DNA from: Promethearchaeia archaeon
GTDB lineage: Archaea; Asgardarchaeota; Lokiarchaeia; Sigyniarchaeales; SOKP01
Assembly: GCA_029856105.1 (NCBI GenBank)
Contig: JAHQWH010000015.1
Coordinates: 1-64,000, forward strand
Length of the DNA stretch: 64,000 bases
Direction: 5' to 3'
Below the pieces are notes generated by a model. That model made no database searches, had not been told where the DNA came from, and saw nothing but the letters and a program-made list of their open reading frames with translations. Of this stretch, positions 1-64,000 are shown one piece after another. The first letter of the stretch is position 1, and the number at the start of each line of letters is the position of its first letter. The position numbers and the translations under genes were made by a program.

Positions 1-272
1 CTCGAATTTTTATCATAGTTTTATTAGCACCAACAATGATAATTTTATGGATACTAACTGCATTTTTCTCAAAATCGAGAAAAAAGGGCTTTGAATTAGA
101 TAGAGAGATATTAAAACTGAAAAAAGAGTATCATGAATATTATCGTAAAGTACCATCTACTTCTACGATAAAAACTGTGGATACGATAAAGAAACCAAAT
201 TTTTGTCCTAATTGTGGTGGAAAATTTCCTCCTGAAGCGAAATTTTGCCCTAATTGTGGTTCAGAAATCTAG
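1..272 (+). CDS. Membrane protein with C-terminal zinc ribbon (5'-truncated by window edge); paralog of 556..1197
   Basis: Frame is open from base 3 (RIFIIVLLAPTMIILW...). Ends in FCPNCGGKFPPEAKFCPNCGSEI (two CxxC pairs). Near-identical to the C-terminal part of 556..1197. Confidence 0.85.
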   Translation, partial: RIFIIVLLAPTMIILWILTAFFSKSRKKGFELDREILKLKKEYHEYYRKVPSTSTIKTVDTIKKPNFCPNCGGKFPPEAKFCPNCGSEI

Positions 273-341
273 ATTCTTTTTTTTAATATTCAGTAAACCT
301 CTATTTATTTATAAAATTAAAAATAATCTTCAAAATTTTAG

Positions 342-482
342 TTTTATCAAGGATATATCAGATCACCTCATATCAAAAAAGAGTGTTTAAATTGCGAATA
401 TGAAGGTTGGGATAATTGTCCCGCGTGGAAACCAATTAGAGATAAATTATACGAACACGGATTCAGAAAAAGGAAAAAATAA
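342..482 (+). pseudogene. Start-less 3' remnant of a Cys-motif protein gene (C-terminus resembles 3517..4128)
   Basis: Between stops TAG(339-341) and TAA(480-482) it reads FYQGYIRSPHIKKECLNCEYEGWDNCPAWKPIRDKLYEHGFRKRKK. The pattern CxxCE..W..C....IR.KL matches CKKCEFQFKWGQCSGFEAIRNKL of 3517..4128. No ATG/GTG/TTG in frame. Confidence 0.55.
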
Positions 483-555
483 AAGTTTTCAAATACTATT
501 AATTAAAAATATTTGATATTTAATTAAAAGATATTATTTTTGAGAAGAAATTATT

Positions 556-1197
556 ATGTCAGTTCGCACAGCAGTATTAGAAGGAAGAATAAAACAATTA
601 GTTAAATCCGAATCGGGTAATTTAGCCTTCATGCTTGAAGACAATCAGGGTAATGTTCATTATTGTTTTTCAGCAGGAAAAAAGCCAATACTTAATTCAT
701 CAGACCGTCTTGTCCTGATTGGCTCTTATCTTTCAGGTAGCAAATTTAGAATTAGTTTTATTCTAAATAAAACAAAAAATACAGAAGAAAACTTAATAGA
801 AACAAAAAGTGATTGGACATACAAAGCTTCTTTAGTTTTAGCTATATTGGTTACATGCGGATTGTTATTATATCTCATTTTCAGGCCAGTTATGTTTCCT
901 TATGGGACTTATAGTTATGTTTATTCGATTATAATTACAATCATGTCAATAATTTTCTTTATACCATTAATGATAATTTTATGGATACTAACTGTAGTTT
1001 TCTCGAAATCGAGAAAAAAGGGCTCGGAATTAGATCGAGAGATATTAAGACTAAAAGAAGAGTATCATAGAAAAGTACCATCCACTTCCACAATAAAAAC
1101 TGTGGATACGATAACGAAACAAAATTTTTGCCCTAATTGTGGTGGAAAATTACCTGCTGAAGCAAAATTTTGCCCTAGTTGTGGTTCAGAATTCTAG
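556..1197 (+). CDS. Two-TM membrane protein with N-terminal OB-like region and C-terminal zinc ribbon
   Basis: Two hydrophobic helices; C-terminal CPNCG...CPSCG. Confidence 0.85.
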   Translation: MSVRTAVLEGRIKQLVKSESGNLAFMLEDNQGNVHYCFSAGKKPILNSSDRLVLIGSYLSGSKFRISFILNKTKNTEENLIETKSDWTYKASLVLAILVTCGLLLYLIFRPVMFPYGTYSYVYSIIITIMSIIFFIPLMIILWILTVVFSKSRKKGSELDREILRLKEEYHRKVPSTSTIKTVDTITKQNFCPNCGGKLPAEAKFCPSCGSEF

Positions 1198-1311
1198 ATT
1201 CTTTATTTCAATATTCATTGAACCTTCTATTTATTTAGAAAATTAAAAATGATTTTCCAAATTTTAGTCTTATTAATTAATAAAAATAATGAAAAGAAGT
1301 CTTATTTAGAG

Positions 1312-2682
1312 ATGGAAAAGAACGCTAGTTTAAAAGCAGATGATTGCCCTTTAAGGCCTAAATATCATTTTATCGGCCCAACCAATTGGATGAACGATCC
1401 TAACGGCCCCATTTACTATAAAGGAGAATATCATCTTTTTTATCAGCATAATCCTTATGGAGTGCAATGGGGAAATGTTCATTGGGGTCACGCGAAAAGT
1501 AAAGATCTAGTTCATTGGGAACATTTACCAATTGCATTAAGGCCTTCTGTAGATAAAGGTGAAACTCACTGTTTTTCCGGAAGTTGTATCGTTATTGACA
1601 ACACACCAACAATATTGTACACTAGTATAGGGCCTAGTAAACCACCAGCTACTGAAGCCGAACAATGGATTGCTACAAGCTCAGATGACATGGTGACTTG
1701 GCAAAAATACGATAATAATCCTGTTTTGACCCAAGAAATTCATAAGAAATTAGATGTAAGAGATTGGCGCGATCCTTTTGTATGGAAAGAAAGTAACGCA
1801 TGGTACGCTGTTTTAGGAGGGCACTTAATTAATCCAAGAAGACCTATAGTTTTACTTTATAAATCGTCGGACTTCTACACTTGGGAATTTATTGGTCCAT
1901 TGTGTATCGAAGATAGGAAGAAAGGTAAGAACTGGGAATGTCCAAATTTCTTTCCAATTAATGATAAATACATACTTATTGTATCCCCCCACAATAAAGT
2001 TATCTACGCTGTAGGAGATTATATTAATAATTACTTTACTCCAAATCATTGGTACACTTTAGATCAAGGTCGTTTGTTCTACGCAACCAACGTAATGAAG
2101 GACCCACATAATAGAATAATCTTATGGGCATGGATTCATGCTACGGGCGTTAAAGGCTGGAACGGTTGTTTGTCCTTACCACGAATACTGAGTTTAGGTC
2201 CAGATAACAAGTTAAGATACGCTCCATTACCTGAGCTCGAAAAATTGAGGAAAAAGCATTATAAATTTCGTAACATCGTGATTTCTCAAAACTCTAAGGC
2301 GATTTTAAAAAAAATTCGAAGTAAACATTTAGAAATCTCGATAAAGTTTGAATTACTTGATGCAAAGTCTTTTGGAATTCAATTATTTAATTCCAAATCT
2401 GTAATCCAAGCTGAATCAATCGGATTCGACCAATCAAATAATGTATTATGGTCTGGCAAAGATAAAGTTAATTTCATTCTTGAAAATATTAGTAGGAAAT
2501 TGAACTTGCATATATTTATTGACAATTCGATTATCGAAGTTTTTGCAAACCATCGTGAATGTATTACGGGTCAAATCATTTCCAAACGCAACTTACCGTT
2601 TGTTATTAACCTATTTGCAACAAGTGGAAAAGTGAAAGTGAATTCTCTCGATATTTGGGAATTAAATTCAATTTGGAAATAA
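1312..2682 (+). CDS. Glycoside hydrolase family 32 (beta-fructofuranosidase / sucrose-6-phosphate hydrolase-like)
   Basis: GH32 motifs WMNDPNG, FSGS, RDP and WECP. ATG 1312 is preferred over 1249, which lies in the duplicated noncoding tail. Confidence 0.93.
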   Translation: MEKNASLKADDCPLRPKYHFIGPTNWMNDPNGPIYYKGEYHLFYQHNPYGVQWGNVHWGHAKSKDLVHWEHLPIALRPSVDKGETHCFSGSCIVIDNTPTILYTSIGPSKPPATEAEQWIATSSDDMVTWQKYDNNPVLTQEIHKKLDVRDWRDPFVWKESNAWYAVLGGHLINPRRPIVLLYKSSDFYTWEFIGPLCIEDRKKGKNWECPNFFPINDKYILIVSPHNKVIYAVGDYINNYFTPNHWYTLDQGRLFYATNVMKDPHNRIILWAWIHATGVKGWNGCLSLPRILSLGPDNKLRYAPLPELEKLRKKHYKFRNIVISQNSKAILKKIRSKHLEISIKFELLDAKSFGIQLFNSKSVIQAESIGFDQSNNVLWSGKDKVNFILENISRKLNLHIFIDNSIIEVFANHRECITGQIISKRNLPFVINLFATSGKVKVNSLDIWELNSIWK

Positions 2683-2789
2683 TGTAATACCAACTTATTT
2701 TCTTAATATAAAAATTTAGTAATAATAAGTAACAGTTTTGACGAAAAGCACACAAATATTTTTAATAAACGATTAAAAAAGGAATATTG

Positions 2790-3059
2790 TTAGATGTAGC
2801 TTTCTTGGGCTTCAAGTTCGTCATATTCAATCTCTCGCAACCTCATTCTCACATCTCGAGGTGAGTACATATGTTTTAACAGACTAATTATAGTTTCATG
2901 TATGGATTCAAGATTATCGGTAGCGCATTGATAATATATATTATTCTCTAAAAGATTAATTTTAAAAATCTCTTCTAAGCCTGATAAAGATTCTCTTATT
3001 TTTTTATATTCTTCATCAAATACATCGTCAATATTTCTTTCATTTACTTTTACAGCCAT
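2790..3059 (-). CDS. Hypothetical small acidic helical protein
   Basis: 89-aa ORF with ATG and A-rich leader; no motif recognised. Confidence 0.65.
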   Translation of the reverse strand: MAVKVNERNIDDVFDEEYKKIRESLSGLEEIFKINLLENNIYYQCATDNLESIHETIISLLKHMYSPRDVRMRLREIEYDELEAQESYI

Positions 3060-3516
3060 TTTTCATCAAATCTATTTTTTTTTATGTTTCTATGATAGAA
3101 ATATGATTTTTAATATTTAAATCATGACTTTTTTCGCATGTTTTCGATCGTTATGGGAATTATTTCGGAAAATCAAAGTAACGAAAACGGAAATTGCATT
3201 ATCAATATCGTTAATCCTTTTTGATAAATAATGTTGATATGCAATAAAAGCACAAATCATCTATAAGTAAAAAAGTCATTTATATAACTTTATTGTAATT
3301 TTTAAGTATTCTTTTGACTAAAATCCAACAATTTTATTAAGTAATGATTGTTTTTAGTAATTTTTCCATCGATTTAGATTAGCGCTCTAATCTTGCTTCT
3401 TCAAGCAAATTTTGATGATAACAATTTTTTTATTTGAACTAAGACATGGTCTTTATAGGATGGTTCACATATCTTTTGTAACTAATTTCTAACGATTAAA
3501 TCTATTTATCGATATT

Positions 3517-4128
3517 ATGAAAGGTAAAGAGAAAAAAAGGAGTAAGTTATCAGAAACTTTCTTAGTTATTAAGAGCTTTGGTTCGTTTTTTCTTAGGCAC
3601 CACCCAGAATGCGAGAATTTCAAGGGACACGCAATTAAACTTGGCAAATACGAATTTTGCATTGGGTGTTTTATAGGATATCCTACTTCGTTCATATCGA
3701 TAATAATTCTTGGAGTTTTTAAACTAACTGAATCAATTCCTTCAAATTATCTAATAATTTTTGGTATTTTGTTTATGTTAACCTTTTTTCTGAGCTTAAC
3801 AGGAGCAACGAAAATTAAAATTATAAAAATTATTCAAAAAATATTTATAGGATTTGGTTCAGCTTTGATATATTGGGGGATTTTTTCTCTTGATTTTTCT
3901 GATTCTACAAATTTTATAATCTTTATTTTAGTTTTTAGTTCTATCATTACTTTTTTAAACATTTATCACGCATATGGGTTATACAAAACGTGTAAAAAAT
4001 GTGAGTTTCAATTTAAATGGGGTCAGTGTTCCGGTTTTGAAGCTATTAGAAATAAATTGAAAAAATATGACCTTCCAGATCTTATAGTGGATATTGAATT
4101 TCGTTCAAAAAGCAGAAAGGAAAAATAA
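3517..4128 (+). CDS. Cys/His-motif membrane protein (DUF2085-like)
   Basis: HHPEC...CIGC, four TM segments, then CKKC...C. Confidence 0.7.
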   Translation: MKGKEKKRSKLSETFLVIKSFGSFFLRHHPECENFKGHAIKLGKYEFCIGCFIGYPTSFISIIILGVFKLTESIPSNYLIIFGILFMLTFFLSLTGATKIKIIKIIQKIFIGFGSALIYWGIFSLDFSDSTNFIIFILVFSSIITFLNIYHAYGLYKTCKKCEFQFKWGQCSGFEAIRNKLKKYDLPDLIVDIEFRSKSRKEK

Positions 4129-4167
4129 GATTAATTTATAATTTCGTTTTTGTTAATGTGGGATTCC

Positions 4168-5361
4168 TTACTCTTTGTTTATTGCATTTATAGATTTATA
4201 TCTTGAAGGTAAATTCAGAACCCAATCTGCAGCCTTTTGAATTAAGAATGAAAATAGAAAGATAAAAGGAACAAGTAATAAAACTAAATAGAGGTTATCA
4301 CGCTCACGTATATCTATCTGTAAAACATTTGTTAAGGTAAATGTATATATAATAAGAAAAACTCTGTGGAAGAGATATACACTGTAAGTCGAATAAGCTA
4401 TTATCGAAAATATCGAGCTTACTTTCTTTTTAGGGAATAGCACTCTAAGAGTTCCTATAAAAAAATAAAATAAAGGAATTGTAAAAACAATATAGAAAAT
4501 AATTATTAGATCCACTAATAGTATCGCAGAGGCAGAATCAATAAAGCCAGGTTGTTGATCTAAAATTAAGCGCAGATGATTTGTTCCATATTTTAAATTG
4601 AATGTGGTATAACATAATTGTGCTAATAACAGATATATTACAAAACTTAAAACTGCAAAACATAATGCAAGGATTAACGGGATAGCCTTTTGCCTATCTT
4701 TTAGCTTTTCTTTAATTCGATTAAACAGTGGTGAAGTGTAAATATTAGCTGCAATAATCCCTAAAATGAAAATAAGATAATAATAGAAAAAACGATATTC
4801 AATAAGACCAAAAAATACGTTAAGAAATGCAAACAAAAACAGAATAACTATAGAAGCGGGTATAATTCTTTTAATCGAACCCATAAAACTTAATATTATA
4901 AAAATTAAATAATAAATTACGATAATGCCTATAAACCAAAGAGTTAATATGGGAGAACCAAATAACGGAGCAACAATCATTTGCATTCCGAAAACATGGG
5001 CCAGTATATATAAAAAGTCGATGTCTAAATACTCAAGAAAAATAAGAAATAAGAATAACGCAATCCAGTAGAGTGGGAAAATTCTTAAAAATCTTTTTTT
5101 TAGAAACGTAAATAGTTTTTCAAATGTATTAATCTTCCTATTATTTTTATTTAAATAAAGTCCGAATCCTGAAAGGAAAACAAAGGATCCCATGGCAACC
5201 TTAATTCCTAGGGTATGAAATAAAAAAATAGTATATGGTTCTGATTCAATATAGTAACTATAGGCATAATCATTTGGAATATGAATTAATATCATTACGA
5301 TTAGAATAGAAATTATTCGAAGAATATCTAGTTCAGGCAACCGTTCATCTTTCATAATCAA
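4168..5361 (-). CDS. Acyltransferase family 3 (OafA-like) membrane O-acyltransferase
   Basis: LDILR...H, FVFLSGF, KRFLRIFPLYW, LWFI and YSVYLFH motifs; about 10 TM helices. Confidence 0.88.
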   Translation of the reverse strand: MIMKDERLPELDILRIISILIVMILIHIPNDYAYSYYIESEPYTIFLFHTLGIKVAMGSFVFLSGFGLYLNKNNRKINTFEKLFTFLKKRFLRIFPLYWIALFLFLIFLEYLDIDFLYILAHVFGMQMIVAPLFGSPILTLWFIGIIVIYYLIFIILSFMGSIKRIIPASIVILFLFAFLNVFFGLIEYRFFYYYLIFILGIIAANIYTSPLFNRIKEKLKDRQKAIPLILALCFAVLSFVIYLLLAQLCYTTFNLKYGTNHLRLILDQQPGFIDSASAILLVDLIIIFYIVFTIPLFYFFIGTLRVLFPKKKVSSIFSIIAYSTYSVYLFHRVFLIIYTFTLTNVLQIDIRERDNLYLVLLLVPFIFLFSFLIQKAADWVLNLPSRYKSINAINKE

Positions 5362-5501
5362 CTAACCGAACATTTGAAAAGTAAATTATATTTTTTTTAT
5401 GGATGTCATCTAATAAATTTAATTGAAAAAAATCTATTTATATACGCTTGAAAAGGTATTTGGGTTATAGAAGATTAGAAAATATTTTATATGTAATATT
5501 T

Positions 5502-6590
5502 TTATTTTAATAAAATATCCCAATCAAGATGTTCTTTTACGAGTTTCAAAACAAGTTTGATTTCTTCCTCTTGAATTCCGGGTCTTACGCGTTCCATGTT
5601 CCTTATTGTTGTGTAGGTGTCAGATGGACTTAAGATTATGGGTATCTTTTTCTCGTTTGCCGCGTATATTACTTTAGCATCGGGTTGTATAAAACCTGTC
5701 AAGATCAACGCCAAAACATTTTCTTCGATGGCTGCTAAAGCAATATCTGGACGATCTCCTCCTGTGATTACTACTACTTTTTTTACTGAATGTAAGTATT
5801 TTAAGGCAGATTGGACGTTCATTGCAACTATAAGATATGTCTCCACGATAGAATTTAACCCTTCAATTGCCGAATGATTTATAAGTTCGCCACCGATGGC
5901 TTCCATTAACTCTGATACCCTTGGGGACAACAACTCTAAACTCTTTTGGATGAGACCAATTATTGGAATCTTATAGCGTTTAATATGATTTTCCTCTAGT
6001 TCTTCAATCCGCGCTTTATAATCGTAGTCAATCTTGTTAAATATAACTCCTTTTATCTTTATATTCCTAAATTCAAAATACTTCTTCGCGAAAAACAAAT
6101 TATCAATGCATTTATCGGACGATTCTGTTTGAATAAAAACTAATTCGTTGATTCCTAGAGCTTGGGCAACTGTAATATCGTCCAACCCAACTCGGATGTA
6201 TTTCTTGATACTTGGCGCCCCTTCGATAATTATGTAATCGTATGATTTACTCAACTCGACATGCGCGTTTTTAATTATTTGGAGATTGTCTTCTTTTTTA
6301 GTTGCATCGATTAAATCGACGTAGTAACAATCTGGAATTGATACAGGACTAATGATATCGTACGGTAAGGTAGTTTTAAAAATTGTATTTTGAATAAACC
6401 CAACGTCTCTATCAGCTTTATCCGAAAAAGCTCCTTTTGGAATGCCAATTGGTTTAAAATAAGCAACTTTTTTACCTTCTTCTTGTAACTTTGACATGAT
6501 TCCAATCGCTAAAAGGCTTTTTCCAACATGTTCTCGCAATGAACATAAATATATTGATTTTACCATTTTTGATTCCTTTTTTCTTTTCAA
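5502..6590 (-). CDS. Phosphotransacetylase N-terminal-like protein (BioD-like P-loop + DRTGG domain)
   Basis: VGKS, YFKPIG, IIEG and VITGGDRPDI motifs; lacks the PTA catalytic domain; adjacent to ACD. Confidence 0.85.
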   Translation of the reverse strand: MKRKKESKMVKSIYLCSLREHVGKSLLAIGIMSKLQEEGKKVAYFKPIGIPKGAFSDKADRDVGFIQNTIFKTTLPYDIISPVSIPDCYYVDLIDATKKEDNLQIIKNAHVELSKSYDYIIIEGAPSIKKYIRVGLDDITVAQALGINELVFIQTESSDKCIDNLFFAKKYFEFRNIKIKGVIFNKIDYDYKARIEELEENHIKRYKIPIIGLIQKSLELLSPRVSELMEAIGGELINHSAIEGLNSIVETYLIVAMNVQSALKYLHSVKKVVVITGGDRPDIALAAIEENVLALILTGFIQPDAKVIYAANEKKIPIILSPSDTYTTIRNMERVRPGIQEEEIKLVLKLVKEHLDWDILLK

Positions 6591-6629
6591 ATTTTATTAT
6601 ATTATTAATTTTTTATATTTTCTGATATT

Positions 6630-8801
6630 TCATTCTCGTGATATTGTTATTTTAATGTCTACCGCGGAATAACCTTCAATAAAACTTAAAAGGGGGTTGA
6701 TGTCTAATTCCATTATATCCGGGAAGTCATTAACTAATTGTGAAAGGCGTAATAGAACTTCAATAATTGATTCGATGTCTGACGAGCTTTCGCCGCGTAC
6801 TCCTTGTAAAAGACTAAAGATCTTTGTTTTTTGAAGCATTTCTGCTGCGTTGTCTCTAGTAAACTTGTAAGATAAAGCAAAGGAAACATCTTTAAGAAAA
6901 TTAGCATAAATTCCACCAGATCCAATCATAATTAACGGTCCAAATTGGGCATCTCGCGACATACCAATAATTAACTCGTTAACTTTCTTTTCTTGTTCAA
7001 AACTTACCATTTCTTGTATTTCTACGCCGTAAATTTTGACATTTTGTGGACCAAACTTTTTTGCATTATCAACTATTTGAATGAACGCTTCAAAAGCTTT
7101 CTCTGGACTATCGATGTTTAAAATTATCCCCCCAACATCCGTTTTATGTACTATTTGGGGGCTTGCGATTTTCATTACTGAATTTCCAATTTCTTTTTGG
7201 TATACCATTGCTTCTCGGGGTGTTTTTCCTAACCTTGACTTTGGAGAATGTATACCGTAACATTCAAAAACTTCGCTTGTCTCGTAGCTTAAAAGAACCG
7301 TTCTCTCATCATTTCTTACGCTATTAAATATCTCTTTAACTCTTTCTTTTTGAACATCATATTTTGGAATTTCTATAGCATCAAGAGCAGTTTTATTTAA
7401 AAATTGGTTGTATTTGACTAATGCTTTAAGAGATTGAGCAGCTCTCTCTGGGAAAGGATAGCAAGGAATATGATGTTGCTTTAAATATTTTGTTGCCTCA
7501 ACCATGGAAACTCCCCCTATAAGGGAACAAACAAGTGGTTTATTTTGTAAGTGTTTTGACGATATTTCATACACTAATTTGGCCACATCGTATGGCTGCG
7601 TTTGTGCTTGTGGGCTCATTATGATAAGAGCCCCATAAGTAGTAACGTCTTCTTCTTTTACTGTTTCATGGCTGGCATCATTATTTAAACCAAAAACAGT
7701 TTTTATAGTAAATTCATACCTATCTGGAGTAGCGTCTCCAATTATATCTACAGGATTAAATATTGCTGCCTCTGCTGGTAAATTCTCTCGCAACATGTGC
7801 AATATTGGTTCGGTAAATTGGGCAAATTTAAGCTCTTCGCGCTCAAATGCGTCAGTAGCTATTATTCCCGGACCACCTGCGTTAGTTATGATTGCAAAGG
7901 AGTTTTTATTAGGGATTGGTTGAAATAAAAAGATTTCTCCGTAATCAAAAAGGTCAGCTATTGTTTTTGCTCTTAAAACTCCACATTTGTGAAAAGCTAA
8001 TTCGTATGCGATATCAGACCCGGCTAACGCTCCAGTGTGACTTGAAGCTGCCCTAGCGCCAGCATCGCTAACTCCAGCTTTCAATATAATAATTGGTTTT
8101 TTCCTTGCTGCTTTAGATACAACTCTTAGGAACTTTTCTCCTTCTTCTATGCTTTCTAAATAGCATAAAATTACAGAAGTATTATCATCGTTCGCTAAAT
8201 ATTCAATAAAATCAACTTCGTCCATATCTGCTTTATTTCCTAAACTTATATTGCAAGAAAAACCAAAAGCTTGATCCATTGAGAAATCCATAAACGACGT
8301 GAGAAAGGCACCAGATTGAGAAATCATAGCGATGCGTCCCTTTTTGGGAGTGTTAGCTGCAAACGAACCATTGTAAGACATCCCGATAAATCCTAAACAA
8401 TTTGGACCTATAATTCTCATACCATACTTATTTGCAACTTTAATTAGCTCTTGTTCACGAGTTATTCCTTCGCCCCCGATCTCTTTAAAACCGGCGGTGA
8501 TAACAACTAAGCCCTTTATTCCTTTCTTTCCACATTCTTCTGAGATGGAATTAACAAACTTACTAGGAATAACTAATAATGCTATGTCAATATCTTCTGG
8601 TACGTTTAAAACGCTCTTATAAGCCTTATATCCCAATATTTCTTTAGTTTTTGGATTAATAGGAAAAATTTTTCCAGAATACTTTGATTCAATGATATTT
8701 TTCAAAACATTATAACCTACTTTACCAGGCGTAGCACTGGCGCCTATAACTGCAATGCTTTTAGGGTTGAAGAAATAAGAAATATCGGAAGTATCATTCA
8801 T
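6630..8801 (-). CDS. acd: Acetate--CoA ligase (ADP-forming), fused alpha/beta
   Basis: SIAVIGAS, GPNCLG, SQSG, ASSHTGALAG (phospho-His), HKTDVGG and ELDINP motifs. Confidence 0.93.
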   Translation of the reverse strand: MNDTSDISYFFNPKSIAVIGASATPGKVGYNVLKNIIESKYSGKIFPINPKTKEILGYKAYKSVLNVPEDIDIALLVIPSKFVNSISEECGKKGIKGLVVITAGFKEIGGEGITREQELIKVANKYGMRIIGPNCLGFIGMSYNGSFAANTPKKGRIAMISQSGAFLTSFMDFSMDQAFGFSCNISLGNKADMDEVDFIEYLANDDNTSVILCYLESIEEGEKFLRVVSKAARKKPIIILKAGVSDAGARAASSHTGALAGSDIAYELAFHKCGVLRAKTIADLFDYGEIFLFQPIPNKNSFAIITNAGGPGIIATDAFEREELKFAQFTEPILHMLRENLPAEAAIFNPVDIIGDATPDRYEFTIKTVFGLNNDASHETVKEEDVTTYGALIIMSPQAQTQPYDVAKLVYEISSKHLQNKPLVCSLIGGVSMVEATKYLKQHHIPCYPFPERAAQSLKALVKYNQFLNKTALDAIEIPKYDVQKERVKEIFNSVRNDERTVLLSYETSEVFECYGIHSPKSRLGKTPREAMVYQKEIGNSVMKIASPQIVHKTDVGGIILNIDSPEKAFEAFIQIVDNAKKFGPQNVKIYGVEIQEMVSFEQEKKVNELIIGMSRDAQFGPLIMIGSGGIYANFLKDVSFALSYKFTRDNAAEMLQKTKIFSLLQGVRGESSSDIESIIEVLLRLSQLVNDFPDIMELDINPLLSFIEGYSAVDIKITISRE

Positions 8802-8920
8802 TTTTGCATTGACGCTAAATGATTTTAAGTTTAATTACATAAGTATTTTATAACTTTTATAAGGTTTCTAAAGTATTTTTTAATAAATATTTTTAGCAAT
8901 AACTCACTAAAACATATATT

Positions 8921-9400
8921 ATGACTGAAATAAAAATAATTACTACTAAAGGAACTATAAATCTTTCGATGTTTGACGACGACGCTCCCCTCACTGTTGC
9001 GAGCTTTTTATACTTAGCTAAGCGAGGTTATTACGATGGATTGACATTTCACCGCGTTATTCAAGACTTTATGATACAAGGGGGTTGTCCCACTGGTACA
9101 GGAATGCACGGACCAAAACAAAAGGGAATAAATTCCTTTCCATTTCAAGGAAAAGACGTATCTTACCCTTTTTCGGACGAGTTTCAATCGAGGAGAACTT
9201 TTGATAAACCTGGTATCTTAGCAATGGCAAATGCAGGACCAGGCACAAACGGGTCTCAATTTTTCATAACTCACGTTCCTACAACACATTTGAATAATAA
9301 GCATACCATATTTGGAGCAATAATAGGTTCCGAAGATCAGAAAATTGTTGATTCTATTCAGAAGGGAGATAAAATTCAAAAAATTGAAATTTTAGTTTAG
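8921..9400 (+). CDS. ppi: Cyclophilin-type peptidyl-prolyl cis-trans isomerase
   Basis: FHRVIQDFMIQGG, LAMANAGPGTNGSQFFIT and HTIFG motifs. Confidence 0.96.
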   Translation: MTEIKIITTKGTINLSMFDDDAPLTVASFLYLAKRGYYDGLTFHRVIQDFMIQGGCPTGTGMHGPKQKGINSFPFQGKDVSYPFSDEFQSRRTFDKPGILAMANAGPGTNGSQFFITHVPTTHLNNKHTIFGAIIGSEDQKIVDSIQKGDKIQKIEILV

Positions 9401-9646
9401 TTTTTTTTTTTTATTTTACTTTGTACCTGATATTTAATTACTAATCGTAGGATTAATCACTATATTATTTGTTCTCACATTTAAAGATTATATGAAATCC
9501 ATCTAAAAGGGTCTTTATTATTTAAAACACATGTATAATATCTTTTTTAAATATTACGATCAAAAACCTTAAACCAAATTAAGGAAAGATTTATTAGCCA
9601 AAACCTTTATTAATAATTCAAATTAGAACATTAATACGCTATTAAA

Positions 9647-11056
9647 ATGAGTAAAGAATTAAAAGATTTAATAGATTCAGTTGATTACACAAATAAAGCT
9701 CAATCCGACATGGAAACCATTATAAATCGATTAACAGAAGAAGTTCAGCGATTGAACTTTACTATTGATGAGCAAAAAATAATTATACAAAACCAAAAAA
9801 CTAAACTTTCTGAATTCAAAGAAAACAATACACCAGAAGATATTATCTTGTTAAAAGATTTAGTTACAAACCAAAGACAAGATATTATCAAAAAGGACAA
9901 AGATATTGAAATCCTACAACAAACTATCGCGGAAATATCAAATGAATTTGAAAATGTTCAAAATTACCAAGAAGAAAATGAAGAATTAATTTACACAAAC
10001 AAAGTAATTGTGCAATTAACTGAAGAAAACGAGACTAATCGCCTTGAAATCGAGAATTTGAACAACGAAATAAAAGAATTGCAAGAAAAACTCGTATTTA
10101 AAGAAGAAGATATTGGAGAAGAAAATCAAGATTTAATAAATGCCAAAAAACTGATTTTTCAATTAACCGAAGAAAATGGGATTAGCCGCGTTCAAATTGA
10201 ATCGTTAAAGCAAGTAGTAGAAGGGCTTAAAACAAATCTACAAGAGAATGATGCAGCTAAAAGTCAATATATCCACGAATTAGACGAATCAAATAAAATT
10301 ATTGACCAGTTGACGTTTGACAATGACCAATATCACGAAAAGGTTAATTATTTACAACAGAAAATAGAAGAAACAGTAAAATTTCATGAACAATCGTCTC
10401 CAGAAGGCGTTGAAATCGGCGATGATTTAGAAAATTTAAAGGGCAATTTATTACGTTTAGAAGTAGAAAATACCGAGTTAAAAGACATTATAAATACAAA
10501 CATATCCATTATAGAAAGCTTAAAGCAGAAAATTGAAGAGTTTCTTAAAAAAATTTCAGAAAGAGACGACGAATTAGAAAATTTAAACGGTAAATTCCAA
10601 AAGATCGAAAACGCTAACAAACAGTTAAGCGATTTGATAGTAGAATTAAAAGTTCGTGAAGCTCAGGTATTTGATAATATAGAACCCTTTATAACTAACG
10701 ACCAAATTGTTTTTGATAACTTTCCACCTACTTTTTTCTTTAAAATGTATAAACAACTGACAGATAATTCTAAGGACGTGATTGTAGCCCAGCTTGTAGA
10801 AGATTTAAGCAACGACAATAGAGATTTAAGAACATACGCTATAAAAATATTAAGCTTCATAAAAGGACCTAAAGTTTTTGACGCTTTTAAAGGACTAGTT
10901 TATGACAACGATTGGATCGTAAAGTTATACCTAATAAAAGCTTTACAGAATTTTGAGAATATTGAAAAGATAGATCTGTTGAAAGAACTTCAAAGAGATA
11001 AGGACATTGACGTTCGGGAAGCGGCAATAGAAATGCTCTCGAAATCTAGTTATTAA
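9647..11056 (+). CDS. Long coiled-coil protein with C-terminal HEAT repeats
   Basis: About 340 aa of E/K/Q/N/L heptad-rich sequence, followed by HEAT-like units (DLRTYAIKILS, WIVKLYLIKALQ, DVREAAIEML). Confidence 0.8.
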   Translation: MSKELKDLIDSVDYTNKAQSDMETIINRLTEEVQRLNFTIDEQKIIIQNQKTKLSEFKENNTPEDIILLKDLVTNQRQDIIKKDKDIEILQQTIAEISNEFENVQNYQEENEELIYTNKVIVQLTEENETNRLEIENLNNEIKELQEKLVFKEEDIGEENQDLINAKKLIFQLTEENGISRVQIESLKQVVEGLKTNLQENDAAKSQYIHELDESNKIIDQLTFDNDQYHEKVNYLQQKIEETVKFHEQSSPEGVEIGDDLENLKGNLLRLEVENTELKDIINTNISIIESLKQKIEEFLKKISERDDELENLNGKFQKIENANKQLSDLIVELKVREAQVFDNIEPFITNDQIVFDNFPPTFFFKMYKQLTDNSKDVIVAQLVEDLSNDNRDLRTYAIKILSFIKGPKVFDAFKGLVYDNDWIVKLYLIKALQNFENIEKIDLLKELQRDKDIDVREAAIEMLSKSSY

Positions 11057-11234
11057 AAATAGAAATTTTAAAACATTTCAATTTTAATTTTTTCTTAATA
11101 ATAACGCGTTAATATTTATTTTGAAAAATAATAAATATATCTTCGCATAAATTAATAATCAATAACAAGGTTTAAGCTCATACATATTTGATTATTATCT
11201 GCTAATTTATTTTGGGAAAATTGTGAAAAATTAA

Positions 11235-11495
11235 ATGGCAAGAGAATTAACGCATAATAGGTGGAATTGGTCCCAAAAAGATAACAGATGGGTCTACATC
11301 GAAGTTAAAGATAATGGCGAAATAGTTCATCATTACCAACTAAAACCGCCTAAGGAATTTACAGATTTAACAATAAAAATAAAGGATTTAAACGAAAAAC
11401 TAATCGTTTGTAAAAATCCGAAAGATAACGAGAAGATCTTTAAAGAAATGATGAAAATATCAAAAAGAATGCAAAGCATGGGTAAGAATTGTTAA
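11235..11495 (+). CDS. Hypothetical protein
   Basis: 86-aa ORF with Trp-rich N-terminus. Confidence 0.65.
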   Translation: MARELTHNRWNWSQKDNRWVYIEVKDNGEIVHHYQLKPPKEFTDLTIKIKDLNEKLIVCKNPKDNEKIFKEMMKISKRMQSMGKNC

Positions 11496-11651
11496 CTCCT
11501 CCTAAACTAATATACCATAAATTATTTGTCAAATCTTTTATTTTAGATAATCAATCCTCTACAGATTATTACTAAACTTAACCTAAAAATTTAATTTCAT
11601 TTAAAAAATAATTAAAACAAACCAAATATTTAATAAAAAGGTAGATTTAAA

Positions 11652-12455
11652 ATTAAAATTGCTGTAGCCGGTAAAGGCGGTGTAGGTAAGACTTTAATCG
11701 CTGGGACTTTAGCCCGACTTTTTGCTATAGATGGGTTTAAAGTTTTGGCCATTGACAACGATTCAGCGATGAATTTAAGCTATACTTTAGGAATAAGCGA
11801 TGCGGTCAAATCAAAGATTGTTCCGATTTCAGAAATGAGAAAAATGATTGAGGAACGCACGGTTGTTAAGGGTGCTGGTCCAGGCGTTTATAACATAACT
11901 CCAAATGTCTCCGATATTCCAGATAAATTTAAAGCCTCTGGTCCAGATAATTTGCATCTGCTAGTATTAGGGGGAATTGTAGAACCCGCTTCAGGTTGTT
12001 TATGCCCCGAAAACGCTTTGATTAGGACTTTACTATATAACTTGCTTGTAAAAAGAGACGAAGTAGTAATCGTTGATTTCGAAGCGGGTTTAGAACATTT
12101 AGGCCGTGGTACTGCTAAAGGAATCGATGTTATGTTAGTAATAGCTGAACCTTCTCAGAAATCTTTAGACCTTTGCTCTAAAATAATAGACTTATCTAAA
12201 AAATTAGGCGTAATTAACATCTATCTTATTGTAAACAAGGTAATTGATGAATCTCAATTAGGTATTATCAACAATCGTATTAGAGATTGGAAAGTTCCAT
12301 TATATCACTCAATTCCTTTCGACTCAGAGATTGGAAAAGCTGATTTGAATGGAACCTCTCCTTTAGATTTTAATCCAAACTCAAAGGCTATTGGCGCTAT
12401 TAAAAAACTATTTAGCAAATTGAAGCAGCTCAAAATCGAGTTATTTGATCTATAA
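11652..12455 (+). CDS. cooC: CooC/AcsF-family nickel-insertion ATPase (MinD-like); probable ATT start
   Basis: The deviant Walker A (I)KIAVAGKGGVGKT lies in frame upstream of the ORF-track start; also GCLC and DFEAGLEHLGRGT. In-frame stop at 11634 and no ATG/GTG/TTG before the P-loop. Confidence 0.85.
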   Translation: MKIAVAGKGGVGKTLIAGTLARLFAIDGFKVLAIDNDSAMNLSYTLGISDAVKSKIVPISEMRKMIEERTVVKGAGPGVYNITPNVSDIPDKFKASGPDNLHLLVLGGIVEPASGCLCPENALIRTLLYNLLVKRDEVVIVDFEAGLEHLGRGTAKGIDVMLVIAEPSQKSLDLCSKIIDLSKKLGVINIYLIVNKVIDESQLGIINNRIRDWKVPLYHSIPFDSEIGKADLNGTSPLDFNPNSKAIGAIKKLFSKLKQLKIELFDL

Positions 12456-12606
12456 AACAGAATTTAGACCACTTTCTATTCCTTACCCTTTTTTATAAAT
12501 CTATATATACTATATAGAAAACCAATTTAATACTTAATTTTTCTCATGGATTGGAGAAATCCAAAAAAAATTAAAATTAATTAAAGAAAGGAGGGATGAA
12601 ATCAAG

Positions 12607-12792
12607 ATGGTTAAGAAAAGTGAAAATCTATTGGCCTTAGGAATGGTTTGCTTGATAATTGCGCTTCTTTTTAATATGTTCGGAAATTCCAGTATAATTC
12701 TTGATATGGTAATTTTATTGTTTATTGGTATAGCTTTATTCTCAAACGCGGGATACTTAGTAATGGCAACTTCAGAGAAAAAGAAGAAATAG
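12607..12792 (+). CDS. Small two-TM membrane protein
   Basis: Two hydrophobic helices and a basic tail; GGAGG upstream. Confidence 0.7.
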   Translation: MVKKSENLLALGMVCLIIALLFNMFGNSSIILDMVILLFIGIALFSNAGYLVMATSEKKKK

Positions 12793-12825
12793 TTTTGATT
12801 AAATTTTTTCCAAATAAAACTTTAA

Positions 12826-13074
12826 TCACAAAACATCGGATAAGTTAAGGCTTTGATCGTCAGCAATCGCTTTCCACTGCTCAATAGCTTCAAGAGCGTC
12901 TTTCTCGTTTATTTGTTCGATAGCGTACCCTGCGTGTACGATTACATACTTTCCAACTTCCGGATTTAAAATTAAAGCAGTTATTACATTCTGCTGGATT
13001 CCATCAAAGTCGACCAAAGCGGAATGCTTAGCTTCGTTGTAATCTATAATTTTTCCAGGGATAGCAAGGCACAT
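12826..13074 (-). CDS. hypC: Hydrogenase maturation chaperone HypC
   Basis: N-terminal MCLAIPGKI and YVIVHAGYAI. Confidence 0.96.
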   Translation of the reverse strand: MCLAIPGKIIDYNEAKHSALVDFDGIQQNVITALILNPEVGKYVIVHAGYAIEQINEKDALEAIEQWKAIADDQSLNLSDVL

Positions 13075-13252
13075 AATTTTACGATTTTAAAATGAATATA
13101 TTTAATTTTTTTAATATTAGAACCTAAAAATAATTAATGATTAAATTTGCTTATTTTTAAAAGAAGGTTAGAATTTATTATTTATTAAACTTAAATTTAA
13201 TTTATTATCATAACTTTTGTTAGTTAAATTAGGTTTTAAAACGTGAAATAGT

Positions 13253-13798
13253 ATGTTTTTAGAAAAATTAAAAAAATATCCTAGCGATTTAATTCTATTA
13301 ATAGTAGCGGCTTTAGCAATTGTCATTCTTCTTGCAATTAACATACTGATTTTTGGACCGTTGTTATATTTAGGATATGGATATGGTATCTTAGACTTTG
13401 AATTTGCTTGGACTAAAGAGCAAATATTAATAATATTCGGCGTATGGGGAGATGAAGTAATGACATTGCAAGCAGCGGGAGTGTATTGGGACTTTCTTTA
13501 TATCATTGGTTATACAGTACCTCTTTTCGCATTGATTTTACTCGTTTCGAGAAAATTGGACGAAAGAATCCTAAATATTGGCCTTTACATGAGCTTAACG
13601 CCAATTATCGCCGGAATTTTTGACATTATAGAAAACGTAAATTTACTCGTCATGCTTAACGAAGCCCCCGCGTTTGCCTCGTTCGTACCTTTAATTGCAT
13701 CGCTATCTGCAACGATTAAATTTGGTTTTTTGATAGTTGGAGCAATCTTCTTCTTAGTAGCGTTGGTTCTTCTCGTTATAAAAAAATTTAAAAAATAA
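13253..13798 (+). CDS. Four-TM membrane protein
   Basis: Hydrophobic helices; ILDFEFA, DFLYI and FDIIEN motifs. Confidence 0.75.
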   Translation: MFLEKLKKYPSDLILLIVAALAIVILLAINILIFGPLLYLGYGYGILDFEFAWTKEQILIIFGVWGDEVMTLQAAGVYWDFLYIIGYTVPLFALILLVSRKLDERILNIGLYMSLTPIIAGIFDIIENVNLLVMLNEAPAFASFVPLIASLSATIKFGFLIVGAIFFLVALVLLVIKKFKK

Positions 13799-13879
13799 GA
13801 TAAGAAAATTCTTCTTTTTTTTTATTAAATCTTAGCAGGGTTTTAACATAGTATATATCCAAAAAAATAATGGAGTCGT

Positions 13880-14662
13880 TTAAACCTTATCCGAATAAAC
13901 ATTTAACAGGTCGTCGAGCCAATTAAAGATTTCTTCTTTAGATAAATTGTCAACGTTGAATTTCAACCGCTCTAATTCTTTAAGGAGGTTGATCATTTCT
14001 AAGGGAATTGATCTTTGGCACAATTCAAATAAAAGCTCGTTAGTTTTTGTGATTAACTCTTTTATCTTAGAAACTAAAGGTTCAATATCGGGCATATTCT
14101 CAAGACTAACGAGGATATTAATAAGACTGAAAAGAAATTCCGTTTTATTTCCTTTAAACGAGCTATCGAATTGATAATAGTACCGATCTAAATACGCTAG
14201 CGGCACTAGTTCGTCGTAAGTATTTGCAATCTTAATTATCGATTTAATATTTTTAAAAAGTAGCGAAGGAGACCAAGTAAAGATCTGATAATTAGATTCT
14301 ACATTTCCGCTTTTTATTACCGGAATAAACTTATGGTCTTCTTTGAAGAGACCAAAAGGGATAAGGATAAAATCTAGCGAATCTGAAGAGGTATAATCTT
14401 TTAGATCAATATGCAAATTCTTTATTGTGCTAATGAACACCGTCCTGTGGTCGAGAATGTCGAACTCGATTTTAATTAAGCTTGGTTTGTAAATGTAAAA
14501 AATTAAACCCTCAAATCCCTGAAATTCTAGGTCGAGAGAAAAGTTTAATGTATCTAACGTTACGCTATCCGTATTGAATCGTAAATCAACATTTATATGC
14601 GAATAATTTTCGATGTATTGAAAAAACCAGGGTGGGGACCTCTCTTTATCGAACGATATCAT
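13880..14662 (-). CDS. Hypothetical protein
   Basis: 260-aa ORF; GGAG upstream; no motif recognised. Confidence 0.7.
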   Translation of the reverse strand: MISFDKERSPPWFFQYIENYSHINVDLRFNTDSVTLDTLNFSLDLEFQGFEGLIFYIYKPSLIKIEFDILDHRTVFISTIKNLHIDLKDYTSSDSLDFILIPFGLFKEDHKFIPVIKSGNVESNYQIFTWSPSLLFKNIKSIIKIANTYDELVPLAYLDRYYYQFDSSFKGNKTEFLFSLINILVSLENMPDIEPLVSKIKELITKTNELLFELCQRSIPLEMINLLKELERLKFNVDNLSKEEIFNWLDDLLNVYSDKV

Positions 14663-14918
14663 TTAATTTCTTCTCCTTTTCTATACTTTTAGCTCCTTTA
14701 AGTAGTATACACATTTCTTATACCTAATAAGAATTTCTTCACTTGAAGAAATAAGTTCCAATAAATTAATTAAATTCAATATTTTTATTCTTTACTATTC
14801 AAAACTAAGACTATTTGTATAAAAATTTAATGCTCGAAAAATAAATAAATAAATACCAAAGAGACATAAATGTTAAATAACATTTAGTAATCTTTTAATT
14901 TAATTTAAAATTAATATT

Positions 14919-16646
14919 TTGGCGAGTTTTCCAGTGAAAAATATCAAAAAATTAACTATCGGTTTTATATTCATAGGAGTTTTAGTTCATTTACCTTTTT
15001 TTCAAACCTTAATAAGTGAACCTTTAGGTTCCCACAATATTGTCCAAGTTAAAGCTTCAGGTTTCTGGGATCTTACAGGTACACCAATATTTATTAATGG
15101 ATCTGCAACTGGAGTCGGAGCTTATAATTGGAGTTGGTTTGAGAACCAACCTTGGTATGGTGGTGGAGATGGGAATCTAAATACACCCTATATCATTGAA
15201 AATATAACTATTGATGGATTAGGAACAGGGAATTGTATTGAGATAGTTGATTCAGAAGAGCACTTTATAATACGGAATTGTACGGTTTATAGTGCCGGAT
15301 CGGAAGCATCTAATGCGGGAATTAACTTTTACAATGTAACTAACGGTAAAGTAATTGATAATCAGTGTTCCAATAATTTAAGACAAGGAATTATTTTGAT
15401 GTTAAGTGATAATAATACAATTTTTGATAACATAGCTAATTTCAACGATTATTATGGAATTGGAGTATATTCAAGCCATTTAAACAATATTTCTGATAAT
15501 ACAATTAGGAATAATGAAGGAAGAGGGATTGATGCAATTAGAAGCCATTATAATAAGCTTCTAAATAATATTATTTCCTCAAATTGGGGAAGCGGAATAT
15601 ATCTTTCTCAATGTAATCATTCTACATTTTCAGATAACATCATCAATGAAAATGGATGGATAAACGGTATGAATGGAATAACTGCATGGGGGAGCTCACA
15701 CAATATCTATGCAAGCAATATCATCAATTACAATTTAGGTAGTGGAATAGAATTTGATACGGATATGAATAATACCTTCGTAGATAATGAAATTGTTGGT
15801 AATCACATTGTTGGGTTATATTTAAGAAATACAAAGGATAATTTCATTGCAAACAACAGTGTAGAGTATAATGACTGGGGAGTCTTTTTTTCTCAAGGAG
15901 ATAATAATGAAATAATTGAAAATAGTGCCAGCTATAATACTTATGAGGGAATAAAATTACTAAATGGCTGTGAAAATAACACAATTCTCTCTAATGATGT
16001 AAATTATAACTATGAAAATGGAATCGACTTAGATAACAATTGTGATATGAATAATCTAACCAGCAATTCCATAAATTATAACCATCTCAATGGTATTTAC
16101 CTAAGAACAAGTGATAACAACAATATTATTGAAAATAAATTGTTCGGGAATAATGACTCCATATATGAAGTAAACTGTGCTGGTAATATCTTCATCGATA
16201 ATACTTTTACCATAATTCTCAAGTTATTCATAGATGTACGCACCCAAATTTTCACATCTGACGCATTTAATATTACCTTCTTCTTCCATAATGAAAATGA
16301 TTACGGAGTAAGTGTTGATACGCTTCAGATGTGGTGGAATGGAACAGATGTATCCTCTAGTGTTCAAAATTTAGGAGGAGGGGAATATTTTGTATCTCTA
16401 ACTCCAATAACTGTGTTGCCAGGAGATCCTCCCATAGTACTTAACATGACGATTAAAGTCAGTGGATTTGAAGACAAATATTTTGAAATCGATATTGCTG
16501 TAGATCCTGAATCGATCGATAAAGAAGGTAATGGTGAACCTGAACCAGAAATCCCCATAATCTCAGGTTATTATTCATATCTGATATTATTTAGCATATT
16601 CATAACAGCATTGTTTTTAATCAAAAAACGTAAGAAACAATTATAG
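14919..16646 (+). CDS. Secreted/surface right-handed beta-helix (NosD/CASH-like) protein with C-terminal membrane anchor
   Basis: Signal-like N-terminus, PYIIENITID, repeated GIxL...NNxIxxN turns, C-terminal ISGY-TM-KKRKK sorting-type tail. Confidence 0.88.
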   Translation: MASFPVKNIKKLTIGFIFIGVLVHLPFFQTLISEPLGSHNIVQVKASGFWDLTGTPIFINGSATGVGAYNWSWFENQPWYGGGDGNLNTPYIIENITIDGLGTGNCIEIVDSEEHFIIRNCTVYSAGSEASNAGINFYNVTNGKVIDNQCSNNLRQGIILMLSDNNTIFDNIANFNDYYGIGVYSSHLNNISDNTIRNNEGRGIDAIRSHYNKLLNNIISSNWGSGIYLSQCNHSTFSDNIINENGWINGMNGITAWGSSHNIYASNIINYNLGSGIEFDTDMNNTFVDNEIVGNHIVGLYLRNTKDNFIANNSVEYNDWGVFFSQGDNNEIIENSASYNTYEGIKLLNGCENNTILSNDVNYNYENGIDLDNNCDMNNLTSNSINYNHLNGIYLRTSDNNNIIENKLFGNNDSIYEVNCAGNIFIDNTFTIILKLFIDVRTQIFTSDAFNITFFFHNENDYGVSVDTLQMWWNGTDVSSSVQNLGGGEYFVSLTPITVLPGDPPIVLNMTIKVSGFEDKYFEIDIAVDPESIDKEGNGEPEPEIPIISGYYSYLILFSIFITALFLIKKRKKQL

Positions 16647-16790
16647 CTCTCTAATTTTTACTTTTTTTTTTAATAAGCCTAATCTTTCATTAATTAATAA
16701 TGGAGATGGAAGGATATAAAATACAAAATTAAGAGAAAAAATTTTTAAAAAAATAAATAAATAAAAAAATTAAGTTATAAATTTGATTAA

Positions 16791-17675
16791 TTATAAACCA
16801 AGTTTTTCTAACGTGGATTTCATGCGAGTTCTGTGAAATTTCAAACCGATCTCGTCTGGATTGAAGCCCATCGCTAAAGCGTAAAGCTCTGTGATATACA
16901 TCACGGGAATATCGTATTCCGTCTCGTATTTCTTACCTAAATCTCGCTGTCTCGTGTCGAATTGTTGATAACACGCGGGACAATTTACAGCAATCACATC
17001 TGCGCCAGATTTTTTGATGGCGTCCATCTTAATCTTTAAGTTAGCAAAACCGTGTTCCTCGTAGGCGTTAGTTACAGCACTTCCGCAACATAAGATTTCC
17101 TCTCCGTAATCGACAACCGTTGCTCCACTTGCTTCTACGAGCTTCTTTAGCGTTGTTGGTCTCATGGGATCATCTGACTCCATCCATTCGGCAGGTCGCA
17201 TATAATGGCATCCTGGGTGGACAGCAACTTTTAGACCGTAAAGTGGCTTAGTTATTGCTCCTTTGACTTTGTCTAAATTATCACTTAGCACATCAACAAA
17301 ATGCTTAATGTCTATTGTCCCTTGATAATTTTTCCCGATCTTAGCGAGTTCTTTATTGACCTTATCCATTTTCCATGAATCGTGTTTTAATTGATGCTGA
17401 ACTCCTCTAAGCGTGTTGGTACAACCATTGCATAGAGAGATAATGTCTTTTCCTTCAGCTTCCGCTAAACATAAATTTCTTGCACCGATTGCTAACCAAG
17501 CGTCGTTATCAAACGATTTCATGCCCGTAGGGTCGGGGCAACACGAGAAAGGTGCTTGCGACGTTTCAATTCCAACTCTATCAAAAACTTTTCTGGATGC
17601 CGCTTCAAGGAAAGGAATACGTTTTCCGATGTAACAACCCTCAAACATTTTATATTCTGTCATTTTTTTTATCAT
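16791..17675 (-). CDS. hdrB: Heterodisulfide reductase subunit B
   Basis: CCG domains: SCCP, CNGC, HPGCH, CCG, CPAC. Confidence 0.93.
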   Translation of the reverse strand: MIKKMTEYKMFEGCYIGKRIPFLEAASRKVFDRVGIETSQAPFSCCPDPTGMKSFDNDAWLAIGARNLCLAEAEGKDIISLCNGCTNTLRGVQHQLKHDSWKMDKVNKELAKIGKNYQGTIDIKHFVDVLSDNLDKVKGAITKPLYGLKVAVHPGCHYMRPAEWMESDDPMRPTTLKKLVEASGATVVDYGEEILCCGSAVTNAYEEHGFANLKIKMDAIKKSGADVIAVNCPACYQQFDTRQRDLGKKYETEYDIPVMYITELYALAMGFNPDEIGLKFHRTRMKSTLEKLGL

Positions 17676-17680
17676 TCCTC

Positions 17681-18208
17681 CTATTTTAGCCTTTTATCTA
17701 CTCCAAGATTTTTTAATAAAGTTTGGAATTCATAAACATCTGGCTCCACAACAGGGGGTAAACCCAATTGCACTCTTCTACGCCCTATAGGATCTTTTCC
17801 CGTATGGGAGATAGGGATCGCTTTTCCACCCTCAAAAATTGCTCTCGCTTGTGAATAAATAAATTCAGGCGCATTTCCATCCGCTACGCTCTGGTTCTTT
17901 AATAAAGTAAAGATCTCAGTTAGTTCGATGTTCTGTGGGCAGACTTCATCACATGTATCACACACTGTGCAGCCCCAAATTGCTAAAGGATCATCGGTAA
18001 AAATCGCATCCTTATATCCTAACAATGCATTAAGAATATTACTTCTTGGATTGTATCCCGTAGTCGTATAGAAGTCTGTCGTTACGTTAGTAATTGGACA
18101 GTTGTCTGAACAGCGACTACATTGGTAGCAATATTTAATTAAATCAGACCCAATATGATAATCCATAACCTGTTTTCTAAATTCAAAATCTATTGTCATT
18201 TTTTTCAC
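17681..18208 (-). CDS. hdrC: Heterodisulfide reductase subunit C
   Basis: CYQCSRCSDNCP and WGCTVCDTCDEVCP [4Fe-4S] motifs. Confidence 0.9.
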   Translation of the reverse strand: MKKMTIDFEFRKQVMDYHIGSDLIKYCYQCSRCSDNCPITNVTTDFYTTTGYNPRSNILNALLGYKDAIFTDDPLAIWGCTVCDTCDEVCPQNIELTEIFTLLKNQSVADGNAPEFIYSQARAIFEGGKAIPISHTGKDPIGRRRVQLGLPPVVEPDVYEFQTLLKNLGVDKRLK

Positions 18209-18248
18209 TTTTTTCCATTTTTTCGTTCGTTTTTATTTAAAACATTTA

Positions 18249-18319
18249 TTGGCTTTAACCCCGGGCAGGGGTAGTTATATCCAATCTATTATTTTTATTG
18301 GATATTCATCCTAAGCCAA
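18249..18319 (-). promoter_or_regulatory. Candidate SECIS-like RNA structure at the 3' end of vhuU
   Basis: Minus strand: AUGA (18309-18306), a perfect 9-bp helix AUAUCCAAU/AUUGGAUAU closing a loop that begins AAAAA, a side hairpin ACCCC/GGGGU, and an outer UUGGCUU/AAGCCAA helix. Confidence 0.6.
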
Positions 18320-18458
18320 CGTTCAACTTGCGAGAGTAGATCTCTTCGCCGTCCTCTTTTACTACAGTAATGTGGGCGGCACACGATAGTCAACAGTCAT
18401 AACAACGGACTATCATTTCTAAGAGATTTACTACTCCTTCCGGAATTTCTTCGCTCAT
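18306..18458 (-). CDS. vhuU: Selenocysteine-containing hydrogenase small peptide subunit VhuU (UGA at 18392-18390 read as Sec)
   Basis: MSEEIPEGVVNLLEMIVRCYDC-U-LSCAAHITVVKEDGEEIYSRKLNVGLG*. Supplies the C-terminal Ni-binding motif (DxUxSCxxH) that is missing from the upstream large subunit. Confidence 0.92.
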
Positions 18459-18485
18459 TTTTTTTCACAGTTTCCTTTTTTTATT

Positions 18486-19790
18486 TTATTTAATCCAAGG
18501 GTCTGGTAATTTTAATCCTTCCAAGGCCTTATCTTCGAAGACTTGTTTAGCAACGTGCATTAATGACTTCTCGATTCCAGCGATATTGTGGTTTGTAGCA
18601 ACTAGAAGGTTTAACTTATTACAAATACCTTGATCGTTAGACCAGATATTATACAACAATATACCTCTAGGGGCTTCTACAACGCCTACACCGTTACCTT
18701 CTCGTGGTTCCACATCTAACGTCTTGCAATCGGGATTTACTATGTCAGGATCTTCAAGATATTGTGCTATTAATTCAATTGATTCTACTGCTTCAATAAT
18801 TCGAGCCCAATGATAGGCAAACGTGTGATGCGAAACATCGCCGATTTTGGCTTTCATTTCTTTTAAAGCCCCGTCAGCTAATGGTGTTGCCATTCGATCT
18901 GCACAATTAGTCATTGCTAGCGTATTTGCTCGATAAATGCCATCGGGATAACCTGCTGGTTTGTAATACATGTGGGTAGCATAAGAATGATCAGGAACAT
19001 GTTCTCCTAAAACATTTAGATAATCATGAACGTCGTAATCAATCTTTTTACCATCGGGAGTGACTATTCTAAGATCGCCATCGTAAATATCGTGTACTCC
19101 GTTTTTCGTCATACCAAGATAATAAGTTGGCACAACGCCTACATTAGCAACGACATCCCAATAATCAGTTACAACTTTTAGAGCGATATCAACTGTCTTC
19201 AACATGAAATCAACTTGCTCAGGAACCATTTTTAAAAACTTATCCCTTGCGGCTTCGTCCATCGGTTTTTTCATCCCACCGACTATAGCGGACACAGGAT
19301 GGACCGATTTTCCACCGATTTCAGCGCAGAGTTTTTGGCCGAAATCCATCATCTTCAATGCCATTGCTCCAACATCGGGCATCTTGTTTATCACGTGAAC
19401 GACATTCCTCAACGCTGGGTCTGCAAAAGGCCCTAAGAGGAAATCAGGTGCCGCTAACGCGTAAAAGTGCAACATATGCGATGAATACTGCTTCGCATTC
19501 ATTAACAATTGTCTAAGTTTATATGCAGCAGGAGGTATTTCAACGCCCCAAGCGTCTTCTACCGCTTTTGTTGGAGCTAAATGATGGGGAATAGGGCATA
19601 TTCCACAAATTCTTGGCGTAATCCTTGGTACATGCTCGCAATATCTGCCCTCGCAGAATTTCTCAAAAAATCTCGTTGAAGTGATATTAAATTGGGCGTC
19701 CTTTACCTTACCATCGTCTCCAATAACAATTCTTAATCCACCGTGTCCTTCTAATCGAGTGACTGGTTCAACTACTATTTCTTTTACCAT
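18486..19790 (-). CDS. vhuA: F420-non-reducing (group 3c) [NiFe] hydrogenase large subunit, split form
   Basis: TRLEGHG, RICGICPIPHH and EAPRG motifs; ends without DPCxxCxxH. Confidence 0.93.
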   Translation of the reverse strand: MVKEIVVEPVTRLEGHGGLRIVIGDDGKVKDAQFNITSTRFFEKFCEGRYCEHVPRITPRICGICPIPHHLAPTKAVEDAWGVEIPPAAYKLRQLLMNAKQYSSHMLHFYALAAPDFLLGPFADPALRNVVHVINKMPDVGAMALKMMDFGQKLCAEIGGKSVHPVSAIVGGMKKPMDEAARDKFLKMVPEQVDFMLKTVDIALKVVTDYWDVVANVGVVPTYYLGMTKNGVHDIYDGDLRIVTPDGKKIDYDVHDYLNVLGEHVPDHSYATHMYYKPAGYPDGIYRANTLAMTNCADRMATPLADGALKEMKAKIGDVSHHTFAYHWARIIEAVESIELIAQYLEDPDIVNPDCKTLDVEPREGNGVGVVEAPRGILLYNIWSNDQGICNKLNLLVATNHNIAGIEKSLMHVAKQVFEDKALEGLKLPDPWIK

Positions 19791-19821
19791 TTTTTTTCCA
19801 CCTATTATTTATAATAAAATT

Positions 19822-21138
19822 TTATCTATAATTTTTGTTAGTCGCCAACGTAAACTTCTCAGCGAAGCCAAGCTTATCTTTTATCTGGACAAGCATTTCT
19901 TCTTTTGATAGAGCTACGTTATAACCTTTCTTTACTACATCGACATATCGTTCAATTTGGTCAACATTCCAACTCGTTTGTCCATAGCAACCAGAACAAG
20001 GCGTATTGACTTTTAAACACAATCCGCCACATCCCGCTCTTGTTATAGGTCCTGCGCAGAGATATCCTTGCTCGATTAAGCAATCCTCCATGTTAGGAAG
20101 CCCTTCGTAATCACGCTTAACTTTTGTCATTTGAGACTTACTCCCAATTTTTCGTGGACAAGTATCACATACAGTAGAAATCTCTGTAAAATCTCTACGA
20201 TTTTTCAAAAATGCCATAATCTTTGTTGCGATATTTCCAGTTTCATATGGGAGATTAGCTAATGGAGTTTGAGTTTCTCCTGTTTTTTTAACTTGCTGTA
20301 ATATATCTCCAGCAAGGTCAAAACCCGCCATTAGTGGTACGTTAAGGAAAAGCGTTAAGAACTCGTATAAATTCCTTTTATCGCCTGAACTGATTTGTTC
20401 GAGGTTCTCTGTCATTTGTGCTAATTTACCTACTCTCGAGGATACTGATTTTGCGGGTCCTAAGCATCCAACGCATGGATTTCCGTCGTCAGTACATTTT
20501 AAAGTACACCCTGTACTCGTAATGGGGCCAAAACATAATGTACCCTTCTCTAAAAAACAATTCTCGTTGTTTAGAGAGCAATCGTTGCAGAATGCAGTTT
20601 CACTCATAGGCTGTGGTTTTTGTCCAAGTAAAAATTCAACTGCCGAAAAAATTGCTTCAGGTTTAGGAGGACATCCACCCATGTAAACATCTACACTAAT
20701 AACTTCGTCAAGAGGAACTATTTTACTGGCAAAACCAGGCATATGTTCTTTTGGTTCCTTAGGATTCTCGTTAGTAATGGATTCTGCTTCGGTAAACTTC
20801 CTAGTGATTGCTTCTTGAATGTCCCATTGATTGGCTAATCCATGAACGCTTCCATAACACGCACACGAGCCGAAGGCAATAATGAGTTGACATTTTGCTC
20901 TCATTAACTTAGCGTTTTCTATGTCTGCATTGGTTCTCATACTGCCTTCAATAAAACCTACTAGAATATCTCCGTCTGGTCGTGCTTTTAACGAATCGTG
21001 CTTGAAATCAACGACAGCTGGCCAATAAACGATATCGAGTGCTGGAAGTATTTTTAACAATCCCAAATGTGCATTTAATAAGGATTGATGGCACCCCCAA
21101 CAATCTGAACTTTGCATAAAAGCTACTTTAACTGCCAT
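19822..21138 (-). CDS. vhuG: F420-non-reducing hydrogenase small subunit, with duplicated distal Fe-S module
   Basis: CWGC, GSCAC and GCPP motifs, then two copies of C..C...CL/F...G..C.GP.T..GC...C....PC.GC.G. Confidence 0.9.
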   Translation of the reverse strand: MAVKVAFMQSSDCWGCHQSLLNAHLGLLKILPALDIVYWPAVVDFKHDSLKARPDGDILVGFIEGSMRTNADIENAKLMRAKCQLIIAFGSCACYGSVHGLANQWDIQEAITRKFTEAESITNENPKEPKEHMPGFASKIVPLDEVISVDVYMGGCPPKPEAIFSAVEFLLGQKPQPMSETAFCNDCSLNNENCFLEKGTLCFGPITSTGCTLKCTDDGNPCVGCLGPAKSVSSRVGKLAQMTENLEQISSGDKRNLYEFLTLFLNVPLMAGFDLAGDILQQVKKTGETQTPLANLPYETGNIATKIMAFLKNRRDFTEISTVCDTCPRKIGSKSQMTKVKRDYEGLPNMEDCLIEQGYLCAGPITRAGCGGLCLKVNTPCSGCYGQTSWNVDQIERYVDVVKKGYNVALSKEEMLVQIKDKLGFAEKFTLATNKNYR

Positions 21139-21281
21139 TTTTTATCATTTAATTAATTTTAATTTATGATTTTTGATTAATAAAATCTTAGTTGTGTTTA
21201 TTTAATCATAATTTTATAAAAAAAGTTATGTTTTTCTTCGATTTAAAATAAAAATTTTGCTAGAGTTCTACGATAGATTTA

Positions 21282-21293
21282 GAATGATCATTC
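21282..21293. promoter_or_regulatory. Perfect palindrome GAATGATCATTC upstream of the vhu operon (variants at 21344-21355 and 21572-21583)
   Basis: Three GAAT-N4-ATTC copies in one intergenic region. Confidence 0.5.
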
Positions 21294-21330
21294 AATTTCG
21301 AACATTCTTTTAGTTTGGGTTAATTAACAC

Positions 21331-21500
21331 AAAGATTTATTTTGAATATTCATTCTTTTCGAATATTATTTGATCTTTTTTTTTCAAAATTTTCTAATAT
21401 TATTAAGGATTTTGATTAATTTGTAAAAAAAAATTGACTTTTCCTCTGAGAAAAGCTTAAAGTTATAAAAAAATTTCTGCTTTTCTTCATTCTGAATAAT
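21331..21500 (+). repeat. Noncoding block duplicated at 27302..27492
   Basis: Collinear shared segments; core TTGACTTTTCCTCTGAGAAAAGCTTAAA (21434-21461) is 26/28 identical to 27438-27465. Confidence 0.75.
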
Positions 21501-21879
21501 TATATATTTTATTCAATATTATCCTTAGTGTTATTTATTGGATTGCATTGATTACTATAAAGATTTTTTTCGAATACTCATTCTTATCGAATAAAATACG
21601 ATATAAATATTTAATCCTTTATGTACACTTTATAATCGTAAAATGTATTATAAACTTTTATAGATATCATAATTTTTTATCAAATTAATCTTCAGAAAGA
21701 TCGATGTCTCTTCTTATAATTAGAGCTTTGAAATTTTTGGAAATTATAATTTATTATAGGAAAAATTGGGAGTGAAATCCCGCCCACAATTAAAGTCTTG
21801 ATAATAATATCTTTGGACCTCCAAAAATAAAAAAATAAAAAAAATTTTAATATCAAATTCTACTTAGGATATTGAATTT

Positions 21880-22341
21880 TCATAATTTGGGTTTAATCTC
21901 ATAAATTATCGTAAAGATTCCAATTATTGATGTTATGCAAAAGATTATGAAGCATATTAACCCTAAAGTAAAGCTACCCCATGTAAGATTAGTTAATTGC
22001 CCTCCAACTAAATACAATTGTGTGAAAAAGACTCCTGATCCCACGATCATCATAATAAATAGAATTGTCATAAGTAGCTTATAATTGATATTTCTAACAA
22101 AATTTATTTTTATAATATTATACATAAAAAGACCGTTAATAATATATCCGCCAACAAAAACTCCAATTAATATCGTAGATGCTAAGAACATTATAAACAA
22201 CTTAACCATCGAAAAGTTTCCAATATTAGTATCTCTGAGAATATATAAAATAACTGAAAGAGCTATCAAAATGCATTGAATTATAAAAAATACAGTAAAT
22301 TTTTTTTTGTATTCTTGTTTTTTATCTCTTATTTCTTCCAT
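21880..22341 (-). CDS. Four-TM membrane protein downstream of the formate channel
   Basis: Four hydrophobic segments; GAGGAG upstream. Confidence 0.75.
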   Translation of the reverse strand: MEEIRDKKQEYKKKFTVFFIIQCILIALSVILYILRDTNIGNFSMVKLFIMFLASTILIGVFVGGYIINGLFMYNIIKINFVRNINYKLLMTILFIMMIVGSGVFFTQLYLVGGQLTNLTWGSFTLGLICFIIFCITSIIGIFTIIYEIKPKL

Positions 22342-22380
22342 TACTCCTCACTAATTTATTTATAATAATAAAAAAAAAAA

Positions 22381-23493
22381 TTAAATTCTTATTGATATTT
22401 TCTTAAAAACAATTCTCAAGATTATGCTGATGCCAATTACATAAACGATTATTACAATTGGAATGATAATAGTGACCATCAGATTACCTAACATCGGAAT
22501 TTCTAAGAAAGATATTCGTGCATAGCCAGAAGCAGGGGTAATACCAGTTTCAAGTATCATCGCAATTCCTCCAGGAGCAATAATATAGGCTAAAACTAAA
22601 ATTACTCCTCCTATTATCAATGGAATAAGTTGTTTAAGTACTAATCCAATACGCTTTGCATCTGAATGATTAATCTTCTCAGTTTCTTCAATATTATTGC
22701 ATCCCGTAGTGAACCAATAATTTAGACCCATAAAAACATATCCTCCAATCATATTACCAATTAATACGGGTAAAAAGTTGCAAATAAAAGCTTGCGACCA
22801 AGTCACATTAGCTCCACTGAAGATTCCAATGGGAAGAAAGAACATATTCGCGACAACGTGCTCAGATCCTACAGCAACAAATGCCATTATGGGAAACCAT
22901 ATGTTAACTACTTTCGCCATTAAATTATTGTTAGATTTTATGGCTTGGTATATAGCAAAATTTACCAAAAAGTTACAAATTATTCCTTTAAACAGCATTG
23001 TCATGAACCCACCAACGAAATCTGCGTTAACAAGAGCTATTTTTGCTTCAGCTATAGCAATTGCTTTTACACAAGCCGCTGCTCCGATGGTTGTTCCAAA
23101 GAGAAGTGCAAATCCTACAATCCACGCCCAAGTAATGGAACCAATTAAATTTCCACCGAGAGCTAAAAACCAGTTACGATAAGTTTCATTAGTTTTCACT
23201 TTCTTTGTATATTGTGCCATTGGAGTGATCATGCAATCTCCCGTAAAAAGATCAGCACCACCCATAAAGAGGATACCAATTAATCCGACTGGAAATACAG
23301 CAGCAAACATAAAGCCACTCCACTCAGAAGGCACCTTTTGGGATACTATTATTGCCAACATCCCTCCCAAGGCTATAAAGACTCCCGCATTCCAGCCTGT
23401 GAGTAAATTTACTACAAAAGATTGCTTCGTTTTTCTTTCTCCCGCAGAAGAAATAGCATCAATTGTTGGATCAAGACTAACATTTTTAGACAT
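22381..23493 (-). CDS. fdhC: Formate/nitrite transporter (FNT; FdhC/FocA-like) with extra C-terminal TM region
   Basis: FPVGL, ADLFTG, GNLIG, KGIICNFLVN, EHVVANM and GNMIGG motifs; divergent from the fdh operon. Confidence 0.9.
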   Translation of the reverse strand: MSKNVSLDPTIDAISSAGERKTKQSFVVNLLTGWNAGVFIALGGMLAIIVSQKVPSEWSGFMFAAVFPVGLIGILFMGGADLFTGDCMITPMAQYTKKVKTNETYRNWFLALGGNLIGSITWAWIVGFALLFGTTIGAAACVKAIAIAEAKIALVNADFVGGFMTMLFKGIICNFLVNFAIYQAIKSNNNLMAKVVNIWFPIMAFVAVGSEHVVANMFFLPIGIFSGANVTWSQAFICNFLPVLIGNMIGGYVFMGLNYWFTTGCNNIEETEKINHSDAKRIGLVLKQLIPLIIGGVILVLAYIIAPGGIAMILETGITPASGYARISFLEIPMLGNLMVTIIIPIVIIVYVIGISIILRIVFKKISIRI

Positions 23494-23789
23494 AATTTTT
23501 CATCAAGTTTTATCTTGTTTTATTTTATTTTATTTATTTTTTATTGATAGAATCAATTAAAAATTACTATTTAGAAAATTTTATAGTTTTTAAAACTTTT
23601 GGTGATCGGTTTTTTAAATTAGGCATGCCTAATAACTCGATCATATTATTGATTATCGTCTTCATTGATCCTTTTCGTAAACGGAATGTCGGATTTCGTA
23701 AAAAAGCTTATATAATATTTTAAATATTTTAAAATATCTAATAAAAAACAAAATTTAAAATTAAGGAGATAAAAAGGAGAAAAATTATA

Positions 23790-24272
23790 ATGGAAGTTAT
23801 TCGAATAAAATATGATAAAGACGATATAATTCAAAAAAGCGAAGAAGTTGAAGTTTGTTTTAAATGCTCTGCTTGTTCTTTATTTTGCCCAGTAACTCTA
23901 AATGTATCCAAATACGATATTGAAAACGCTTTCATTGCTCAATTATTTAACGCAGAAGAATCCGTAGCCTTAAAGGATGTATGGATGTGCTGTGTTTGTG
24001 AGAAGTGTTTAATGATATGTCCTCAAAATGCTGACCCTTCAGAAGTATTTAATAATCTTAAGCAATTATCTTATTTAAAAGGCTTAGCACCTGCTTCTGT
24101 ATATGGATTAGCAAAACAAATATTAAAGACGGGTATTGCGTTTGAAATTGGGGCAAAGTTAAACGCTAATAGGAAAAAACAAAATCTTAGAGAATTAACA
24201 CCAAATGATAACGTTATAAAAGATTTAAAAATCCTAGCAGAAAAAACTGCTTTAAAAACGGAGGCTGATTAA
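23790..24272 (+). CDS. hdrC: HdrC-like 2x[4Fe-4S] protein
   Basis: CFKCSACSLFCP and WMCCVCEKCLMICP motifs. Confidence 0.85.
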   Translation: MEVIRIKYDKDDIIQKSEEVEVCFKCSACSLFCPVTLNVSKYDIENAFIAQLFNAEESVALKDVWMCCVCEKCLMICPQNADPSEVFNNLKQLSYLKGLAPASVYGLAKQILKTGIAFEIGAKLNANRKKQNLRELTPNDNVIKDLKILAEKTALKTEAD

Positions 24273-24274
24273 AA

Positions 24275-25150
24275 ATGGGTAAATATTTATTTTTTAAAGG
24301 TTGTACAATTCCTGCAAAATTACCCAATGTGGAAAGACTTGCATTAGATGTTCTACCAGAGATAGGAATTGAGCTAGTAGAAGAAGAAGGTTTCTCTTGT
24401 TGTCCTGATCCTATTCAGTTACAAGGAGCAAATCATAGTTTTTGGTTAGCTACTGCTGCGAGAAATTTAGCTATTGCTGAAGAAAAAGGATTAAATATTA
24501 TGACGCTGTGTAATGGTTGTTTAAATACACTAGCTATTGCTAATCACAAGTTAAAAGAAAATGCAGAATTAAGAGATGCTATTAATAAAATTTTAAGCGG
24601 AATTGGAAAAGAATTTAAAGGTACAATTGAAGTAAAGCACCTTTTACAAGTTTTAAAAGAGGACGTTAAATTAGATGCCTTGAAAAATAAGATTAAAAAA
24701 CCTTTAACTGGCTTAAAGATTGCAGGACATCCAGGATGTCATTTATTGATGCCAGACGAAATTCTAAAATTTGATGATCCTACCGATCCTATCATATACG
24801 ATAAATTCATTGAGGCTTTAGGTGCTACAGCAGTTGATTATTTATCAAAGATCGATTGTTGCGGAGTTTCATTAGCATTAGTCGGTAATAAAGAAGGAAA
24901 TAATAAAGCCATTCACACAAAAATAGCTGATGTTAAAAGTGCAGGTGCTCAAATACTTAGTACAGGCTGTCCATTTTGCTTTACTCAATTTGATATGGGT
25001 CAAATTACAGCTAGTAGAGAATATGCAGATCTTAAGGAAAATAGGATTCCTATTTTATATTCTGTTGAGTTAATCGCATTAGCAATGGGAAGAAGTCTCG
25101 ATGATATTGGATATAAAACACATAAAATAAAACCAGCTTTATCAATTTAG
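24275..25150 (+). CDS. hdrB: Heterodisulfide reductase subunit B
   Basis: SCCP, CNGC, HPGCH, DCCG and CPFC motifs. Confidence 0.92.
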   Translation: MGKYLFFKGCTIPAKLPNVERLALDVLPEIGIELVEEEGFSCCPDPIQLQGANHSFWLATAARNLAIAEEKGLNIMTLCNGCLNTLAIANHKLKENAELRDAINKILSGIGKEFKGTIEVKHLLQVLKEDVKLDALKNKIKKPLTGLKIAGHPGCHLLMPDEILKFDDPTDPIIYDKFIEALGATAVDYLSKIDCCGVSLALVGNKEGNNKAIHTKIADVKSAGAQILSTGCPFCFTQFDMGQITASREYADLKENRIPILYSVELIALAMGRSLDDIGYKTHKIKPALSI

Positions 25151-25164
25151 GAGGTAAAAAAAAA

Positions 25165-27234
25165 ATGATGAAAAAAATAAAAACTACATGTGTTTATTGC
25201 GGAACTGGTTGTCAAGTTTATCTTAAAGTACAAGACGGGAAAGTTGTTGCTACAAAGCCTGTAAGGGATGGTTTCAATCCAGGACACGGAAAACTATGTA
25301 TTAAAGGATGGAATATGCATGAATTTATAAACTCTCCCGAAAGATTAACAGATCCAATGATCAGGAAGAATGGATCTTTAAAAAAAGTAAGTTGGGATGA
25401 GGCAATACAGTATGTTGTTGATAATTTCAAAAAGATTATGGCAGAAGATCCAGGTAATAATCGCATACTTGCATGCCTGAGTTCAGCAAAGTGTACAAAT
25501 GAGGAGAATTATGTAATGCAAAAATTCGCTCGAGCTGTTTTGTACACTAATAATGTAGATCATTGTGCAAGATTATGTCATGCTTCCACTGTTGCAGGAT
25601 TAGGATCAGCATTCGGTTCAGGTGCGATGACTAACTCGATAGATGAAATTGCTGATGCAGATGTGATTTATATAACTGGGTCGAATACTAACGAACAACA
25701 TCCATTGATAGGTACTCAGATTTTAGAAGCTCTCGATAAAGGTGCGAAATTGGTAGTGGCAGATCCTAGAACGATCCCATTATCAGAGTTAGCTGTTGAA
25801 CATGGAGGAATTGCAATGACACATAGACCTGGAACAGATGTAGCTCTATTGAATGCAATAATGAATTATATAATAAGTAATGATCTTTATGACAAAAATT
25901 TTGTTGAAAACTACTGTGAAAATTTCGAAGGGCTTAAAAAAGTCGTTTCAGAGATGACTCCAGCTAAAGCAGCTAAAATTTGTGGTGTTAACGAAAAAGA
26001 TATAATTGAAGCAGCTAAAATTATTGCAGATGCTAAAGCTTGTTCTTTAATATACTCAATGGGAATAACGCAACATTCAACTGGTACGGATAACGTTAAA
26101 TCATGTGCTAATCTTCAAATGCTCTGTGGTAATGTGGGTAAATGGGCAACTGGTGTAAATCCACTACGAGGACAGCAGAATGTACAAGGAGCATGCGATT
26201 TAGGTGCTCTTGCTAATGTCTTTTCAAGTTATCAAAAAGTTGTTGAAGCCGACAAGCGAGAAAAAATGGCTAAAATCTGGGGAATTGATGCATCTAAAAT
26301 GGATGATAAAGTTGGTCTTACTGTTGTAGAAATGATGAATGCTGCTGTAGATGGAACTCTAAAATGTTTATGGGTTATGGGTGAAAATCCCATGGTAAGC
26401 GATCCAGATATTAATCATGTAAGAAAAGGGCTTAAAAAAGTATTTCTCGTTGTCCAAGATATATTTATGACACCAACTGCAGAATTAGCTGACGTTATTC
26501 TGCCAGCGGCTTCATTTGCTGAGACAGAAGGAACATTTACTAATACAGAAAGAAGAGTCCAGATGGTAAGGAAAGCTATAGAACCAATTGGAAATACAAA
26601 ACCTGATTGGGAAATTGTTGGACTTATTGCTAAAGCAATGGGATATAATGGGTTAATTTATTCACATCCTAAAGAAATCATGGATGAAATTAATAAAACG
26701 ACACCAATTTACGGCGGAATAACATGGGATCGATTAGAGAAAAATGAAAATGGGTTTCAATGGCCTTGTCCAAATCCATCTCATCCAGGGACTATATATC
26801 TACATAAAGGTGGTGCTTTTAGTCGGGGAAAAGGTTTTTTTAACGAATGTCCATTTATAGAACCAGCTGAGCTCCCTGATGATGAATATCCATTAATACT
26901 TTCAACAGGAAGAATATTGTGGCATTTCCATACAGGAACAATGAGCAGAAGATCTCCTACACTTAATGCACGAGTTCGTGAAGGTTATGTAGAAATAAGC
27001 AAAGAAGATGCGAATGATTTAGGAATCCTTGATGGAGAAAAAGTTAAAGTTAAATCTAGACGTGGCGAGATTGCAACTAAAGCAAAAATTACACATCGCG
27101 TTAAAAAGGGCTTAATATTTATTCCTTTTCACTTTAAAGAAGCAGCAGCTAATGTTCTGACAAATCCTGCATTAGATCCTATCGCAAAAATACCAGAATA
27201 TAAGGTTTGTGCTGCTAGAATAGAAAAATTATAA
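25165..27234 (+). CDS. fdhA: Formate dehydrogenase alpha subunit (Mo/W-bis-PGD, Cys-ligated)
   Basis: CVYCGTGC...C [4Fe-4S], CARLCHAS (Cys/His), RGQQNVQG and PEYKVCA motifs. Confidence 0.95.
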   Translation: MMKKIKTTCVYCGTGCQVYLKVQDGKVVATKPVRDGFNPGHGKLCIKGWNMHEFINSPERLTDPMIRKNGSLKKVSWDEAIQYVVDNFKKIMAEDPGNNRILACLSSAKCTNEENYVMQKFARAVLYTNNVDHCARLCHASTVAGLGSAFGSGAMTNSIDEIADADVIYITGSNTNEQHPLIGTQILEALDKGAKLVVADPRTIPLSELAVEHGGIAMTHRPGTDVALLNAIMNYIISNDLYDKNFVENYCENFEGLKKVVSEMTPAKAAKICGVNEKDIIEAAKIIADAKACSLIYSMGITQHSTGTDNVKSCANLQMLCGNVGKWATGVNPLRGQQNVQGACDLGALANVFSSYQKVVEADKREKMAKIWGIDASKMDDKVGLTVVEMMNAAVDGTLKCLWVMGENPMVSDPDINHVRKGLKKVFLVVQDIFMTPTAELADVILPAASFAETEGTFTNTERRVQMVRKAIEPIGNTKPDWEIVGLIAKAMGYNGLIYSHPKEIMDEINKTTPIYGGITWDRLEKNENGFQWPCPNPSHPGTIYLHKGGAFSRGKGFFNECPFIEPAELPDDEYPLILSTGRILWHFHTGTMSRRSPTLNARVREGYVEISKEDANDLGILDGEKVKVKSRRGEIATKAKITHRVKKGLIFIPFHFKEAAANVLTNPALDPIAKIPEYKVCAARIEKL

Positions 27235-27235
27235 C

Positions 27236-27264
27236 CTTTTTTTTACTTTTTTTTTTACTTTTTT
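27236..27264 (+). terminator. Poly-U archaeal-type terminator after fdhA
   Basis: Three consecutive T-runs immediately after the stop codon. Confidence 0.55.
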
Positions 27265-27301
27265 AATAACTACGCACTTTAAGCAACGGATATTTTTATT
27301 A

Positions 27302-27492
27302 AAAGATATTTTTTGAATATACATTTTTGTAGAATAATAATTTCTAGCAATATTTGATCTTTCTTTTTCACAATTTGATAATATCACATAGTAATTTGAT
27401 CATGTCCTTTAAAAAAGGAGAATAAGTTAAAATAAAATTGACTTTTCCTTTGAGAAAAGCTCAAATATAAACCTTTTCTTTTTCTGAATAAT
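27302..27492 (+). repeat. Second copy of the noncoding block; probably includes the tusA operon promoter
   Basis: Similar to 21331..21500; GAGAAAAG followed by a TATAAA-like element ~140 bp upstream of tusA. Confidence 0.7.
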
Positions 27493-27605
27493 GATTAATT
27501 AAATTTAAATTGAGTATAATATAAATAGAATTATCGATTTTTAATCGAATGATTCTTTAATGAATCTTTATTCACATAAAAAAAAAAACAACTAGGTAAA
27601 AAAAA

Positions 27606-27839
27606 ATGGTTGACATTACAGAAACTTTGGATGTTTCGGGCGAGGTTTGCCCTTATCCAGACGTAAAAAGTAAAAGAAAAGTTAAGAAAATGAATTCAGG
27701 AGAAGTTCTCGAGATTCTTGTCGATTATCCTCTCTCAGCTGAGAGGATTCCTGAGACAATGGAATCTTTAGGCCACAAAGTACTTTCTAACGAAAAAACA
27801 GGTACTTCGGCGTGGAGAATCCTGATTCAAATAAAATAA
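27606..27839 (+). CDS. tusA: TusA/SirA-family sulfur carrier
   Basis: LDVSGEVCPYP motif; 77 aa. Confidence 0.93.
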   Translation: MVDITETLDVSGEVCPYPDVKSKRKVKKMNSGEVLEILVDYPLSAERIPETMESLGHKVLSNEKTGTSAWRILIQIK

Positions 27840-27852
27840 GGTGAAAAAATAA

Positions 27853-28893
27853 ATGGAATTTATGTATGCTTTAATAGGTGGACTTATAGTTGGAGTCCTA
27901 TTTGGTTTCGTGTTGCAACGTGGAAGATTCTGTATGAATTCTGCCTTCAGAGACATAATCCTATTGAAAGAATTTAAATTAGCAAAAGCAGTAGTTATCG
28001 CGTTGATAACTCTAATGATCGGTTTCGCTATATTTGCTTTCGCTGGAGTAATTCAGTTAGCTCCAAAACCTTTAAAAATATGGGGTGCGGTTGTCGGAGG
28101 TCTAGTATTTGGTATTGGAATGGTTCTTGCAGCGGGATGTGCTAGCGGAACTACATATCGAGTAGGAGAAGGTATGGTGGGATCTCTCGTAGCTGGTTTT
28201 GGATTAACACTCGGAGCTTTAATGACTGGATTTGGCGTTTTATCTGATGCAAAAGTATTTTTGCAAAAGACAGTCATTGGAGAAGGTCCAGCACTTACGC
28301 TTTTTGGAGAATTTGGAGCATTAACCCCGATTTTTATGCTTATCTTAGGAATTGTTGGTGCTGTATTAACATTTTATTTCTGGGGATTACCTGTGCTTAA
28401 AAAGAAAATGGAAGCAAAAGAACCCTTAGTGAAATTTGACAACGCAGTTGAATCTATCTTTAAAAAAGCTTATCCTTGGTGGGTAACTGGAATCGTTATT
28501 GGAATAATCGGAACTGTTGCGTATATCGTTAGTAACGGAGTACTAGGTATTACTGGAGGATGGATGGATTTAAGTTTGTGGCTTACTACAGGAGATGTTG
28601 TTGCGTGGGCTGGTTTTATAATTCTTGGTGCTATCATTGGATCTTTCATTAGTGCTTATATCGGTGGCGAATTTAAAATTAGAGTTCCAAAAGATGGATT
28701 AACATTATTAAAACAATTGATTGGCGGAATTTTAATGGGTTTTGGCGCTGTAACAGCGATGGGATGTAACATTACTAACATTTTAGGTGGTGTTCCACAG
28801 CTTTCATTACATAGTATTATTACAGGAGCTTGTATAATGTTTGGCTCTTGGATAATGGCTTATCTTCTCTTCATGAGAGGAGACAAAGAATAA
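27853..28893 (+). CDS. yeeE: YeeE/YedE-family thiosulfate/sulfur (possibly selenium) transporter
   Basis: QRGRFC, LAAGCASG and AMGCNI conserved Cys motifs; multi-TM. Confidence 0.92.
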   Translation: MEFMYALIGGLIVGVLFGFVLQRGRFCMNSAFRDIILLKEFKLAKAVVIALITLMIGFAIFAFAGVIQLAPKPLKIWGAVVGGLVFGIGMVLAAGCASGTTYRVGEGMVGSLVAGFGLTLGALMTGFGVLSDAKVFLQKTVIGEGPALTLFGEFGALTPIFMLILGIVGAVLTFYFWGLPVLKKKMEAKEPLVKFDNAVESIFKKAYPWWVTGIVIGIIGTVAYIVSNGVLGITGGWMDLSLWLTTGDVVAWAGFIILGAIIGSFISAYIGGEFKIRVPKDGLTLLKQLIGGILMGFGAVTAMGCNITNILGGVPQLSLHSIITGACIMFGSWIMAYLLFMRGDKE

Positions 28894-28915
28894 GATTTGG
28901 AGTTGACGAAAAAAA

Positions 28916-29278
28916 ATGGCTCGATTAGGAATTCTTTTCTTTGATGGACCGTACCAAGCGCAAGCTGCTGAAACGGTTGTTAAGATATCCAACGCGGCAT
29001 TAGATAAAGGAACTGATGTACGCATCTTTTGCTATATGGATGCCGTTAACGCTGTCTTAGGAAACCAGAAGAAAATTGAAGGTATCTTTAACATCGAAGA
29101 AGGATTTAGAGAGATTTTAAATAAAGGAGCCACCGTTAGATTATGTAATCTATGTCTTTTAGTCAGAGGCACTATGAAAAACTGTTTGACAAAGGAATGC
29201 GGCGACGTAAAGCGAGCAGGAACGCCTGATCTCGCGAAGATTATAGAAGAAACAGATAAACTTATAGTAATTTGTTAA
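28916..29278 (+). CDS. dsrE: DsrE/TusD-family sulfur relay protein
   Basis: GPY, FCYMDAV and LCNLCLLVRG motifs. Confidence 0.85.
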   Translation: MARLGILFFDGPYQAQAAETVVKISNAALDKGTDVRIFCYMDAVNAVLGNQKKIEGIFNIEEGFREILNKGATVRLCNLCLLVRGTMKNCLTKECGDVKRAGTPDLAKIIEETDKLIVIC

Positions 29279-29289
29279 GGTGATAAAAA

Positions 29290-29634
29290 ATGGCAGAAGA
29301 GAAAAATGTAGTTATCCTTTTACGGCAACCACCTCATGGAACGCTTTATCCTGTCGAAGGATTGAGAATGACGGTTGCTGTTAGTGCTGACTTTGACCCA
29401 ATTACTATTGCAATCAACGAAGCTGTATATACCTTTACTAAGGACGTCGATAAGACGATGTATGCCTCGCACATCGAGTTCATAAAAAATATCGATTTAG
29501 ATATTTTTGTTGACAAAAAATCGCTTGATGAGCTTGGTCTTACAAAGGACGACCTTATAGACGATGTTGAAATCAAAGAACATGGAGAAATATTAAAAAT
29601 GATTGCGGATTCAACCGTAACCATACCATTTTAG
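29290..29634 (+). CDS. dsrF: DsrF/TusC-family protein
   Basis: RQPPHGT...EGLR, SLDELGL and C-terminal TIPF motifs. Confidence 0.82.
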   Translation: MAEEKNVVILLRQPPHGTLYPVEGLRMTVAVSADFDPITIAINEAVYTFTKDVDKTMYASHIEFIKNIDLDIFVDKKSLDELGLTKDDLIDDVEIKEHGEILKMIADSTVTIPF

Positions 29635-29649
29635 GAGGATTGAAAAAAG

Positions 29650-29949
29650 ATGGGTAAAAAAGTGTTGTATTTTATTACAAGTGAAGATATTGCTGGTGTA
29701 GAGCTTGCTTCAGAACATACTGGAGAGGACGCAGTAACAATTCTTTTGCTTCAAAACGCTGTCTATTTTGCAAACAAAACTAATAAAATGGTTTCAAATG
29801 CTCTTGATAAAAACGTTACTATTGTTGCAAATAAAGAAGACGTAGAAGTACGTGGAATTAATAACTTCATATCTGATAAAATTAAATTAATTGCTTACGA
29901 TGAAGTAGTCGATTTAATTTTTGCGAACGATACCATTATCAATATGTAA
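29650..29949 (+). CDS. dsrH: DsrH/TusB-family protein
   Basis: LLLQNAVY, EDVEVRGI and YDEVVDLI motifs. Confidence 0.85.
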   Translation: MGKKVLYFITSEDIAGVELASEHTGEDAVTILLLQNAVYFANKTNKMVSNALDKNVTIVANKEDVEVRGINNFISDKIKLIAYDEVVDLIFANDTIINM

Positions 29950-30155
29950 TATGTAGTAGAGGAAATTTAGGAGATTTAATTAATATTATTTTTTTTTTTC
30001 TATTTTTAATAAAATAAATTGATTCCCAAGGCTGTTTATATAATGAACTTATCAATATTCAAAATTCAATCTATTATATAATTATCTAAGTGAAATTTTT
30101 CAGAATTATTACTTAAAACCTAAATTCTTATAATTTTTACTTCGTATTTTCAATT

Positions 30156-31208
30156 ATGAGTATGAAAAAAGTGAGCTCAGATCTTATTAGGTTAGCCCAT
30201 GGAGCTGGTGGAGTGTTACAAGAAGAACTTATCAATTTTATTACGAAAAATATTACTTATAAAAACGTTAATAAAGGAATAGGGGTTGCGGAGTTGGACG
30301 ATGGGGCCACGATCCCTTTAGAGGAATACGAGCGCGAAATTGTGATTACTGCCGATGGGCATACTGTTTATCCGTTATTTTTTCCAGGGGGTAATTTGGG
30401 TAAATTGAGCGTTTGCGGTACCGTGAACGATTTGATAATGATGGGCGCTCAACCAATAGCGTTAACTTCAATTTTAATCATTGAAGAAGGTTTTAAATTT
30501 GAAAAGTTGGAAAAAATAGTAAATTCGTTTAATTTTACTTCAAAAGAAGCAAACATTGCGATTATAGCTGGAGATACTAAAATAATGCCTAAGGGAACTC
30601 TGAACGAGATGATAATGGCAACTACCGGGATTGGAATCAAAGATAAAAATATAAAAGTTTTAGATAGTAACTTAAAACCCGGCGATAAAATTATCGTAAC
30701 TGGGAGTATAGGAGACCACGGTACGGCGTTAATCGGCAGTCGAGAAGGATTAAATATATCAAGCGATTTGGAATCAGATGTTGGGTTTTTACTCGAAATT
30801 TATAACGTTCTTAAACAAGATATTAGTAATAATTATATTCACGCCATGAAGGACCCAACGAGAGGAGGGATAGCAGGAGCACTGAACGATTGGGCAAATA
30901 AATCAGATATAAGTGTTGTTTTAGAAGAAGAAAAGATTCCAATTAAAAAGCAAGTTAACGCAATCTGTGAAATGTTAGGGTTAGACCCTTTTACTATTGC
31001 TTGCGAAGGAAGAGCTCTCATGTCAGTAGACCCTATTAGAGCTGAAGAAATTTTATATAAAATAAAATCAACTTCAATGGGAAAAGACGCCGAGATAATA
31101 GGTATAGTTAAGGCAGACAATCCTAAAAGAGTACTTCTGAACACGATAGTAGGGGGGACCCGGTTCGTTGATATGCCTTTAGGGGAGCCAATACCGAGAA
31201 TTTGTTAA
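30156..31208 (+). CDS. hypE: Hydrogenase maturation protein HypE
   Basis: AHGAGG, GTVNDL, GDTK, KDPTRGG motifs and terminal PRIC. Confidence 0.97.
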   Translation: MSMKKVSSDLIRLAHGAGGVLQEELINFITKNITYKNVNKGIGVAELDDGATIPLEEYEREIVITADGHTVYPLFFPGGNLGKLSVCGTVNDLIMMGAQPIALTSILIIEEGFKFEKLEKIVNSFNFTSKEANIAIIAGDTKIMPKGTLNEMIMATTGIGIKDKNIKVLDSNLKPGDKIIVTGSIGDHGTALIGSREGLNISSDLESDVGFLLEIYNVLKQDISNNYIHAMKDPTRGGIAGALNDWANKSDISVVLEEEKIPIKKQVNAICEMLGLDPFTIACEGRALMSVDPIRAEEILYKIKSTSMGKDAEIIGIVKADNPKRVLLNTIVGGTRFVDMPLGEPIPRIC

Positions 31209-31271
31209 GATATTTATAGAAATTGAAATTTAAATCGTAAATAAAATAAACCATAACAATTTGAGAAAAAT

Positions 31272-31940
31272 ATGGATATAAGAAAGGAAGAATATCAAAA
31301 AGTTCTTGATAAATTTCCAGATGTTATTTCTGTTTGCGGAGATAATTTTCTTTTGCATTTTGAAATCAATACTGAAATTTTGCTAGAAGTTGATTTTAGA
31401 AAATATCCAAAAAAAATGAAAGCTTATTTAATTAATAATAAAAGAGATAAATTCAAACTCAGTAGGATCGTCTCCTCATTACGGTATTGGAAAGGACATT
31501 CAGCAGTCTCAGTTTTAGAAATAATAGATGAAATTCTTTTATTAATTGATAATATACAATTGAATCAAATTATGATTAAAAAAGATTTTCTTGAGGGATT
31601 AGTTGATATGTGTCAAAAGGGTCATCCCAAAAAAATGAAAGGGGTATTGGGAGTCCATAAAGGAGTTGTATCTGAATATATTATATCATCAAGAGCTTGT
31701 AATGATAGTATAAAAGATTTTAAGTTAATCAGGGCAACATGTAGTATTCCATTAGACTTCTCATATGAGGGAACTTTCATATCACGCCCATCAGGCAGTC
31801 TCTCAACTAATGAGAAATTAAACCAGATTTTTAAAAAACGGAGATTTACTATGCTTTTGGCACATCCTTATAATATTTCTGATAACATAAAGTGTTTTGA
31901 TACTTCTGGTCAAATTTTAGACCATATTATTATTGATTAA
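31272..31940 (+). CDS. Putative UBC/RWD-like + catalytically inactive MPN (JAB) domain fusion
   Basis: N-half has EVDFRKYPKK...LRYW...SVLEIIDEI (E2-fold-like). C-half has HPKKMKGVLG...GTFISRPSGSLSTNEKL, a degenerate JAMM motif. Confidence 0.6.
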   Translation: MDIRKEEYQKVLDKFPDVISVCGDNFLLHFEINTEILLEVDFRKYPKKMKAYLINNKRDKFKLSRIVSSLRYWKGHSAVSVLEIIDEILLLIDNIQLNQIMIKKDFLEGLVDMCQKGHPKKMKGVLGVHKGVVSEYIISSRACNDSIKDFKLIRATCSIPLDFSYEGTFISRPSGSLSTNEKLNQIFKKRRFTMLLAHPYNISDNIKCFDTSGQILDHIIID

Positions 31941-32026
31941 AATAGAGTGAAAATTATGGAAATTTTTGATAACCAAGATTTTCAAAGAAGATTAAACTGA
32001 ATTTAAAAAAAAATGAGTAAACCAAA

Positions 32027-33118
32027 ATGGATATACCAGGAATTAAAATTTTAAGAAGTAAAGAATTCACAGATAAAATAATTAAATCAATAAATAGAAC
32101 TGTAAAGGAAATAAAAAAACCAGTTAAGTTTATGCACGTGTGTGGCACTCACGAACACACTCTTTCGAAATATGGGCTAAGACCGTTGTTACCTAAAGAG
32201 ATTGAGATCCTTTCCGGCCCGGGGTGCCCTGTCTGCGTATGCCCCGCTGCAGATATCGACAAGGCAATTGAGCTTGGGAAACGAGACGACACTATAATAA
32301 CTACTTTTGGGGACATGATACGCGTCCCAGCTTCCAACCTTTCCTTAGCAGAATTAAAAGCAATGGGAGCGGATGTAAGAATCGTATATGGCCCTCACGA
32401 TGCGGTCGAAATTGCGAGAGAGAATCCCGATAAAGAAGTAATTTTTTTTGCCATTGGTTTTGAAACTACAGCCCCCCTAGTCGGTTACGAAATAAAAAGC
32501 GAACCCCCCTCTAATTTTTCGGTGATTTGCGCTCATAAGCTCATTCCCGCAGCGTTGGAACTATTAATAAGTCAATCACAACTAAGAATTGATGGTTTTA
32601 TTTCGCCAGGGCATGTATCTACTATAATTGGTTTAAAACCATTTAAAATATTTTCAGACGCTTATAAAGTACCAAATGTAATCGCCGGATTTGAGCCTAA
32701 CGATGTTTTGTTAGGTATTTTAATGCTACTCCAACAAATTAAGAACAAAAAGTTCGAAACTTTGAACGAATATTCGAGAGTAGTAAAACCAGAAGGAAAT
32801 AAAATCGCTCAAAATGTTATCTCAGAGGTTTTTGAATCCGTTTCCTCCCCTTGGAGAGGGATTGGGAGAATTCTTGATGGGGGTTTAGCAATACGAGATA
32901 AGTACGAAAAATTTGATGCTGATAAAAAATTCGATATTAAAATTGAAAAGTCGCAAGATATCCCACCGGGATGTTCGTGCCATTTAATAATGGTAGGTAA
33001 ACTATATCCAAACGAGTGCGAGCTCTTTGGCGAAGTGTGTACTCCACTCAATCCTATTGGCCCATGTATGGTTTCTCAAGAGGGTACATGTGCAATATTT
33101 TATAATTATCATAGATAG
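32027..33118 (+). CDS. hypD: Hydrogenase maturation protein HypD
   Basis: CGTHEH, GPGCPVCV, GFETT, PGHVS and CMVSQEGTC motifs. Confidence 0.97.
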   Translation: MDIPGIKILRSKEFTDKIIKSINRTVKEIKKPVKFMHVCGTHEHTLSKYGLRPLLPKEIEILSGPGCPVCVCPAADIDKAIELGKRDDTIITTFGDMIRVPASNLSLAELKAMGADVRIVYGPHDAVEIARENPDKEVIFFAIGFETTAPLVGYEIKSEPPSNFSVICAHKLIPAALELLISQSQLRIDGFISPGHVSTIIGLKPFKIFSDAYKVPNVIAGFEPNDVLLGILMLLQQIKNKKFETLNEYSRVVKPEGNKIAQNVISEVFESVSSPWRGIGRILDGGLAIRDKYEKFDADKKFDIKIEKSQDIPPGCSCHLIMVGKLYPNECELFGEVCTPLNPIGPCMVSQEGTCAIFYNYHR

Positions 33119-33171
33119 CTTAGATTAAACCTAAAATTTAATGTAAAAGATAAAAACTACAAAATATTTCA

Positions 33172-35577
33172 TTGAACGATCAAAGAACTGTAGAAATTAA
33201 TATCACAGGTATAGTTCAAGGTGTAGGCTTCAGACCGTTTTTGTATAATCTAGCTCGATCCTTAAACCTAACTGGATTTATATTAAACCGAGGGAATGCG
33301 GGAGTTCGATTAGTTTTGCAAGGTTTATCTCAATTGATTGACCAATTTTTCGAAGAAGTTAATCTTAAAAAGCCAAAAATTTCATTTATTGAAAAAATTG
33401 AGTATAAGGATTTAGATCCCAAAATACACTATAATAACCTTGAAATAAGAAAGAGTGAGCAAGGACGAGGAATTAGTTTAACTCTTCCACCAGATATTGC
33501 AATTTGCGACGATTGTTTAATAGACATGAATAATCCCAAACTACCGAAGTATTACAACTATCCATTCATAGCGTGCGCCGTTTGCGGACCGAGATTTACA
33601 ACGGTTAAGGATTTACCATACGATAGAGAGCGAAGTACGATGGTAAATTTTCCTTTCTGTAATAAAGCAGAACCAGAATCTTGCATACAAGAATATTCGA
33701 ATTTTAATAATAAGAGATTTCACGCTCAAACATTTGCTTGTTCTGTTTGCGGTCCTAATTATCAGCTTTACGATAAAGGAAAAAACTCTATTAAAACAGA
33801 TTCGATTGACGAGATATTAAAGATAACTACAAAAAGGATAAAACAAGGAGAAGTTGCGGCAATCAAGGGAATAGGTGGAGTCCATTTAGTTTGCCTTGCT
33901 AACGACGATAAAATAATTCTAGAGCTACGCAGGAGGAAAGGGAAGAGAAAACATAAACCTTTTGCTTTAATGGTTCCAAATTTAGAAATTATTGAGGATT
34001 ACTTTAGCATTTCAGAAAGAGAAAGGGAACTTTTATCTTCTTTTCGCAGACCAATTGTGGTTTTAGAGAAAAATAAAAACTTTAATAAATCTGACATAAG
34101 CGAATTCGTGGCTCCCGGTTTAAACAACATCGGAATTATGCTTCCATATTCAGGTATTCATTATTTACTTTTTGACCATATTGGAAAACAGCCATTAATT
34201 TATACAAGTGGGAACAAATCGAATATTCCTATGGCACTTGAAAACGAAAAGATATTTGATCAACTCAACAATTTAGCCGATTTCTTTCTACTTCATAATA
34301 GACCCATATACCAACGAGCAGACGATAGTGTGCTAAGAGTTCATAACTACAAAGTGAAGCTGATTAGAAGGTCGCGAGGTTATGTACCAGAATATTTACC
34401 ATTACATTTTGAAGTTAAAATCCCAAGTGCTATAGCTACAGGTCCAGAATTAGCAGTGACAGGTGCTTTATTGCGAAGAAATCGAATTTTCCAGACTCAA
34501 CATATTGGAAATGTAACGCACCTTGAAACATACGATTTTTTAAAAAATGCGCTTTTTCATATGAAAAAATTGCTTCAGATAAAAGATTCTGAAATAAAAT
34601 TTATCGCTTGCGACGCTCATCCAGCTTTCGTTACGACTAAGCTAGCAAAGGAGCTATCTGAACTATTAAACGTCAATTTATACCGTATCCAACACCATTA
34701 CGCTCACGCTTTAAGTTTAATGGCGGAAAATAAAATTGCATTAGACGAAAAAATCGTTTGCATAAGCACAGATGGAGTTGGTTACGGCGAAGACGGGAAT
34801 GTTTGGGGGGGTGAAATCTTATTAAGTTCTTATCACGGTTATACACGTCTCGGTCATTTAGAAAATCAGCCTATGATTGGAGGAGACCGATGTACTAAAT
34901 ATCCCGCTAGAATGACGTCTTCCATCGTCCTTAACGCTCTCGGTGTTGAAAAATCAGTAGAAGTATTCAAACAGATTGCCTTAGAAAACGATTTGGAGCA
35001 TAAAAGCACGGAATTGAAAACGATTATTTCTCAATTTGAGCGCGCCGATTATCAATTTCCTAACGAAAATATCCCATTAACAAGTTCCACCGGTAGAATC
35101 TTTGACGCTATTTCATATATTCTAGGAGCTTCGAAATTAAAAAGTTATAGAGGTGAACCTGCTATGAGGCTAGAGGGTTTGGCGTCGAAAGGAAATCCAG
35201 ATAAGATTAAATTAGACATTAAGTATTCGAAGAAAAATGGAATTTATCTTATCAATACTTCAGATTTAATTTTAGACGTAATAAATTTACTAGAAATTAA
35301 AGATTCCAAAAGACAAGATATTGCCGCAAAATTTCAAGTAGAAATTGGATTAGCATTTGCGAAAGTTGCGATTAAAATTGCCAAAGAAAACGATATAGAA
35401 ATGATAGGATTAACTGGTGGCGTTGCTTATAACGATGCTTTTTCAAAGGCGATAAAAGAACGAATCATTAAAGGAGGATTTAGTTTCATTGAACACAATA
35501 TAGTGCCACCTGGGGACGCGGGAATAAGCGTAGGTCAATTAATTGGGGGAACCTTCAAGTATAATAAAAATATTTAA
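33172..35577 (+). CDS. hypF: Carbamoyltransferase HypF
   Basis: VQGVGFRPF, zinc fingers, KGIGG, QHHYAH and PPGDAGIS motifs. Confidence 0.97.
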   Translation: MNDQRTVEINITGIVQGVGFRPFLYNLARSLNLTGFILNRGNAGVRLVLQGLSQLIDQFFEEVNLKKPKISFIEKIEYKDLDPKIHYNNLEIRKSEQGRGISLTLPPDIAICDDCLIDMNNPKLPKYYNYPFIACAVCGPRFTTVKDLPYDRERSTMVNFPFCNKAEPESCIQEYSNFNNKRFHAQTFACSVCGPNYQLYDKGKNSIKTDSIDEILKITTKRIKQGEVAAIKGIGGVHLVCLANDDKIILELRRRKGKRKHKPFALMVPNLEIIEDYFSISERERELLSSFRRPIVVLEKNKNFNKSDISEFVAPGLNNIGIMLPYSGIHYLLFDHIGKQPLIYTSGNKSNIPMALENEKIFDQLNNLADFFLLHNRPIYQRADDSVLRVHNYKVKLIRRSRGYVPEYLPLHFEVKIPSAIATGPELAVTGALLRRNRIFQTQHIGNVTHLETYDFLKNALFHMKKLLQIKDSEIKFIACDAHPAFVTTKLAKELSELLNVNLYRIQHHYAHALSLMAENKIALDEKIVCISTDGVGYGEDGNVWGGEILLSSYHGYTRLGHLENQPMIGGDRCTKYPARMTSSIVLNALGVEKSVEVFKQIALENDLEHKSTELKTIISQFERADYQFPNENIPLTSSTGRIFDAISYILGASKLKSYRGEPAMRLEGLASKGNPDKIKLDIKYSKKNGIYLINTSDLILDVINLLEIKDSKRQDIAAKFQVEIGLAFAKVAIKIAKENDIEMIGLTGGVAYNDAFSKAIKERIIKGGFSFIEHNIVPPGDAGISVGQLIGGTFKYNKNI

Positions 35578-35611
35578 TAATTATTAATAAATAAAAAAAA
35601 ATAAATTTAAA

Positions 35612-36691
35612 ATGATTGCCTCAAAAGAACATAAGGAAAATTTAATTGAGTTTGCTAAAAAATTAAAATATAAAGCTCAATCATTTCCTAAGGACGAGAA
35701 TGGAGAGCCTACCGAAAAGTATCTTGAATATTTAAGTTTAATGTATGATCCAGAAATAATTAAGATTATTCTCCATTTAGATGTTTTCCCAAAATCTATG
35801 TCATTATCAAAGCTTTCGAAAAAGATTGGTATGGAAAAAGCTGATATATCAGCCAAACTTGCAGAAATCTGTAAGAGAGGATTTCTAATAAAAATAGGTA
35901 ATTATTACTCTTTACCAACGCCATTGTTTATTTACGACATGCCTTTTATTATAAAAGAAAATTATTCCAGAGACGAGATTGTTAAGTTTGCTCAATTAAG
36001 TAGAGAGTTTTACACTAACGATAAGTATTATAAGACATGGGAAAATAAAAGGGATGGTACGCCTCGCATGCGAGTCTTAACTGTTAGCGAGCAAGTTGAA
36101 CCTGGGCACCAAATAATTCCTATTGAAGAGGTTTATAATATAATTGAAACCAATACGGATTTTGCTGTAATTCCGTGTCCTTGCCGAAAAAGAGCGGAAG
36201 TTGAAGGGATTAGAGAATGTAAGGATAAATATCCCATTCACAATTGTATTCTGCTAGGACCAAACGCTAAAGCAGTATTAGAAATGGGAGATCCAGACAT
36301 AAAAGCAGCTAATAAAGAGGAGATAATAACACTTACTGAAGAGGCTGCTCAAATTGGATTAGTTCACGCTACAGATAACGATGCAACTAATTGCAATATA
36401 CTCTGTGCGTGCTGCGAATGTTGTTGTGGAATGTTAAAAGGAATCACTCGATTTGACAACCCTAGGGCTATCGCCAAAGCAAATTATATCTCACTTATAG
36501 ACGAAGAAAAATGTACGGGTTGCGAGACATGTTTAGAACGATGCAAATTTAACGCGATTACTATAGATGGCGTTGCTCACATAGACAGGAACAAGTGTTT
36601 AGGCTGTGGACTATGTGCTGTTACTTGTCCCAGTAATGCAATAACTATGGTAAGATTTGAAAGAGAGAACATTCCTGGAACGATTTCTTAA
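35612..36691 (+). CDS. Fe-S protein with CxC / CxCCxxCC motifs and C-terminal 2x[4Fe-4S] ferredoxin domain
   Basis: CPCR, CACCECCC, CTGCETCLERC and CLGCGLCAVTCP motifs. Confidence 0.85.
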   Translation: MIASKEHKENLIEFAKKLKYKAQSFPKDENGEPTEKYLEYLSLMYDPEIIKIILHLDVFPKSMSLSKLSKKIGMEKADISAKLAEICKRGFLIKIGNYYSLPTPLFIYDMPFIIKENYSRDEIVKFAQLSREFYTNDKYYKTWENKRDGTPRMRVLTVSEQVEPGHQIIPIEEVYNIIETNTDFAVIPCPCRKRAEVEGIRECKDKYPIHNCILLGPNAKAVLEMGDPDIKAANKEEIITLTEEAAQIGLVHATDNDATNCNILCACCECCCGMLKGITRFDNPRAIAKANYISLIDEEKCTGCETCLERCKFNAITIDGVAHIDRNKCLGCGLCAVTCPSNAITMVRFERENIPGTIS

Positions 36692-36813
36692 AAATGATTC
36701 TTAACTTCTTATCATCTTTTTAGGAAATAATACTTCAATATCAAATTATCGGATTAATAATTTTATTTAAAAATTTTAATCAGATTAAATATATTGTGGA
36801 TGTGATTTAAAAA

Positions 36814-38211
36814 ATGGGAGGATTATTCGGAGTTTTTTCAAATAAAGATTGTATTAATGATTTATTTTACGGAACAGATTATCATTCACATCTGGGAACT
36901 AAAAGAGGGGGTTTGGCTGTAAAAAACTCTGGTGGTTTTCAAAGGTTCATCAAGGATATCACGACGAGCCAATTTAGATCTAAGTTTGATAAGGATATCA
37001 AGAAAATGCATGGAAATAAAGGTATCGGAGTCATTAGTGACTACGAAGATCAACCTTTAATTATCAGTTCGCGCTTAGGTGTTTTTGCCATTTCAACAGT
37101 AGGTAAAATTAATAACATAGAAGAACTCGCAAGCGAAGCCTTACAAAATGGAACTCATTTCTCAGAAATGCATGGAGGAGAAATTAACCCTACAGAAATG
37201 GTAGCAACAATAATTAGCCAAGCTGCTACATTTGAAGAAGGTATTCAAAAGGTTCAAGCTATGATCTATGGTTCTTGTACCATTCTTATCTTAACTGATG
37301 AAGGTATATTCGCTGCGCGCGATTCGCTAGGTAGAACGCCTCTCGTTATAGGTGAAAAGCCCGGTTCTTATGCTGTTGCAATGGAAACTTGTGCGTTCCC
37401 AAACCTTGGTTATAAAATCACAAAATATCTAGGACCTGGAGAAATCGTTTTTCTAAGTGAAAAGGGTTTCGAACAAAAGGTTGCACCAGGTAATAGATTG
37501 CAGATTTGTGCTTTCTTATGGGTCTACTATGGATATCCTGCTTCCAATTATGAAGGGATAAATGTTGAATCTGTACGGTATAAATGTGGTGCTTATCTAC
37601 GGAGAGAGGATGAACTGGAGATTGATCTCATAGCAGGGATCCCAGATTCTGGTACAGCTCATGGATTAGGTTATGCTAACGAAGCACATCTTCCTTATGT
37701 ACGACCCTTTGTAAAGTATACGCCAACATGGCCTCGAAGTTTCATGCCTCAGGAACAATCCATTAGAGATACCGTCGCAAAGATGAAACTTATACCGATT
37801 GAAGAACTTATCACGGACAAGCGTCTTCTTTTTTGCGAGGACTCAATCGTGAGAGGCACGCAATTGAGAAGGCAAGTTGAGAGGTTGTTTGAATCGGGGG
37901 CAAAAGAAGTACACATGAGACCTGCTTGTCCTCCACTTGTTTACGGGTGTAAATTTTTAAACTTCTCTCGATCTAGTTCTGAATTAGATTTAGCAGGAAG
38001 ATGGGCCATTAAAGAATTAATTGGAAAGGATCTCGAAAATCCCGTAGAGTATACCAATCCTGAGTCTGATAATTATAAAGCAATGGTTAATGTTATACGC
38101 GAAAAGTTGCATTTAACGACATTAAAATATCAGAAGCTAGAAAACCTAGTTAAAGCTATTGGATTACCTAAAGAAAAACTGTGTACCTATTGTTGGGATG
38201 GCGTAGAATAG
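36814..38211 (+). CDS. Amidophosphoribosyltransferase-like protein lacking the N-terminal catalytic Cys
   Basis: Starts MGGLFG rather than MCG. Has GIPDSG, EDSIVRGT, ACPP and CTYC motifs. Confidence 0.88.
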   Translation: MGGLFGVFSNKDCINDLFYGTDYHSHLGTKRGGLAVKNSGGFQRFIKDITTSQFRSKFDKDIKKMHGNKGIGVISDYEDQPLIISSRLGVFAISTVGKINNIEELASEALQNGTHFSEMHGGEINPTEMVATIISQAATFEEGIQKVQAMIYGSCTILILTDEGIFAARDSLGRTPLVIGEKPGSYAVAMETCAFPNLGYKITKYLGPGEIVFLSEKGFEQKVAPGNRLQICAFLWVYYGYPASNYEGINVESVRYKCGAYLRREDELEIDLIAGIPDSGTAHGLGYANEAHLPYVRPFVKYTPTWPRSFMPQEQSIRDTVAKMKLIPIEELITDKRLLFCEDSIVRGTQLRRQVERLFESGAKEVHMRPACPPLVYGCKFLNFSRSSSELDLAGRWAIKELIGKDLENPVEYTNPESDNYKAMVNVIREKLHLTTLKYQKLENLVKAIGLPKEKLCTYCWDGVE

Positions 38212-38228
38212 TTATTTTTAAAAAAATA

Positions 38229-39755
38229 CTAACTTCTATCTGATGATATAGCTCTTTCCATTTCTATTATTTTATTTACAGATTTTAGTGGATATTCCCC
38301 CGTTAGACATGCCATACACAACTGGTTTTTACTTTTTCCGATCGCACTAACAAGATCATCAATAGTTTGATATCGTAGAGAATCAGCACCAATTTTCTTT
38401 CTAATCTCTTCGACATAGTTTTCCACTCCATAAAGATTTTTGAAGCGTCCTGCGATTAATTCTGAGGTTGTAGGAAAGTCAATACCCATGTAACATGGTC
38501 TTATTACAGGAGGACAACTAATTCTTACGTTAACAGAAATCGCACCAGCTTCTCTAATCAAGTTAATAATCTTTTTTGTAGTTGTTCCTCTTACGATCGA
38601 ATCATCTAGTATGATTACATTCTTACCATTGATAAAAGCTTTAATTGGGTTTAATTTTTCTTTTACAGCCGCTTCCCTATTTTTTTGTCCAGGCATTATG
38701 AAAGTGCGCCATCCCACATATCGATTCTTCATTAAGCCCTCTACATAAGGTAATTGCGCTTCTTGTGCGTAACCTACAGCAACACTTCTCCCCGAATCAG
38801 GTACTGGAACCACGATTGTGTTTTTTTTTAATTGAAGGTCATCCAATAAGGGATCATTTTTAGCCAAATTTATCCCTAATTGCAACCTTGTCTGAGCAAC
38901 GGAAACTCCATCAATAATTGAATCAGGGCGAGCAAAATATACGAATTCAAACTGACATAGAGCTGTTCTTTCACTTTTCAACACCATTTCTGAATGTATG
39001 CCTTTTTGATGGCTTAAATGAACGATCTCTCCGGGTTCTACATCTCTAATAAGTTTTCCACCTAAAACATCAATACCGCAAGATTCAGAGGAAACAATGT
39101 AATGGTGTCTTTCTTCAGTTTTTAATTCGCCTATACACAAGGGTTTAAATCCCAAAGGATCTCTAATAGCGTAAATATCTCCTTCAGTTGTTAATATTAA
39201 AAGCGAATAAGATCCGTCTAAAGAACTACTTGCAGTCTTCAGAATGTTGGGCCAACCTTCATTTCTTAAAGCAATAGATGCTATCAATTGAGCTATTACT
39301 TCAGTATCTGTATTTGTGATAAAAATTCTTCCTTTATCTTCTAAGCTTTGTTTTATTTCTGCATAATTAGGTATAGTTCCATTAAAGGCTAAGGAAAATT
39401 CGATTTCATTGCTTTTGAAGTGAAATGGTTGCATGTAATCAGGAGATTCAAAGTCTTGAGCTCCAGTTGTAGCGTACCTATTATGGCCAATTCCAACATT
39501 GCCCCAGAACTTGGACAAAACTTTATCGTTTAACACATTGGAAACTAATCCTTTTTTCTTATAAGTAAAAATTCCTCTACCCGTTTTAAGAATAGAAATC
39601 CCCGTGGATTCTTGACCGCGATGTTGCTGAGAAATTAAACCGCTATATAACAATTTAGAAACAGAGTAGGCAGTATCTTTGCAAGCTATACCAAAAACCG
39701 CACATTGTTCTAAAGGTTTATCTCTCTTAAGACTGGTTTTATGCTTTAGAGCCAT
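38229..39755 (-). CDS. purF: Amidophosphoribosyltransferase (propeptide, [4Fe-4S] type)
   Basis: EQ-CAVFG (Cys18), QHRGQE, GHNRYAT, VPDSG, DDSIVRGTT and CMACLTG motifs. Confidence 0.95.
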   Translation of the reverse strand: MALKHKTSLKRDKPLEQCAVFGIACKDTAYSVSKLLYSGLISQQHRGQESTGISILKTGRGIFTYKKKGLVSNVLNDKVLSKFWGNVGIGHNRYATTGAQDFESPDYMQPFHFKSNEIEFSLAFNGTIPNYAEIKQSLEDKGRIFITNTDTEVIAQLIASIALRNEGWPNILKTASSSLDGSYSLLILTTEGDIYAIRDPLGFKPLCIGELKTEERHHYIVSSESCGIDVLGGKLIRDVEPGEIVHLSHQKGIHSEMVLKSERTALCQFEFVYFARPDSIIDGVSVAQTRLQLGINLAKNDPLLDDLQLKKNTIVVPVPDSGRSVAVGYAQEAQLPYVEGLMKNRYVGWRTFIMPGQKNREAAVKEKLNPIKAFINGKNVIILDDSIVRGTTTKKIINLIREAGAISVNVRISCPPVIRPCYMGIDFPTTSELIAGRFKNLYGVENYVEEIRKKIGADSLRYQTIDDLVSAIGKSKNQLCMACLTGEYPLKSVNKIIEMERAISSDRS

Positions 39756-39881
39756 ATTATTACTTTAATGAAGAATAAGGTTTTTAAAATCTACAATAAC
39801 TACAACTAATTTAAATGATTTATAATTTTTAATAATTGGTTTAATACAATATAAACAAAGTTTAAAGAAAGTTGGTAAAAA

Positions 39882-40553
39882 ATTAACGATAAAGATAAAT
39901 ACCTTGCTTTTGTTATCTTAATTGGCGGAAAAAGCTCTCGGTTCGGTTCAGATAAAGGACTCTTTAAATTTCGAGGAAAGGCTTTAATTGATTACCAACT
40001 AGAAACCCTCTCTCGCTTTAAATACGATATTTTTCTCGTTGCTAATTCAAAGCAACAAGTCCAAAATTACATCACTAATATTGATTTTAAAAAGGTAACG
40101 GGTTTTATTATTGACGATTATGACTTTATTCAAGATCAAGAATCGCGATTACCTCTGATTGGATTATATTCTGCCTTTAAAGAATTAAAAAACTTAGAAT
40201 ATGAAAAGATGTTCGTTCTTCCATGTGACACCCCTCTAATTAAACATGAACTAATAGATTTATTAATAACACAATGTAAAAAATTTGATTGTTGTATTCC
40301 AAAATGGAAAGAGAGTTATTTAGAACCATTATTTGCTATTTATCACGTTAATAAAGCCTACGAAACCTCGTTAAGAAATTTGCGACAAAAAGATTATAAA
40401 TTGACGAATATTATCGACCAAGATTGGAAAACAAACTACATCTCAATTGAACAAGACGTTAAAAAATTAGATCCTAACCTTTTGTCCTTTAAAAATATTA
40501 ACAAACTTGAAGATATTAAAATATTAGAGTCTATCTTAAACAAAACTCAATAA
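39882..40553 (+). CDS. mobA: Molybdenum cofactor guanylyltransferase MobA; probable ATT start
   Basis: Upstream in-frame ILIGGKSSRFGSDKG, then PLIGLYS, LPCDTP, EPLFAIY and NINKLED. In-frame stop at 39876, and the first canonical start (40209) would omit the nucleotide-binding loop. Confidence 0.85.
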   Translation: MNDKDKYLAFVILIGGKSSRFGSDKGLFKFRGKALIDYQLETLSRFKYDIFLVANSKQQVQNYITNIDFKKVTGFIIDDYDFIQDQESRLPLIGLYSAFKELKNLEYEKMFVLPCDTPLIKHELIDLLITQCKKFDCCIPKWKESYLEPLFAIYHVNKAYETSLRNLRQKDYKLTNIIDQDWKTNYISIEQDVKKLDPNLLSFKNINKLEDIKILESILNKTQ

Positions 40554-40580
40554 AAAAAAAAGAGTAGATTTTATTATTTC

Positions 40581-41060
40581 TTAATCTCGTGGCATAATTG
40601 AACCGATTAGTCCTAAAACGCCTCCACCAACTAGGAAATAAGTTCCTAAACCTAAAGTGCCAATATCTACAAGAATTGGATAAAAACCTCCGAAATGCTC
40701 ACCTGTGGTGAGAAGCATAAAAACGAAGGTCATCATACCTAAGATCTCTGTGTAAACGAATAACAAGAACATTACTCCAATAGCCAGTGGAACAAGCGAA
40801 AAGATAAGGCCAACAATTTTAACTTTTAAACCAACCAATTGTAGTACTCCGGAAACAAGCCAAACTATAAAAAGAACCAACATAAAGTAGAAAGCTAATG
40901 CATCAGCGCCAGGATCCACTCCAATTATATCAGGAAGATTCATAGCGAATCCTATACCAGAGCCTACATAACCAGGGGCAACTAAGAAAACAGCAAATAC
41001 ATAAGTTCCCAAGATAGTTAGGAGCGCTCCTAATATTAGTAAAATTTTACCTACTGCCAA
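40581..41060 (-). CDS. Multi-TM membrane protein
   Basis: Highly hydrophobic 159 aa; GTGA upstream of a TTG start. Confidence 0.75.
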   Translation of the reverse strand: MAVGKILLILGALLTILGTYVFAVFLVAPGYVGSGIGFAMNLPDIIGVDPGADALAFYFMLVLFIVWLVSGVLQLVGLKVKIVGLIFSLVPLAIGVMFLLFVYTEILGMMTFVFMLLTTGEHFGGFYPILVDIGTLGLGTYFLVGGGVLGLIGSIMPRD

Positions 41061-41433
41061 ATTTTATCACTAAAAGTTATTTTTTATTTTTTGTAAAAGA
41101 AGTTCGTTAATTTATATTTATATCTTTTCACTCTTAAAAAAATTTAGTATGTGAATGACTTTTTAGTCCAGTTTTTAAGTTTTTTATTAAATTCTATTTC
41201 CATTTATTTAAAATCATAGATGCATCCTAATTTTTGGCTTATGAATTCAAAATTCACATCTTATTTTTAATTAAAACGATCTTTTAATACCGATAATCCA
41301 ATTCTCATATTAACTTAAATTAAATAATAAATCTTTATAAAAATCATAGATTTTTAATACTAATATTACAATTTCAATTTATTTATCAATTTAAGATTAA
41401 TCAAAACTTAACTTATAACTTAGGAAATTTACG

Positions 41434-43155
41434 ATGAGCGATTTAATAATAAAAAATGGCTTAGTTTACGACCCTTTGAACGATATCGACGGCGAGAAGA
41501 AGGATATCTACGTCAAAGATGGCGTGGTTGTTAATAAAGTTAATGGAGACGCCAAAGTTATCGATGCCACGGGCATGATAATTATGCCGGGAGGAGTTGA
41601 TATTCATTCACACATCGCCGGGGCAAAAGTTAATGCTGGACGAACATTACGACCGGAAGATAAAGTGCCAGAAAGTAACGAGAAAAAAACTAAAATAAGG
41701 CGATCTGGCACAGGATTTAGCGTACCAAGTACATGGGCTACGGGTTATAGATACGCCACGTTAGGATATACGACCGTATGTGAACCTGCTATGCCTTTAT
41801 TGGAAGCTCGACATACTCACGAAGAGTTTTTAGAAACTCCTATTATCGATAAACTCGCAATGCCAATCCTTGGAAATAACTGGTATGTCCTCAAATTTGT
41901 AAGGGAGAAAGATATCGAAAAGTTAGCAGCGTACGTAAACTGGATTATGAAAGTTACGAAAGGTTATGCGATTAAAATAGTCAATCCAGGAGGTGTAGAA
42001 AATTGGGCTTGGGGTAAGAATTGCGATAGCGTAGACTCTCCAGTTTTGCATTGGGATGTTACACCAAGGCATATTGTCGAAAGTTTAGCAAAAGCAAACG
42101 AATTATTAGGATTACCACATTCAATTCATGTCCATTGTAATAATTTAGGTCACCCTGGAAATTACGAGCATTCAATAGAAACCTTTAAAATTTGCGAAGG
42201 AATCGAACCCTATGGTGAAAGAGAAAGATCACTTCATGTTACCCACTGCCAATTCAATGCGTATGCCGGCACAAATTGGGGTGATTTTGAATCAGGAGCA
42301 TCCCAAATAGCAGAGTATGTCAATTCGCACAAACACATGTCTTTGGATGCCGGCCAAGTTGTTTTTACAAAATACGCTACGACAACGATGACGGGCGACG
42401 GTCCTTGGGAACACGCTCTCCACCATCTCGGAGGGATGAGTCCTTGGGGCGCAAAACCAGGTATGAAATGGATAAACGGTCAAGTCGAAGGGGAGTCAGG
42501 ATCGGGAGTAGTACCCTATTTCTTCTCTCCGAAAACGGGAGTAAACGCCGTCCAATGGGCAATTGCCCTCGAGTTAATGCTCTTAATCAAAGATCCTTGG
42601 CAGATTAGCCACACGACAGACCATCCCAACGGAGCGCCATTTACGACTTATCCTATTGTATTCAAATGGTTAATGGATCGCAAATCCCGAAAAGATATGC
42701 TAGAGAATGTTGTCTCAAAGAAAGCAAGTACAGCGTCAACGCTTCCAGATTTAGACCGAGAATACACTCTAAATGAGTTGTGCATCGTCACGAGAGCAGG
42801 AAACGCAAAAACCTTAGGGTTAAAAGATCGAGGTCATCTTGGCGTTGGTGCAATCGGTGATGTGGCGATTTATAAATTAGATCCTGAAAAGATGGATGGA
42901 CATTCAATTGAGAAAGCGTTTTCGAGAGCAGCGTATACGATAAAAGAAGGTCAAATAGTGGTAAAAAACGGAGAAATCATGGCAACACCTATGGGAACAT
43001 TAATTCGCGCTGAAGGGAAAATTAAGGAAAGCGTTCACGAAGATATGATGGAAGACGTGAAAGCTTCTTGGCGGGACCACTACAGCATTAATTTTAACAA
43101 TTACGCGGTACAAGACGCGTACGCTCCTAAAGAAAAGATTATTAATGGAGCTTAA
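41434..43155 (+). CDS. fwdA: Formylmethanofuran dehydrogenase subunit A (amidohydrolase)
   Basis: GGVDIHSH, KIVNPGG, HVHCNNLG, THCQF and TTDHPNG motifs. Confidence 0.95.
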   Translation: MSDLIIKNGLVYDPLNDIDGEKKDIYVKDGVVVNKVNGDAKVIDATGMIIMPGGVDIHSHIAGAKVNAGRTLRPEDKVPESNEKKTKIRRSGTGFSVPSTWATGYRYATLGYTTVCEPAMPLLEARHTHEEFLETPIIDKLAMPILGNNWYVLKFVREKDIEKLAAYVNWIMKVTKGYAIKIVNPGGVENWAWGKNCDSVDSPVLHWDVTPRHIVESLAKANELLGLPHSIHVHCNNLGHPGNYEHSIETFKICEGIEPYGERERSLHVTHCQFNAYAGTNWGDFESGASQIAEYVNSHKHMSLDAGQVVFTKYATTTMTGDGPWEHALHHLGGMSPWGAKPGMKWINGQVEGESGSGVVPYFFSPKTGVNAVQWAIALELMLLIKDPWQISHTTDHPNGAPFTTYPIVFKWLMDRKSRKDMLENVVSKKASTASTLPDLDREYTLNELCIVTRAGNAKTLGLKDRGHLGVGAIGDVAIYKLDPEKMDGHSIEKAFSRAAYTIKEGQIVVKNGEIMATPMGTLIRAEGKIKESVHEDMMEDVKASWRDHYSINFNNYAVQDAYAPKEKIINGA

Positions 43156-43278
43156 ACTAACTTCTTTTTTATCTTTTAATATTCAAGATAAGTCATAAAT
43201 AGATTTATATTTCATAATAAACAAAGAATCTTACTTCATGTTATTATTTTTTCTTTAAAGGGGGTAACTCAAGTAAGT

Positions 43279-43932
43279 ATGGATAATTTAGACGATTATG
43301 TCTTAAGTGTTCAGAATTATAAAGAAGGGAATTATGAATACGAGACTATAACTTCAATATTGGATGTTATAAAAGCTATAGAAAGCGGAAAGAAATTCGT
43401 TTTCCTTGAGGTTGGTGCTATATCATTAATTATAGTTGGATTCGTCTTTTTTATTTTAGTATTGATACTAACAACAATTTTTTATTATTTTATGTATATA
43501 TCTCTGGGTTTTATTCTATTTACTTTCTTTTTTTTTCTTCTACTTTTCGGAATTTTTGCTATTCCAATTCTTAAAATATTTATAATTCCAGGGTTTCTGA
43601 TGTTACGCACCCCCTTTATAGTTTTAGGCGCAGAAGGAATTGTATATAAATTGAAGACTGGTGGTATTAAAGGATTTAATTGGGAAGAGATTAGTATGGA
43701 TGTTGTTGAGGAAACATCGGACCTGAAGTTAAATTCTATGAGTTCATTTCAAATTTACTTCTCAATGCCAAATAGTGATTTTTTCAATTTTGGTGCAGGG
43801 GACTATTCATTGAAAGAATTTCCAGATATAAAGCAAATTGGATGCGGTAAAGCTAAAGCTCTATTTTTATTTACATTTGTGAATTATTATAATTATGGAA
43901 AAAAGGGATCGTTTGAAGCACAAAATTTTTAA
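43279..43932 (+). CDS. Two-TM membrane protein with C-terminal PH-like beta region
   Basis: Two TM helices, then FIVLGAEGIVYK...FNWEEI; paralog of the next gene. Confidence 0.75.
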   Translation: MDNLDDYVLSVQNYKEGNYEYETITSILDVIKAIESGKKFVFLEVGAISLIIVGFVFFILVLILTTIFYYFMYISLGFILFTFFFFLLLFGIFAIPILKIFIIPGFLMLRTPFIVLGAEGIVYKLKTGGIKGFNWEEISMDVVEETSDLKLNSMSSFQIYFSMPNSDFFNFGAGDYSLKEFPDIKQIGCGKAKALFLFTFVNYYNYGKKGSFEAQNF

Positions 43933-43953
43933 ATTAATAGAGTTGTAAAAAAT

Positions 43954-44580
43954 ATGGTAAATAGTAATTCTTTAGATGAATTTAAAGAGGTATATTACAA
44001 ATATAAAAAAGGAAAATATACTTTTGGTAAATATGGGACAGGAGACCAAATTCAAAAGGCGTTCTTGGATGGAAAAATCTTTGTGTTAAGGGGAAGTGAT
44101 AAGATTTCTATCATTTGTATACTTATTATGTTAATTCTAGTTGTATCTTCGACTTTATACGTCGGTTTAGATGATGAATATATTATAATCGTTTTAACAT
44201 CACACGTAATCTCATCTTCTATTGTTGGTATTAGTGTAATTTTTATTCATATTATTTTAAAAAGGAGATTTATCGTTATAGGTCCTTCAGGAGTCTATTA
44301 TCGGAAAATCATTAAAACAGGCTACTTTCAATGGAGAGATGTGACCATTGCTGAAGGAACTATCCATACTACAAGAGGAGGAGGATATATGAGACCACCA
44401 ATGACAACCACCCAAATAACAATCATCTTGCCTAATGAAGAAAAAATTCGTTTCGAGTCAGGACCTTACGGAAACAAAGAATTTGTGAGAAAAGTCAAAC
44501 GAGTAATGTTTTTACGCCTTTTTCAAATTTATTCTAAGCTTGCAAAGGATACTATTGAAGCAAGGAGGACACAATATTAG
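43954..44580 (+). CDS. Two-TM membrane protein, paralog of 43279..43932
   Basis: YKKGKY...GKIFVL, two TM helices, FIVIGPSGVYYR...FQWRDV. Confidence 0.75.
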   Translation: MVNSNSLDEFKEVYYKYKKGKYTFGKYGTGDQIQKAFLDGKIFVLRGSDKISIICILIMLILVVSSTLYVGLDDEYIIIVLTSHVISSSIVGISVIFIHIILKRRFIVIGPSGVYYRKIIKTGYFQWRDVTIAEGTIHTTRGGGYMRPPMTTTQITIILPNEEKIRFESGPYGNKEFVRKVKRVMFLRLFQIYSKLAKDTIEARRTQY

Positions 44581-44675
44581 ATTTCAAAACAAGCAACTGA
44601 TATTTTTGAACTATTTTTTTCCATACATTTTTATGAAGTGTTTATATATAACTAAAGCAATACTATATAATAGAA

Positions 44676-45365
44676 ATGTATAAAAAGACAGAACCAAGAG
44701 ATTATATCTGGGTAATTCCGTTAGTGGCGGGGGTTTTTGCAATAATTGCAATTTTATCCCCAACAGCTAATTTTAGTTATGAGGGTGTAACTTGGGCTTG
44801 GTGGATGTGGGACTTTACGACGATGGGTGTAGTGGGTTATGAGTCCATTAATTTATTCATTTCTGAGGTGGATTTTATTATACCTTCGATAATTGCTACT
44901 AGCGTTGTATTGCTTAGTGCGGTTAATTTATTGATACTTTCTATTAAAACAAGAAGGAGAAACTTAAGTATCAAGGGTTTTGAAGTAATGTCAATTATCA
45001 GCGCTGTTTTATCGATTGGTATAATGATCTATTACATTATTGCTATGGATATCGCATTTTACGATGGATTAACAATAGAAGGTACCATATTTCCAACAGG
45101 GTATCATTTTTGGGAAGTATTTAACCCAGGTTTTGGTATTATTTTGCCTTTTTTGAGTGCAATTTTATCTTTTGTAGGAGTTGGGGTATTTCGATATTAT
45201 TTAAAACGAAAAGAGGATATTATTCCACTTAAAACTGATACTATTAAAGAATATTTTCCAGTATCAAAAACAATAGGAAGTCTAAACTATTGTCCTGAAT
45301 GTGGATTTAAAATTCTACAGAATTTTGACGCGAAATTTTGCACTAATTGTGGCTTTAAATTTTGA
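44676..45365 (+). CDS. Four-TM membrane protein with C-terminal zinc ribbon
   Basis: Hydrophobic helices; YCPECG...FCTNCG. Confidence 0.82.
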   Translation: MYKKTEPRDYIWVIPLVAGVFAIIAILSPTANFSYEGVTWAWWMWDFTTMGVVGYESINLFISEVDFIIPSIIATSVVLLSAVNLLILSIKTRRRNLSIKGFEVMSIISAVLSIGIMIYYIIAMDIAFYDGLTIEGTIFPTGYHFWEVFNPGFGIILPFLSAILSFVGVGVFRYYLKRKEDIIPLKTDTIKEYFPVSKTIGSLNYCPECGFKILQNFDAKFCTNCGFKF

Positions 45366-45537
45366 AATTCTATATCCAAAAATATTATCTTACACTATAA
45401 TCTTTACATCTAATAACTTAAAAAACTAAATAAGAGAAAAGATTTAAATAACAAAAAATTAATAGTTATGGTAAAGTAAGACAAAAGTAGGACACAACTT
45501 TTGAATCAAAATTTAAATAGTACGAATTAAATAAAAA

Positions 45538-45680
45538 AAATAAAATAGGGAAATAAAACCATGACTCCTGCACCGCCCTGGATTTTTGTCTTTTGGTAGT
45601 GCGTAAAGCACTCATCTAATACTCCCCCTATTTTATTTCTGACCTTCTTATTAGGTCTTGGTCGCAGGAGTCTCCCTTTT
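45538..45680. ncRNA. Candidate structured RNA / leader element (GC-rich intergenic island)
   Basis: GACTCCTGC/GCAGGAGTC (45563-71 with 45664-72), AAATAAAATAGGG/CCCTATTTTATTT (45538-50 with 45626-38), and small hairpins AGTGC/GCACT and GACCT/AGGTC. Confidence 0.45.
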
Positions 45681-45919
45681 CACATTGAAACTTCTTAAAG
45701 TCATTCTTTTTTAGATTTTAATTCAGAACTTTTTGATCTCGATCAATTATCAGAAAACACTTTTTAACTATTTTAACGCTTAATCTTAAAGAGATATAAA
45801 GATTTATTAGACAAATATTAAGAATTTGTGCTAAAATTTATATTATAAAGGCTCTTTTTTAAGCAATAAAGCTATTTCGAAAATATAATTTCATAATTAT
45901 TGAATAAACGTCAAGTTCA

Positions 45920-46324
45920 ATGAAAGGGTTAAAGAAAAGGCGGGAGTTTAAAACTTCGCTTGAAGACTTGTTAAAAGATATTATGGATAATATTGAAGGT
46001 GTGAAAGCAGCGCAACTAACTGCAGATACTGGTCAACCACTCGCCTCTATACTACCAACAAGTGCAGATGACATGCGATTAGCAGCCATGACTGCGGCAC
46101 ATTGTTCATTGAGTGAACGTGCTATTGGAGAAATGGGTCTTGGCGAATTTGAACAATCGTACATAAAAGGAAGTAAGGGATACATATTGATTTTACATGC
46201 CGGGGAAGATAAAGTTTTAAGTGTATCTACTACAAAAGACGTTAAACTCGCGCCAATCCTATACAAGCATTACAAACAACTAGAAGATGGCGACGAAATA
46301 GTAAGTAGTACGCCCCCTGTTTAA
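45920..46324 (+). CDS. Roadblock/LC7 (MglB-like) domain protein
   Basis: IEGVKAAQLTADTGQPLAS...RLAAMTAA...LGEFEQSYIKGSKGYILI pattern. Confidence 0.9.
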   Translation: MKGLKKRREFKTSLEDLLKDIMDNIEGVKAAQLTADTGQPLASILPTSADDMRLAAMTAAHCSLSERAIGEMGLGEFEQSYIKGSKGYILILHAGEDKVLSVSTTKDVKLAPILYKHYKQLEDGDEIVSSTPPV

Positions 46325-46342
46325 CGCCAATATTTCGTATAG

Positions 46343-47137
46343 TTAGGTCCTTAACCCTAATTCTTCTGGTGTTAAGTTATGAAATTTTTCATATCCAGGT
46401 AGAGTCATTCTTGTAAAAAATAGATATTTTAAATTATCCAAAAAATTATGCTTCTTTGGAAATTCGGAGTATCCCTCGTTAAATATTTGCTCCCGAAAAT
46501 TTTCTGTGAAGTGGCCTGTACTAAAAAATCTCCTTAAGAAAAGGAGTTTTCGAAAGATTCCTATTAATTTAGCACTGAATGGAGTTACTTGGCTTCTATG
46601 TTGAGACAATGCTTCAACGACGATTTGGATATCTTTCCATCTGCATTTTAATTTGAAATTGGGTTTGAAAGAGTAGTAATAAAAAACGCGTGTAGGTAAC
46701 TCGTTTTTGTTTAGTTTCTTAAGAGCAAAGAAAGGCAATCTACCAGCGTTTATGTGATCTGGATGATAATCAAGAGCATACCAAGGGTCTGGTGCAAATA
46801 AAATATCAGGTTTTTCAGTACGAATTATGTCAACAACTTTATTCAATGCCGATTTATTTATTGGAAGGTAACCATCGATATATCCTACTTTTAAAACTCG
46901 AACATGGTTTTTAGTGTATTTAGCGTACACATTATTTGCGTTTTCTAATTCTCTAGTTCGAATTCTTTTTAATCGAGCCCCCTTGAATTCTATGCGATGC
47001 GTTCCAAATTCACAATTAGTCATCAACACTTCTACAACTTCATTTCCTAACCTTAACGATTCTAGAAATGTAAACGGCACGCCAAATTCGATGTCGTCGA
47101 TATGTGGAGTAAAAAATAGAATTTTAAATCGCTTCAT
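46343..47137 (-). CDS. PIG-L/LmbE-family deacetylase
   Basis: PHIDD, R..E, HPDH and HRSQ motifs. Confidence 0.88.
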   Translation of the reverse strand: MKRFKILFFTPHIDDIEFGVPFTFLESLRLGNEVVEVLMTNCEFGTHRIEFKGARLKRIRTRELENANNVYAKYTKNHVRVLKVGYIDGYLPINKSALNKVVDIIRTEKPDILFAPDPWYALDYHPDHINAGRLPFFALKKLNKNELPTRVFYYYSFKPNFKLKCRWKDIQIVVEALSQHRSQVTPFSAKLIGIFRKLLFLRRFFSTGHFTENFREQIFNEGYSEFPKKHNFLDNLKYLFFTRMTLPGYEKFHNLTPEELGLRT

Positions 47138-47161
47138 ATTCTTAAAAAAAATAAATTATAA

Positions 47162-48604
47162 TTATAACTTTTTATCTTCGATATCGATACCTAGTTCTCT
47201 TAACCGTTCGCGTATTACATCGCTTAGGTCGTAGAGTTTTTTATCTCTTAACTTAGCGCGTATTTCGATTATTAAATTAACGAGACTTTTGATGAGTTTA
47301 TCTTTCTCATCCATGCTTTTAAACGAGAAAGGTGTCATTTTAGCGTTTAAAGATGGAAAAATTCCGAAAATCTTTTCATTAAATTCTATAAATTTGAAAA
47401 ATCGATCCTTAAATTCTTGGTTTATTTTCAAGCCATCTTGTAGTATAGCTTTGTTAATTTCTCTAAATAACGTCAATAACTCTGCCAAGGCTACAGGAGT
47501 GTCAAAATCGTCTTCCATAGCGTCAATAATTTTGTTTTCTGCATTTTCGATTTTTGCAATTAACTCGTTAAGTTGCTTTGATTTCGATTCAGCAAATTCA
47601 GCATCGTTCACTTTTTTAATCGTGTTTATTAATCGGTTATAAGTATTTTTAGCTTGCTCCATGCTTTCAATAGTATAATTATTTGAACTTCGATAATGAC
47701 TCGATATCAAATACCAACGAATAACCATTGGGTCATATTGCTTGGCAATATCTGCTACTGTGAAAATGTTTCCGAGACTTTTAGACATTTTTTCATCTTT
47801 TACATTAACATAACCGTTATGAAGGAAATAATTCGCAATTTTTTTACCAGTGTAAGACTCAGACTGCGCGATTTCGTTCCTGTGGTGTGGAAATTTCAAG
47901 TCTTGACCGCCCCCGTGTATGTCAATTGTTTCTCCTAAAAAGTTCAAGATCATAGCAGAACATTCAATGTGCCATCCAGGACGCCCCTCACCCCAGGGGC
48001 TTTCCCAAAAAGGCTCTCCTTCTTTCATCTTTTTCCACAACGCAAAATCTCGACTATCTAACTTATCTTCTCCAAATGCAGTATCTTGATCCACTACATA
48101 ATCTTCTTCTTCGCTTTCCTTTCCTTCATCTTTACTCTTTTGAAGAATAGAACTATATCCAGGAAACGATTTAACTGAGAAGTATACGGACCCATTTTTC
48201 TCGTAAGCGTGTCCCTTAGAAATTAATTCTTTAATAAAATTAATTATAAAATCTATTACTTCGGTTGCGCGTGGATTTCGCGTATCATGCTCGACATTGA
48301 GCATTTCCATGATTTCCTCATATTCAGCGATATAATGATCGCTTAAAGTCCTGAAATCGATGTTTCTCTCTTTAGAACTCTTAATTATTTTATCGTCAAT
48401 ATCAGTATAATTTTTTACTATATTAACTTTATAGCCCTTAAACTTTAAATACCTGTGAATTAAATCAAAAGCGACTGCGGACTTTGCGTGACCAAGGTGA
48501 GGCGAACCATATACTGTAACGCCACAAACATACATCTTGACTTTTCCGGGTTCGATTGGCTTAAATTCTTCCTTTTTAAACGTTAAGCTATTATAAACTT
48601 TCAT
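47162..48604 (-). CDS. cysS: Cysteine--tRNA ligase
   Basis: CGVTVY..HLGH, DFALWK, GRPGWHIECS, FPHHRNE and KMSKS motifs. Confidence 0.97.
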   Translation of the reverse strand: MKVYNSLTFKKEEFKPIEPGKVKMYVCGVTVYGSPHLGHAKSAVAFDLIHRYLKFKGYKVNIVKNYTDIDDKIIKSSKERNIDFRTLSDHYIAEYEEIMEMLNVEHDTRNPRATEVIDFIINFIKELISKGHAYEKNGSVYFSVKSFPGYSSILQKSKDEGKESEEEDYVVDQDTAFGEDKLDSRDFALWKKMKEGEPFWESPWGEGRPGWHIECSAMILNFLGETIDIHGGGQDLKFPHHRNEIAQSESYTGKKIANYFLHNGYVNVKDEKMSKSLGNIFTVADIAKQYDPMVIRWYLISSHYRSSNNYTIESMEQAKNTYNRLINTIKKVNDAEFAESKSKQLNELIAKIENAENKIIDAMEDDFDTPVALAELLTLFREINKAILQDGLKINQEFKDRFFKFIEFNEKIFGIFPSLNAKMTPFSFKSMDEKDKLIKSLVNLIIEIRAKLRDKKLYDLSDVIRERLRELGIDIEDKKL

Positions 48605-48657
48605 GATAATTTTTACACCTTAAAAGAGCGTACTATTAGCGATAAGATGGGTATAAG

Positions 48658-48766
48658 AGCCAGCGATGGGATTTGCACCCATGATGCTGAAAGCAACGGC
48701 TCTGCAGGCCGCCTCCTTACTACTCCCGCAACCAAGATAAATCTTGGTCATCTCGGATACGCTGGC
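48658..48766 (-). tRNA. tRNA-Cys(GCA) with a 29-nt intron at position 15/16 (48751-48723) and a long variable arm
   Basis: Acceptor GCCAGCG/CGCTGGC + U73; anticodon arm GCGGC-CTGCAGA-GCCGT; T arm ATGGG-TGCAAAT-CCCAT; relaxed bulge-helix-bulge around the D-loop insertion. Confidence 0.88.
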
Positions 48767-48932
48767 AAATTTTTATTTTTTATTTATTTTTTTTAAAAAT
48801 CAATGTTTATTAATTTTAAAAAGTAAATTATGCTAAAAATTTTGTTGTTAATGTGATAAAAATGTTTGTTCTAACTCTTTAATTCTATTCATTAAAACTA
48901 GAAATAATATAAAAAAATTTAGATCAAATTGG

Positions 48933-49460
48933 CTATTTAAAACATTTTCCACAACATTGACCATTTAAATTTGAATTTAAACTACAACTATCGAAATTAA
49001 AATCAAATGGCAAAACAAAATCATTCGTAACATCGGTTATTATGTCCACATAAACCGAAGAGACGTTAGAATTCTTTCTAAAGTGATTATTAACCATCTC
49101 ATCAATATTAGCTAGTTTAGTACCTATTACAAGAACACTGAGATTATAAGTGCCACTTAATCGAAATGCGTTTAGCATGTAAGGACAGTGTTTAACTAAT
49201 TCTATGGTTTTGTTTGGTTCTAAAGATTGAATTTCAACTCGTGCAAGGATTAAATCCATGGTTTTAACATTTATACCCGCTTGAAATTTTAAGACTCCCG
49301 CTTTTTCAAGCTTCCGAATCCTCATTCCGATCGTTGGTTGGCTCCGATCAACTCTTTTTGCGATTTCTGTATGAGTAAGCGTAGGCTCCTTTTGAATTAT
49401 TTCAATTATATTCTTATCAATCTCGTCTATTTTAAAGACTTGACTTTCCATTATCTCCAT
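48933..49460 (-). CDS. Lrp/AsnC-family transcriptional regulator with Cys-rich tail
   Basis: IDEIDKNII...HTH...RIRKLEKAGV; RAM-like domain; ends CS...CCGKCFK. Confidence 0.88.
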   Translation of the reverse strand: MEIMESQVFKIDEIDKNIIEIIQKEPTLTHTEIAKRVDRSQPTIGMRIRKLEKAGVLKFQAGINVKTMDLILARVEIQSLEPNKTIELVKHCPYMLNAFRLSGTYNLSVLVIGTKLANIDEMVNNHFRKNSNVSSVYVDIITDVTNDFVLPFDFNFDSCSLNSNLNGQCCGKCFK

Positions 49461-49625
49461 CTTAAATTTTTAATTTTTTACTTATATTCATTAATAACGA
49501 TATGCCGATATATAAATGTTACGATGGTTTATTAATAAAATATTAATTAATATTAATAAATCATTAAAAATATCTTTAAAAGCGATTAAAATCAATATAC
49601 CTAAAATACGATAGGATATTATTAA

Positions 49626-49961
49626 ATGAGTGAAAGTAAAATAGAGTTTATTGAGTTTTTAAGAGTTTTAGCAGATCAGACTCGATTAGATATACTAGAT
49701 TTATTGCGATATGAGAAAAAGACTTCTTCTGAAATTCAAACAGCCTTAGACAAGTCTCAATCTACAATTTCTCAACACTTAAAGGCTCTAAGTAACAAAA
49801 ATCTCATTATTTTTGATAAAAATAATAATGTTAAGTCCTATAAAATTAAGGATCCAAATATCTTTAAGCTCTTAGAAGAAATTAAATCTTTTGTTGTAAA
49901 AATTAATCAAGAAAAACTCAAAGACTTGAGAGATTTAGACGTAATAGATACGTTATCGTGA
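49626..49961 (+). CDS. ArsR/SmtB-family winged-HTH regulator
   Basis: LADQTRLDILDLL and SQSTISQHLKAL motifs. Confidence 0.9.
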   Translation: MSESKIEFIEFLRVLADQTRLDILDLLRYEKKTSSEIQTALDKSQSTISQHLKALSNKNLIIFDKNNNVKSYKIKDPNIFKLLEEIKSFVVKINQEKLKDLRDLDVIDTLS

Positions 49962-49988
49962 TTAATCGATTTTTAATCCCTTATTTAA

Positions 49989-50540
49989 ATGAATACAGCG
50001 ATGAGAGAAAACACAACAATTAACGCAAAAAAAGTATTAATCATGGGGTTAGATAATTCCGGTAAAACATCTATCGTATTATGTTTGAGGGGTGTGAAGA
50101 ATCTTTCGTCGTTTTCCTCGCTAAATCCTACGAGAGGGTTTAAGATCAATAAATTCCAAGCATTAGGCTCAGAATATAGCATCTGGGATTTCGGTGGGCA
50201 AGAACAATTTCGAGAGGGTTATTTAAACGACTTTCAAAACCACATAAAAAAAACTAATAAGTTCATTTATGTTTTGGACATCCAAGATCAGGAGCGGTTT
50301 AATAAATCGTTAGACTACTTAGATAAAATCGTTATCCTATTAAGGAAACATAAAGTAAATATTGATTTCTCTATATTTTTACATAAATACGATCCAGATT
50401 TGGAATTCACAAATAAAGAATTTATTGATAAACTGGTTTCTGATTTAATCAGAAATATAAAAGAATTAATTCCAAACGATTTTACGTATCAAATTTACAA
50501 AACATCGATTTATACTGTTTTTCAAAAATTTGGAATATAA
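49989..50540 (+). CDS. Small Ras-superfamily GTPase, Rag/Arf-like
   Basis: G1 GLDNSGKTS, G2 PT, G3 WDFGGQ, G4 HKYD, G5 TSIY. Confidence 0.92.
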   Translation: MNTAMRENTTINAKKVLIMGLDNSGKTSIVLCLRGVKNLSSFSSLNPTRGFKINKFQALGSEYSIWDFGGQEQFREGYLNDFQNHIKKTNKFIYVLDIQDQERFNKSLDYLDKIVILLRKHKVNIDFSIFLHKYDPDLEFTNKEFIDKLVSDLIRNIKELIPNDFTYQIYKTSIYTVFQKFGI

Positions 50541-50566
50541 AAAATAAGAAAAGGAATGGATATTTT

Positions 50567-52786
50567 TTGATTAGCAAAGTGAAAGATTCAGAAGCATCGA
50601 TAATTCGGGGTTTTTTAAACGATTATACAATATTAATAGTGATATTATTTCTTACCTATTTAACAAGTCTCTATAGTTACTTACTTTTTCATTCAATAAT
50701 TGAAATAATTAGTATTGTTATTTCAGGGGGGATTTTTATTGTTGGTTGGCACTCAAGAAAATACATGAATAGCTCCTTCTTTTTGGTAGTAGGTATTTCT
50801 TTTCTTTTCATAAGTATAATTGATTTACTTCACACCTTAGCCTACTCAGGAATGGGGATTTTTCTTGAATTCGACGCGAATCTTCCAACGCAATTGTGGA
50901 TTGTAGCCCGATATTGGCAAGCACTCTCCTATTTATTTGCTTCTATGGTCATAAAAAAAAAGATTAAAGCTAATTATTTATTCGTAAGCTATATCATTAT
51001 AATTCTTATTTTATTAACCACCATATTTCAAGGTTTCTTCCCTGTATGTTATATCAAAGGTTCGGGGCTCACTCCTTTTAAAATAATTAGTGAATACGCA
51101 ATTGATACAATTCTTTTTGTTACACTAATAGTATTATACAAGCATAAAGACGAGTTTGCTGAGAAAATATTTCTTTTAATTGTAATATCCATTATTGCCA
51201 CAATGATCTCAGAATTGGCGTTTACTTTCTATATTAGTGTATTTGGCTTCTCAAATTTTATTGGTCACATTTTTAAAATAATTGCCTTTTTCTTTGTCTA
51301 TAAGGCAATAATCGAATTGGGCATAGAAACTCCATTTGATTTATTATTTAGGAAGTTGAAGTTGAGCGAGGAATCTTCGATTGAAAAAGCGAACCAATTA
51401 GAACAAGCTTACTCTGAATTTAACCAAATGTTCAACGCATCTCTACCATTAAGGGTAATCAGTAATAACGGCGATATTTTGCGAGTTAATGAGACATACG
51501 CTTCTCTTTTCCACTTAACCAAAGAAGACCTTATAGGTAAAAAATGTTTTGACCTTCAATTAGGGTACGAACATCGATGTCATACAGAAATATGTTCAAG
51601 GAATCAAATTCTAGATGGAAAAGACTATTATGAATATGAATTAATCACAAAATTCGATGACGGTACTAAGATTGTTAGTCTTGTAAGATCAGTTCCTCAT
51701 AGAAGTGCAAATGGTGAAGTCATTGGACTGATACAAAATTTTACTAATATTACTGAGCGTAAATTTGCGCAAGAAAAAATTGAGGATATGGCAAGGTTTC
51801 CAATGGAAAATCCTAACCCCACATTAAGAGTAAGTAACAATTATATTCTTTTAGCAAATAAAGTGAGTCAATACTTATTCTTAGTCGGAGAAGGGAGTAA
51901 TATCCCTAAGTTTTTACAGGAACACATCCATAAAGCCTTTTCTGAGAACCTTAATTTAGAAATAGAGTTGAATATTAAAGATCAAATTTATTCTCTTTTC
52001 ATTGTACCAATGAAAGATAGAGGATATGCAAATATATACGGTATGAATATTACAGCTCGGAAAGAAGCTGAAAAAAGCTTGGAACGCTTTGTTTCAACGG
52101 TATCGCATGAATTAAGAACCCCAATTTCGGTTTTAATTATGTCGCTTGATTTTTTAGATAATCATTCTGAAAAAGTTACTCCAGGTATAGAAAAAAAATT
52201 GCAGGAAGGAATCAAAAGAAACATTTATCTTCTAAAAGAATTAGTTGACGATATTTTAACGTTATCAAGAATAGACGAGCGTAAATTAAAACTAAAGTGG
52301 GACGAGTATAATCCACTTAAGATTATGGGTGACATATTAACTTTAATGGAGCCTATTGGAAATGCGAAAAATATTACTTTTAGCGTAGATATAGATAAAA
52401 ACATTAAATTGTATGGGGATAAAACAAAAATTGACCAAATATTTCGTATTTTTATCGATAACTCCATAAAATATTCAAAGGAGAGTAACAAAATAGAGAT
52501 TAGAGCTATTAATCATTATAAAGGGAAATACAACATAGAGGAAAAAGATGGTGTTTTATTCCAGATTAAAGATTATGGAGTAGGAATTTTGGAAGAAGAT
52601 TTGCCATCTATTTTTCAAAGATTTTTTAGATCTGAACAAGTAAGCAATATTCCAGGTACGGGGTTAGGATTATCTATAGCAAAAGAACTATTAAAAATTC
52701 ATGGTGGCGAAGTATGGGTTCAAAGCGATTATGATAAAGGATCAACTTTTTCTATTTTTCTGCCGATAATTGAAAAAAGAATATAA
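50567..52786 (+). CDS. Membrane sensor histidine kinase (MASE3 + PAS + HisKA + HATPase)
   Basis: YLLFHSIIE, DLLHTLAYSGM and QLWIVAR (MASE3-type); SHELRTP; NSIKYS, DYGVGI and GTGLGL. Confidence 0.92.
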   Translation: MISKVKDSEASIIRGFLNDYTILIVILFLTYLTSLYSYLLFHSIIEIISIVISGGIFIVGWHSRKYMNSSFFLVVGISFLFISIIDLLHTLAYSGMGIFLEFDANLPTQLWIVARYWQALSYLFASMVIKKKIKANYLFVSYIIIILILLTTIFQGFFPVCYIKGSGLTPFKIISEYAIDTILFVTLIVLYKHKDEFAEKIFLLIVISIIATMISELAFTFYISVFGFSNFIGHIFKIIAFFFVYKAIIELGIETPFDLLFRKLKLSEESSIEKANQLEQAYSEFNQMFNASLPLRVISNNGDILRVNETYASLFHLTKEDLIGKKCFDLQLGYEHRCHTEICSRNQILDGKDYYEYELITKFDDGTKIVSLVRSVPHRSANGEVIGLIQNFTNITERKFAQEKIEDMARFPMENPNPTLRVSNNYILLANKVSQYLFLVGEGSNIPKFLQEHIHKAFSENLNLEIELNIKDQIYSLFIVPMKDRGYANIYGMNITARKEAEKSLERFVSTVSHELRTPISVLIMSLDFLDNHSEKVTPGIEKKLQEGIKRNIYLLKELVDDILTLSRIDERKLKLKWDEYNPLKIMGDILTLMEPIGNAKNITFSVDIDKNIKLYGDKTKIDQIFRIFIDNSIKYSKESNKIEIRAINHYKGKYNIEEKDGVLFQIKDYGVGILEEDLPSIFQRFFRSEQVSNIPGTGLGLSIAKELLKIHGGEVWVQSDYDKGSTFSIFLPIIEKRI

Positions 52787-52850
52787 ACTAACTTCTCCTT
52801 ATTCTATCCTAATAGACATTTAAAACAATACAAATTCAGTCAGATTTGAT

Positions 52851-53747
52851 TTGAAACCTCTAATTCTTATTGTTGAAGATAATGTTGATTTGTTGTACAA
52901 TATAAATTTAGTGTTAGAATCGAATAATTATAAACCGATTACTGCTAAAAACGGAAAAGTAGCTCTAAAAATTCTTTCGGAACTTGAACAGATTCCTGAT
53001 ATTATCATTAGCGATATAATAATGCCTGAAATGAATGGTTATGAGTTTTTTAGAGTGATATCCAAAGAACCTCGATGGAATCGAATTCCTTTCGTTTTTC
53101 TTTCTGCTCGCACTACTCCTAAAGATATTAGACTTGGAAAGTTGCTAGGAGTAGACGATTATTTAACAAAGCCATTTGACGAAAAAGACTTGTTAGCTAT
53201 AATATCTGGTAAAATTGCCCGTATTAATAGAGTAAATGCTTTAAACAACAAAATCGATGAAGTCTTTTCAACCATGGATATCGAAATGAAGATGTCGGCT
53301 ACTAGTGACCATGGAGAATTTATATGCTTATTACTAACCTTTTGGGACGATAAGTTTGGTCCCAATTTAAATTGCTATTACCCTGAAGAAAAAGATTTTT
53401 CCATATCCTTAGACGATATTTCAAATCAATTGTTTACGGTAGCAAATTCCATTTATGGTCAAAACAAAATAACTAAGGCTGAAGGTGTTTTATTAAACAT
53501 TGAAAATTTAAATAGTCGTGGATACCTTTTTTTTGATTCGTATCCTGATAAAGAAGAGAGATTTGGAGAAAAACAATATATGATTGCAATTATCGCTCCA
53601 TTAATAAACTATTTTCATACTTTAAAGATTAAAGATGTATTTACTGATTTATCAGATAAGATTAAAAATAAATTGAATTGGAACATCAAAGAATATTGGA
53701 AAAGAGTTTACGATATTTTGTTGATTGAAACAATACAAATAGAATAG
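52851..53747 (+). CDS. Response regulator: receiver domain + longin/uDENN-like output domain
   Basis: REC: VED, D55 (SDIIMP), FLSA, KPF. C-terminal FWDDKFGP..YYP and DKEERFGEKQYMI. Confidence 0.8.
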   Translation: MKPLILIVEDNVDLLYNINLVLESNNYKPITAKNGKVALKILSELEQIPDIIISDIIMPEMNGYEFFRVISKEPRWNRIPFVFLSARTTPKDIRLGKLLGVDDYLTKPFDEKDLLAIISGKIARINRVNALNNKIDEVFSTMDIEMKMSATSDHGEFICLLLTFWDDKFGPNLNCYYPEEKDFSISLDDISNQLFTVANSIYGQNKITKAEGVLLNIENLNSRGYLFFDSYPDKEERFGEKQYMIAIIAPLINYFHTLKIKDVFTDLSDKIKNKLNWNIKEYWKRVYDILLIETIQIE

Positions 53748-53792
53748 TATAAAAAATCTTTAACTATTTTTAATTTTATTTAGTATTTTTAC

Positions 53793-54731
53793 CTAAAAGC
53801 GATACAATTCTGTTGAGAGATATTTTTCTCCTCCGTCAGGTAAGAGTGCAACGATATTTTCTCCTTCTACGAAATCTTTTGAAGCTTCGAAAATTGCTGC
53901 CCATGCACAGGCTCCTGCTGAAATTCCAATGAATATGCCTTCCATTCTAGCTAATTTTCTAGCCGTCTCGATGGCATCTTTGTAGTCAACCTTTATAATT
54001 TTGTCGTAAATTTTAATATTTAACACTTCGGGGATAAAACCAGCACCTATACCTTGGATTTTATGAGGACCTGGTCTCTCACCTGATAAGATCGCAGAAT
54101 CCTTAGGTTCTACTGCGTAAACCTTCATTCTCGCCCCAACCCTATCTTTTAATACCTCACCGACTCCTGTTATTGTTCCACCAGTCCCTATTCCAGCAAC
54201 AAACCCATCCACTTGACCGGCTAAATCGTTAAATATCTCTATAGCTGTAGTTTTTCGGTGTATATCTGGGTTAGCTAGGTTTTTAAATTGTTGAGGGATG
54301 AATACTTTTCCTTTTTCTTTAGCTATTTCTTCCGCTTTTGAAATCGATCTTTTCATACCACCTTCTTTTGGGGTTAAAACTACCTCAGCACCAAAGGCTT
54401 TTAGAATTTGGACTCTCTCGATAGTTACGCTTTCGGGCATTACTAAAGTTATTTTATATCCTTTTGACGCACACACAAGCGCTAGACCAATGCCCGTATT
54501 TCCAGAAGTAGGCTCTACTATGGTTGTATCTTTATCAATAAGACCTTCCTCTTCGGCTTTAAGTATCATGTTCATTCCAATTCTATCTTTAACGCTACCC
54601 CCAGGGTTAAAAGACTCCAATTTTACAAATACATTGGGCTTAACGCTTCCAACGATTCTGTTTAATTTCACTAAGGGCGTTTTCCCAATTGCTTCAACTA
54701 TATTTTTATAATAATTTGCCATTAAATCCAC
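53793..54731 (-). CDS. cysK: Cysteine synthase (O-acetylserine sulfhydrylase)
   Basis: NPGGSVKDR, TSGNTG, GTGGT and HKIQGIG motifs. Confidence 0.96.
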   Translation of the reverse strand: MDLMANYYKNIVEAIGKTPLVKLNRIVGSVKPNVFVKLESFNPGGSVKDRIGMNMILKAEEEGLIDKDTTIVEPTSGNTGIGLALVCASKGYKITLVMPESVTIERVQILKAFGAEVVLTPKEGGMKRSISKAEEIAKEKGKVFIPQQFKNLANPDIHRKTTAIEIFNDLAGQVDGFVAGIGTGGTITGVGEVLKDRVGARMKVYAVEPKDSAILSGERPGPHKIQGIGAGFIPEVLNIKIYDKIIKVDYKDAIETARKLARMEGIFIGISAGACAWAAIFEASKDFVEGENIVALLPDGGEKYLSTELYRF

Positions 54732-54765
54732 CTATTTATTTTACAATCATTAAAGATTTTCCACT

Positions 54766-55611
54766 TTATATTCCACTACCATTTTCTCCGTAAAATATTT
54801 CGATATCGTCTTCTGTTGGTTTCGAACTATGAGGAAAATGTTTCTCCAATTCTTTGATTCTTTTATTTAAACTCGAGAAAGCGATTGAAATTGGGTCGGG
54901 AAGTTCACCGTGGCGCAAATCAATTTTTTCGATTTTTTCTCCTTTTTTCGATACAATTTTCGCAGGAACCCCTACGACTACGCAATTTGAAGGCACATCG
55001 CTAACAACCACGGAATTTGCGCCAACTCTCACGTTTTCTCCAAGAGTAATAGGTCCTAAAATCTTTGCGCCAGTACCAACAACAACATTATCACCTAAAG
55101 TGGGGTGCCTTTTTTTTTGTTCCAAATTAGTACCCCCTAAAACTACGCCTGCGTAAATCGTTACATTGTTTCCAATCTCAGTTGTTTCCCCTATAACTAC
55201 TCCGGCTCCGTGGTCTATAAAGAATTCGCTACCAATCTCTGCTCCTGGATGAATTTCTACAGCAGTCAGATCTCGTGCGATACCAGAGATATATCTAGGT
55301 ATGTATGGTAATCCTAATTTCCAAAAGAAATGCGCAATGCGATATAGTAATACGGCTTTAATCCCAGGATAACTTGTTAAAACTTCAATTAAGGTGCGTG
55401 CAGCGGGATCTTTATTAAACGCAGCATTCACATCCGAAACAAAGAAATTTAAGATACCTTGAAGATACTTGTTAATTTCTCTGTAATCTAAATCCTCCGT
55501 TTTAAATTCTAATTTTAGCAAACAATCTGTGCATTGGTTCCTTCCACTTATTGGTTTAAAACCTAACTTTTTACCACAAGATAAACATCTAAGAAAATCA
55601 TCCGTTTCCAT
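54766..55611 (-). CDS. cysE: Serine O-acetyltransferase with N-terminal zinc-ribbon extension
   Basis: DPAA, EIHPGA, FIDHG, RHPT and VGVPA motifs; N-terminal CLSC...CTDC. Confidence 0.94.
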   Translation of the reverse strand: METDDFLRCLSCGKKLGFKPISGRNQCTDCLLKLEFKTEDLDYREINKYLQGILNFFVSDVNAAFNKDPAARTLIEVLTSYPGIKAVLLYRIAHFFWKLGLPYIPRYISGIARDLTAVEIHPGAEIGSEFFIDHGAGVVIGETTEIGNNVTIYAGVVLGGTNLEQKKRHPTLGDNVVVGTGAKILGPITLGENVRVGANSVVVSDVPSNCVVVGVPAKIVSKKGEKIEKIDLRHGELPDPISIAFSSLNKRIKELEKHFPHSSKPTEDDIEIFYGENGSGI

Positions 55612-55745
55612 TAAATTATCCCTCTCATTTTTTTGGAAATTTATTTATTCTTACTTAACTAAAAAATCTGTTTTATCAAATAATTTATGTTTATGAATAA
55701 TAAATTTTTAGAATAATCAAAATTTTATTAAATAGAGGTTTAAAG

Positions 55746-57608
55746 ATGGAATTTGGATATAGTGACAAAATATTAAGAGTTAATTTATCAAATGATAAGA
55801 TTAGTGTAGAACATCCGGAAGAAAAATTCTATAGGAAATATATTGGTGGAGAGGGTTTTGTTGCGTATTATCTTTTAAAAGAATTAAAACCTAACATAGA
55901 TCCTCTTGGTCCCGAAAACAAGTTGGTTTTTGCTACGGGTCCTATAACGGGCGTATCTATCGCAGGAGCGGGAAGAAATAGCGTTGGTGCAAAATCGCCC
56001 TTAACAAACGGATTTGGTGAAGCTGAAGTGGGGGGATATTGGGGGCCAGAGTTGAAAAGAGCTGGTTTCGATGCAATAATTATTGAAGGAAAAGCAAAAA
56101 GTCCAATTTTTATATGGATAAAAAATGAAAACGTTGAAATAAGAGACGCTAGTCTTATCTGGGGAAAAACAACCGGCGAAGCTCAACAAATAATAAAAAA
56201 CGAATTAGACGATAAACTTGTGCATATAAGTCAGATTGGCCCAGGAGGCGAGCATTTAGTGCGGTATGCTTGTGTAATAAACGATCTTCGTAGCGCTGCA
56301 GGTCGAACAGGTATGGGAGCCGTCATGGGTTCTAAAAATCTTAAAGCCGTAGTTGTGAGGGGTAATAAGAGACCTAAAGTGGCTAACAAGGAAAAGTTAA
56401 GAGAATTAAGGGATTCTTTTAGTAATAACTACTTGAAAAATTATAAAGAATATTACTCGTATGGAACTGGTGGAGGTGTAATGGAAATGTTTGCCACTAT
56501 AGGGAACCTTCCAACTCGAAATTTTAAAGCAGGGGGGACTAATAGGGCAAAGACTCTAGACCCTAAAATTAACAAAGAAGAAATTAATCTAAAAATGGAA
56601 ACTTGTTTTGCGTGTCCAATTAAATGCAAAAAGGTGGTACAAATTAAAGAACCGTGGGTCGTAGATCCAATATATGGTGGCCCAGAATACGAGACTCTTG
56701 CTGCTTTCGGCTCTAATTGTGGAATTTATGACTTAAAAGCTGTGTGTAAGGCTAATGAACTTTGTAATAAGTACTCAATTGATACGATCTCTACTGGTAT
56801 GAACATTAGTTTTGCCATGGAGTGCTTTGAAAATAACATATTAAACGAATCCGATACAGGAGGGATAGTCTTAAAGTTCGGTAATTCCCAAGCCATGATT
56901 CAAATGATTGAAAAAATTGCTAAGCGAGAAGGTTTAGGAGATATCTTAGCTGAGGGCGTAAAAAGAGCCGCCGAAAAAATCCAAAACGGAGCGCAAGAAT
57001 TCGCTATCCATGTGAAGGGTCAAGAACTTCCGATGCACGAACCACGCTTTAAGCAAGGATTGGGGTTAGGATACACGATTTCACCAACAGGAGCAGAACA
57101 TATGCATAATCTCCACGATACAGCTATTGCAAGTGAAGGCTCGATTGCTAATTTTAAGACTCTTGGAATTTTAACACCACTCCAACTTGATGATTTGAGC
57201 GCAAAAAAGGTTCGAGCCTTAATATATCAGATGAATTGGTGTGCTTTAGTTAATGCTCTCGTAATGTGTTATTTTGTGCCGTGGAATCCATTTGAGCTAA
57301 CAGAAGTAGTTAGAGCTGTTACTGGTTGGAATACCTCAACTTTTGAATTGATGAAAGTAGGCGAGCGAATAATGAATATGACCCGAATATTTAACTTAAG
57401 AGAAGGATTTACGAGTGATGACGATCGTTTACCAGACAGATTCTTCCAACCTCACACTTCAGGAGCTCTAGCTGAAACATCTATCGATTTAGAAAAATTT
57501 AGTGAAGCTAAAAATATCTACTACGAAATGATGGGTTGGGACAAAAATGGTGTTCCGTCAAAAATAAAATTGGACGAACTCGATATTAGTTGGGCTAATA
57601 GTTTTTGA
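55746..57608 (+). CDS. aor: Tungsten aldehyde:ferredoxin oxidoreductase family protein
   Basis: KSPLT, AAGRTGMGAVMGSKNLKA, CFACPIKC, GPEYET and DTIS motifs. Confidence 0.94.
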   Translation: MEFGYSDKILRVNLSNDKISVEHPEEKFYRKYIGGEGFVAYYLLKELKPNIDPLGPENKLVFATGPITGVSIAGAGRNSVGAKSPLTNGFGEAEVGGYWGPELKRAGFDAIIIEGKAKSPIFIWIKNENVEIRDASLIWGKTTGEAQQIIKNELDDKLVHISQIGPGGEHLVRYACVINDLRSAAGRTGMGAVMGSKNLKAVVVRGNKRPKVANKEKLRELRDSFSNNYLKNYKEYYSYGTGGGVMEMFATIGNLPTRNFKAGGTNRAKTLDPKINKEEINLKMETCFACPIKCKKVVQIKEPWVVDPIYGGPEYETLAAFGSNCGIYDLKAVCKANELCNKYSIDTISTGMNISFAMECFENNILNESDTGGIVLKFGNSQAMIQMIEKIAKREGLGDILAEGVKRAAEKIQNGAQEFAIHVKGQELPMHEPRFKQGLGLGYTISPTGAEHMHNLHDTAIASEGSIANFKTLGILTPLQLDDLSAKKVRALIYQMNWCALVNALVMCYFVPWNPFELTEVVRAVTGWNTSTFELMKVGERIMNMTRIFNLREGFTSDDDRLPDRFFQPHTSGALAETSIDLEKFSEAKNIYYEMMGWDKNGVPSKIKLDELDISWANSF

Positions 57609-57804
57609 ATTATCAAATCTTATAATCTTTTCTACTCTCTAATTTTAAAAATAAAATTTATTTTAATTCCATATACAATCTTTACGAAAAAAACCTAAAA
57701 TTATACTAATATATAAATAAAAAAAATTTCACTTCAGTATTTGAAGAGTAATCACCAAATTTAGAGATCATAAAAAATTTGTTCTTATAGGTTGAGAAAT
57801 ACGA

Positions 57805-60669
57805 ATGATTTCCGACGATAACAAGCGCGAAAATGTTAAGACTCAATTTCAAATAATTATGGAAATTGTTAACGATTTGGTGATGATTATTGATCAAACG
57901 GAAGATTTCAAAATTGAGTTAATTAACGATTGCCCGTTATTGGAAAATTTAGGATACGCTGAAAGTGATTTGGTCGGGAATTCGTTTCTAAATATACTAT
58001 TTTCGGAAGATAAAAAAAAAGCAATAAGATTTTTAAAAAAGGGGATCGATACTTTTGATAATTTTCAAGAAGTAAAGTTATTTTCAGCGAAAGATGAAAT
58101 AATTTGGGTGGAAATAAAAGCAAGAAAATTTACGGACGAGGATAAAAACGAGAAAATATTAATTATTGTGAAAGATATCTCAAAACAAAAAAGAATCGAA
58201 GGAAATTTAAGAGAAACTGAAGATAGATTTAAAAAAATAACAGATACTATCCCAGAAATACGCTTTTGGAAATTATTTAATCCTAAAAAATATGAGGAGG
58301 CTTTGCAGAGCAGTTATGAAATGCTACAGATGGTAATAGAAAATATCCCACAATATATTATATGGAAGGATATTGATCAGAGTTATCTCGGATGTAACGA
58401 TAATTACGCAAAATTAATTGAGATTGAACACCCTGAAAATATTATAGGAAAAACTGACGAAGAATTGCTTTTAGATAAGAACCAAATACAATTTAACAAA
58501 GAACAAGAAAGGAAAGTTATCGAATCTAATAAAGTTGTTTTTCATACTAATGAATCATGGATCCTCAGAAACGGAGAAAAGATTTGGATTGATGTAAATA
58601 GAATTCCTTTGTTAAACTCTGATGGAAATGTTGCAGGACTTTTAATTACTTTTGAAGATATTACCGAACGGAAGAACGCTGAGGAGAATTTGCGTAAACA
58701 ACATGAGAGATTAGAACGAATTATGGAAACCAATCCCGCAGGAATCTTATCTGTTGATACTATCGGTCATATTATATATGTCAATTCTCAAGCTGAAAAA
58801 GTCTTACATTATCCTAAAGAAGAATTGTTAAAAAAAACATTTTTAACCACTAAATTTAAATTTTTAAACTCAGAAGGCAAACTTATTCCTAAGAATGAGC
58901 TACCTTTTCAGATTATTACGAAAACGAAAAAACCACTATTTGATTATCATGCGACTTTTAAGTCATTTACGAATGAAAATATTCTACTTTCTATCAATGG
59001 TACGCCTTTATTAAAGAATAACGGAGAAATCGAGAATATAATTTTTACAGTAGAGGATATTACTGAAAAAGAATTAGCTGAAAAAAAAATTAAAGATTCA
59101 GAAGAAAAATATAAGGACTTATTAGAGACATCAACAATTGGTATTTTAGAAATAGAGTTGGAAAATAATAGCGTTTCTTACATTAATCCAAAATTATTAG
59201 AATTTATTGGGTATCAAGATGTTGACTATGTCAACAAAAAATTGATGGATGAAATAATTCATCCAGACGATCTGCTAAAGTTGTTAAATTCAGAAGAAGG
59301 AAAGGATATCGAATTTAGAATTGTGACTAATAAAGGAAAAATAAAATGGTTACAAGGAAAAAGATTAAATCAATACGACGATAGAGATAATCTAATTAGT
59401 TTTAGATTATGGTTAGAAGACGTCACTGAAAAAAAAATGTACGAAGAATTGATTTATGAGTTAAATATTAATTTTTTAAACTACACAACGGACATTCAAC
59501 AAAATATCGAATTATTGTTAAAAACTTGCTTAAAATTACTTAATGGTGACATTGTACTATACATCACTAAAAGCGATCATGAAGAAGAAGAGCAATATCG
59601 GGTAATGAGTAGTAAAGGGGACATCACAATGTATCCTTCGGGAGCGTTTACGAAAGATTTGTTTGTAAGCGAATTATTTATAGAAAATCACGACTTTACT
59701 CAGGAATTCTTTGACATTCATAAAACGAAGTATGCCAAGTCTGATCGTTATATAATTGAAAACGGTATCGAAGCTTGTTATGGTAAATTAATCCTATCTG
59801 GAAACGACTTAAATAGTTTACTCTGCGTTTTGTTTAAACAAAATCCAACTATTACCAACCAAAATAAATTGGTGCTATTTTTAATATGCGATGCTCTCGA
59901 AATAGAGCAAAGAAGGTGGGAATCTCAACAACATTTGGAAGAACAAAACCGAATGTTAAGCGAAATAAATAAATTAAAAAGCGATTTGTTTTCAAGAACT
60001 TCGCACGAATTAAAAACGCCATTAATTTCTATTAAAGGATTCACCGAGTTATTGTTAAAACTACACTCAAATAAGTTGGACAGCGATGTTATTTCGATTT
60101 TAGAGGAGATTAAGAGCGGTAGTAAGCGCCTTGAAGATTACATTAACTCACTTGTCGAAAGCTCTCAATTAGATCAAGGGTTGTTGAAAATAAAAAAAAA
60201 GAGAGAGAATCTTACATTTTTAATTAAATATTGCATTAAGCAATTATCTGGTACGGCCAAATTAAGAGAACAGAAGGTTAAACTAAATATTAAGAATAAT
60301 ATATATGCAAATTTTGATAAAGAGAAAATTTACGAAGTTATCACCAATTTGTTGATTAATGCAATAAAGTATACTCCTATTGGGGGTACAATTACAATTG
60401 ATTCTCATCAAAAAAACCATTATTATATAATTTCGATAAATGACACCGGCATTGGACTAACTAAAAAAGAAATAGCGCAACTTTTTACGCAGTTTGGTAA
60501 AATTGAAAGATACGGCCAGGGATGGGACGTAGGCATCGAAGGGACAGGATTAGGATTGTACATTTCGAAAGAATTAATTGACCTTCACGACGGGAATATA
60601 TGGGTCGAATCAGAAGGCCGGAACAAAGGAAGTACTTTTTTCTTTTCTATACCAATAGAAAAAAAATAA
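57805..60669 (+). CDS. Cytoplasmic multi-PAS histidine kinase
   Basis: About four PAS/PAC units (DITERK-type ends), a GAF-like segment, SHELKTP, NAIKYT and GTGLGL. Confidence 0.92.
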   Translation: MISDDNKRENVKTQFQIIMEIVNDLVMIIDQTEDFKIELINDCPLLENLGYAESDLVGNSFLNILFSEDKKKAIRFLKKGIDTFDNFQEVKLFSAKDEIIWVEIKARKFTDEDKNEKILIIVKDISKQKRIEGNLRETEDRFKKITDTIPEIRFWKLFNPKKYEEALQSSYEMLQMVIENIPQYIIWKDIDQSYLGCNDNYAKLIEIEHPENIIGKTDEELLLDKNQIQFNKEQERKVIESNKVVFHTNESWILRNGEKIWIDVNRIPLLNSDGNVAGLLITFEDITERKNAEENLRKQHERLERIMETNPAGILSVDTIGHIIYVNSQAEKVLHYPKEELLKKTFLTTKFKFLNSEGKLIPKNELPFQIITKTKKPLFDYHATFKSFTNENILLSINGTPLLKNNGEIENIIFTVEDITEKELAEKKIKDSEEKYKDLLETSTIGILEIELENNSVSYINPKLLEFIGYQDVDYVNKKLMDEIIHPDDLLKLLNSEEGKDIEFRIVTNKGKIKWLQGKRLNQYDDRDNLISFRLWLEDVTEKKMYEELIYELNINFLNYTTDIQQNIELLLKTCLKLLNGDIVLYITKSDHEEEEQYRVMSSKGDITMYPSGAFTKDLFVSELFIENHDFTQEFFDIHKTKYAKSDRYIIENGIEACYGKLILSGNDLNSLLCVLFKQNPTITNQNKLVLFLICDALEIEQRRWESQQHLEEQNRMLSEINKLKSDLFSRTSHELKTPLISIKGFTELLLKLHSNKLDSDVISILEEIKSGSKRLEDYINSLVESSQLDQGLLKIKKKRENLTFLIKYCIKQLSGTAKLREQKVKLNIKNNIYANFDKEKIYEVITNLLINAIKYTPIGGTITIDSHQKNHYYIISINDTGIGLTKKEIAQLFTQFGKIERYGQGWDVGIEGTGLGLYISKELIDLHDGNIWVESEGRNKGSTFFFSIPIEKK

Positions 60670-60774
60670 TTTTTGAAAAATTTTGGACTCCATATTTTTT
60701 ATTAACAGCCCCTTTCATACTTTATTAAATATAGTTGAGAAAAACATAATATTGTTTTTATCAAAAAACTATAG

Positions 60775-60999
60775 GTGATACTCGTGAGTAACAATGGTGA
60801 AGAAAAGGGATATGAAAAATTAGATGTAGTAAAAAGATATTTCCAAAAGATATTCACTGTAATGTCTAAAGATGTTAGAGAACAACTGATGGATTTAAAC
60901 CTATCAAAAGACGAATTAAAAGAAGTAAAAAAAGAACTAGTTTTTTTACCTGATGAAAAACAAAAAGAATACTTGAACGAACTATCTAAGAAAAAATAA
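60775..60999 (+). CDS. Small helical hypothetical protein
   Basis: 74-aa charged ORF in the same orientation as its neighbours. Confidence 0.6.
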   Translation: MILVSNNGEEKGYEKLDVVKRYFQKIFTVMSKDVREQLMDLNLSKDELKEVKKELVFLPDEKQKEYLNELSKKK

Positions 61000-61011
61000 A
61001 GCTGAGATAAA

Positions 61012-61491
61012 TTGATAAAAGACAAAAAAAATGCTTTGTATTGGTCCGAATTAGGAATGAAATATTTTAAAACAGGAGATTACCTAAAGGCAATAGAGTG
61101 CTTTGAAAGAGCAGTCAAAATTAACCCGTTAAGTAGCGTTTCCTGGAGTAACATGGGAGTTGCCTATGAAAAGTTAGAAAATTTCGACAAAGAACGAGAA
61201 TGCTGCAAAAAAGCAGTGAGTATCGATCCTTTGGATAATTGGGCGTGGTACAATTTAGGAGTAGCGTATGAAAAATTAGGTAAATCTCAAGATTCGATTT
61301 TGAGCTATAAAAAAGCCATTAAAATAGACCCGCAGGATAGTGCGACTTGGTTTAATTTAGGGCGATTATTCAAGTCGTTAGGTACTTTCAAGAAAGCAAT
61401 GCAATGTTTTGCTGAAGTCCTTAAAATTGACCCAGTAAATATTGAAGCTGAAAAACTATTAGGTGGTTTAAAAGAAAATAAAATTCAGTAA
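61012..61491 (+). CDS. Tetratricopeptide repeat protein
   Basis: Four TPR units (W.NLG..Y..LG...A......A..IDP). Confidence 0.92.
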   Translation: MIKDKKNALYWSELGMKYFKTGDYLKAIECFERAVKINPLSSVSWSNMGVAYEKLENFDKERECCKKAVSIDPLDNWAWYNLGVAYEKLGKSQDSILSYKKAIKIDPQDSATWFNLGRLFKSLGTFKKAMQCFAEVLKIDPVNIEAEKLLGGLKENKIQ

Positions 61492-61494
61492 AAA

Positions 61495-61773
61495 TCATAA
61501 GAACGCGAAGTTCGTTTCCTTTTTTAGCCTTCTTTTAAGTTGTTTTATAGTTTTATCTTTTTCTTCGATAATTTTTTGATTTATTTGTTTTATTAAATTT
61601 ATCTCTTCTCTAAGAATTTTAATAATCTTTTCTTTTTCTTCTTCGGACTTATCCATATTATTTATGATCTTACTTACTTCAATAATTTTATTAATCTTTT
61701 TAGAACCATCACTTATTCCGTTCGCGTTTGGTTTCTTAAGATCGTTGTTACCTAAAATTGGTTCTTCTTTCAA
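61495..61773 (-). CDS. Small coiled-coil hypothetical protein
   Basis: K/E/I-rich 92-aa ORF. Confidence 0.5.
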   Translation of the reverse strand: MKEEPILGNNDLKKPNANGISDGSKKINKIIEVSKIINNMDKSEEEKEKIIKILREEINLIKQINQKIIEEKDKTIKQLKRRLKKETNFAFL

Positions 61774-62173
61774 AATTTGATCTCTATCTAAAAAATAATT
61801 TATTCGCTCTAAATTTTATATAACAAGTTTTATTTTTAAATGTTTTTACGATTATGTCGAAAGCATTTACTAGGTTTTCGCTGAAAAAATTCTATGTTTT
61901 TTTAAAAAGTTAAACAAAAAAAGGCAGATTTTATCGAAATAACATAATTTTCTTATGAATTATTCCACTTAAAAAACATTTAGATATTGCAATTAATTAA
62001 TACTCTTATTTTAATTACTAAATTCAATAACAAATTTTTTATTAAAAAGTTCTTTTCACTTCTTAATATTATAAATTAAAATTGTTTGATCAAACAATCA
62101 AAAAAGTAAAGTCTGTACTTTTTTACGCAATTATTTATCAATTTTAAAACTATAAAAGAGACTTGTATTTATT

Positions 62174-62788
62174 ATGAGCGAAAATATAGAAAAATATATC
62201 AAGCGCAAGGTATATAACGGCACGAGCTCTAAAATTGCTCAAAAATTCGTTGACGCTGGTTTAGAAAAGTTAAGATCTTGTATTAACTGTGGAACTTGCA
62301 CAGCCTCATGCCCGTCTGGAAGACGAACAGCGTTCCGAACACGTTCTGCTCTCAGACGTGCGTTAGCAGGGGATGAATCGGTTTTGAGTGATATTGACAT
62401 CTGGCTTTGCAGTACTTGTTATTACTGCTATGAGCGATGCCCACGAGACATACCTGTAACTGATATGATTATAAAACTTAGAAACATAGCTGTTGAAGAA
62501 GGCTATATCTTAGATAATCACTTTACTTTAGCCAAAGATATTTTTTATAAAACAGGTCATGGGGTACCAGCCAATGGTGAAAACAACAAAAAATGGAGAG
62601 ATTTACGAGAATCATATGGTTTACCAGCACTACCTCCAACGGTTCATTCCTATCCGGAAGCCGTGAAAGAATGCCAATTTTTAATGGACGAAGTTGGTTT
62701 CAAAGCTTTACTGGATAATGCGAAAAAATTAAAGGATGAAAGAATGTTAGCAGAAGAAAAAAAAGAAAACGAAAAGGATGGTAAATAA
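62174..62788 (+). CDS. hdrC: Heterodisulfide reductase subunit C
   Basis: CINCGTCTASCP and WLCSTCYYCYERCP motifs. Confidence 0.95.
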   Translation: MSENIEKYIKRKVYNGTSSKIAQKFVDAGLEKLRSCINCGTCTASCPSGRRTAFRTRSALRRALAGDESVLSDIDIWLCSTCYYCYERCPRDIPVTDMIIKLRNIAVEEGYILDNHFTLAKDIFYKTGHGVPANGENNKKWRDLRESYGLPALPPTVHSYPEAVKECQFLMDEVGFKALLDNAKKLKDERMLAEEKKENEKDGK

Positions 62789-63740
62789 AGTGAGCGAACA
62801 AAAAGATTGGAGATACGCTTTTTTTTTAGGGTGCGTTATTCCAAATAGGTATCCAATGATAGAACGTAGCATACGCGATGTTTTCGAAGAGCTAGGAGCA
62901 GAACTATTGGACATGCCTGGCGCGTCGTGTTGTCCCGCCCCGGGAGTATTTAGGGGGTTTCATATTCCTACTTGGTTCGTTATTGCTGCTCGTAATATAG
63001 CAATAGCAGAAGATTTGGGCGTAAGTCTAATAACAGGGTGTAATGGGTGTTACGGTACGCTACGCGACGCTTGGTGGGACTTAGAACATAACAGTGAAGA
63101 AAAAAAACATGTAAACAAACTCCTTGCTAAAGTAGGTAAAAAGTATACTGGTAATTTTGAGCCAAAACACGTCATGCAAGCCTTATACTTAGATATGGGG
63201 AAAGAATACGTTAGAGGTTTTATTAAGCACAAATTTAAGGATTTAAAGGTTGCAGTGCATTACGGATGTCACATCGTTAAACCTAGCGATAAACGTCCTT
63301 GGGATGGAGAATACGAGAATCCAACTTTCCTTGACGAGATAGTTGAACTTACTGGGGCAACAAGTATCGATTATAAGGAAAAGTTTATGTGTTGTGGTGC
63401 TGGTGGAGCCGTCAGAACAGCCGTGAAAGAAGTCGCGGCCGATTTTACGCGTGAAAAATTAGTTAATATGCGAGAAGCTGGCGCAGATATCATAATAAAC
63501 TGCTGTCCCTTCTGTCACCTTCAATTAGACCTCGGACAGGTCGAAGTAAATAACTTTTATAAAGATATAATTGGAGAACCGTTCCATATTCCTGTAATTT
63601 ATATTACGCAGTTGTTAGGTGTCGCCATGGGAATGGATCCTAGCAGACTTGGACTCGTAAAGAACCACAATTTAAAAGGCGTGAGCCCATTTATTCCCAT
63701 ACAACCCTTTTTAGATATTGTAAAGGAGCAATTAATTTAG
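62778..63740 (+). CDS. hdrB: Heterodisulfide reductase subunit B
   Basis: SCCPAPG, CNGC, HYGCH, CCGAGG and CPFCHLQ motifs. Confidence 0.96.
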   Translation: MVNKVSEQKDWRYAFFLGCVIPNRYPMIERSIRDVFEELGAELLDMPGASCCPAPGVFRGFHIPTWFVIAARNIAIAEDLGVSLITGCNGCYGTLRDAWWDLEHNSEEKKHVNKLLAKVGKKYTGNFEPKHVMQALYLDMGKEYVRGFIKHKFKDLKVAVHYGCHIVKPSDKRPWDGEYENPTFLDEIVELTGATSIDYKEKFMCCGAGGAVRTAVKEVAADFTREKLVNMREAGADIIINCCPFCHLQLDLGQVEVNNFYKDIIGEPFHIPVIYITQLLGVAMGMDPSRLGLVKNHNLKGVSPFIPIQPFLDIVKEQLI

Positions 63741-63752
63741 GAGGAATGAAAA

Positions 63753-64000
63753 ATGACGGAAAGTGAAAAGAAAATAAAAGTTACAAGAAAAACGAGACCT
63801 AAAATTGGAGTTTATGTGTGCCATTGCGGTATTAATATTGCTGGCGTGGTTGACGTATACGCACTTAAGGACTACGCATTAACCCTTCCCGATGTGGTGT
63901 TAGCGCGCGAATATAAATTTATGTGTTCAGATAACGGTCAAAATCTTATTAAAGAGGATATTGAAGCGGGTTTAATCAATCGCGTAGTTGTTGCGGCATG
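63753..64000 (+). CDS. hdrA: Heterodisulfide reductase subunit A, N-terminus (runs off window)
   Basis: Manual translation [31 protein letters not shown]...FMCS...RVVVAA; follows hdrCB. Confidence 0.92.

Follow-up and report, generated by a model that had tools for sequence, protein, structure and literature searches.

Does a phosphorelay of bacterial type control a eukaryote-type GTPase switch in an Asgard archaeon? In eukaryotes, Rag and Arf GTPases are governed by longin-domain GAPs (FLCN, NPRL2, and SMCR8-C9orf72). The question is raised by four genes on contig JAHQWH010000015.1 of a member of the Lokiarchaeia, within a window (the whole stretch of DNA analysed) of 64,000 nucleotides. A first-pass annotation proposed that the kinase encoded there phosphorylates a receiver-longin protein, which in turn acts on the co-encoded GTPase.

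The four-gene cassette and its surroundings

Open reading frame calls and Pfam domains bear out the layout first described, which is of four co-oriented genes with intergenic gaps of 27, 26, and 64 bp:

49626-49961, + strand: ArsR-family regulator gene (111 aa ORF)
49989-50540, + strand: Rag-type GTPase gene (183 aa ORF)
50567-52786, + strand: sensor histidine kinase gene (739 aa ORF, TTG start)
52851-53747, + strand: receiver-longin regulator gene (298 aa ORF, TTG start)

Two further features lie upstream:

49575..49581, + strand: candidate TATA box of archaeal type, TTTAAAA, some 45 bp before arsR
48933..49460, - strand: Lrp/AsnC regulator, divergent from the cassette (Pfam HTH_24, HTH_AsnC-type, and AsnC ligand domain)

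The TTTAAAA word recurs with much the same spacing at many loci in two genera, but because the region is AT-rich it is taken as a consensus match only; promoter and terminator scans with bacterial models gave results at chance level. The divergent Lrp is present at 37 of 53 ArsR-GTPase loci and is a conserved companion of the cassette rather than an established part of the pathway. A free roadblock gene at 45920-46324 was considered as the C-terminal domain that the GTPase lacks (see below) and rejected; among the loci viewed, only those of the genus to which the window belongs have it close to the cassette, and it is therefore not a core part.

Kinase and receiver

The kinase consists of MASE3, PAS, HisKA, and HATPase_c domains (Pfam), retains the H, N, G1, and G2 boxes, and has seven predicted membrane helices. 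The regulator begins with a receiver domain. The positions that matter for phosphotransfer are:

52106-52108, + strand: codon of kinase His514, the HisKA phospho-His position
52863..53204, + strand: receiver domain of the regulator (Pfam Response_reg, 78.6 bits, residues 5-118)
53013-53015, + strand: codon of the receiver phospho-acceptor Asp55 (residue check)

The receiver site residues E9-D10, D55, S85, Y104, and K107-P108 are intact, and an aspartate occupies the Asp55 position in 94 of 107 relatives, 9 more being unreadable by pattern. Kinase boxes and receiver site together are those of a two-component system, and the initial description of a histidine kinase with a response regulator that has an intact D55 and no DNA-binding domain is upheld by Pfam and residue checks. 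Adjacency of the two genes, together with proteins that join this longin to a kinase-receiver hybrid (P0148, P0163), suggests that the kinase phosphorylates the receiver.

A GAP-type longin as output domain

Beyond residues 5-118 the regulator has no Pfam family, apart from faint Folliculin matches in one or two relatives only, and the ESM Atlas places the output domain in unnamed clusters, under 0.8. The only PDB match of the longin profile is C9orf72, at borderline significance (E 0.037 and 0.17), and sequence identity to the FLCN and SMCR8 chains is 6-16%. The predicted structure (pLDDT 82.9) has the uDENN-class longin fold, with the order beta-beta-alpha-beta-beta-beta-alpha-alpha. Its top Foldseek and VIA matches are GATOR1, FLCN/FNIP, Lst4, C9orf72, SMCR8, and an Asgard longin dimer; Foldseek gives E values of 1e-4 to 7e-4 for GATOR1 and FLCN-FNIP entries, and VIA aligns the domain with Lst4 (Z 12.5, rmsd 2.9, 123 residues), the FLCN complex (Z 11.7, rmsd 2.8, 133 residues), C9orf72 (Z 11.5, rmsd 3.2, 134 residues), and the SMCR8 complex (Z 10.8, rmsd 2.7, 121 residues). 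On the predicted structure, then, the longin reading of the output domain holds. The relevant features are:

53325..53741, + strand: GAP-type (FLCN/C9orf72/SMCR8/NPRL2-like) longin output domain (predicted structure, Foldseek, VIA, and profile)
53343..53363, + strand: W165-D166 and G170-P171, matching W33-D34 and G38-P39 of C9orf72 in the alignment
53559..53561, + strand: Arg237, a candidate for the arginine finger, in the loop between beta4 and beta5 (model and alignment)

A GP motif and an arginine finger form the signature of GAP longins and are missing in non-GAP longins (PMC12290439). The regulator carries the WD motif of the holding subunit, a motif that C9orf72 requires, and a GP motif before beta2, both strongly conserved (W165 in 74 of 74 sequences, D166 in 69, G170 in 74, and P171 in 72), as well as a conserved arginine in the beta4-beta5 loop, Arg237 (69/74; 101/107 in a wider set of relatives). 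In SMCR8 and FLCN this loop contains Arg147 and Arg164, respectively; Arg237 is their candidate counterpart by loop position in the model rather than by residue-level alignment. A single chain thus combines the C9orf72-type WD, the GP motif, and a near-invariant Arg237. A GAP role is favoured over that of a GEF, GAP activity being a prediction.

To our knowledge, all longin GAPs described so far are heterodimers. A heterodimer of two different longins with a C-terminal DENN or NPRL domain is not what this genome encodes; the regulator is single-copy, its chain stops at the longin, and most loci have one copy. We infer a longin homodimer, a type of assembly for which an Asgard structure exists (8YQG). 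At four of the six two-copy loci one copy lacks the arginine and retains W and G, as against 2 of 95 single copies; the copies without arginine have long branches and may be decaying duplicates, and the trees, quick or FastTree, do not settle whether the four losses were independent.

A Rag-like GTPase without alpha5

The GTPase scores 79 bits with Pfam Gtr1_RagA and 74.5 bits with Arf. Its motifs are GLDNSGKT, PT, WDFGGQ, HKYD, and TSIY, of which the first (G1) is Arf-like, and G20, G25, K26, P47, T48, G70, Q71, H132, K133, and D135 are invariant among 79 relatives. HKxD, TSI, and the switch-II glutamine are features of Rag/Gtr proteins:

50199-50201, + strand: codon of the catalytic Gln71 (switch-II Gln)

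The closest structure is LokiRagO (8YL2; 36% identity, TM 0.80; VIA Z 22.2, rmsd 2.4, 168 residues aligned), followed by Gtr1 and RagA and then by Arf/Arl. Motifs, Pfam, and structural matches thus agree with the original call of a Rag-like GTPase with its switch-II glutamine. The protein has the catalytic glutamine and no arginine of its own.

The relatives' alignment and the model lack the helix alpha5 and the C-terminal roadblock domain of Rag/Gtr proteins: 74 of 79 relatives end 8-11 residues past the G5 motif, the family is 173-198 aa long, and the model has coil, and no helix, after beta6. The first-pass annotation overlooked this absence. Gly2 and a CaaX motif are absent. Judged on motifs and model rather than on a tree with reference Arf or ArfR sequences, the protein is not of the Arf/ArfR class, which has an N-terminal amphipathic helix with Gly2 and a G4 of NKxD type; here there is no Gly2, residues 1-9 are disordered in the model, and G4 is HKxD in 79 of 79 relatives.

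Linkage of GTPase and regulator

Synteny across Lokiarchaeia, on which the proposal had been made to depend, is strong: in 82 of 99 genomes, no more than 6 kb separates the best short-GTPase match from a receiver-longin gene, in several gene orders, although these counts are not independent because the genomes are kin. Closely linked genomes span eight genera of the family, and the full cassette is also found in a second family (L215). The linkage outlasts loss of the intervening kinase (L071, L086, L115, L116, L118, L119, L121, L122), inversion (L075, L092-L094, L096, L099), and changes in flanking genes between genera; whole cassettes are duplicated at L071, L106, and L113. Receiver-longin genes adjoin three separate Rag-like clades, and a second clade of regulators, paralogous to the first (99% support, 17 rows), mostly occurs with a truncated GTPase clade of its own (100% support, 9 rows); the genomes concerned have the main cassette as well.

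The association is not universal. The best match is not closely linked in 17 of the 99 genomes, several of which are explained by contig breaks or a second linked copy; in other families it is linked in 0 of 3, the genes often being apart. Among loci chosen by the analyst rather than at random, 29 of 80 short GTPases have no receiver-longin gene nearby. Some receiver-longin genes have no GTPase neighbour (for example, L143, L144, L150, and L152), and others adjoin Ras/Rab-like GTPases (L139, L141, L154). In favour of a link to GTPase signalling, this longin occurs in one chain with a Ras-like GTPase (L147) and, elsewhere, with PAS domains (L140, L142).

A structural model adds to this. Two longins with the GTPase, GTP, and Mg score 0.59, and the best of three controls 0.00, so the predicted interface between GTPase and regulator does appear, but it is weak and the runs disagree (0.78, 0.00, and 0.59, with contact agreement between runs of at least 0% and partner pLDDT of at least 73). 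Of 80 solved complexes, 58 attain the score mark, as do 2 of 110 mismatched pairs; since scores that reach the mark at 0.60 or under include 7 of the 80 solved complexes and both mismatched pairs, the model counts as weak support, and it may echo solved longin-GAP complexes.

A proposed pathway and its alternatives

The membrane MASE3-PAS sensor kinase would phosphorylate Asp55 of the receiver-longin protein, and the phosphorylation state would turn the GAP either on or off by governing assembly or opening of the longin-longin homodimer. Within the dimer, one protomer would grip the GTPase via its WD/GP face and the other would insert Arg237 into the active site, jobs of holding and catalysis that eukaryotes split between C9orf72 and SMCR8 or FNIP and FLCN. 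The substrate would be the co-encoded, alpha5-less Rag-like G domain, whose GTP/GDP state would most likely control the adjacent ArsR, giving a route from kinase through receiver-longin GAP and GTPase to transcription. That phosphotransfer, homodimer, GAP activity, and the co-encoded GTPase as substrate all hold together is on balance probable. Synteny, conservation of WD, GP, and arginine, and the weak interface support the phosphorelay-gated GAP first proposed, with its activity predicted.

The longin might instead be a structural or input partner that stands in for the lost C-terminal domain of the GTPase, or an effector or GEF, with the signal running from GTPase to receiver or kinase. Neither alpha5 nor the roadblock domain is present in the GTPase family, full-length Asgard Rag-like proteins have a fused roadblock or longin domain, longins are commoner as GEFs or platforms, and the overlaid GTPase tail coincides with a strand of the Rag C-terminal domain. 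A scaffold, however, leaves the near-invariant loop arginine, GP, and WD unexplained, and the regulator also adjoins longin-GTPase proteins of full length, for which a complement would be superfluous (L199, L208, L209). The plain longins beside other short GTPases are another family without these motifs (profile comparison probability 0.7%); homology of the regulator's longin to them was sought and not detected. We regard the partner role as unlikely. Somewhat less likely again is a phospho-gated GAP that is promiscuous or serves other GTPases of the cell, the GTPase-ArsR pair being a separate module that is merely co-regulated. Such a GAP would find at least 16 other related GTPases in the same genome, its gene adjoins those of Ras/Rab-like proteins and is fused to one of them, 12 of the 53 ArsR-GTPase pairs lack the regulator, and human C9orf72-SMCR8 acts on Arf and Rab proteins alike; yet survival of the linkage through rearrangement and kinase loss, duplication of cassettes as wholes, and the pairing of regulator clades with GTPase clades all point to a dedicated substrate. 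These same patterns bear on the absence of any functional link, in which a two-component pair came to lie next to an ArsR-GTPase pair in an ancestor whose descendants kept the arrangement. Linked genomes belong mostly to one family, and in other families the genes often lie apart, as such inheritance would have it; but the link persists in several gene orders while flanks change between genera, it is seen with three GTPase clades and a second class, and the longin contains motifs of GTPase regulators. We regard the absence of a link as very improbable. The phosphorelay-gated GAP acting on its neighbour is the reading we prefer.

ArsR as a candidate output

The product of 49626-49961 is an ArsR winged helix (Pfam HTH_5) whose C-terminus is a conserved extra helix ending in D-x-phi-phi-D-T-L. 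The gene lies directly upstream of 53 of the 80 sampled short GTPases. A search for ArsR-GTPase fusions found none, either among longer proteins, where the negative is weak evidence, or in ten paralogues that this genome encodes. ArsR is a candidate effector of the GTPase, a role that we put somewhat short of an even chance. An output in cysteine, thiol, or Fe-S supply is more doubtful. A bolder reading, which we think improbable as a whole, takes the homodimeric longin GAP, gated by the sensor kinase, as the state before the FLCN-FNIP, NPRL2-NPRL3, and SMCR8-C9orf72 split and places the ArsR C-terminal helix in the empty alpha5 groove of the GTPase, which would therefore directly control transcription, here of cysteine/thiol genes.

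Comparison with known systems

Two recent papers leave a gap that the cassette may fill, in that Asgard GTPases are unmatched to regulators by gene order (PMC10933270) and GAP-like Asgard longins lack a partner (PMC12290439). The cassette supplies a candidate regulator, substrate, catalytic residue, and input, in small soluble proteins except for the kinase sensor; as a conserved cassette whose output domain bears a catalytic GAP signature, it is a likely regulator-target pair that can be tested. If the proposal is true, the regulator would be the first non-eukaryotic longin GAP to be demonstrated. It would serve as a homodimeric model of the protein from which FLCN, GATOR1, and C9orf72-SMCR8 descend, and a phosphorelay would be coupled directly to a Rag-type switch. 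Since most occurrences of the family are in Lokiarchaeia and a single further Asgard family, the cassette need not mirror a direct ancestor of eukaryotes.

The novelty first claimed stands in part. A literature search, with most subscription journals beyond its reach, found no paper on the cassette or on 8YL2/LokiRag; fusions of this kind, Asgard longins with GP and arginine, and phosphorelay control of a GTPase in Myxococcus are already known. In the text available, Liu et al. (bioRxiv 10.1101/2020.10.19.343400; Nature 2021) describe NPRL2-like longins fused to two-component domains in Asgard archaea, the same domain-fusion class as the cassette regulator, and propose that two-component systems of prokaryotic type keep their central role alongside some regulators that resemble those of eukaryotes; that text gives no GTPase operon, substrate, catalytic residues, or ArsR link for the fusions. 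Asgard longins bearing GP and arginine are published as well (PMC12290439, Traffic 2025), with the partner GTPase left open and response regulators or two-component systems unmentioned.

The closest solved G domains are among LokiRagO (8YL2), LokiRagM (8ZLA/9M28), and the MK-D1 Rag-like proteins (PMC10933270); LokiRagO and LokiRagM, at 342 and 385 aa, possess both alpha5 and a C-terminal domain, unlike the shorter cassette family. MK-D1 GTPases are generally not in operons with their regulators (Tran et al., PMC10933270), a pattern to which the cassette is an exception. With metal-sensing ArsR/SmtB repressors the cassette ArsR has only the fold family in common; among 38 relatives there is neither a conserved Cys nor a His site in alpha5.

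In Myxococcus, the Frz, RomR-RomX, and MglA-MglB proteins form a system in which a small GTPase and a GAP of the roadblock family are directed by a phosphorelay and by response regulators; there, unlike in the cassette, the receiver and the GAP belong to different proteins, the GTPase is of the MglA type, and the output is cell polarity. The eukaryotic longin GAPs are C9orf72-SMCR8 (for Arf), FLCN-FNIP or Lst7-Lst4 (RagC/D), and GATOR1 NPRL2-NPRL3 (RagA/B), with which the cassette has in common the longin fold, GP, WD, the beta4-beta5 arginine, and a Rag/Arf-type GTPase with catalytic glutamine. The lysosome, Ragulator, and TOR are the setting of the eukaryotic complexes, none of it established for the cassette, which differs in uniting holding and catalytic motifs in one chain with no DENN domain, in its phospho-receiver input, and in its putative substrate, a lone truncated G domain.

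Gene cassette and setting

The first-pass annotation described a quartet of an ArsR protein, a GTPase, a MASE3/PAS kinase and a receiver with Asp55, and this is borne out by reading frames, Pfam matches and a residue check. The four genes are separated by gaps of 27, 26 and 64 bp; a divergent Lrp/AsnC gene (domain search) flanks them, and cysteine genes enclose them.

49626-49961, + strand, ArsR-type winged helix (domain search)
49989-50540, + strand, small GTPase (Pfam scores for Gtr1_RagA and Arf nearly equal)
50567-52786, + strand, histidine kinase, MASE3-PAS-HisKA-HATPase (Pfam)
52851-53747, + strand, response regulator, a receiver followed by 160 residues (Pfam match to the receiver only)
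47162-48604, cysS
53793-54731, cysK
54766-55611, cysE

Receiver Asp55 and its helper residues are intact, as are kinase His514 and its boxes; no Pfam family matches the regulator's 160 residues after the receiver. Close relatives carry the label Promethearchaeota. In one genome with a record titled bacterium (loci L062 and L188), the gene for the MASE3 kinase is divided between two ORFs; the cassette there shares 70-80% identity with that of the window, and the record is probably mislabelled.

A second histidine kinase, multi-PAS and cytoplasmic, lies 4 kb downstream (57805-60669); its place near the cassette is conserved within the genus, and it is possibly a second input. A stand-alone roadblock gene lies 3.7 kb upstream (45920-46324); of the loci viewed, those from the window's genus are the only ones with such a gene near the cassette. 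ARAGORN and Rfam detect no intron-containing tRNA-Cys at 48658-48766, where a non-canonical intron could escape both.

The longin output domain

A profile built from 74 relatives of the output domain and searched against the PDB has C9orf72 as its sole match (E 0.037), placing W165-D166 and G170-P171 on the WD and GP of C9orf72. Structure prediction (pLDDT 82.9) gives a model whose elements follow the longin order; its best structural match is Lst4 (Z 12.5, rmsd 2.9, 123 aligned), followed by the Asgard longin dimer 8YQG (12.3, 3.3, 134), the FLCN complex (11.7, 2.8, 133), C9orf72 (11.5, 3.2, 134) and the SMCR8 complex (10.8, 2.7, 121), with TRAPP, SNARE and adaptin longins ranking below these. 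The earlier reading of this domain as a GAP-like longin agrees with both structure and profile.

Among the 74 aligned relatives W165 and G170 are invariant, and D166, P171 and Arg237 nearly so. Arg237 sits between strands 4 and 5 of the model, in the loop occupied by SMCR8 Arg147 and FLCN Arg164, a match of loop position; GP plus an arginine in this loop is the published GAP-longin signature (PMC12290439). C9orf72 activity depends on its WD motif, and the eukaryotic GAP pocket takes two longins; because the regulator bears WD/GP as well as the loop arginine, one chain holds both halves of that pocket, and a homodimer would be the simple reading.

The loop arginine is absent from 6 of 107 regulator relatives. 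Four of the six are one copy of a two-copy locus; they retain W and G, and the partner copy retains the arginine, an arrangement that resembles the division of labour between SMCR8 and C9orf72. The arginine-less copies are long branches, so decay or a shared origin may explain the losses. Loci L077, L087, L118 and L122 each hold two receiver-longin genes, one without the arginine; in L200 and L209, from another class, both copies have it.

A truncated Rag-like GTPase

Across 79 relatives of the GTPase, every nucleotide motif, together with Gln71, shows complete or almost complete conservation. The protein is therefore an active-type switch; it would need an arginine supplied in trans, as is established for small GTPases bearing this Gln. 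Its nearest structure is LokiRagO (8YL2; TM 0.80, Z 22.2, rmsd 2.4, 168 aligned), then Gtr1 and RagA, then Arf/Arl, in keeping with the Rag-like identity first proposed. Chains end 8-11 residues beyond G5 in 74 of the 79 relatives, no helix follows beta6 in the model, and overlays on Arf stop ahead of its last helix; the G domain is like that of Rag, but the alpha5 and roadblock domain of Rag are missing. The sequence has no lipid-anchor motif. A second truncated Rag-like family keeps only the first turns of alpha5 and is encoded directly downstream of a receiver-longin gene in L148, L149, L151, L158-L160, L172, L175 and L178.

ArsR is directly upstream of the short GTPase in 53 of 80 sampled cases, a plain longin gene is directly downstream in 14 of the 27 without ArsR, and both adjoin only one of the 80. 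ArsR has a conserved extra C-terminal helix, with no metal-binding residues in the alignment of its relatives, and the plain longins likewise end in an extra amphipathic helix. We infer that the GTPase binds either ArsR or the plain longin as alternatives, one or the other perhaps filling its empty alpha5 groove; a search for ArsR-GTPase fusions, covering longer proteins and ten paralogues in this genome, found none.

Sulfur genes, a set chosen after the fact (cysS/cysK/cysE, thioredoxin reductase plus protein disulfide oxidoreductase, or SufBC-like), surround 32 of 51 loci with GTPase and regulator, 0 of 17 with the GTPase only and 1 of 49 with the regulator only. They may represent one ancestral island, and as a pointer to cassette output are a lead only. 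In other genera thioredoxin reductase, disulfide oxidoreductase, peroxiredoxin or SufBC-like genes replace cysS/cysK/cysE.

Linkage, modelled complex and competing explanations

Within the class, 132 of 161 genomes encode the longin output; across the phylum the figure is 149 of 400, and carriers from outside the class belong mainly to a single family. The synteny check across Lokiarchaeia suggested earlier comes out positive: in 82 of 99 genomes no more than 6 kb separates the best short-GTPase match from a receiver-longin gene (from genome match tables, with four positions read off fetched loci), where chance predicts below 1% for a 3.7 Mb genome, the genomes counted being kin. The variety of arrangements is more telling than this count and chance figure. 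In its canonical form the cassette runs ArsR, GTPase, kinase, regulator; GTPase and regulator abut in eight loci where the kinase is gone or moved, and elsewhere the cassette halves are inverted or convergent. Alongside the main cassette in the same genomes, a second clade of regulators mostly accompanies a second clade of truncated GTPases, and from a different class come regulators that adjoin longin-GTPase fusions. Fusions also join the same longin to a Ras-like GTPase, to PAS domains and to hybrid kinases. A merely inherited neighbourhood is a very improbable account.

That the regulator is a GAP for other GTPases is also improbable, if less so. Some copies adjoin Ras/Rab-like genes or no GTPase, which speaks against strict pairing. 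A structural, GEF or reverse-direction role for the longin is unlikely, though the strongest of the competitors. A phospho-gated longin GAP that would act on the co-encoded GTPase is modestly favoured.

Two longins modelled with GTPase, GTP and Mg score 0.59 (runs 0.78, 0.00 and 0.59; partner pLDDT at least 73), while the best-scoring of three controls reaches 0.00; the runs share at least 0% of contacts. Of 80 solved complexes 58 reach the score mark, as do 2 of 110 mismatched pairs; only 7 of these solved complexes, but both mismatches, reach it at 0.60 or below. The model weakly supports longin-GTPase binding, and its score may stem from likeness to solved longin-GAP complexes.

Several related arrangements were seen. 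L147:7890-9140 encodes a 416-aa protein joining a Ras-like GTPase to the same GAP-type longin. Dense clusters of kinases, receivers, longins and several Rag-like and Ras-like GTPases occur in L141, L145, L201, L204 and L209, and two further places in the window's own genome (G000:C38, L171; G000:C102, L169) have a Rag-like GTPase gene amid kinase and stand-alone receiver genes. Beside GTPase genes, L117:238-4894 and L146:2318-4399 encode proteins in pairs, 670-690 aa long, that combine an N-terminal longin with TPR repeats; these longins match the regulator family weakly, and the pairs are possible heterodimeric longin complexes.

Comparison with known systems

The cassette system is real, conserved and mechanistically coherent; a literature search found no paper on an ArsR-GTPase-kinase-receiver-longin cassette. 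One preprint describes many NPRL2-like longin fusions to two-component domains in Asgard archaea (Liu et al., bioRxiv 10.1101/2020.10.19.343400), and GTPases of MK-D1 are seldom in operons with regulators (Tran et al., PMC10933270). Asgard longins with GP and arginine were reported in 2025, the GTPase they serve being posed as a question (PMC12290439); the cassette turns this open question into a directly testable one. In Myxococcus, a phosphorelay is wired to MglA via separate proteins.
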